Virus record (IMG/VR): IMGVR_UViG_3300037692_000261
Coordinates: 1-26,202 of that record
Source: a virus
Taxonomy: Duplodnaviria; Caudoviricetes
Direction: 5' to 3' (one strand)
DNA: 26,202 nucleotides
A program made the translations under genes and the position numbers. The notes below the pieces were generated by a model. That model did not search any database and had not been told where the DNA came from. It saw only the letters and a list, made by a program, of their open reading frames with translations. Of the stretch, positions 1 through 26,202 are shown one piece after another; position 1 is the stretch's first letter, and every line of letters begins with the position of its first letter.

Positions 1-25
1 AGTACGGTATAAAATAGATTTAGTG

Positions 26-460
26 ATGTTTAGATTTGGAAAAACGAGTAAAGAAAGATTGAGCACATGTCATAGTGATATGCAGTTAATCATGAACGAA
101 GCAATTAAAATAACCAATGTTGATTTTGGGATTGCTGAGGGTCATAGAAGCATTGAAAAGCAACAACAATATTTTAAAGAAGATAAAAGTAAGATAGATG
201 GTATCTCTAAGAAAGGGAAACACAACTATATCCCATCCTTAGCCGTAGATATTTATCCTTATTTTGAAAACTGTGCTAAATGGGATAATGAGCATTTAAG
301 CTACTTATCTGGAATTATTCACGCTGTTTCAGAAATGCTCTTCACTTCTGGAAAAATTACACACAAGATTAGATGGGGCGGTAATTGGGATATGGATGGA
401 GTTATTTTAATCGACCAATCATTCGATGATAGACCACACTTTGAATTAGTACTGCCGTAG
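26..460 (+). CDS. Endolysin, peptidase M15 family (L-Ala-D-Glu peptidase-like); cassette 1
   Basis: Motifs EGHRS, KHN..PSLAVDI, IRWGGNW and DRPHFEL typical of phage M15 endolysins; ATG at 26 preferred over GTG at 23. Confidence 0.9.
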   Translation: MFRFGKTSKERLSTCHSDMQLIMNEAIKITNVDFGIAEGHRSIEKQQQYFKEDKSKIDGISKKGKHNYIPSLAVDIYPYFENCAKWDNEHLSYLSGIIHAVSEMLFTSGKITHKIRWGGNWDMDGVILIDQSFDDRPHFELVLP

Positions 461-470
461 TATTGGCGGT

Positions 471-595
471 AACGTTACGGCGGTAAGAAACGTGCCGGAA
501 TTACGAGTACAAAACTTTCAAAATACAGATGAATTATGAACGAAGAACAAAAGATTGAGAACCCACAAAGCCCGGCATGTTTTTTACCGCATGTT
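471..595. repeat. attC-like recombination site 1 (125 bp)
   Basis: AAC(471-473), arm GCGGTAAGAAACGTGCCGG (480-498), loop, arm CCGGCATGTTTTTTACCGC (572-590), GTT(593-595); 17/19 Watson-Crick pairs plus 2 G.T pairs on the + strand. Confidence 0.8.
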
Positions 596-1321
596 GGCAG
601 CAGTACGGTGTTTAATGCTCATTATTCGGCTGTTATTGGTTTGTTTCCTGATAAATATTTTGATTGGGCGGTATGTGATATTCCTTATGGTATTGGAGTT
701 GCTAAAATGGCTTATTTAAAAGAAACGAGAACAACCGTAAAGCAAAAAAACGGAACTCGAATAAACCCAAATAGGAATAAACATAAACATACTTTTAAGG
801 ATTGGGATAATGCCACTCCACCTCAAGCATATTTTGAAGAACTGATGCGAATAAGCAAAAATCAAATAATATTTGGGGCTGATTATACCGACTGGACAGG
901 ATTAGGTAAAGGACGTATTAAATGGAATAAGGGATTTTCGGAAGGTGTGAGTTTTAACCAATTTGAATACGCTTACTGCAGCTACATAGATTATGAGATT
1001 GAAATATCTCTTTTATGGGCTGGAATGATGCAGGCTAAAAGCCTTAGTGAACCAATGGTGCAACAAGGGAACAAAAAACTAAATGAAAAAAGGATACACC
1101 CTTGCCATAAACCTGTGATGCTATATGATGCCATTTTTAAAAAATTTGGCATATACAAAATGAAAGTAATTGATACCCATTTAGGCTCGGGAAGCATACG
1201 AATTACTGCAGATAAATTTGAATGTGAATTTGTCGGCTCTGAAATTGATTCGGAATATTTTCAGGACGAAGAAAAAAGATGGTTCAATTATAAACGAAAC
1301 TTGAAACTGGCACTTTGGTAG
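536..1321 (+). CDS. DNA methyltransferase, N6-A/N4-C, beta-class order; cassette 2
   Basis: Motif IV variant DIPY near the N-terminus, HPCHKP, motif I variant DTHLGSGS, GSEID near the C-terminus. Confidence 0.88.
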   Translation: MNEEQKIENPQSPACFLPHVGSSTVFNAHYSAVIGLFPDKYFDWAVCDIPYGIGVAKMAYLKETRTTVKQKNGTRINPNRNKHKHTFKDWDNATPPQAYFEELMRISKNQIIFGADYTDWTGLGKGRIKWNKGFSEGVSFNQFEYAYCSYIDYEIEISLLWAGMMQAKSLSEPMVQQGNKKLNEKRIHPCHKPVMLYDAIFKKFGIYKMKVIDTHLGSGSIRITADKFECEFVGSEIDSEYFQDEEKRWFNYKRNLKLALW

Positions 1322-1331
1322 TATTGCTGCC

Positions 1332-1454
1332 AACGGACAAATGTTTGTGCAGTTGGGGATTATAACCCGATGCACTGTCAAAATAGTAGAAACTTAATAA
1401 ATTATAAAACAGATGAATACACCTCAGAACCCCCAATTGCATAAACATAGTGTT
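1332..1454. repeat. attC-like recombination site 2 (123 bp)
   Basis: AAC(1332-1334), arm ATGTTTGTGCAGTTGGGG (1341-1358), arm CCCCAATTGCATAAACAT (1431-1448), GTT(1452-1454); 16/18 Watson-Crick pairs plus 2 G.T pairs on the + strand. Confidence 0.8.
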
Positions 1455-1883
1455 ATCGGTTCGGCTTTTATTCCGTCCGATTTCAGAATTGGAAACTATG
1501 TTCAATCAAAAGAATGGGGAGGCTACGGACAAATTGAAGGCATTGAAGTTTTGCCCGACAGGATTGATTTTAAAGTCAAAGGATATGTTCACTCCATCAT
1601 TGAAGGTAAATACTTTGATTTAGAAAAAATCGAATTAACACCTGAGTTAATCCAAAAAATAGGATTTAAGCGATTTGAAGACAAAGGAGTTGTTGGCTTA
1701 GATTACTCAGAGCCAGAAGAAATGACAATTTGGTACGAAAAGGGCAAATTTACAATTGTGCAATGGGGCGAAAATACACCATTCCTTTTCTCTAATCACA
1801 ATTTAAGAGTTGAACTTAAATACGTTCACGAACTGCAAAATCTATTTTACACGATTGAACGTTCGGAGCTGTCTTTAAGCTAA
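1413..1883 (+). CDS. Phage hypothetical protein (RIGNYV...IELT.E...GF...YVHELQNL.Y type); cassette 3
   Basis: 156-aa ORF with a motif pattern I recall from Bacteroidota phage proteins; function unknown. Confidence 0.75.
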   Translation: MNTPQNPQLHKHSVIGSAFIPSDFRIGNYVQSKEWGGYGQIEGIEVLPDRIDFKVKGYVHSIIEGKYFDLEKIELTPELIQKIGFKRFEDKGVVGLDYSEPEEMTIWYEKGKFTIVQWGENTPFLFSNHNLRVELKYVHELQNLFYTIERSELSLS

Positions 1884-1888
1884 CCGAT

Positions 1889-2011
1889 AACGGATAGTAT
1901 AAGTTTGCGTTGCGGATTTCGGAGTGATTTCCTGTCGAGCCTCACTGCCATTTATGCGAGCTAAACAGCTCTTTGTCAGCGCGAAAACCGCAATGAAATT
2001 TATACATTGTT
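1889..2011. repeat. attC-like recombination site 3 (123 bp)
   Basis: AAC(1889-1891), arm GTATAAGTTTGCGTTGCGGATTTCG (1897-1921), arm CGAAAACCGCAATGAAATTTATAC (1982-2005), GTT(2009-2011); 2 G.T pairs, one extrahelical G, one mismatch. Confidence 0.8.
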
Positions 2012-2158
2012 AACGCCCGGTTTTAATTATTTGTCTTCATCTGTTTGTCTTTTTACTTTAAACAGTTTGAATATTTAGTCTTTCTATTAGCGTAATTATC
2101 GTTTTATTTTCTGTAAGATGTCAGTTTTAATCTGAGATTCGAAGAGAAGTCATGAACG

Positions 2159-2620
2159 TTATGAAATATCGGTTGGCACATTTTTATCTTTTCTGTGATT
2201 ATCAAATACTTCAATTCCAGTCTTTAAAAAACCAATAAGTCCAACTCCTAATACTATAGCACCAAATGATACTTCTTTAATTTGGTCGTTTTCGGTAATA
2301 AAATATCCAAACACGCCGAACGCTAATGTTGAAAACGATAGCAATATAATCAAAGCAATAATCCAAATACCTTTTTTAGGATTTTCCCAAATCTTTTTTT
2401 CAAACTTAAGTGACGTTTTTGTTGTATCCTGAAGTGAAGAAAAACTGATTCCAAGTCCTAAGAAAATCATCATATTATTTATGCTGTCTAAAGTCAAATT
2501 CATTTTATCCGCACTATCAAAAAAACCATTCAAATAGGGTTCTAAAGCAAAGTATATCACAAATATCATTAGAGGATATTGTAAATAACTTAGATAGTGA
2601 AATAATAATTTGATTTTCAT
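2159..2620 (-). CDS. Hypothetical integral membrane protein (~4 TM); cassette 4
   Basis: 153-aa ORF with four hydrophobic stretches; opposite strand to its neighbours; bounded by complementary ends 2009-2022 and 2692-2705. Confidence 0.8.
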   Translation of the reverse strand: MKIKLLFHYLSYLQYPLMIFVIYFALEPYLNGFFDSADKMNLTLDSINNMMIFLGLGISFSSLQDTTKTSLKFEKKIWENPKKGIWIIALIILLSFSTLAFGVFGYFITENDQIKEVSFGAIVLGVGLIGFLKTGIEVFDNHRKDKNVPTDIS

Positions 2621-2691
2621 TTTTCTGTCAATTTTAAAGTCTGAACAATAAGTAAATTTAGTCTTTTCTCTTGTATTTAGGCGCAGCTTTT

Positions 2692-2737
2692 AACTGGGCG
2701 TTAACGGTAAATATCATTAGTTTAAAAAATTAAACTA
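2692..2737. other. Terminal half-site of the cassette array (attI-like or secondary insertion site)
   Basis: AACTGGGCGTTAAC (2692-2705) is complementary to the start of cassette 4, but no ~120 bp palindrome follows; only a short hairpin TAGTTTAA-aaaa-TTAAACTA (2718-2737). Confidence 0.5.
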
Positions 2738-2982
2738 TGCAGCAATTATCTGATTATGAAGAAAAAAGCCTAAATAAATTAGGAGGGGCAATTACAGACG
2801 GGCAGTGGAGCAATGAGGGCTTGGTTCAATTAATTAAACTGTCAGGGGGTTTTCTTAATTTACAAACAATTGCAGACTATGCTCAAAACAACAAGATAAG
2901 CTACCAGGCAGCTAAAAAAAATGCAGCGTATAGAAAAAATATTGAAATTTTCAACTGTAAATTTGTAATTGATAATGAATAG
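2737..2982 (+). CDS. Small hypothetical protein, possible HTH-like DNA-binding
   Basis: 81 aa; LQTIADYAQNNKISYQAAKK resembles a helix-turn-helix pattern. Confidence 0.65.
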   Translation: MQQLSDYEEKSLNKLGGAITDGQWSNEGLVQLIKLSGGFLNLQTIADYAQNNKISYQAAKKNAAYRKNIEIFNCKFVIDNE

Positions 2983-2986
2983 TAAT

Positions 2987-3340
2987 ATGAAAACAGCAAA
3001 AGAAGCAATTAATAACTTTTTTGAAGCATGGAAAAAGGCCGATTTTGAAACTATGTACAACAATTGTACCTACACCTGGCGCGATGGGCACCCGGTTAGC
3101 GAGTTGATAACCATTTTTAAAAACAGGCAGCTGTTAAGCTATTCTGTTTTGAAAAGCACTGCCGGTAATGCTACCATACATGCGGTTGATTTTAAGGTTA
3201 AGGTTAAGGTTAAGGATGAGGTTAATATTAAAAGCATTATTTTACGTAAGGTGCGAACGGTACCCGAACTTAAAGCCTACCGTAACGACCCTAAAGGCTT
3301 TTTCGGAGTAAATCCGATAAGTGTACTTTATAATTTATAA
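2987..3340 (+). CDS. Hypothetical protein, possibly NTF2-like fold
   Basis: N-terminal TAKEAINNFFEAWKKADFETMY is like NTF2-family openings, followed by beta-strand-like segments; start 2987 or 2975. Confidence 0.6.
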   Translation: MKTAKEAINNFFEAWKKADFETMYNNCTYTWRDGHPVSELITIFKNRQLLSYSVLKSTAGNATIHAVDFKVKVKVKDEVNIKSIILRKVRTVPELKAYRNDPKGFFGVNPISVLYNL

Positions 3341-3366
3341 TTGATATCTAACGATTAAATTTTTAA

Positions 3367-3615
3367 ATGATGAAAAAGTTTTTAATTGCAAATGCCTTAT
3401 ATGGTCTAAGCAAGCAAGTGCCAGCGGATGAACTTGCACAATTAAAAAAAGATCTTTCAGGTGCAACCGAAGCACCCCAGTTACAAATCATTCATAATGC
3501 CTACATGCGCGAAAAAATGGGCAAAATTGAGAAACATGTAAAAACAATCAGGCTCATAGCTGTTGTCATGTTTGTTTTTACCATTTTGGGTGCAATTATT
3601 TACGCACTTGCGTAA
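3367..3615 (+). CDS. Small hypothetical protein with C-terminal TM helix
   Basis: 82-aa ORF ending LIAVVMFVFTILGAIIYALA. Confidence 0.65.
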   Translation: MMKKFLIANALYGLSKQVPADELAQLKKDLSGATEAPQLQIIHNAYMREKMGKIEKHVKTIRLIAVVMFVFTILGAIIYALA

Positions 3616-3654
3616 AAAAATCCCCGTAAAAATTGGCTGGTCTTTTAGTGTTTT

Positions 3655-3693
3655 AACCCTGTCAGGTTTCAAAAACCTAACAGGGTTTTTTTT
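3655..3693 (+). terminator. Intrinsic terminator / REP-like hairpin between convergent gene blocks
   Basis: AACCCTGTCAGGTTT-caa-AAACCTAACAGGGTT (14/15 stem) running into a T tract. Confidence 0.75.
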
Positions 3694-4129
3694 ATGAAGG
3701 AATGTCATGCAGCGTGGTGGTGTAGGTAATGCGGTAGACCGGCTTGTTATTGCGCCGCTTTTCGCGAATAGCCGATTTTCGACTTAGTGGCGAAAGTGTC
3801 CAGGTGTTTGTCCAGCCCTGTAGCTGTTTATGCACATCCTCGATAGTGTCGAACACGCTCATTGCCGTTGTCCGGTTTTCGGCTGATGTTGCTGCGTTTG
3901 TCGCCCCACGATGGTCAAATGAAATGCGTAGTACTATTTCAACATCGGCAATTTGTTCTTGTTTGGCAATATCGTCGCAACTTGGATAGATAAGGTCTAT
4001 AAGGCAGCACGGGTAAGTTACTGCAGGCCGTTCGGCTTCTAGTTGGCCGTTATCCCAATCAATCCATCGTAATGCCGGTACGTTTGTTTCGAGCCTGTCG
4101 CATAGGCTTGTGAATGCTTGTTTGTTCAT
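3692..4129 (-). CDS. Putative tail completion/terminator protein (Mu gp37-like)
   Basis: LRWIDWDNGQLE..RPAVTYPCCLID and VHKQLQGW pattern; position after the morphogenesis gene. Confidence 0.7.
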   Translation of the reverse strand: MNKQAFTSLCDRLETNVPALRWIDWDNGQLEAERPAVTYPCCLIDLIYPSCDDIAKQEQIADVEIVLRISFDHRGATNAATSAENRTTAMSVFDTIEDVHKQLQGWTNTWTLSPLSRKSAIREKRRNNKPVYRITYTTTLHDIPS

Positions 4130-4132
4130 AAT

Positions 4133-4160
4133 AAACCCCCTAACCCCCTAAAGGGGGGAT
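4133..4160. repeat. Short C/G hairpin with tandem AACCCCCT repeat (REP-like)
   Basis: AAACCCCCTAACCCCCTAAAGGGGGGAT in the intergenic gap. Confidence 0.4.
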
Positions 4161-4179
4161 TTTGGCCGGGGACGCCTTT

Positions 4180-4641
4180 TTAATGCCAGAAGGCTTTTGC
4201 AAAGCCTTCGATGCGGGTTTTTATTTTACTTGTCAATTCTTTAGCATCTCCCAAAAAAGGGCGGGCATCGATGTCGACATTACGGGTATGTGCCTTAACT
4301 TCTTTGCCTTTGCGCGTATGAGTTGGTATGTTAATTACCCCCTTAAACCCTTCGTTGTGTACTTTTGCGTAGTTTACCTTATCGTTTCCGGCTTGTATAA
4401 TTACTTCTTTAGGCGTAACTACTGCCGGTTCAATGCTGTTCATTAAACCGCTGCTATCAATTAGCAACGAGCCTGTACTTTTAGCTGTTTTAGCAGGTCC
4501 CCATGCTTTTTTATCGAATGCTTTTTTATTAAAAGCTTCTTTACCATACTCAACCGCCGTTTCGGCAATAATGTCGGGCACTGCCTCTTGTACTTCGTGT
4601 CGGAAGTTTTCGAAATATGTTGCTAAATCGGTAATTGTCAT
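4180..4641 (-). CDS. Phage virion morphogenesis protein (Mu G / tail_S family)
   Basis: Motifs LIDSSGLMNSI, YAKVHNEG, ARPFLG. Confidence 0.88.
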   Translation of the reverse strand: MTITDLATYFENFRHEVQEAVPDIIAETAVEYGKEAFNKKAFDKKAWGPAKTAKSTGSLLIDSSGLMNSIEPAVVTPKEVIIQAGNDKVNYAKVHNEGFKGVINIPTHTRKGKEVKAHTRNVDIDARPFLGDAKELTSKIKTRIEGFAKAFWH

Positions 4642-4676
4642 AATTCAAAAGTTATTAAAATGTCATTAATAAGTTG

Positions 4677-4684
4677 TAACTTTG
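4677..4684 (+). promoter_or_regulatory. Bacteroidota -7 promoter box TAACTTTG, antisense to the head operon
   Basis: Exact TAnnTTTG match just upstream of a structured element; -33 box not evident. Confidence 0.55.
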
Positions 4685-4689
4685 GTTTA

Positions 4690-4794
4690 TTGTTTAAGCT
4701 GTTGAGTTGGTGCCATTACCCCGGAGCGGAGGGACACCGGCGTTATTCCAGCTAAAAACAAAAGCTCTAACCTGGCATTTTGCCGGGTTTTTTT
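4690..4794 (+). ncRNA. Putative structured small RNA
   Basis: -7 box upstream; closing stem TTGTTTAAGCTG/CAGCTAAAAACAA; GC-rich inner stems (TGCC/GGCG, CCC/GGG); terminator downstream. Confidence 0.55.
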
Positions 4795-7340
4795 ATGAGT
4801 AAGCCTTGTCGGTAGCGGTCCATGGTTTCGCGGCCTTCCTGTACCGAAAACCATGTTTTTACTTCGTACAAATTTCCACCCTTAATTTTTGCAACTACCA
4901 CCATTGTTTCGTCGGTGTTATACTTAATGAAAACGTACTGGTCGAAAGTATCGGAGCCCGCCGCATTAATCCAAACCTCATCGGGGACTTTTAGCGTTTC
5001 CGATGCCGATTTTATGTAAGGTACCCGTTCTTGCAACTTGGTTGAATGGCCTTTTAAATAGCGTTTCAATGAGAATTCAATTTTTCGGTCGTTATAGTCG
5101 GTGAAGAAGGTTTTGCCATCCTCTTTTTTCAAGCCGTTTACATAATCTTCAATTGTTCCCTGATACTTCGCCACTGCTGTGGCTGCTTTTTTTCGGTTTG
5201 CTTCAAAACTGCCAAGCTTATAGGTATTGTAGTTCACATTCTTTAACAAGCGTTTGGCCATGGTCGGAAATTTTTTGATGTACAATTGGTTGGCATTAAA
5301 TAACTGTGGTGTTAAAGCCCTGTTTACTCCAAATCCCTGTGCTTTTGCAGCTTTAAATTCTGGGCCTTTAATATAGGCATCAGCTTTTGCACGCATGGCT
5401 TTAAGGTCAACTGAACTTACTTCGTGGGCCATAACGCCAACTACATAGCAGCGGCATTTCCAGCCGTTTGGGGGCCATATTTGCGCCCAGCGCGGATCGT
5501 TTGCAGCAAGAATAAGCCCGTTCAACGCAGCATGTTCCGGGCGCGTACGTTCGTCGATCACGGCCACATACTTCCAGTATGGAAAAAGATGAGTTTTGCT
5601 TTTAAGGCGGTTATAATTGGCAGTACTTTCGCTTATTAGCGTTGCGCTTTGCCATTCGGTTTTTTGCCAGGTTTTATTAAACACATCGACCTTTTCGACG
5701 GCCGATTTGTAAAAATCGTCAAAGCTTTTACTTTTTCGGTATAAACCGTTAAGGGTTTGCAATTCGGCCACTGTTTTAGCTGCCGAAAAGTGAAAAATAT
5801 TCAACTCCTGAGCCGTCCTAAAAGCATCGTTTTGGTGTTTGTAGGTAAAACCGAGATCGGCCATCTCGACAAGCTCGATGACCGCACCGCTGTCGGAAAG
5901 GCGCGTTGGTTTAGCGTCGAGCGCGGTGATAAGGTTAAGGCTTATGAAAGCAAACAAATCGGGATAAAAAGTTTCACCTTCAATCGCAGCGTTAATGATG
6001 CGATCACTTAAACTTTCGTCAGAAAGTTTTACTCCCCATTCAGGGAGCTGGGGTGGTGTGTGGAATTTGGATGTTGCCCCGCTCCCCGGGGCCGATGCGA
6101 AAAAATCCAACAGCTGTTTAAAAAAGTTTCGATCAGATTGTTGAATGTTGCCATCGGGCTGTGGTGTTGGATCGCCTGCTACCCGACTTATTTGTTCGAC
6201 ACCTGGCATATTTCGGCGGGCAATTGGCTCACCGTCCTGGGCTTCGGGTATTCCAAATTTTTCGAAGATGAAATAGGCCGGAATATCAACTATGTCGCTT
6301 AAAGATACAATATCGTCCACGGTAAGGCTGTCGGGAGCTTCCGGGAATATGAATGTACCACCACCTACCGGAAAACCACGGCTTTCCAGAATAGGCTTAA
6401 CAATGTAATTAAGGATGCGGCCAACATACTTCATGTCAGCTTTTGTCTTATCCTGCTGTACTTCCATGTGGACCTCGCTCTGGCTGCGACTACTACCGTC
6501 GAGCGTGGTCATGGTTTGTCCGAGGATGGTAATAAGCATCTCTTCATTACAGGCTTTGCGAAAATCGTTATAGCTCGTGTTTGATGAACCATTTGCACCA
6601 TCGCTGCTTTCCGTTACATCGGCCTCTTTTGGTATAACTATCCAGGGTGCCGATCCTGCTTTTTCGGCAGCATCTTCTAAAAGTTGTTTTGTGGCCGGAT
6701 CGGTAGCACTGTACTTGAAAACGCGCTTAGGCATGCCAAACACTTCGAGCCATTCGGCCCAATCGCCAAATCCTCCACGCTTCCATATGGCATAAGGTGC
6801 AGCTTTAAGCAATAAACCAAAATCACGAGGTTTTCCTACAATCAATAAATGATCGTCAATACTGTAATCGATACCCGTTTCGTCAGTATCGTTAATCAAG
6901 ATCATCTTGTTTTCGGGACGAATGTATTTGGTTGGGATTGGTTCAAAATTGAAACTGTTTTCGATTTCGACATTAAAGTCGAACTCACCACCTGCGCGAC
7001 CTTTGAAAATTTTCCACATAATTTCCCCCAGCAGGCTTTCGAAGCCGGGTGAATCGATCATGCTGATTATTTCTTCGACTTCCTCGCCGTTTTCGTCGTG
7101 AAAGGTTAATTCAGACAGCTTTACCGCATCGATGCGCTTGTCGATAGCATCGCTTAACACGCCATCGATCAACAAATCGTCGAAGAGGTCGTACAATGCT
7201 TTGACTTTTCCTTTATCGGCACTTTGCAGAGCTGTGCGCCATGCCCCCACATCGCTTGTGGTACGTTGTGGTGTTTTTATGATGATCTGGTTTACCACCA
7301 AATTTTCATTGCCTGTACTTTTTTTAACTTTTACTGCCAT
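4767..7340 (-). CDS. Portal protein (DUF935/Mu gp29-like) fused to MuF (gp30-like) and a C-terminal PBECR2-like nuclease domain
   Basis: Portal motifs GLLLKAAP..IWKR, W.E.FGMP, ILGQTMTT..GSSRSQSEVH; MuF motif YVAVIDERTRPEH...PPNGWKCRC; C-terminal TLKVPDEVW...YVFIKY...KTWF. Confidence 0.85.
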   Translation of the reverse strand: MAVKVKKSTGNENLVVNQIIIKTPQRTTSDVGAWRTALQSADKGKVKALYDLFDDLLIDGVLSDAIDKRIDAVKLSELTFHDENGEEVEEIISMIDSPGFESLLGEIMWKIFKGRAGGEFDFNVEIENSFNFEPIPTKYIRPENKMILINDTDETGIDYSIDDHLLIVGKPRDFGLLLKAAPYAIWKRGGFGDWAEWLEVFGMPKRVFKYSATDPATKQLLEDAAEKAGSAPWIVIPKEADVTESSDGANGSSNTSYNDFRKACNEEMLITILGQTMTTLDGSSRSQSEVHMEVQQDKTKADMKYVGRILNYIVKPILESRGFPVGGGTFIFPEAPDSLTVDDIVSLSDIVDIPAYFIFEKFGIPEAQDGEPIARRNMPGVEQISRVAGDPTPQPDGNIQQSDRNFFKQLLDFFASAPGSGATSKFHTPPQLPEWGVKLSDESLSDRIINAAIEGETFYPDLFAFISLNLITALDAKPTRLSDSGAVIELVEMADLGFTYKHQNDAFRTAQELNIFHFSAAKTVAELQTLNGLYRKSKSFDDFYKSAVEKVDVFNKTWQKTEWQSATLISESTANYNRLKSKTHLFPYWKYVAVIDERTRPEHAALNGLILAANDPRWAQIWPPNGWKCRCYVVGVMAHEVSSVDLKAMRAKADAYIKGPEFKAAKAQGFGVNRALTPQLFNANQLYIKKFPTMAKRLLKNVNYNTYKLGSFEANRKKAATAVAKYQGTIEDYVNGLKKEDGKTFFTDYNDRKIEFSLKRYLKGHSTKLQERVPYIKSASETLKVPDEVWINAAGSDTFDQYVFIKYNTDETMVVVAKIKGGNLYEVKTWFSVQEGRETMDRYRQGLLIKKPGKMPG
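4771..4794 (+). terminator. Intrinsic terminator overlapping the last codons of the portal-MuF gene on the opposite strand
   Basis: CCTGGCA-ttt-TGCCGGG followed by T7. Confidence 0.7.
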
Positions 7341-7369
7341 AATTTAAGTCATTAATAAATAGTTATTAA

Positions 7370-7789
7370 TTAGAAATGCTGCGATTTTTTTGCATTGCTG
7401 CCGTAGCGTATCTGAGCAGTATATTCAACGCCGTCGGTGGTTTCTAGGGTTGGTAAGTCGGGGACAATATTCCCTTTCATTACATCTTTTAACCAGGTAA
7501 CGGCACGGTCGTACACCTGTTTGCGATATTCGTAATTGACACCTGCAGCCGATAGCTTCACGAGGTGAAAAGCGGCAAGGTCCTTACACATTGTTAACAG
7601 CAATTGATTACGGCTACTGCTGGTTTGTGCAAAAATGGTATCCTTGTCGTAATTGCTCAGGTAGCCTTTAGCTTCCGATACTGCCGTATCGATCGCCGAG
7701 GTAACAAGTGTATCGTCGCTTCGGGTAATTACGTCTACATTTTCCTCGTAGAGGTAATTTTTCATTTCTGTAATGCTTATGAATGACAT
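7370..7789 (-). CDS. Mu gp36-like (DUF1320) head-tail adaptor
   Basis: AVSEAKGYL..YD, DLAAFHL, YDRAVTWLKDV.KG...PDLP. Confidence 0.85.
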   Translation of the reverse strand: MSFISITEMKNYLYEENVDVITRSDDTLVTSAIDTAVSEAKGYLSNYDKDTIFAQTSSSRNQLLLTMCKDLAAFHLVKLSAAGVNYEYRKQVYDRAVTWLKDVMKGNIVPDLPTLETTDGVEYTAQIRYGSNAKKSQHF

Positions 7790-8094
7790 GGCTCTGTGAA
7801 TTTAGGTGTTTCAGTATTAGTGTCGAAATAGCAAAAAGGCTGCATGTTTGTTGCATTTACGTGCCAATCCCAATTACCGAAATGCTTTTGGCGTTGAATG
7901 TCTTGTCGGGTCATTGCCCGGTATTTACGGCCAACGAAAAAAACCCGGTAGCGTTTTCGTTTTTTCGGGTTGATGTGCGATGCTTCGTGCAGCTTTTTAG
8001 CTTTTTTAATAGCACGTTTCAACTTCCACGGGCTACCGTGCCAGCGGGTACCAAGGTTAAACCAAATTGCGCGTATGTACATTAAACCTTTCAT
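7777..8094 (-). CDS. Basic hypothetical phage protein
   Basis: 105-aa ORF tightly packed between the terminase and gp36-like genes. Confidence 0.7.
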   Translation of the reverse strand: MKGLMYIRAIWFNLGTRWHGSPWKLKRAIKKAKKLHEASHINPKKRKRYRVFFVGRKYRAMTRQDIQRQKHFGNWDWHVNATNMQPFCYFDTNTETPKFTEPCHS

Positions 8095-8095
8095 T

Positions 8096-9640
8096 TTAAA
8101 ATCGTTTTTTAGAGTTATGTTTTACCCGTCCAATTTTGATAGTGTCGGGCTTAATTGATGCAATTTTTTCGTTAATAATCCATACCCCACCTTCGATACA
8201 ATCGGGACCATCGGCAGGGGCTTTCAACTGCATTGTAAACAGCTTAAACTGCTCTTCGAGACGTAACATGTGCGGATTGTTTTTTTCATCTTCATTCAGG
8301 ATTAACTGACCATTACGGTTCAGCGGTTCGAGATTACCTTCGATACGTGTTGGCTTTTCGGGCTTACGGCGATCGTCGGGCGAAATGCTTATGAACCCGT
8401 CTGTTTTGCCTTTTTCAAATAACGCGGGTTTAGTTACCTGCTCATAGAAGGGGTCCTGGAGGCTATTGTTTTCGATGTAGTTGTACACCTGTGTTTTATC
8501 GCCTACATACTTTTTTTGATCGTAAAACCAGTTGATGAAAGTGGCCTGTGGTGCCTGTTCGAGAAAACCATGGTATACGTAAAACTTGCCATCTTTATAT
8601 CCAATTAAGAACTGCGATTTGAACGAAACGCCTTTCTTTTGCTTATCCTTATTGCTTGGTGAAGGGTCGGAATAGTTCACCACGAAAGGGAGCGACGAAA
8701 GTGGAGGGCATTTGCCCCATACCATTTCTTTGAATATGTCGCCTTCGCTTAACGGGTTGTTCATATACTCACCTTCGTAAGCCATGGTACTTATTTTTGC
8801 CTTGATGCGGGCAATGTGTTCGGGTTTATTTTTTTCGGGCCATGAGCTTTCGCCGGTTTTGGTTTCGAGGTTAACCGTATCGGTTTTATCGGCTTTTTCC
8901 GATGCTCGTACTACGCAGCAATCCTTTGCTATCATATTGCCTAACCAAATGTATTGCGTATCCTTCGAAACCGAACGGGTTGGAAAAACGGCTTTTTCGA
9001 ACCATTCCCAACGCTTGCTAATTACGTCGGGGTTACGTACATCCTCATCGGTATCGATATCAGAAATAATAATCTTATCGGGCCTTACCTCTTCATCGCG
9101 GCTACCACGGGGCGACTGCCCGGCACCAACGGCCAAAAAACTTGCGCCCTGTGTTGTGGTAAAATCACCATCAGCCCAACTGCCTGCCATTTGTTGCGTG
9201 CCGTAATCGGCAATAATACGGGCGTTACTTTCGAGATTTATTTTGTACGGTTTTAGTAAATCGCAAGCTTTATCGTAGCTGTTTGATATGAACAGTACAT
9301 TACGCTTTTGTTTCGTTAAAACCTGCTTTATGGTCACCATCATTTCAACCACATCCTTTGCAAGTTCACGGCTCCATAGGCGGACTTCGTACCACTCGGG
9401 GTTTGACAGTTCGCGGTTCATTGCCCTGATGTGAAAACCAGGTGACGGCGCATAGCAATATTTTGGAAAGTAATAGGCACACCATTGGCGGTTATCGGCT
9501 TCGAGGCGGGAAATGCGCTTTTTTCGTTCACTTTCGGTTTCGTTTGTCGCAGCTTCAACATCGGCAATAAAGCTTTCGTAGTAGCTGTCCCAGTCGCGCC
9601 CGGCCTGCCTGTCAATTGGTTTTAGAGTAGTACCAGCCAT
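8096..9640 (-). CDS. Terminase large subunit
   Basis: WSRELAK Walker-A-like, GAGQSPRG, RPD...D.D, EYMNNP, YSDPS, C-terminal DGPDCIEG. Confidence 0.88.
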   Translation of the reverse strand: MAGTTLKPIDRQAGRDWDSYYESFIADVEAATNETESERKKRISRLEADNRQWCAYYFPKYCYAPSPGFHIRAMNRELSNPEWYEVRLWSRELAKDVVEMMVTIKQVLTKQKRNVLFISNSYDKACDLLKPYKINLESNARIIADYGTQQMAGSWADGDFTTTQGASFLAVGAGQSPRGSRDEEVRPDKIIISDIDTDEDVRNPDVISKRWEWFEKAVFPTRSVSKDTQYIWLGNMIAKDCCVVRASEKADKTDTVNLETKTGESSWPEKNKPEHIARIKAKISTMAYEGEYMNNPLSEGDIFKEMVWGKCPPLSSLPFVVNYSDPSPSNKDKQKKGVSFKSQFLIGYKDGKFYVYHGFLEQAPQATFINWFYDQKKYVGDKTQVYNYIENNSLQDPFYEQVTKPALFEKGKTDGFISISPDDRRKPEKPTRIEGNLEPLNRNGQLILNEDEKNNPHMLRLEEQFKLFTMQLKAPADGPDCIEGGVWIINEKIASIKPDTIKIGRVKHNSKKRF

Positions 9641-9642
9641 CC

Positions 9643-10092
9643 TTACCGCTTTAGAAGGTCCTTAATAAAATCGTTGCAAATGTTCACAACGTGAAGGGTA
9701 TCGGGGTGGTTTTGCGAACGCATCCAGTCGCCCAGGCGTTTGGCAACTTCAACGATATCAGAAATACTAGCATCGGTTTCGAGGCGTTGTATTGAGGTGG
9801 TGAGCTTGCTTATAGTATCGGCCTCTTTGGGGTCGGCAAAGCGTTTACCGGCTTCGCGGTTCATAATGTGCGTGTTCAATTCATCAAGCTGCATATACAG
9901 GCGTTCGAGCTGGGCTGTTCGGGTGGCCAGCATAGAGCGGCGCAGGCTTTCCCAATTAAACTTTTTAAACCATTTATTCATGGTAATGGGTGTGACGCCT
10001 ACTATTTCGGCAGCTTCTTTTTGCGTGTGGCCCTGTTTACATATAAGGTCCTGCGCCCAGCGTTGCCTGTCGTTCATTTTTAAAGCTCCCAT
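9643..10092 (-). CDS. Putative terminase small subunit with N-terminal HTH
   Basis: TQKEAAEIVGVTPITMNKW HTH followed by W; immediately upstream of TerL; ATG at 10092 preferred. Confidence 0.8.
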   Translation of the reverse strand: MGALKMNDRQRWAQDLICKQGHTQKEAAEIVGVTPITMNKWFKKFNWESLRRSMLATRTAQLERLYMQLDELNTHIMNREAGKRFADPKEADTISKLTTSIQRLETDASISDIVEVAKRLGDWMRSQNHPDTLHVVNICNDFIKDLLKR

Positions 10093-10131
10093 AATGCTGA
10101 TTTTTAACACGAAACTAAGCCTTACGCATGC

Positions 10132-10215
10132 GCAAATCTAATTTTTGCGTCATTGTGACACTATATAATGTCACAATGGCACTAAAATTTGAAAAGGTCT
10201 GATTTATAGATTTGC
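10132..10215. promoter_or_regulatory. Divergent late promoter pair with central dyad operator
   Basis: TAGATTTGC on both strands (minus 10132-10140, plus 10207-10215); perfect inverted repeat CATTGTGACA-N8-TGTCACAATG (10151-10178). Confidence 0.7.
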
Positions 10216-10238
10216 TTAGTGTTTCAAAAATTAAAGAA

Positions 10239-11231
10239 ATGCCAAAAAGCTTTGTATTACATGATGAAACAGTGAATACTTACGGGTTTAGGATGCTTAC
10301 AAGTGGTGCTGATTTAACAGAGTTTCGAAAAAATCCCGTTATGTTGTTGAATCATAACGATTGGGATTTACCAATCGGGCGATGGGAAAATATAAGAATT
10401 GAAGGCACACGCATATTAGCCGATCCGGTTTTCAATCTTGGTGATTTGCGCGAACGCGGGGGCAAAGTAATTGCTGACATGGTTGAGCATGATTTTTTGA
10501 GAATGGCAAGCATTGGGGCGTGGCCACCTGAAGAGGTAAGCGACGAATTGATGTTTAAACTCGATGGTCAATTACGACCAACTGTACTTAAATGGAAGGC
10601 CCGCGAAGCTTCAATTACTACAATTGGTAGCAATCACAATGCGCTGGCTTTTTATGACAAAGAGGGAAATATTATTGATTTGGCCGATACCGGCAAAATA
10701 ATTCAATTGATGGATAAGGCAACAAAAATTTCAAAATATGAAAATATGAATGAACTCAATCAGATTTTAAAACTGTCTGACACGGCCACAATGGCCGAAC
10801 AGGCAATGGCGGTTCGTAACCTGGTTAGCGAGCGCGACCGCCTAAAGGCCGAGAACGTTACCCTTAGCGATAAGGTGACCAACTTGAACAAAGCCGAAAA
10901 GGAAAAGAAACAAGCCGAGGCTATTGCCCTGGTTGATACTGCCGTTAAAGACGGACGTTTGGACGCAAAAGGCAAGGATAATTTTATTAAGCTTTTCGAC
11001 CTCGATTTCGACAATGCAAAGGCTACTTTAGAAGCATTGCCAAAACGCAAAAGCGTTGTTGATCAGATTGAAGCCGGAAGCAAAGATTCGATTGAATTGG
11101 CCGACCTGCAGAAAAAGAGCTGGAAAGAGCTGGATAAAGCTGGTAAACTTACCATGCTGCGCGATAAGCATTACGATGTTTACGAGCAGAAATTTGAAGC
11201 AGAATTTGGTTGCAAACCTCAAAAAGCGTAA
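10239..11231 (+). CDS. Prohead protease with C-terminal scaffold domain
   Basis: DETVNTYGFR, NPVMLLNH, PIGRW, MASIG, EASI..IGSN; coiled-coil C-terminus with LVDTAVKDGR. Confidence 0.88.
   Translation: MPKSFVLHDETVNTYGFRMLTSGADLTEFRKNPVMLLNHNDWDLPIGRWENIRIEGTRILADPVFNLGDLRERGGKVIADMVEHDFLRMASIGAWPPEEVSDELMFKLDGQLRPTVLKWKAREASITTIGSNHNALAFYDKEGNIIDLADTGKIIQLMDKATKISKYENMNELNQILKLSDTATMAEQAMAVRNLVSERDRLKAENVTLSDKVTNLNKAEKEKKQAEAIALVDTAVKDGRLDAKGKDNFIKLFDLDFDNAKATLEALPKRKSVVDQIEAGSKDSIELADLQKKSWKELDKAGKLTMLRDKHYDVYEQKFEAEFGCKPQKA
10746..11231 (+). CDS. Possible nested in-frame scaffolding protein (as Mu I/Z)
   Basis: In-frame ATG at 10746 behind an A-rich leader (TCAAAATATGAAAATATG) at the protease/coiled-coil boundary. 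Confidence 0.5.
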   Translation: MNELNQILKLSDTATMAEQAMAVRNLVSERDRLKAENVTLSDKVTNLNKAEKEKKQAEAIALVDTAVKDGRLDAKGKDNFIKLFDLDFDNAKATLEALPKRKSVVDQIEAGSKDSIELADLQKKSWKELDKAGKLTMLRDKHYDVYEQKFEAEFGCKPQKA

Positions 11232-11234
11232 GCC

Positions 11235-11645
11235 ATGACCTGGATAAAAGAAGACAAAACAAACGACATTAGTTATTCGCATAACTTTGTCGCTCCCGAT
11301 GGTACCGATGATCTGGTAAAAGAAGTTCTTTTCCCGCTAGCAGAGGTTTTTACACCTGATTATGCCGCAACGCTTGCCGTTGAAGTAAAGCAGATGGACA
11401 ATTTCATTCAGCCTGCCGAACTAACTGGCAATGCTACCATTAATCTCACGATTAACGATCAGGTAACTGCAGGTGCAAAATTGCACTTAAAACTCGATGC
11501 AGATAGTACCGGAAGGGCTATAACGCTGGGAACCGGTTTTGCCGGTTTGAGTGGATTTACTGTGGTGGCCGATACTGTTTGGTGCGTGAGTTTCGTTTAC
11601 GACGGCACTTCGTTTCTACCAATGTACAGCGCGCCATCGGCGTAA
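11235..11645 (+). CDS. Hypothetical virion protein (possible head decoration)
   Basis: 136-aa beta-rich ORF between the protease and capsid genes. Confidence 0.6.
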   Translation: MTWIKEDKTNDISYSHNFVAPDGTDDLVKEVLFPLAEVFTPDYAATLAVEVKQMDNFIQPAELTGNATINLTINDQVTAGAKLHLKLDADSTGRAITLGTGFAGLSGFTVVADTVWCVSFVYDGTSFLPMYSAPSA

Positions 11646-11671
11646 TAGTGTAAACAACAAAAAACAATAAT

Positions 11672-12733
11672 ATGAAAACAAACAAGATTATCACACTATT
11701 AACCGCGCTGCTTTTCAATGTATTGGCAGGCGGATTTGTTGCCGGGGCAACCGGCATTAACCCAATACTGCTAGTTGGTGGAGGTACGGCTTTTACAAGT
11801 CTATTTGGTTCAACCGTTGCCAATGTTTTGCCGATGGCGATACAGAAGGAAATTTGGACCGGTAGTTTGGTCGAAAATATTTTTGCCGACAACAGTTTTA
11901 TGAGCCGGGCAACCAACCTGGACGAATTTGTAATGCAAGGCAAAATTGTTCATATACCACAAGCCGGTAGTGCAAGCAATGTTGAAAAAAACCGTACAAG
12001 CTTGCCTGCAACCATTAAGGTAAGGCGCGACACCGACTTGTATTTTGGTCTTGACGAATATACTACCGACCCGATTAAGATTGGTAATGCAGAACAGGTT
12101 GAGCTTGCTTATAATAAGCGGGAAAGTATTTTGCGAAACGATAAATCGAACTTAATGGAGGAAGTGGCCGTAAACTTTATATACGATTGGTCGCCAGCGT
12201 CTACTTACGTAACTCGTACTACAGGTTCAAATGTCACTGCTCACGTTGGAACTGGTAGCCGTAAAGCTTTTACTACTGCCGATGTTGATATAGTTGCAAC
12301 TAAGTTTAACGCGCAGGGCATATCCCAAATCGGGCGCGTATGTCTGTTGGATGCTTATATGTATCAGCAATTACTGACCAGTTTAACTGCCTCGCAAAAT
12401 GCCGATTTTAACAAACAGGCTGATTTGGCAAATGGTATACTAGGTAAGTATAACACTTTTGAATTTATGATGCGCGGTACAGCTGCTGTATACTCGGCGG
12501 GGTTGGCACCTAAATTAAACAATGCCACATCTGTTACTACAGATCATGCTGCGGGTTTATTCTGGCACCCGAATAGCGTTGGCCGCGCTTTAGGCGAGGT
12601 TGATGCTTTCGAAGATTTGAAAAATCCTCAATATTACGGCGATATTTATTCATTCCTTATCAGGGCTAAGGGTAAAATTATTGTTGAAAATATGAAGGGT
12701 ATTTGGGCAGTGGTACAAGATACAGCAGCTTAA
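11672..12733 (+). CDS. Major capsid protein with hydrophobic N-terminal extension
   Basis: AIQKEIW...F, VHIPQAG, LDEYTTDP, P.YYGDIYSF; position after the protease. Confidence 0.85.
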   Translation: MKTNKIITLLTALLFNVLAGGFVAGATGINPILLVGGGTAFTSLFGSTVANVLPMAIQKEIWTGSLVENIFADNSFMSRATNLDEFVMQGKIVHIPQAGSASNVEKNRTSLPATIKVRRDTDLYFGLDEYTTDPIKIGNAEQVELAYNKRESILRNDKSNLMEEVAVNFIYDWSPASTYVTRTTGSNVTAHVGTGSRKAFTTADVDIVATKFNAQGISQIGRVCLLDAYMYQQLLTSLTASQNADFNKQADLANGILGKYNTFEFMMRGTAAVYSAGLAPKLNNATSVTTDHAAGLFWHPNSVGRALGEVDAFEDLKNPQYYGDIYSFLIRAKGKIIVENMKGIWAVVQDTAA

Positions 12734-12744
12734 TTGATTGAATT

Positions 12745-12846
12745 ATGCAAACTTCTAAAACAGGCATAGCACTTATTAAATTGAACGAAGGTTTCTGCGG
12801 GACAGCTTATCGCTGCCCCGCCGAGATTAAACTTTATAATAGTTAG
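12745..12846 (+). pseudogene. Truncated GH24 phage lysozyme (33 aa)
   Basis: MQTSKTGIALIKLNEGFCGTAYRCPA matches the GH24 N-terminus (EG...AY.CPAG.WTIGYG) and then breaks off; not in the ORF track. Confidence 0.8.
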
Positions 12847-12848
12847 TT

Positions 12849-13244
12849 ATGTACGATTTTGGGTTTAATATATGGGGGGTAGTTTCAACATTAATTAACG
12901 TGATTTTAGGAGGTGGTTTCATTGTCACTCTAATTACTCTTAAACAGCAAAAAAAACGCAGCCAGGGCGAAGCCGACCAAGCCGCCGCACAGGCTGATAG
13001 TATCGAACTTAACAATGTTGAAAAAGCGATTGAAATTTGGCGCGAAATAGCTACCGACCTTAAATTAAAATTAAAAGAGGCAGAGGAGAAAAGCGACAGA
13101 ATGGCCGATGAGATAGCGCAGTTGCGCACAGAAGTAAAGAGGCTGTCGGTTAGTAACCGAAAAATGATTGAAATGCTGAATAAAATTACCCCCGAAAACC
13201 TTGAACGAATGATCGAAAAAATTAAAGATGAATTTAATAATTAA
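12849..13244 (+). CDS. Putative holin-like lysis protein (N-terminal TM + coiled coil)
   Basis: Single N-terminal TM, basic patch and heptad repeats; follows the lysozyme remnant. Confidence 0.6.
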   Translation: MYDFGFNIWGVVSTLINVILGGGFIVTLITLKQQKKRSQGEADQAAAQADSIELNNVEKAIEIWREIATDLKLKLKEAEEKSDRMADEIAQLRTEVKRLSVSNRKMIEMLNKITPENLERMIEKIKDEFNN

Positions 13245-13248
13245 TATT

Positions 13249-13719
13249 ATGAAAAAATTTCTACGTAATATATGGTCGGGTGTTAAAAAACTGTTCATTA
13301 AAGTGGATGGAAGTGTTGACAAGTTGGCACCTATTGCTATCAATATCGTTCAGGGAATTAAAAAAGTAGTTGACGGACCTGTTGACGATATTGTCGCGGA
13401 AATATTGAAAAAAACAATTCCAGGAGTGGCAGATGATCTACTAATTGATAAGGTTCACGATTTGATTGTAAAATATGTTCCTGAGGCTTTAAGCCGGTTG
13501 TTAATGATACAAAGTATTGCAAACCTTACAAATCCCAACGATCAGCTGCAGGCAATTGTAAAGCAATTGCGTTTAAGTAGCGATCAACAAAAAAATATGA
13601 TCTATCACAACTTGTCGACACTTATTATCGAAAAGTTGGCCGATGGCAAACTCACATGGGGCGAATCGGCAGTAATTTCCGAATATGTATACCAAAATTT
13701 TGTAAAACCTAAAAATTAA
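13249..13719 (+). CDS. Hypothetical phage protein
   Basis: Helical ORF with amphipathic N-terminus; ATG at 13249 follows the previous stop. Confidence 0.7.
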   Translation: MKKFLRNIWSGVKKLFIKVDGSVDKLAPIAINIVQGIKKVVDGPVDDIVAEILKKTIPGVADDLLIDKVHDLIVKYVPEALSRLLMIQSIANLTNPNDQLQAIVKQLRLSSDQQKNMIYHNLSTLIIEKLADGKLTWGESAVISEYVYQNFVKPKN

Positions 13720-13723
13720 AAAT

Positions 13724-14233
13724 ATGGCAAGTTATTCAGTTGGCTGTAAGGCCTTACGTATTGGTGCCAAGGGCGCCGCCGGTATAATGGGCACACTAAC
13801 CGATAGTGATGCTTTTGTACCCTATAAGGAATCGTTGAAATTCAGCGCCTCTGACCCTACCTTTAACTCGCATTACGGCGAAAATCAGAAGTACCCCGAT
13901 GTGGTTGTTTCGGAGCAAGTACCTGGCGATTTTTCCTTTGAAGTACACAACCTTAGCAAGGCAAATCTTGCAAAATTTATAGGAGGAACAGCGGATGGAA
14001 CTACTGAGACGTGGAGCGACGGTACCGATCATTTTTCAATTGAACAATCGATGGAAGTTGATACTATTTTTGACGAAACATGGCAGTATGCGCGCGTACT
14101 GCTGAGTGGTGTAATTAAATACGATGCCGATCGTAAGAACATTGCAAAAATTGCGGTAAAAGGGATGATCCTTAACCCGGAGGATGCGACCGGCGCAACT
14201 CCGCCAATGAAGAAAATACCGACACCGGCATAA
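13724..14233 (+). CDS. Putative major tail (tube) protein
   Basis: 169 aa, beta-rich, directly upstream of the chaperone and TMP genes. Confidence 0.7.
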   Translation: MASYSVGCKALRIGAKGAAGIMGTLTDSDAFVPYKESLKFSASDPTFNSHYGENQKYPDVVVSEQVPGDFSFEVHNLSKANLAKFIGGTADGTTETWSDGTDHFSIEQSMEVDTIFDETWQYARVLLSGVIKYDADRKNIAKIAVKGMILNPEDATGATPPMKKIPTPA

Positions 14234-14234
14234 G

Positions 14235-14720
14235 ATGAACGACATTGAGATTAAAACAGTAGACACGCTGTTGGACAAAGGGGTTAGGGTGCAAATCCCC
14301 GCCCCTTTTTTTCTACAATTGTTTGGAAAAAAAACAATAAATGTAATTGTACATAGGTCGGTGATGCAGAATATGTTTTTGATTTCAAAAAAATATGTTC
14401 AACTGAACGTGCAGGAAGATTTTGGCGACGATTTCAGTGAATGGACCAAAATTTTCATAAACACCTGCAAGCCGGTTTCTGAGATAGTCGCAATAGGGAT
14501 GCTGCACGGCACATTTGCAACATGGCTTTTTACGAAGCCATTGGCTGTATACCTGCGCAGGCATGTTAACAGTCGCGAACTTGCAAGTATTGCCGCCATG
14601 CTTGTAACGCTAAACGGGGTACAGGATTTTTTGAATACTATCAAATTTCTACGGACGATGAGGATAACGAAGCCGAGGAATTTGAGCCCGGACGGGAAAG
14701 GGAGTCAGCAGGCCGGGTAA
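14235..14720 (+). CDS. Tail assembly chaperone (G-like)
   Basis: DTLLDKGV, QDFLNTI pattern; position between tail tube and TMP. Confidence 0.75.
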   Translation: MNDIEIKTVDTLLDKGVRVQIPAPFFLQLFGKKTINVIVHRSVMQNMFLISKKYVQLNVQEDFGDDFSEWTKIFINTCKPVSEIVAIGMLHGTFATWLFTKPLAVYLRRHVNSRELASIAAMLVTLNGVQDFLNTIKFLRTMRITKPRNLSPDGKGSQQAG

Positions 14721-14923
14721 TTGGCCTGAATAGCCCTTTCGGCAAAATTTGGAACTTGGCGAGTCAAACGGGGTGGACAGTAAACTATATACTTCGAAAA
14801 GTTAATTATGTAACTCTTATTATGATGACAGCCGACGCACCCCGATATACGCGAAAAGAACAAACAATAAAAGTTAATACTAAAGAGCAATCCGACGCCC
14901 TTTGGCAAAAAATGAACGCATAA
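14627..14923 (+). CDS. Tail assembly chaperone T-like extension in the -1 frame
   Basis: -1 frame open 14570-14923, encoding GLNSPFGKIWNLASQTGWTVNYILRKVNYVTLIMMTADAPRY...; stop overlaps the TMP start (TAATG); T-TTT-TTG at 14627-14633. Confidence 0.65.
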   Translation, partial: FFEYYQISTDDEDNEAEEFEPGRERESAGRVIGLNSPFGKIWNLASQTGWTVNYILRKVNYVTLIMMTADAPRYTRKEQTIKVNTKEQSDALWQKMNA

Positions 14924-17900
14924 TGGAACCTGTTGAACTGAAATTTATCATAAGCGGCAATGTTGACTCGGAGATAAAGCAATACATCAAGGCGATGAAA
15001 GGCGTCGAAACGGGTGCTAAAAACAGTTCGACAAAAGCAAAATCGTATTTGGCCGGTATTGGCAAAAGTGGCGGTACTATTGGTAAAACATTTGCCGGCG
15101 GTTTTTCCAGTTTTCTGAACCCTGCCACTCTTGGAATTGGGTCGCTCTCGGCCATATTGCTTAAATTTGGTAAAAATGCTTATCAGTTTTCAAAAGATTT
15201 TAACGCAGGAATGCTTGAAGTAAAGACGATTTCACAAGCTACTAAAGAAGATTTTGACGGCATTAGCGATAGTGTTCTCAACTTGTCTAGATTACCAATT
15301 AAAGATACAGGAGTAGAGCTTTCAAAAGCTTACTATCAAATTGTTTCTGCTGGTTACGATGGCGCGGAAGGTTTGAAGGTGCTTGAAGCATCGGCCAAAG
15401 CTGCAACCGGTGGTGTTACCGAAACGAAAATTGCAGCTGATGGTCTTACTACTGTATTAAATGCATGGGGTAAAACGGCCGATGATGTTAACGACGTTAG
15501 TGACAAAATGTTTACAACCGTGCGGTTAGGAAAAACCACCATGGGCGAACTTTCGGCATCTATTGCCCAGGTTGCCCCGCTAGCTTCCAGCATGGGCGTT
15601 AGCATGGATGAAGTGTTTGCTGCTACGGCGTCATTGACAAAACAAGGGGTACCAACAGCGGAAGCGATGACACAAATTAGAGCATCGTTGCTTGGCTTGA
15701 ATGAAAACCTGGGCGATGGTTGGTCTAAAACAATGACCTATCAGGAAGCTTTGAAAAAAGTTATGGATATGGCCGGTGGTTCGCAAAATGCGCTTAAAAA
15801 CATGATGGGAAGGGTTGAAGGCGTAAATGCCGTTTTGGCTATGACCGGCGATAAAGCTGCAGGAGCTGCTCAGGATTTGGAAGATTTACGAAATAGTACA
15901 GGTGCTGCAGGCGAAGCCTTTAAAACAATGAGCGAAGATGTTGACATAAAGTGGCAGCAAGTTACAAATAAATGGAATGCTAATTTAAAAAATGTTGGCG
16001 GTGCAATTAAGGAGATGAGCGCCGGGCTGGCCGACTTTCTAAACGCCGCATTAACGCAGTCAGGCGATGAAAAACTTGATGAAAACACAGAAGTTAGTGG
16101 ATTTACCGATAGGATGAAAATGGCAAGAAATGCCGGATTGTCATTTTTTGAAGCATTGACCGCAGCAACATTACAAGGCGATGAAGCAATTAATAGTTAT
16201 GTCGACAATGCAATTGATAAGGGCAATGAATTGCTAAAAGCCAAGAATGACGATATAGAACGTTTTCAACGTGAAATTACATCTAAAACAGCAGGTAAGG
16301 ATGAAGATGCCGCTAAAGCAATTATTGCTTCTGAAATTGAAAAATACAAAGAATTAATAACACAAGACAACGAATTATTACAACAACTTGAAGGATCAAC
16401 TAAATCGAAAGATGTAAAAATAAGGATCAATACAAAAAAAGAATTACCAACGTTTCAAAACTATATAAAAGAGCTTGAAACGATGTTGCAAAACGGGGGT
16501 AAAACAGCTAAACTTGATTTGCCGGTAAAACCAGTTTTGCCGAATATTTCGGAGCAAATACAAGCATTAAATCAAGAAATTGCAAACAAGCAAAGTGAAA
16601 TAACGACACTACGTTTACCCAGCTCGCTGGCAACTGGTGCAGATATTTCCAGCGCTGAAAAAGAGTTGAAGGATTTAAAAAGTCAATTGGAAACGCTGAC
16701 AGGAAAAAAGCTTGAAAAAGAAGTTGAATTTAAAACGGTCCCAGGAACTATCGACAGACTAGATGAAGAGCTGAAAAAATTACAAGATAAATCGGGCACT
16801 TTCACTAATGCAAAAGCCGAAAACGATAATTTAGAAGCGATACTGTTAAAAACCGAAGAGCTGGAAGCCGCATGGCAAAAAGTTCGCGATGTAAGGGCAA
16901 AGGCAATGGGGGTTGACGGTTCGGTTTCGACGCCTGAATTGAAGGCAAAGGAAACGCCTGTAGCTGCATTGGATCCTAAAAGACTGGACGAATCGCTTGC
17001 GCCGATGAAATTGTTGACGGCTGAGGAACTAAAACAACTTAAAGCTACAAAAGAGCGCCTCGATGTCTGGTTTAAGTTGGACACTGAAAAAATAGTAAAT
17101 GTTGAAAATTTGAAAGAATTTGCAGGTATTTTAGGCGAAGCTTCGACAGTTATTGGTTCAATGAGCGATTTGGCAGGCGTATTTAACGAGGAATTGGCAA
17201 AATCGTTAGATAATATTTCTGAAATGGCCGGACAGGCTGCAAGTTTCACAGCATCGTTAGCAAGTGGTGACTGGATAGGTGCGATTACGAATGGAATTGG
17301 TCTAGTTGTCAATATCATTGAAACATTAAAGAAAACAGACGAGGTATTATTATCTACTGTTGAGCAATCTAAACGATTACGCGAAATTTATGCGCAAATT
17401 GAAGAAATAACTCAATCTATTCTTGCTGATTCAATTAATCTAGGACTGTCGGATGAATATAGGCTTAAAATTCTAAATGAAGCAATTGAATCATATAACG
17501 ATACTGCTGGAAGTTATGTTGATAGACGTTCTGGAGAGATGACTACGAAGTTAGATTATCTTTTCAGCGAACTTGAAAGATTAAGGACATTAATGGCCCA
17601 GCCTGGAATAAGTGAAGAAAGATGGAATGTATATAATGAACAATTACAGGAGGTTATTAATGACATTGGAGATATACAAGATAGCTATGTAGATATGTTG
17701 TCAACAATGGAAGAAATAGCAGGTGTAGCAGGTGATACACTCACAAATAATATAGTTAATGGGCTTCTCAATGGTATGCAATTAGCAAAAGATGGACTTG
17801 GTGATTTTGCTCAATCGTTTGGAGAAATGATGCAACAAAGCGGTACGGAATATCTTAGAAATCTTTTTGAAAGCCAATACCTAATTGCCTTAATGGAACA

Positions 17901-18324
17901 ATTTGCAACCATGGCATCCGATGGTCTTACTCCTGAAGAAATGTCAGCCTTTGAAGAACAATACAGGGCAGCAATAGAACAGTTTCAACCAGTTGTAGAT
18001 GCTTGGAATGCGACAATGGAAGGGTTTGGTTTGGCCGTAGATACGCCGGAAAATGGATTACAAGGATCAATTCAGAATATTACCGAACAAACTGCCGGCG
18101 CGCTGGAAGGATCGGTTAACGCGATGCTTTTCAAGATTGTCGATCTTGGCGATATACAAAGCAGGCAATTGGCCGCTTTATACGAAATAGCAACGAACAC
18201 AAGCTATAATTATCACCTCGAAGATATGGCCGATGACATTATTATTTTGAAAAAAGAACAGGTTTCAACAAATACAATTTTGAAAGAAATTAGGGATAAA
18301 TCAACTAACGCGTTTAGTTTATGA
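14923..18324 (+). CDS. Tail tape measure protein (TP901-family core)
   Basis: AYYQIVSAG, TVRLGKTTMGEL..SI.QV.P.A...GVS..E motifs; ~1133 aa helical; ATG at 14923 coupled to the upstream stop. Confidence 0.93.
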   Translation: MEPVELKFIISGNVDSEIKQYIKAMKGVETGAKNSSTKAKSYLAGIGKSGGTIGKTFAGGFSSFLNPATLGIGSLSAILLKFGKNAYQFSKDFNAGMLEVKTISQATKEDFDGISDSVLNLSRLPIKDTGVELSKAYYQIVSAGYDGAEGLKVLEASAKAATGGVTETKIAADGLTTVLNAWGKTADDVNDVSDKMFTTVRLGKTTMGELSASIAQVAPLASSMGVSMDEVFAATASLTKQGVPTAEAMTQIRASLLGLNENLGDGWSKTMTYQEALKKVMDMAGGSQNALKNMMGRVEGVNAVLAMTGDKAAGAAQDLEDLRNSTGAAGEAFKTMSEDVDIKWQQVTNKWNANLKNVGGAIKEMSAGLADFLNAALTQSGDEKLDENTEVSGFTDRMKMARNAGLSFFEALTAATLQGDEAINSYVDNAIDKGNELLKAKNDDIERFQREITSKTAGKDEDAAKAIIASEIEKYKELITQDNELLQQLEGSTKSKDVKIRINTKKELPTFQNYIKELETMLQNGGKTAKLDLPVKPVLPNISEQIQALNQEIANKQSEITTLRLPSSLATGADISSAEKELKDLKSQLETLTGKKLEKEVEFKTVPGTIDRLDEELKKLQDKSGTFTNAKAENDNLEAILLKTEELEAAWQKVRDVRAKAMGVDGSVSTPELKAKETPVAALDPKRLDESLAPMKLLTAEELKQLKATKERLDVWFKLDTEKIVNVENLKEFAGILGEASTVIGSMSDLAGVFNEELAKSLDNISEMAGQAASFTASLASGDWIGAITNGIGLVVNIIETLKKTDEVLLSTVEQSKRLREIYAQIEEITQSILADSINLGLSDEYRLKILNEAIESYNDTAGSYVDRRSGEMTTKLDYLFSELERLRTLMAQPGISEERWNVYNEQLQEVINDIGDIQDSYVDMLSTMEEIAGVAGDTLTNNIVNGLLNGMQLAKDGLGDFAQSFGEMMQQSGTEYLRNLFESQYLIALMEQFATMASDGLTPEEMSAFEEQYRAAIEQFQPVVDAWNATMEGFGLAVDTPENGLQGSIQNITEQTAGALEGSVNAMLFKIVDLGDIQSRQLAALYEIATNTSYNYHLEDMADDIIILKKEQVSTNTILKEIRDKSTNAFSL

Positions 18325-18722
18325 CAGATTTACAAATAAATAGCACTTTGGTTTCAACATTAGGGTTTCATTTGAAAAGTGTTGATGAAAATATAGCACT
18401 TGGTGCCCCGCGTAAGCAAGGTTCTGCAAAAGAGGATTTTTCGAGCAATAATGTTTTTTTAAGCAATTATTATGAAGAGAGCCCGGAGCCAGTTTTTGAG
18501 ATATTTGGAAAATTTACAAGCATCTCAGCGGCCGAAACTGCTTTATATACGCTTTACGGCTTGCTTGTGCAAACAGGCGAGCATACGTTTACGCATACCG
18601 ACGGGACCAATACAATAGCATGGAAAGGCATTATGAAAAAGGCGGCGGTTGATTATAAGCTTGCTGGCAGTGGTATGTTTTACAGTGTGAAAATTACAAC
18701 TATAAAAACAAATAACGTATGA
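18321..18722 (+). CDS. Hypothetical tail protein (Dit-like N-domain?)
   Basis: ATGA overlap with TMP; position. Confidence 0.6.
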   Translation: MTDLQINSTLVSTLGFHLKSVDENIALGAPRKQGSAKEDFSSNNVFLSNYYEESPEPVFEIFGKFTSISAAETALYTLYGLLVQTGEHTFTHTDGTNTIAWKGIMKKAAVDYKLAGSGMFYSVKITTIKTNNV

Positions 18723-19462
18723 TCAAGCTTGGTGATACATATCTTAATTTGCTTGGTTTGAAAATAAAACAAATCTCCGGGCTTTTTGATTTTACAAAAT
18801 TGAAAAACGAAGGTATAGAATGGAATGACCGGGATTTTAACGAGGCGTTATTACGCAATATATATTATCAGTACGAAAGTCGTCAGATAACGCTTGATTG
18901 CTTTGTCGCAGCCGATAACTGGACTGCTTTGCAAAGCCGTTTAAACAGCATTTCATCGGCTTTGAAATTTGACGGTTTAAGGATGTTGAAGGTTAGCGGT
19001 TACAGCAACCGGGGCTATATGGTGAGGTTGAAAAAAACTACTGTTTTTCAACCAAAGCGTTATTTTCAAGCTCGTAAAAGTGTAGCAGCGTTTAAAATCG
19101 TGTTTGAAGAGCCACAGCCATTTAATGTTCAATTTTCAATTATCAACTTAACCACAAGCGTTGTTAAAACAAATACCGCAATAACAATTAGTAACGCTGA
19201 TAAATCTTTGAGTTTTGGAAGTGATGAGCAAAAATACATAACTGTCAATTTTATGGGCGTTTCCGAGGAAGTTAACCTCGAGCAAGAAAATTATGAATTT
19301 AACACCCTGACCACATTCGGCCCCGGCATTTACGAACCTTTAGTTATTACAGGCGAGATCGACAATATGACAAACATAGGAATTACAATTGATTCATCAT
19401 TGACTTTAATTGGAACAGATACAGCAGATTTCTTTTTAAGAAACGGATCAATAACAGTATGA
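18719..19462 (+). CDS. Distal tail (Dit)-like protein
   Basis: YESRQITLDCF, FKIVFEEPQP; position after TMP. Confidence 0.65.
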   Translation: MIKLGDTYLNLLGLKIKQISGLFDFTKLKNEGIEWNDRDFNEALLRNIYYQYESRQITLDCFVAADNWTALQSRLNSISSALKFDGLRMLKVSGYSNRGYMVRLKKTTVFQPKRYFQARKSVAAFKIVFEEPQPFNVQFSIINLTTSVVKTNTAITISNADKSLSFGSDEQKYITVNFMGVSEEVNLEQENYEFNTLTTFGPGIYEPLVITGEIDNMTNIGITIDSSLTLIGTDTADFFLRNGSITV

Positions 19463-21672
19463 AAATACGGATTTATAAAGGAACTGACATAGTTTCAGCC
19501 AACTATGTTGATGTTGAAGTATTCGACGCAAAAGTAAGCCGGGTACTTAACAGTAAAGATGAGATTACATTTAAAGTCGAATCGGCTACGGCTTTGGATA
19601 TTCCTATAAATTCGACTATTGCCGTAAATGTTGGCATATACACCCGTTATTACATGCATGAGCTGCCTAGCTATGAGAAAGTTTCATCAACAGAGCACAG
19701 TTATTCGTTAACGTTTAAAAGTCCTTTAAGCGATCTTGAAAAGATAGCTTTTTTAGATGTAAGCGGAAACGGAGATTTTTACTTCAATGGTACGGCATCA
19801 GACTTTATCGACTTGATTGTTTATAACCTTGGACTGGCAAGTTCTGATATTGCCAGCAGCTGGGTCGCTGGTTCAAGTGATACTACTGTTTACGAAAATA
19901 TCCAGTTTTCAAACCAAAATTGCTGGCAGGCAATTAATAGCGTAATGGACCGTTTCGAGTTGGAATTAAAAGTTACCCGGTCATTTACGAATTACGAGCT
20001 TGCACTAGTTGACAAAGTTGCAAACAGTACTGCTGTATCGGTCGCTTACGGCAGCGGGAATGGCCTATTCAACATTAAACGCACAAACGTTGATGTTGAT
20101 AAGTTGGTTACACGATTGTACTATTTTGGCAGCATTGCAAACCTTCCTCCTGACTATGCTTATACAAGGCTGAGAGGGTCTGCCGCATATATTGATCAGA
20201 ACATATCGACTTATGGTCGACGTGATGGATTTAAAACTTTCGAAGAAATAAAACCCATCTACACAGGCACTATTTCGGGCACACCGGCAATGAATGGCAC
20301 TGAAAGCTTATGTTCATTTATTGATAGCGGTTTTCCGTTTGATTTAAACGAGGTTGACGCAAGTGGTAATACAATATATCTGATTGCCGGTACCACGGCA
20401 AAAATTAACTTTTTGACAGGCAATTGCGCCGGGGTGACCTGCGATATTTCTAGCTACGACCATGATACGAACACTTTTCAAATAATCCCTTACGAGTACG
20501 AAAATGGCTATAAGGTGCCAAATTCAACGGTAATACCAACATTAGGAAACACGTTCAAGATATTTGATATTATGATGCCTGCAAGCTATGTGGTTACTGC
20601 TGTATCTAACCTTGATAGCGCAGCGGCTGACTACATCGCAAAATATAGTACTCCACGGGTCCAGTATGCGCTGAAAACAGACACAAAATATTTCTATGAC
20701 AATTCAATCGAGTTAGATTTAGGCGATCAAATAACGGTCGTTGATGCGGATTTGAACATATCGGAAGATTGCCGTGTAATTGAAGTTTCGTTTTCCTTGT
20801 TCGATCGGTTTGATCAAATAGTTAAATTAAGTGATGTCCGGTTTGCTATTCCGGCACGCTCACAGGCTACTTTTTTGAAAAAAATAGAAAAGGTAGTCGA
20901 GGTCAATAATCTTGATAATACAGAAAAAACAACCCGGTCACAAAAAACAACCACAGAAGTAAAAAACAGGACTTTTGCTGTTACAAAACAATATTCCCCC
21001 GAAGCTGAACAGGAAGTAGTTCAGGAATATTTTATTTCTGAAAATAACGCACCTGAAAGCATAGATCCTTACATGCTTTCGCTCGATAGCGGCGAGCCTC
21101 AATTTATACTTGATTCGGTTATAACAGCCGCTGAAACAAGCATAAGCATAGCAGACGGTACGTTCATTCATCGCAGTTATAATGCGCTTACCCGGGATAA
21201 AATTCAGAAAAAACTAAATGCAAGCGAGACGTACGACCCCAAACAAGTTTGGGTAATTGCTGCACAGTCGATAAATATTACAGCCGCAACTGCCTATTAT
21301 ATTTATGTAAAAGTAGACAATTCAAAAAACGCTAATGGTTCGCTTGCAGGCACTACTGCCACTATGCATGTTTCAACTGAAATTTTGACGAATAAATATA
21401 CTACTGATGACTATTTGTATTTTTTAATAGGAAAGGTATCTGAAACAAGGGCATTATCTCTATTATGGGGTGATAAGGATAAGCATTACACTCATGAACA
21501 ATCTATTCCGGCAAGCACCTGGACCGTTACTCACAATCTTGGAAAAAAACCTGCCGTGTCGGTAACTGACAGTGCCGGGACGGCCGTGCATGGCGAGATC
21601 AATTACATTGACCTTAACCAGGTTGAATTAGTGTTTAACGCTGCTTTTTCGGGGGTGGCGGTTTTCAATTAA
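19459..21672 (+). CDS. Tail tip/hub protein (prophage tail endopeptidase-like)
   Basis: YGSGNGL..I.R, VTRLYYFGS..NLP..Y, FEEIKP, LGD.I.V.D; C-terminal W.VTHNLGKKP.V.V.D domain. Confidence 0.8.
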   Translation: MKIRIYKGTDIVSANYVDVEVFDAKVSRVLNSKDEITFKVESATALDIPINSTIAVNVGIYTRYYMHELPSYEKVSSTEHSYSLTFKSPLSDLEKIAFLDVSGNGDFYFNGTASDFIDLIVYNLGLASSDIASSWVAGSSDTTVYENIQFSNQNCWQAINSVMDRFELELKVTRSFTNYELALVDKVANSTAVSVAYGSGNGLFNIKRTNVDVDKLVTRLYYFGSIANLPPDYAYTRLRGSAAYIDQNISTYGRRDGFKTFEEIKPIYTGTISGTPAMNGTESLCSFIDSGFPFDLNEVDASGNTIYLIAGTTAKINFLTGNCAGVTCDISSYDHDTNTFQIIPYEYENGYKVPNSTVIPTLGNTFKIFDIMMPASYVVTAVSNLDSAAADYIAKYSTPRVQYALKTDTKYFYDNSIELDLGDQITVVDADLNISEDCRVIEVSFSLFDRFDQIVKLSDVRFAIPARSQATFLKKIEKVVEVNNLDNTEKTTRSQKTTTEVKNRTFAVTKQYSPEAEQEVVQEYFISENNAPESIDPYMLSLDSGEPQFILDSVITAAETSISIADGTFIHRSYNALTRDKIQKKLNASETYDPKQVWVIAAQSINITAATAYYIYVKVDNSKNANGSLAGTTATMHVSTEILTNKYTTDDYLYFLIGKVSETRALSLLWGDKDKHYTHEQSIPASTWTVTHNLGKKPAVSVTDSAGTAVHGEINYIDLNQVELVFNAAFSGVAVFN

Positions 21673-21697
21673 AATTATAACTAAAAAAATAAAAATT

Positions 21698-22840
21698 ATG
21701 GCAAAAATTCCCTTTCTGGTAGACATTGATCTCAATAAGAATCAGCTACTTAATGCCGTTTTGCAAAACCTTGCAACGGCACCTTCGAGCCCGGTTACCG
21801 GGCAGGTATATTACAACACAGCGGACGAAACCGCTTATGTTTGGACAGGCACAATATGGCTCGATCTTGGGGTGATATACACGCACCCCGACTACACTGC
21901 CCTTAACCCAACTCTCTCTGGGGCAAACGTGTTGGCGACTTTCGAAGTGAATGCACAGGGGCATGTAATTGCAGCGACTACCCGTTTATTGACTCTCGCC
22001 GATTTGGGGTTCACGGGCGATGCGGATGCAAACAATTATACTCACCCGACATTCTCGGGCAACGACCTGGGGGCGGCACTCACGGGTGCGGCGGTAATCA
22101 GCGATGTGAACGTGAACAGCGAAGGGCATGTGACCTCGTTTGCAACCCGGAACATTACCGCTTCCGATATAGGGGCAGCAATAATAAACGATTCCGTCAC
22201 CAACCTGGTAAACACTTGGAGCTCACAAAAAATACAGGATGAACTGGACGCGATCAACTCGACAATTACAGGGGCTTTGATATACCAAGGTGGCTACAAT
22301 GCCTCGACAAATACACCGAACCTCGACAGCTCGCCAACTGCAGGAACGATCAATCAAGGGTTCACCTACACAGTTACCGCTGCCGGTAACTTCTACACCG
22401 AAGCCGTTCAGGTTGGAGACATGTTGATCGCCGAAACCGATGACCCCGCCGTATTGGCAGATTGGACAGTAGTTAACAAAAACATTCCCGACATTGTCGA
22501 TGCTTCAACTACCGCAAAGGGGATCATCGAAATTGCAACTCAAACAGAAGTGGACACCGGAACCGATGCAGTAAGGGCGGTGACCCCTGCAACGCTGGCA
22601 CAGCGGTTAGCAGCTGTTCAAAGCGGTAATAGGTATTCAGTGAACGTAGGCGACGGCACATCTACATCCATTACTATCACCCACAGCCTAGGCACTAAGG
22701 ATGTAATTGTCTCGATCATAGAAGTGGCCACCAACGTGGTGATTATGTGCGAAAAAGTTACGAACACGATCAACACGGTTGATTTAAAATTCAACGTAGC
22801 CCCTGCATCTAACGCCTATAGGGTAACTATTTTGAAATAA
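21698..22840 (+). CDS. Tail fibre / minor virion protein
   Basis: IDLNKNQL.N, repeated YTHP..VN..GHV units, AST..KG..EIATQ.E...GTD..RAVTP, ITHSLGT.DV. Confidence 0.75.
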   Translation: MAKIPFLVDIDLNKNQLLNAVLQNLATAPSSPVTGQVYYNTADETAYVWTGTIWLDLGVIYTHPDYTALNPTLSGANVLATFEVNAQGHVIAATTRLLTLADLGFTGDADANNYTHPTFSGNDLGAALTGAAVISDVNVNSEGHVTSFATRNITASDIGAAIINDSVTNLVNTWSSQKIQDELDAINSTITGALIYQGGYNASTNTPNLDSSPTAGTINQGFTYTVTAAGNFYTEAVQVGDMLIAETDDPAVLADWTVVNKNIPDIVDASTTAKGIIEIATQTEVDTGTDAVRAVTPATLAQRLAAVQSGNRYSVNVGDGTSTSITITHSLGTKDVIVSIIEVATNVVIMCEKVTNTINTVDLKFNVAPASNAYRVTILK

Positions 22841-22849
22841 AAAAAGTAT

Positions 22850-24727
22850 ATGAGCGTACAGATTATCAATAGCAATATAGAGGTGTACGGTGCTATCATG
22901 AAGCTCGGGGGCACCAGCTCGCAGTTTCTGAAAGCGGACGGGAGCGTCGACGATACAGCCTATGCAGCGGCTTCCAGTTTGGGGTCGCATGCGTACAAAT
23001 CGTTCTGGCAGGGGACTAAGGCCGAATATGATGCGCTCGGGGTATATTACAATAATACAGTCTATTACATTGAAGAGGAAGGGCTTGTAGAGGTTACAGA
23101 AGCAGATGTAGCAGCTTGGAACGCAGGGCTGTGGAGCAGTGATGGAAACGGCAATATATACCGGGAAACTGGCAACGTCGGGATTGGGACGACAGAAGCG
23201 AATAGTATAGGTGATTTAACGGGGCTAGCTGGATCTAATTTTCAAGTTTACAGTGGAACGTCCAATGGGAGAATGATTGTTCAAGGCTATACCAATGCTG
23301 CCTTACATCTTGCTCAACTAAGTGCTGCGACTAATGACCGACAATGGAGGTTTTTAGCAGCCAACTCCCGGCTGGACATAGGACAACCAAGCGATAATTT
23401 TTCTGTTTCAAATACAATTATTACATTGATTCCGACAGGCAACGTCGGCATACTACAAACCAATCCTGCCTACACCCTAGATGTCACCGGAAATGGTCGT
23501 TTCACAGCAACAGTAAAGGGTGCAGATGCCGTTCTGAACAATGAGTTTGTGACATTATTACAACTTACATCAGCCCTCACAGGCTATGCTACAGAAAGTT
23601 GGGTAACAAGTCAAAACTATATTACCGCAGCTGCCCTAACGGGTTACGCAACTGAAAGCTGGGTAAATTCAAATTTTGACAATTATAACAACTGGAAGTT
23701 ATATGTTGATGATGCTGTAGTATCTACTATATTAACAGGAGCACGCATTAATTTTAAAGGCGGTGACAATATCACGCTATCCTGGAATGCAGGATTTGAT
23801 AACTTGACAATAAGCGCTGCGGTCCCAAGCCTTGCCGGCTACGCAACTGAAAGCTGGGTGACGTCTAATTTCGACAAATATAATAAGTGGATTGTCGCCG
23901 TTGACGGGGTGTCAAAAAGGAACATACAGAGCGGTTTTATTGTCGATTTTTTGTCAGGAACAAACGTGACCCTCGATTGGAGCGACCTAAACGGCACGCT
24001 CACAATCAATGCATCAGGTGGCACAAGCCCTTGGACCACTGACACAAACGGCATACATTACAGCTCCGGTAATGTAGGAATAGGAAAGGATTCGAGCACA
24101 TTGTTTAGCCTCACTACGCTTAACGATATCAATAGTGATAACGGGTACTATTTAGGCGGATACGAAATCATGCTATATAATTTAGCTTCCAACTCTTTGG
24201 GCACCGCGGGGCAGGTGTTGACGATGGTTTCAGGGTCACCGGCATGGGCAACACCATCAGACGGTGGTCTGTGGACCGCAGATACTTCTGGTATCACATA
24301 TCAATCTGGTAATGTAGGCATTGGCGCAGCTTCCAGCGCCTCCAACATGCTTAACATATATAAAAATTCGATAGGTAACGCGGTAGTCATTAATAAAACA
24401 AGCAACGGCGAAGGAATAGCTTTGACCGTGTCTTCCGATATGGGTGCGGCAATCGTGGCAACTGCGAGTTCTAATACCGCCTTGGCAGCATCGACGTCAG
24501 ATTCTTCATTTTTCAGTGCTGGATTTTCAGGAGGAAGGGGAATACTTTGCGATAAACTAAGCATCGGTTCAATTGGGACTCACGAGACAATATTAGAAGC
24601 TGACGGCTCGCTACAATTAGTCACGTTAAGTGATAGTGCTGCGGGTAGCAATTCGCTATATTATAGCTCAACTCAAAGTAAGCTGGTGTATAAAGATTCT
24701 GGGGGAACAGTTCATTCATTGTATTGA
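22850..24727 (+). CDS. Tail fibre protein with internal repeats
   Basis: GGTSSQFLKADGSVD, W.GT.AEYDAL, four GNVGI repeats, three GYATESWV repeats. Confidence 0.75.
   Translation: MSVQIINSNIEVYGAIMKLGGTSSQFLKADGSVDDTAYAAASSLGSHAYKSFWQGTKAEYDALGVYYNNTVYYIEEEGLVEVTEADVAAWNAGLWSSDGNGNIYRETGNVGIGTTEANSIGDLTGLAGSNFQVYSGTSNGRMIVQGYTNAALHLAQLSAATNDRQWRFLAANSRLDIGQPSDNFSVSNTIITLIPTGNVGILQTNPAYTLDVTGNGRFTATVKGADAVLNNEFVTLLQLTSALTGYATESWVTSQNYITAAALTGYATESWVNSNFDNYNNWKLYVDDAVVSTILTGARINFKGGDNITLSWNAGFDNLTISAAVPSLAGYATESWVTSNFDKYNKWIVAVDGVSKRNIQSGFIVDFLSGTNVTLDWSDLNGTLTINASGGTSPWTTDTNGIHYSSGNVGIGKDSSTLFSLTTLNDINSDNGYYLGGYEIMLYNLASNSLGTAGQVLTMVSGSPAWATPSDGGLWTADTSGITYQSGNVGIGAASSASNMLNIYKNSIGNAVVINKTSNGEGIALTVSSDMGAAIVATASSNTALAASTSDSSFFSAGFSGGRGILCDKLSIGSIGTHETILEADGSLQLVTLSDSAAGSNSLYYSSTQSKLVYKDSGGTVHSLY
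23582..23860 (+). repeat. Three GYATESWV-encoding 24-bp direct repeats
   Basis: Copies at 23582-23605, 23642-23665 and 23837-23860. Confidence 0.85.
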
Positions 24728-24848
24728 TATGATCAAAAACCAAAACATACGGTCAAAGGCTCTTGTATCCCGGAACAAAGCGATAATGCAAGCTTATGTA
24801 GGAACGCAATTAATATTTCAAAATAATATTAAACTAAATATAGAAATA

Positions 24849-25445
24849 ATGAACAATTACATTGGAGAAATCAGGATGTTTGCATCAGGCGTAGTCCCTG
24901 CAGGCTGGCTGGCCTGTGAAGGACAAGTACTTAACATTAGCGAGTATACGGCGCTGCACTCGCTAATTAGTAATAATTACGGCGGCGATGGTACCACTAC
25001 CTTCGCTTTGCCTGACCTCAGGATGAGGATGCCAGTTGGGCATAACGGGAACTTGGCCACGTCGGGAGGAACTGCGCAAGTTTCAATAATTGAGGCTAAT
25101 ATGCCATCGCATACCCATACTGCTCAGGCAACTGCTTCAGGGGCAAGCGTAGGGGGTACTGCTACAGCAGCAATGAAGGTTAACAATACTGAGTCATCTG
25201 AAACGGCACCTTCGGGCATGTATTTAGGCACATCTTCAACTGAATTGTATACTGAAGAAGCAACAGCAAATACACTTGCAACTGATGCAATAACTGTTGA
25301 TACATCAGGTTTAACTGTTGATGTATCGGGATTGACTGTTACAGTTGACAATACGGGTAGCGGCGAGCCTCTGAACAATATGTCGCCCTACCTTGCGATT
25401 AATTTCTGTATTGCAACGACAGGCTTATATCCAGAAATAGCCTAA
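24849..25445 (+). CDS. Phage tail collar domain protein (MdpB-like)
   Basis: YIGEIRMFA...P.GWLAC.GQ.L.I....L..L....YGGDG.TTFALPDLR, N.M.PYLAINFCIA..G.YP; an upstream in-frame ATG at 24729 is also possible. Confidence 0.88.
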   Translation: MNNYIGEIRMFASGVVPAGWLACEGQVLNISEYTALHSLISNNYGGDGTTTFALPDLRMRMPVGHNGNLATSGGTAQVSIIEANMPSHTHTAQATASGASVGGTATAAMKVNNTESSETAPSGMYLGTSSTELYTEEATANTLATDAITVDTSGLTVDVSGLTVTVDNTGSGEPLNNMSPYLAINFCIATTGLYPEIA

Positions 25446-25459
25446 AAAATCAAAACATT

Positions 25460-25930
25460 ATGAAAAACATTGAAATATTGAAAATCGAAAGGGGCATTCA
25501 ATTGCTCGAAGGAAAAGGCTCATCGAAACTAAGATGGGCGGTTTACCGAACTACGAAAAAATTACAGGAGGAAATACCGGTAATTCATGACTTCATCAAT
25601 ACTTTGAAAAATGAAAAAATCAAAAATCTTCAGCAAGAGGAATCGGAAGCCGTGAAAACCTGTAGAACGGAAAAGGAACGGGAGGCAGCTCTCGAAAAAT
25701 GGGGAAAAACAGAACAGCTGCAAATAGAACTGATGAAATTCATTAAAAGCAAGGAATACAAAGATTTCCTTGCAAGCGAAAATGAAAGCTTCAAGCCTTA
25801 TCCATTCACCGTTACCGCCGACGACCTTGACGGCATCGAGTTCAACAGCGCTGTTTTCGAGTGCCTTGAACTGATTGTTGAAGGGGTAGAGGAAATTATG
25901 AGTGAAAAGGTAGCAAAAACAATCAATTAA
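25460..25930 (+). CDS. Hypothetical protein (possible fibre chaperone)
   Basis: 156-aa charged helical ORF, last phage gene. Confidence 0.65.
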   Translation: MKNIEILKIERGIQLLEGKGSSKLRWAVYRTTKKLQEEIPVIHDFINTLKNEKIKNLQQEESEAVKTCRTEKEREAALEKWGKTEQLQIELMKFIKSKEYKDFLASENESFKPYPFTVTADDLDGIEFNSAVFECLELIVEGVEEIMSEKVAKTIN

Positions 25931-25949
25931 CATTAATTGATTGTTTTTG
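25914..25949. repeat. Perfect 17-bp inverted repeat (terminator or end-region site)
   Basis: CAAAAACAATCAATTAA-ca-TTAATTGATTGTTTTTG overlapping the last stop codon. Confidence 0.75.
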
Positions 25950-25996
25950 TGCAATTTAATTTAAAAATTTTTACAATTTGATTTTTTGATTATACA
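25948..25996. other. Putative prophage right end with tandem transposase-binding sites and terminal CA
   Basis: CAATTTAATTT (25952-25962) and CAATTTGATTT (25974-25984) 22 bp apart, then TTATACA; Mu-type ends are 5'-TG...CA-3' with ~22-bp repeated MuA sites. Confidence 0.65.
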
Positions 25997-26107
25997 TGGG
26001 CCGTTGGCGGCAATTCATAACTTATTGTTATCAGCAATTCTACATCCAACTAGAAACTAATAAGCCCCACCAAATTGGCAGGGCCCATTGTTATCAGGTT
26101 TATGCTT

Positions 26108-26202
26108 TTAATCTTCTTTTTTCAACAAAATTTCATCACGTTCTTTCAGAAACTCCGAGAGACGCTCAATAGGAGAACGGGTAATAGCAACACGCCCCGA
26201 AC
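26108..26202 (-). CDS. ilvN: Host gene 3' end, probably acetolactate synthase small subunit (partial)
   Basis: Minus-strand translation SGRVAITRSPIERLSEFLKERDEILLKKED*; SGRVAI resembles the IlvN/IlvH C-terminal motif; only 30 aa visible. Confidence 0.55.
   Translation of the reverse strand, partial: SGRVAITRSPIERLSEFLKERDEILLKKED

Follow-up and report, generated by a model that had tools for sequence, protein, structure and literature searches.

What can renew a row of single-gene units in a virus that carries no recombinase beside them? The question is raised by the left end of a 26,202-base virus contig (hereafter the window, meaning the whole stretch of DNA analysed), which a first-pass annotation made from the letters alone had read as an integron-like cassette array inside a Mu-like prophage, recombined by an IntI-like enzyme encoded further left or by the host. 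Here we propose, with a probability of roughly 0.7, that it is the entry end of an array of cassettes with AAC cores, recombined by a borrowed XerA-like enzyme together with an 81-aa accessory factor. The features are listed in Table 1.

Table 1. Features of the array and of the adjoining phage genes (positions in the window).
Feature	Positions	Strand	Evidence
Unit 1, truncated at the contig start; endolysin gene 23–460; ends ...TAA of core 470–473	1–472	+	phrog_465, E 2e-36
Hairpin site 1 (AAC-arm-loop-arm-GTT); contains methyltransferase start codon at 536	471–595	+	fold, end match, covariance model, L173 copy
Cassette 2: site 1 and adenine/N4-cytosine DNA methyltransferase gene 536–1321	473–1333	+	PF01555 above cut-off; PADLOC MTase_II, E 1e-19; ends 13/14
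Hairpin site 2; contains the next gene's start codon at 1413	1332–1454	+	fold, end match, covariance model, breakpoints 1332, 1335
Cassette 3: site 2 and 156-aa gene of unknown function, 1413–1883	1334–1890	+	phrog_10066, E 5e-8; ends 10/10
Hairpin site 3, host-chromosome type	1889–2011	+	fold, covariance model, chromosomal DNA matches, breakpoints 1888, 1889, 1893
Cassette 4: site 3 and predicted 153-aa membrane protein gene 2159–2620, chromosomal orientation	1891–2704	−	bacterial relatives; ends 13/14
Array head, likely attI-like entry site: TAAC 2702–2705, 15-nt spacer, palindrome 2719–2736	2702–2736	+	geometry, profile, run joins
81-aa array-terminal protein, phrog_18952: two N-terminal helices and predicted winged helix; predicted homodimer	2737–2982	+	profile, structure prediction
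Mu-like neck, portal/MuF fusion, gp36 and terminase genes	3692–10110	−	profile matches

The Mu-like identity of the phage was upheld by Portal_Mu, Phage_Mu_F and Gp36, all above cut-off, and by a weak Mu-like_Pro match; the word prophage was not, the record being a virus contig with no host DNA in view. The DDE transposase/MuB-like ATPase region falls outside the 26,202-base contig; relatives G556 and G558 carry AAA_22 and DUF3164, and a 690-aa gene has a weak rve match in G558. Among 13 terminase relatives, L104 is the only one in which the small gene and a site occupy the corresponding position; L099 lacks both. A scan with the neck gene found no relative, and blastn of 400–3000 against annotated phages returned one short methyltransferase match and nothing else.

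The three sites between the units are of near-equal length, as first described (125, 123 and 123 bp from AAC to GTT), and the two ends of each unit are complementary in just the 13/14, 10/10 and 13/14 letters claimed. Over the 11 letters beyond GTT, each unit start matched its own end best (10, 8 and 10 matches, versus 2–6 in the nine other pairings), and joining each hairpin to its own unit end improved folding by 5–10 kcal/mol. When both strands were folded as DNA, the + strand was preferred (z −2.85, −1.79 and −2.86, versus −0.89, −1.28 and −2.03 for the other strand), the fold of site 2 being weak, with 8/200 shuffles equally good. An arm detector recovered two of the three sites in 1–4000, against a mean of 0.07 in 15 shuffles, and at the same threshold no sites in 4000–26202. 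A covariance model trained on 58 sites from other phages found all three (89.9, 87.9 and 54.6 bits) and no further match in the rest of the window. Units 1–3 are co-directional, with a GC of 0.30–0.38; the unit 4 gene is encoded on the − strand, which corrects the first description.

Sites of the same kind occur in other phages and in chromosomes. Across 70 further phage loci, complementarity in the 7 nt outside the cores (at least 5/7) was found for 49/65 unit ends, versus 18/111 single sites and 13% of random pairs, and in 11 pairs of near-identical hairpins, 2 of them duplicates, the right flank was shared more (8.45/10) than the left (5.36/10). The arms covary (93.3% paired; covariation 0.643 versus 0.158 shuffled) in a set of sites that had itself been chosen for pairing. 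G.T pairs are fixed on the + strand, at one column in 50/58 sites and next to the core in 56/58. The model gave 10–100 matches in each of the five chromosomes searched. The earlier statement that integrons are not a standard feature of Bacteroidota holds for IntI integrons, according to the available part of PMC9024848, but not for the present system.

Two observations could be taken to mean that the hairpins are RNA elements (terminators, translation leaders or processing sites) or MITE-like repeats, with modules moving by homologous or illegitimate recombination: the G.T-rich strand is the mRNA strand for units 1–3, and the start codon lies inside the hairpin loop in 41/87 units. However, the folded strand follows the site and not the transcript, the gene being on the opposite strand in unit 4 and its chromosomal relatives; complementarity is found at the ends of units and not of sites, breakpoints fall at a 3-nt core, and arrays end at tyrosine recombinases. 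Nor did any Rfam family emerge: window 1–4000 had no real match, and six chromosomal loci yielded nothing beyond a group II intron and a Moco riboswitch. We consider such an origin most improbable. Flavo-1 and similar RNA motifs were unsupported by these Rfam searches.

Related DNA differs from the window by whole units. The Mu-like phage L173 shares unit 1 (88% over 1–490), with a complete hairpin site upstream of it, and carries two further whole units where the window passes directly from unit 1 to site 1; homology stops and resumes at TAACG, and its copy of site 1, 100% identical, begins at 470 behind a different left flank. At 95% likeness in four sediment runs, 7/10 loose contig ends lay within 2 nt of an AAC core, although several have only 30–49 matching letters and may stem from other phages with the same unit. 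Two of the seven lie at the head site, where other, differing cassette ends are joined at 2702 (runs X1 and X2), and one X1 contig covers exactly 470–1335, that is, cassette 2. Counting against a crossover at AAC, three runs contain, at 85% likeness, a relative of site 3 (~90% identical) whose divergence sets in at 2014, on the side of GTT. No excised circles or go-back joints were seen in the sediment-run contigs, from which rare forms are dropped. The whole-unit differences and the breakpoints at AAC cores bear out the idea of a shufflable accessory array, and together with L173 they locate the crossover within the left-hand AAC, as had been suggested; by analogy with attC, the exact cut would follow the second A. 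Placing the hairpin downstream, with cutting at the right-hand GTT, gives folds of similar quality, but L173, the loose ends and flank linkage spoke against this alternative frame, and it was rejected.

In our reading, gain and loss affect entire units and take place at the AAC core left of each hairpin. A cassette would run C-hairpin-GTT-gene-YAA, its own two ends closing the stem in the presumed excised circle, and the folded + strand would be the likely substrate of a XerA-like tyrosine recombinase.

Much of this would equally be expected of a classical integron CALIN, with true attC sites recombined by a host IntI. AAC and GTT triplets bound an imperfect inverted repeat, as in attC, the central unpaired spacers are asymmetric (mostly 5–6 versus 1–3 nt), and one strand folds; the letter after AAC is G in 98% of 99 sites, which is also the case for most attC R' boxes according to the available part of PMC2727003, and a site of this form in Polaribacter phage P12002L has been called attC (Qi et al. 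2023, available in part). The detail of the sites and the direction of their genes nevertheless make this reading very unlikely. RYYYAAC, the complementary R-box heptamer of attC, and GTTRRRY each occur in 11/114 sites and in none of the three window sites. Integron genes read away from attI, each then followed by its attC, whereas 87/94 phage units read toward the head; in the window only unit 4 reads away. GTTRRRY is given as the attC R-box in the accessible text of PMC9892861, and according to that of PMC2727003 the R''-L'' arm of attC carries two or three extrahelical bases; of 89 full-length sites here, 60 need no bulged base, 12 have one on the GTT arm and 15 have one on the AAC arm. Site 3 of the window has a single bulge, on its AAC arm, and sites 1 and 2 are free of bulges. 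P12002L_attC1, moreover, was the sole site of six from which no IntI1 junctions were obtained (PMC9892861, section 3.4, as far as available).

The recombinases linked to these arrays are also not of the IntI kind that had been suggested. They lack ~43 residues of the IntI insertion (24 residues in that region versus 67 in IntI4) and score 145–208 bits against a TIGR02249 cut-off of 265. The additional domain of IntI was reportedly described by Messier and Roy in 2001. Because attC heptamers and bulged bases are mostly absent and the linked recombinases are without the IntI insertion, we conclude that the array acts like an integron but is not one.

Domain and recombinase-profile searches found no tyrosine recombinase in the window, and PF00589 was present in 0/5 related Mu-like records, all of them fragments. 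The suggested gene further left thus failed to appear, and supply from elsewhere was the option that the searches favoured. One PF00589-less Mu-like record runs from the repressor and transposase-like gene to the array. In other phages, the slot of the 81-aa gene holds a XerA-like recombinase of ~267 aa. Around these short phage recombinases the detector placed 139 sites upstream and 2 downstream, in 54/80 loci, and the last unit matched the head AAC in 35/47; at small-gene loci, it was complementary to the head AAC in 25/29. Small gene and recombinase never co-occurred (0/70 and 0/80 loci), one weak recombinase-profile match (E 0.008) being found across the window and loci L027–L135. A long chromosomal recombinase used as query had no match in viral contigs. 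The enzyme acting on the window would probably be taken from the Bacteroidota host or from another phage.

The new element is the array head at 2702–2982, consisting of an AAC, 15–16 nt, a palindrome and the 81-aa gene, which was overlooked when the first-pass annotation stopped at 2705. The palindrome is perfect, with 7-nt arms and a 4-nt centre, and directly precedes the ATG at 2737. This geometry recurs in 52/71 phage loci, and + strand model matches lie upstream of the 81-aa gene in 119/121 cases. A palindrome-anchored profile scored the window head best in the window, at 20.3 bits (next, 8.7). An AAC-anchored small-gene profile gave −1.5 and a recombinase-phage profile −12.5, the head resembling a hairpin start more (10.1); from these low scores, it may be a weak or aged site. 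Applied to chromosomal recombinase loci, the phage-head profile picked the crossover in 7/11 testable loci, with a 7/7 end match. From its sequence and its place at the array end, in the recombinase position, the head is likely to be an attI-like site, and its unfolded stretch would be the entry point for new cassettes. A pattern scan gave 25 loci, 9 with the small gene by profile and 2 more with a truncated copy; the rest look like chance. The C-terminal Asp-Asn codons of the small gene were considered as a hidden TAAC end and dropped, as only 29/68 use AAC.

The 81-aa protein is predicted to be a homodimer with a weakly excisionase-like winged helix. The dimer scored 0.61 versus 0.00 for the best control, on a mark reached by 20/30 solved pairs and 1/23 single chains, with runs agreeing in at least 89% of contacts and a pLDDT of at least 79. 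Its C-terminal half weakly matched the RdfS excisionase (8dgl; Z 4.2, rmsd 5.2, 56 aligned), Pukovnik Xis (4j2n; Z 4.0, rmsd 2.3, 42 aligned) and HTH_17 models (TM 0.51–0.52, below the tool's bar); no match reached a Z of 5, and the two best-ranked entries were PCI winged helices of eukaryotes. Foldseek returned nothing at E 0.001, Pfam and NCBIfam gave no match, tblastn against annotated phages found none, and searches of 5 and 401 bacterial genomes, run without a positive control, did not find the family.

The same cassette system could exist with the 81-aa gene as only a self-regulating repressor, or a passenger replacing a lost recombinase, the array then changing only through a chance foreign recombinase, unaided by the small protein. 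The palindrome abuts the ATG as an operator would, the fold matches include the plain regulators BldC, MerR and Par, and recombinase-bearing heads work without the palindrome, which occurs at 0/30 chromosomal recombinase loci and 1/75 phage recombinase heads; its role is thus tied to the small gene by co-occurrence only. We think this less likely, however: the AAC-to-palindrome spacing is 15 or 16 nt in 51/52 loci, a constancy that ties the palindrome to the crossover point, and phages that are unrelated, and whose downstream genes are unrelated too, retain the gene behind their arrays. We therefore prefer an accessory role, in which the predicted dimer would bind the palindrome before its own ATG, repress itself and, as an excisionase-like factor, set direction or access for the borrowed enzyme.

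The Mu early operon would drive expression of the cargo (methyltransferase, endolysin and a membrane gene of host type), and in cassettes 2 and 3 the start codon is supplied from inside the hairpin. Relatives of the endolysin lie outside units in 10/11 cases. By its sequence, site 3 is of host type, with DNA matches in 53/151 genomes of the family of chromosome G002 (best, 81% over 125 nt). Relatives of the cassette 4 gene were found at 25 loci in bacteria, and the record titles assign 22 of these to Bacteroidota; 8 of the 25 have covariance-model matches, all on the strand opposite to the gene. More tentatively, and at somewhat less than even odds, Bacteroidota phages, transposable ones included, may spread a portable 'dock' in which an attI-like site and a palindromic operator are combined with an excisionase-like dimer, the latter hijacking and steering the cassette recombinase of a host or helper phage. 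The dock would be a non-autonomous twin of the recombinase-bearing head, with cassettes, here cassette 4, pulled from a host chromosomal array.

These arrays offer a testable gene-capture system, parallel to integrons and common to Bacteroidota chromosomes and their phages, in which natural before-and-after pairs fix the crossover and a candidate entry site and enzyme family are given. A head without a recombinase would account for enzyme-less phages restocking anti-restriction methyltransferases, and points to cassette traffic between host and phage. If confirmed, a single-strand recombination site read by G.T pairs and not by flipped-out bases, with an accessory factor, would widen folded-DNA recombination and might serve as a tool.

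In the published literature, most subscription journals being beyond the reach of our search, we found partial sightings only. The P12002L CALIN (Qi et al. 2023, PMC9892861) is phage-borne and without an integrase, and its attC1 is likewise a TAAC-arm-arm-GTTAG site heading a methyltransferase unit with matching ends; attC2 sits on the opposite strand at the distal end of that unit, a position to which our model assigns an entry-type site. Unlike here, the sites are described as ordinary attC, and the available text describes no array head gene or cognate recombinase. The second sighting is rAID-1 of Bacteroidales (Ross et al., bioRxiv 10.1101/471110), defined in the accessible part of that report by a 5' XerD-like recombinase more than 44% identical to BF9343_RS08045 and at least two co-directional genes of GC no higher than 41%, with repetitive intergenic sequences 'reminiscent of integrons'. 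Chromosomes G002 and G005 and 11/30 recombinase loci have a comparable layout, in which low-GC genes of one direction, with repeats between them, follow a recombinase. Units 1–3 are likewise co-directional and of low GC, with no recombinase in the window; rAID-1, by contrast, is chromosomal, with immunity-gene cargo and a recombinase, and is described there without a hairpin model, crossover or phage form.

As a small basic protein beside a candidate attachment site, with a predicted winged helix as its C-terminal half, the 81-aa protein resembles Xis/MerR-like directionality factors (RdfS 8dgl, Pukovnik Xis 4j2n, Tn916 Xis 1y6u, HTH_17). It differs from them in its weak fold matches (Z 2.9–4.2), in an extra N-terminal helix pair predicted to dimerise and in having no adjacent integrase gene. 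We know of no dedicated directionality factor in integrons. As far as the available parts of PMC2727003, PMC8618304, PMC4889954 and PMC9024848 describe them, integrons share with the present arrays single-gene units, AAC/GTT cores with G after AAC, unit ends able to pair in a circle, folding of one strand with an unpaired spacer, and one unfolded site, here of putative entry function, beside a tyrosine recombinase slot. Set against the same sources, our sites mostly have fixed G.T pairs in place of extrahelical bases and are without conserved R-box heptamers, the linked recombinase is without the IntI insertion, most genes read toward the entry site from start codons within the hairpin, and the place of the enzyme is taken here by a small gene for a predicted DNA-binding protein.

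The first-pass annotation placed four single-gene units, separated by three hairpin sites, at the left end of the window; its coordinates and match counts for the sites and unit ends were all correct on recount, and the + strand preference it claimed held up, with better folding of that strand at all three sites. When a covariance model was trained on 58 sites from other phages, leaving out the window's, it picked out exactly these three in the window; Rfam contained no family matching them. The hairpin-bounded cassette array is real, and lies on a 26,202-base virus contig that carries Mu-type portal, MuF, gp36 and protease genes, with no host DNA in view within it. Separately, the same portal fusion as in the window occurs in loci L099 and L107, and contig depth over the GGTTAA repeat is high in three sediment runs.

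Array features and neighbouring observations in the window
Feature	Position	Description
Unit 1		endolysin
11-nt unit	446-457	at endolysin gene end; one copy
Site 1	471-595	hairpin site
Unit 2		DNA methyltransferase
Site 2	1332-1454	hairpin site
Unit 3		unknown gene (156 aa)
Site 3	1889-2011	hairpin site
Unit 4		membrane-protein gene, - strand
Array head	2702-2736	TAAC, spacer, palindrome; putative cassette entry
81-aa gene	2737-2982	small gene behind the head
Tandem repeat	3184-3219	short GGTTAA repeat inside 123-aa gene
ORF	4767-7340	857 aa; portal, MuF and PBECR2 nuclease domain fusion

Comparison with L173, a related Mu-like phage, revealed gain or loss of cassettes at the conserved core. 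There a complete hairpin precedes the endolysin unit, which confirms unit 1 as a unit; two more complete units with matching ends follow, and then the window's site 1 (100% identity, beginning at 470). Removal of these two units from L173 yields the arrangement of the window, and TAACG is common to both at the join, so that the two differ by whole units at the AAC core. In L173 a C5 methyltransferase lies upstream of the array, and in one of the two extra units (3460-4629) a short hairpin of 65 bp is followed by a Bro-N antirepressor-like gene and by small genes. The 11-nt endolysin-end unit is present twice in L173 (about 3430-3450), as it is in X1 and X4 contigs.

Contigs of four sediment runs were aligned to window positions 380-2900 at 95% and 85% likeness. 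At 95%, seven of ten loose ends lay no more than 2 nt from an AAC core (1332, 1335, 1888, 1889, 1893 and 2702 twice) and three lay elsewhere (463, 1874 and 2784); at 1874, where there is no core, an X1 contig matches the window for 30 letters and then departs into a short, GC-rich inverted repeat. At 85%, the 24 of 44 ends listed added one at 474 and three at 2014. Those at 2014 come from a relative of site 3 that is roughly 90% identical and has a different right flank, which argues against strict linkage. Among the matches listed for these contigs there was no excised-circle joint. In the proposed mechanism, units would leave as circles.

In 70 other phage loci, unit ends were complementary in 49 of 65 cases; when the opposite ends of a single site were compared, the figure was 18 of 111. 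Near-identical hairpins retained the right flank, not the left. The base directly after AAC is G in hairpins and mostly T in head sites; because of this difference, and because left flanks diverge from the first A, the crossover can be placed within the left-hand AAC. The exact cut, AA|C, would follow by analogy with attC. Site lengths in these loci form a main cluster at 121-125 nt and lesser groups near 68-71 and 83-88 nt; model matches in the chromosomal locus L023 are about 198 nt.

Overlooked at first were the array head and the 81-aa gene behind it. Relatives of this gene comprise 32 matches in the protein collection and 70 viral loci, and in the latter 119 of 121 + strand model matches lie upstream of it: the array is polar. 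In 52 of 71 small-gene loci, the window included, AAC is followed by a spacer of 15-16 nt (51 of 52) and then by a palindrome just 5' of the ATG; the other 19 do not fit this pattern, some of them being truncated or variant. The last unit's start matches the AAC end of the head in 25 of 29 small-gene loci, and cassettes would enter here. With the palindrome-anchored profile, no other position in the window scores as high as the head (20.3 bits, against a training median of 30.5); despite its poor scores on AAC-anchored profiles, two other cassette ends are joined to it in runs X1 and X2. Genes downstream of the 81-aa gene vary between phages, and the same head module ends the early operon in other Mu-like phages (L063, L066, L071 and L104). 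Just before the head AAC in L059, L060 and L090 are stretches of about 30 nt that start GTTGTG and end in their own complement, CAAC, resembling gene-less units or the ends of units whose gene lies entirely inside the hairpin loop.

The 81-aa protein is modelled with a pLDDT of 93 as two helices followed by strand-helix-helix-hairpin, and in fold searches it weakly resembled excisionases and MerR-like proteins. Its homodimer model scored 0.61 and the best control 0.00 (contact agreement 89%, pLDDT at least 79); of 30 solved pairs, 20 reach the mark of this test, as does 1 of 23 single chains. Predicted contacts are mainly between N-terminal helices. A predicted dimer carrying two winged helices would fit the palindromic site. 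The protein may assist recombination, although a plain self-repressor is about equally probable.

The annotation had proposed an IntI-like recombinase, a claim that is not supported: array-linked enzymes lack the IntI insertion and fall below the integron-integrase cut-off. Five chromosomes with relatives of the unit 4 gene were searched, and each gave 10-100 model matches; in the Bacteroidota chromosomes G002 and G005 a large array terminates at a tyrosine recombinase, and relatives occur in 32 of 121 genomes from that phylum. Among 30 fetched loci, a site lies downstream of a co-oriented recombinase in 11, and the phage-head profile locates the crossover in seven of these; in three, it lies upstream of a short (~280-aa) recombinase reading away from the array. 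In three of five testable loci of this short class, 85-138 nt separate the end of the last unit from the ATG. Long imperfect inverted repeats lie between the stop of the chromosomal recombinase and the entry core in L146, L148, L154, L157 and L159, and a perfect hairpin element of about 94 nt is inserted immediately before the head of the short chromosomal recombinase in L164 and L166 (about 1264-1358).

The short class also occurs in phages (156 matches). In the best 80 of these, all 146 model matches are on the + strand, detector sites are upstream in 139 cases and downstream in two, the last unit matches the head AAC in 35 of 47, and no 81-aa gene lies within 3 kb. Conversely, small-gene loci yielded one weak recombinase match within 6 kb. 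The head slot at the array end has two alternative occupants, the 81-aa gene or the short recombinase. PF00589 was absent from five related Mu-like records, all fragments, and the recombinase would be supplied in trans. Relatives of site 3 at the DNA level occur in 53 of 151 genomes from G002's family, and this site, unlike sites 1 and 2, is nearer to chromosomal than to phage sites; a host array is therefore the likely source of cassette 4.

The alignment of 58 sites shows covarying arms and, on the + strand, fixed G.T pairs; because the sites were chosen for pairing by a detector scoring G.T and C.A equally, the strand bias is informative and the size of the covariation inflated. For unit 4, as for its relatives on chromosomes, the gene runs opposite to the folded strand, which tracks the site and not the transcript. 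This suggests that the folded molecule is DNA and not RNA, and the folded single strand is the probable recombination substrate.

No paper found in our literature search combined all features searched for. A CALIN was reported in Polaribacter phage P12002L by Qi et al. 2023 (PMC9892861), with no verified IntI1 junction for attC1; the attC1 unit shares the present architecture, and our model did not match this short site. The IntI1-recombined 'attC2' of that phage lies at the far end of the methyltransferase unit (L110:29230-30058) and ends at GTT, the entry-type crossover in our model. rAID-1, described by Ross et al. (10.1101/471110), is arranged like the long chromosomal recombinase class, and IntI integrons are, according to PMC9024848, only rare in Bacteroidetes. 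The window contributes a natural deletion pair, population breakpoints and a recombinase-less head to a system that works similarly to integrons but departs from them in heptamers, bulged bases, gene orientation and enzyme.

Follow-up and report, generated by a model that had tools for sequence, protein, structure and literature searches.

Integron cassettes and related systems

The closest described relatives of the array analysed here are the attC sites of integrons. Like the hairpins of this array, they are imperfect hairpins of 57–141 nt bounded by AAC and GTT triplets, with a G·T-rich bottom strand, an inferred crossover in AAC and complementary cassette ends, and the sedentary chromosomal attC sites share with the array a length of about 120–129 nt as well (PMC5027507, PMC5371416). 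The origin of integron-type cassettes has been described as largely unknown (PMC5371416). Among phages, the nearest counterparts are the CALINs reported by Qi et al. (2023; PMC9892861), integrase-less clusters of attC sites that often carry N6/N4 methylase genes. One of these sites, attC1 of Polaribacter phage P12002L, presents the same core and the same asymmetric-loop pattern as the hairpins described below, and of the six phage sites assayed with IntI1 it alone failed to recombine (PMC9892861). The available text of that paper, unlike the present analysis, mentions neither start codons in the sites nor inverted genes.

A precedent for translation starts borne by recombination sites is provided by ORF-11 and ORF-17 in attI1 and by the short ORFs found in attC, in which a site-borne start spans the crossover and aids start-less cassettes (PMC8876359). 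These reading frames lie on the fixed platform, or form a separate top-strand short ORF, and act by coupling (PMC8876359), whereas in the phage units the start is located within each mobile unit, on the bottom strand, and is fused in frame to the unit's own gene. Phage CALINs with methylases (PMC9892861) and attI1 starts and short attC ORFs (PMC8876359) are thus already published. A literature search that covered few subscription journals returned no description of loop-borne starts or of inverted phage cassettes.

The array described here works like integron cassettes but departs from them in three defining respects: extrahelical bases, IntI and gene orientation. In contrast to the situation in integrons, the phage genes come after the hairpin on the bottom strand and have their start codon in its loop. 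Most stems lack extrahelical bases and show instead a fixed G·T and, next to the core, an asymmetric loop of 2–5 bases. In addition, the linked recombinase does not possess the IntI insertion, and the hairpins are also re-joined at their second core. From the sequences compared, we consider it probable that the hairpins are integron-like single-strand recombination sites of Bacteroidota, that the phage genes are placed after their hairpin, and that the hairpin loop supplies the translation start.

A hairpin array in a Mu-like phage record

The sequence under study (the window) is an entire virus record of 26,202 bases, about 33% complete, which encodes the Mu-like head, terminase and tail set of a partial Mu-like phage. 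Its initial 2.7 kb contain an endolysin, an N6/N4 DNA methylase, ORF3 (phrog_10066) and, on the minus strand, the hydrophobic ORF4. The homologues of ORF4 come mainly from Bacteroidota genomes, which points to a phage of Bacteroidota type and to Bacteroidota as the host group; several of these homologues lie within hairpin arrays in Bacteroidota chromosomes.

The window opens just inside the 5' flank of the endolysin body (phrog_465; 2–460, plus strand, ATG at 26), a few bases past a GTT core (1–25). Since a hairpin and GTT core precede the endolysin in the sister contig L239, the endolysin is a cassette body too. In that contig the right arm of the pre-endolysin hairpin (L239:4869–5020) is apparently inverted between short inverted repeats, either as a real inversion or as an assembly artefact, and an 11-base tandem duplication is found at a body end. 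The endolysin body closes with an end repeat (460–473) that includes the left AAC core (TAAC 470–473), the inferred main crossover point. It runs into site 1 (470–595), a hairpin of 126 nt with arms at 480–498 and 572–590, an asymmetric loop beside the core, an A-rich loop holding the start region of the methyltransferase (MTase), and the right core GTT at 593–595. The MTase (PF01555; 536–1321, plus strand) has 261 residues, the first 19 of which come from the hairpin, with Val20 encoded by the GTT, and its conserved fold begins at Ser23. Its end repeat (1321–1334) is complementary to 593–606 at 13 of 14 bases and includes the left core of site 2 (CAAC 1331–1334). Site 2 (1331–1454, 124 nt; arms 1341–1358 and 1431–1448) carries a loop ATG at 1413 and its right core GTT at 1452–1454; this ATG opens ORF3 (1413–1883, plus strand), a 156-residue protein with no assigned function, whose residues 1–13 derive from the hairpin and whose Val14 is the GTT. 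Site 3 (1888–2011, 124 nt) sits downstream of the minus-strand ORF4 (2159–2620, 153 aa), that is, in the canonical position, so that ORF4 and site 3 constitute a bacterial-type cassette, in canonical orientation, within the phage array. The ORF4 body closes with an end repeat (2694–2705) complementary to 2009–2020, which contains a terminal half-site (TAAC 2702–2705).

This half-site has no hairpin partner, and different sequence is joined there in other contigs. A fourth hairpin after 2702 was considered and rejected, given the absence of a partner arm. The stretch 2702–2784 holds the partnerless half-site followed by an 81-aa ORF (phrog_18952); contigs of X1 and X2 attach other sequence at 2702, and one contig departs at 2784. 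Further along, a short GGTTAA tandem run within a 123-aa ORF (3184–3231) is aligned by many unrelated contigs, and the minus strand of 4767–7340 encodes an 857-aa protein in which a Mu-like portal is fused to a Mu F head domain and, at the C terminus, to a PBECR2 nuclease-like domain. At the ends of the endolysin and MTase bodies (449–473 and 1309–1334) a small local hairpin lies at each stop codon, and both share GTAGTATTG. An Rfam search of 1–4200 gave four matches, every one far under the gathering score.

The three hairpin sites had been described in an earlier note made from the sequence alone, and all its coordinates proved correct on recheck. This includes the relationship between stop codons and end repeats (TAG 458–460 and TAG 1319–1321 overlap the first base of the end repeat, and TAA 1881–1883 lies inside that of ORF3) and the TGA at 1994–1996 of site 3, which closes the frame of the GTT at 2009. 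An arm-pairing detector found exactly three hairpins in 1–5000, with scores of 27–29, and two weak matches (18 and 22) in 5001–26202; at a score of at least 23, it recovered 36 sites in 30 real loci versus one in shuffled loci. Single-strand folding z-scores are modest, from −2.0 to −2.4 for the plus strand versus −0.6 to −1.4 for the minus strand, the plus strand being the better folder at all three window sites.

The comparison with related loci allowed these features to be placed against those of attC. The window sites, 124–126 nt long, have the AAC and GTT triplets bounding an imperfect hairpin within the 57–141 nt range, the AAC-to-GTT span falls between 115 and 129 nt in 146 of 204 viral sites, and the extended RRRY consensus is kept loosely. 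There is a second length class of 80–89 nt (39 of the 204), in which a loop start is rare (3 of 40 short sites, L098+ set), and a third of about 184 nt that is common in bacterial arrays. Extrahelical bases on the arm opposite AAC are mostly absent: window sites 1 and 2 have no stem bulge, and 253 of 326 stems are bulge-free, while 14 have extra bases on the GTT arm and 59 on the AAC arm. Beside the core, 2–5 extra bases are present on the AAC arm in 317 of the 326 stems, and a G·T occupies one fixed position in 260 of 304. The ends of the cassette bodies are complementary, as in integron cassettes, pairing at 5.7 of 8 bases (n = 209) versus 3.0 for shuffled partners. The sites are not independent, since they form hairpin families and many recombinase loci come from one study, so the statistical certainty of such counts is overstated. 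Other searches were less productive: the right-arm pattern of site 1 had no match in viral contigs, nor did the site 1 sequence in GenBank phages; a loose left-arm pattern matched fewer times than its control in 151 genomes of the family Flavobacteriaceae; and a metagenome scan for the ORF3 start returned two loci, both repeats of L005/L006.

Polarity and boundaries of the exchanged units

The notion that the phage genes are reversed cassettes, proposed in the earlier note from the G·T bias of the strands, holds in the larger set of sites: the plus strand of the window is the G·T strand, the units switch at the left AAC, and the hairpin goes with the gene that follows it. Known attC sites have a G·T-rich bottom strand, in whose AAC the cut is made (PMC5027507), and the bottom strand of the aadA7 attC likewise reads TAAC-G...T-GTT (supplement of PMC9892861). 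As in attC, G·T exceeds A·C on the strand reading TAAC-G in 188 of 204 sites, oriented solely by the base after AAC, and the opposite is observed in one. The plus strand is therefore of the bottom type, and the rightward genes are inverted relative to the bacterial arrays of the same hairpin. Indeed, 54 of 64 bacterial sites were called reverse, that is, in the canonical gene direction, with 2 forward and 8 unclear, versus 238 forward, 31 reverse and 61 unclear among 330 viral sites; these calls follow a simple frame-length rule that over-calls reverse. In the window, ORF4 has the canonical arrangement of a cassette gene, being encoded on the top strand, ahead of its own site and with a start that lies outside that site; the MTase, ORF3 and the endolysin do not.

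The boundaries of the units can be read from contigs in which the array differs. In the sister contig L239/L004, two extra hairpin-plus-body units are found precisely between the AAC of the endolysin and the site-1 hairpin, which is identical over the 108 bases present in that contig. A contig of run X1, which may be the source sample of the window, spans 470–1335 and then enters a different hairpin arm, and, among 24 of 33 loose ends, some of other contigs fall at 1332, 1888, 1889 (twice), 1893 and 2702 (twice). These left-AAC junctions, in L239 and the X1–X3 contigs, place the crossover, by comparison, in the bottom-strand AAC, as would be expected of cassettes. The linkage between neighbours agrees with this polarity. 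In a set of 381 oriented viral sites, two sites with the same downstream body also had the same hairpin in 8 of 8 cases when the bodies were at least 95% identical, in 2 of 4 at 90–95% and in none of 3 at 80–90%. A shared upstream body was accompanied by a shared hairpin in none of 12 pairs, and no pair has only the hairpin and the upstream body in common.

A candidate recombinase and the ends of the arrays

The contig encodes no recombinase, and hence no IntI: no match to PF00589 is present in this record, which is about 33% complete. As regards a possible CALIN, three hairpins within 1.6 kb and no integrase in a partial record stand beside stems that mostly lack the extrahelical bases. Five endolysin-related phage records, three of them at least 90% complete, also contain no recombinase, and the array is mostly absent from them. 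In the case of the window, the enzyme would probably come from the host or from the missing part of the genome, as the contig is partial.

A candidate emerged from related viral records, two of five of which carry a recombinase directly past the last cassette. Among the best 80 of 120 viral relatives of this 267-aa protein (L261:9450–10253), 42 of 47 loci with at least 2 kb upstream of the XerA-like gene have hairpins there. Of these hairpins, 154 share the orientation described here, 2 have the opposite one and 8 could not be oriented clearly, versus a single hairpin downstream; one study contributed many of the loci. A conserved half-site, TAAC-TACTATATGTA, lies about 55 nt ahead of the recombinase start (L265–L344). 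Several of these contigs start exactly at this half-site, as expected of a variable junction. The half-site of the window at 2702 differs in sequence from that of its relatives, yet it is a junction point. A 375–400-aa relative of the recombinase, with 43% identity, is encoded in 20 of 61 Flavobacteriaceae-type genomes, where a GTT site and then canonical arrays follow. In L250, L253 and L345–L356, all bacterial, the recombinase gene is co-directional with the array, the GTT site comes after its stop and the arrays extend for tens of kb.

The best profile for the array-linked recombinases is NF040815 (XerA-like), and they score 139–215 bits on TIGR02249, whose cut-off is 265. XerA-like tyrosine recombinases are both the best family match and the best structure match (PDB 4a8e and 5hxy). 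Known XerA acts on double-stranded dif-type sites, whereas the genes considered here adjoin hairpin arrays. In Bacteroidales, the rAID arrays, which are immunity-gene arrays of gut Bacteroidales, have an XerD-like recombinase beside small genes separated by repeats, and we know of no report of hairpin-borne starts in them. When aligned with IntI4, the array-linked recombinase matches in two parts, with 36 residues facing 84, so that a stretch of IntI4 is missing; the IntI-specific insertion has been described as essential to integron function (PMC8138268). No GenBank phage matched the array-linked recombinase at E ≤ 1e-40. From its position, we infer that the XerA-like recombinase acts on the hairpins.

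A second exchange point at the GTT core

The left AAC is not the only point at which the arrays are rearranged. The hairpin family of site 2 has eight distinct bodies among ten members, with identity ending directly after GTTA, and loose ends of contigs are found at the right core at 1456 (X1) and 2014 (X1–X3). Compared in this way, the sequences indicate that the hairpins are also exchanged at the GTT core, which fuses one leader to many unrelated genes. Such joints may arise through recombination of the other strand, through new capture or, in part, through homologous recombination. The link between hairpin and gene looks looser than in a classical cassette, because 10 of 16 pairs of hairpins with at least 97% identity have unrelated bodies on both sides and because the MTase body bears different leaders in L001 and L002, at 89–92% protein identity.

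These facts raise the question of whether hairpin and gene body are independent modules, both cores being cut at comparable rates, in which case the array would be a combinatorial shuffler and a source of new cassettes. The many bodies of the site-2 family, the ten pairs just mentioned, the loose ends at the right core and the attachment of MTase homologues to leaders in all three frames speak for this idea. We nonetheless regard it as unlikely: the hairpin follows near-identical downstream bodies and is lost as these diverge, upstream bodies never retain it, and the repeated birth of cassettes would likewise yield a homogeneous hairpin family with many bodies. Besides, top-strand recombination of known attC sites is 1,000–10,000-fold rarer (PMC5027507).

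Still less probable is a reading in which the hairpins are dispersed repeats that provide homology for the homologous recombination of phage or host, with the cores and the nearby recombinase as relics. Some hairpins are in fact chimeric or one-armed (L002, L066, L072), which points to some homologous recombination as well; hairpin families show 80–100% identity, and the contig has no recombinase. However, unrelated hairpins are joined exactly at a core of 4–5 bases, body ends co-vary across hundreds of bases, the single G·T position is retained throughout most stems, and the arrays terminate at a conserved half-site next to the recombinase in 42 of 47 loci.

Probable start codons inside the hairpin loops

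The earlier note had placed the ATG of the MTase (536) in the loop of site 1, with GTT 593–595 as codon 20 (FLPHVGSS), and that of ORF3 (1413) in the loop of site 2, with GTT 1452–1454 as codon 14 (LHKHSVIGS), and it had suggested that the att-like site doubles as translation start and N-terminal leader. Both positions are right and, from the sequence evidence that follows, the loop ATGs are likely the starts of the two genes. A further suggestion, that ACAGATGAAT is common to both loops, was borne out, the motif occurring in the window only at 525 and 1409, but its role as a shared start signal had to be rejected. Its ATG is the gene start in site 2 only; in site 1, where the motif spans 525–534, the ATG at 529 lies 7 nt upstream of the MTase start, out of the MTase frame, and opens a frame of nine codons (TGA 556–558).

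An alignment of homologues, put forward in the same note as a check, showed that conservation of the MTase begins only past the Val encoded by GTT and that the leader is not conserved. Among the best 120 of 1,598 homologues, identity does not exceed 0.19 at residues 2–19, is 0.23 at Val20 and reaches 0.78 at Ser23, and many homologues are leaderless, beginning about two residues ahead of the conserved Ser (near position 21). Accordingly with these figures, an AlphaFold model of the MTase (77 sequences, mean pLDDT 89) has coil at residues 1–22, with pLDDT 59–69, and its first strand at 23–26. In ORF3, there is no in-frame ATG, GTG or TTG from the GTT to codon 47, and the conserved RIGN motif at residues 25–28 (35 of 38 homologues aligned) lies ahead of that codon.

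The association is general. At loci collected by a left-arm pattern scan (129 of about 450 estimated stretches), the loop of long hairpins (105–140 nt) holds an ATG in frame at 35 of 41 sites with a GTT frame that is open for 40 codons, versus 5 of 38 in which it is closed; in the set picked by recombinase, the figures are 26 of 33 versus 14 of 68. The context of the loop ATGs agrees with the determinants of translation start reported for F. johnsoniae, A at −12, −13 and −3 (PMC6847099): A is present at −12 in 82% and at −13 in 71%, and at −3 in 86 of 138 loop ATGs; for internal ATGs this last figure is 97 of 270, and for loop ATGs that are out of frame it is 11 of 57. The ORF3 ATG, with C at −3, is an exception. 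It should be considered that the bottom strands of attC are purine-rich (PMC5027507), and A-rich loops could mimic a start region for structural reasons. A loop start is common, not universal: roughly half of the viral sites lack a read-through gene (75 of 182 classified as 'none', plus 23 open without a loop ATG), and at most of these the gene begins after the GTT. In L011 (2906–3031), the loop ATG of an ORF3 homologue is one base off the body frame, unlike in the near-identical L010, which may reflect a pseudogene or a sequence error.

As for the reading of the GTT as Val in frame, which the earlier note had presented as a property of these sites, Val is indeed the commonest frame and the phase is not random, but it is not a rule for all sites, applying to about two thirds of those read through. 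In the left-arm set, a reading frame opened by a loop ATG runs through 54 of 120 sites, with the GTT as Val in 36, in the next frame in 11 and in the third in 7; in the recombinase set (155 sites), 48 are read through, with 29, 11 and 8, respectively. With both remaining frames in use as well, the idea of an obligatory Val was discarded, and the MTase homologues apparently have leaders in all three. Related hairpins, in turn, hold their frame across different bodies in 30 of 33 links (16 families). An identical arm sequence yields FCQTD-V in one member but FAKPM in another, which indicates that the arm is constrained as DNA and that what persists is the frame match.

The earlier note had also raised the possibility that the hairpin gates translation. 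Taken further, this would make the loop start mainly regulatory, with the start region held inside an RNA hairpin. The RNA stem is predicted to be stable, pairing codons ~9–19, and attC stem-loops have been reported to impede translation of the downstream cassette, an effect relieved by short ORFs in attC (PMC8876359). We consider this role very improbable, because predictions leave most of the start region unpaired (mean 0.62–0.68) and because bacterial arrays, whose mRNA is not made of this strand, have the wobble bias, the fixed G·T and the asymmetric loop to an equal degree; moreover, neither an alternative structure nor leader conservation suggests a switch, the rough pN/pS being 0.5 for the loop and 0.8 for the arm. 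Finally, that the loop ATGs are incidental and the real starts lie downstream of the GTT, at GTG 608 or at ATT codons, is scarcely credible in spite of the preference of gene callers for the longest frame, the leaderless homologues and the frequent later in-frame ATGs of read-through genes, given that GTG 608, which the earlier note had named as the start that would overturn its proposal, is not conserved as a start codon (it is GTA in L002), has a G-rich upstream context and encodes Val25 within the first strand, past Ser23, that ORF3 has no ATG, GTG or TTG until after its RIGN motif, and that loop ATGs correlate with open downstream frames.

A model for the phage cassettes and its implications

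The observations favouring loop-borne starts at integron-like sites can be integrated in a model in which an XerA-like tyrosine recombinase, whose gene closes the arrays of related phages and heads those of bacteria, would cut the folded plus strand in AAC and move circular units made of a hairpin and a gene. Inversion would let the cassettes be read off the rightward phage transcript; a sigma-70 promoter and terminator scan, ill-suited to Bacteroidota promoters, stayed at chance level. As the phage genes lie after, not before, their hairpin, the loop can act as supplier of the start: along with the ATG and the first 13–19 residues, it likely provides the ribosome entry site, which would make each unit self-sufficient in translation. 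Less often, the joint would form at the right GTT core, through other-strand recombination or new capture, and give the leader to an unrelated body; if only in-frame joints persist, the phase bias of the GTT follows. What is kept is probably a DNA-level structure, with the leader peptide as its tolerated by-product. The layout itself is real, and likely functional.

A more ambitious proposal, which we put forward tentatively and hold to be somewhat less than evenly supported, is that of a separate cassette system of Bacteroidota and their phages, in which an XerA-like recombinase devoid of the IntI insertion works on bulge-free hairpins, and the phage hairpin serves as a portable start module, to which start-less bodies are joined as well, at the second core. 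If this were true, the arrays would show new mobile cassettes and new protein N-termini in the making. Because related phages join the same hairpins to other genes, the predicted swap sites are likely portable translation starts.

The cultured Flavobacterium phage filifjonk9-1 (MN812206) has the same layout, with 12 oriented hairpins, and with 11 such hairpins in 8 kb (1945–10228) around five methylase genes, and the annotated starts of its methylase genes gp010 and gp017 fall within two hairpins. Experimental tests are, therefore, feasible. With one hairpin family fused in frame, at an exact core, to a variety of unrelated bodies, the arrays offer a system in which cassette formation could be watched. 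For annotation, the layout explains the recurrent N-terminal peptides ending in V-S/G-S on unrelated phage proteins. The model would also extend single-strand hairpin recombination past IntI, to an XerA-like enzyme and to sites without canonical bulges, and it would explain the swapping of methylases and other accessory genes among Bacteroidota phages.
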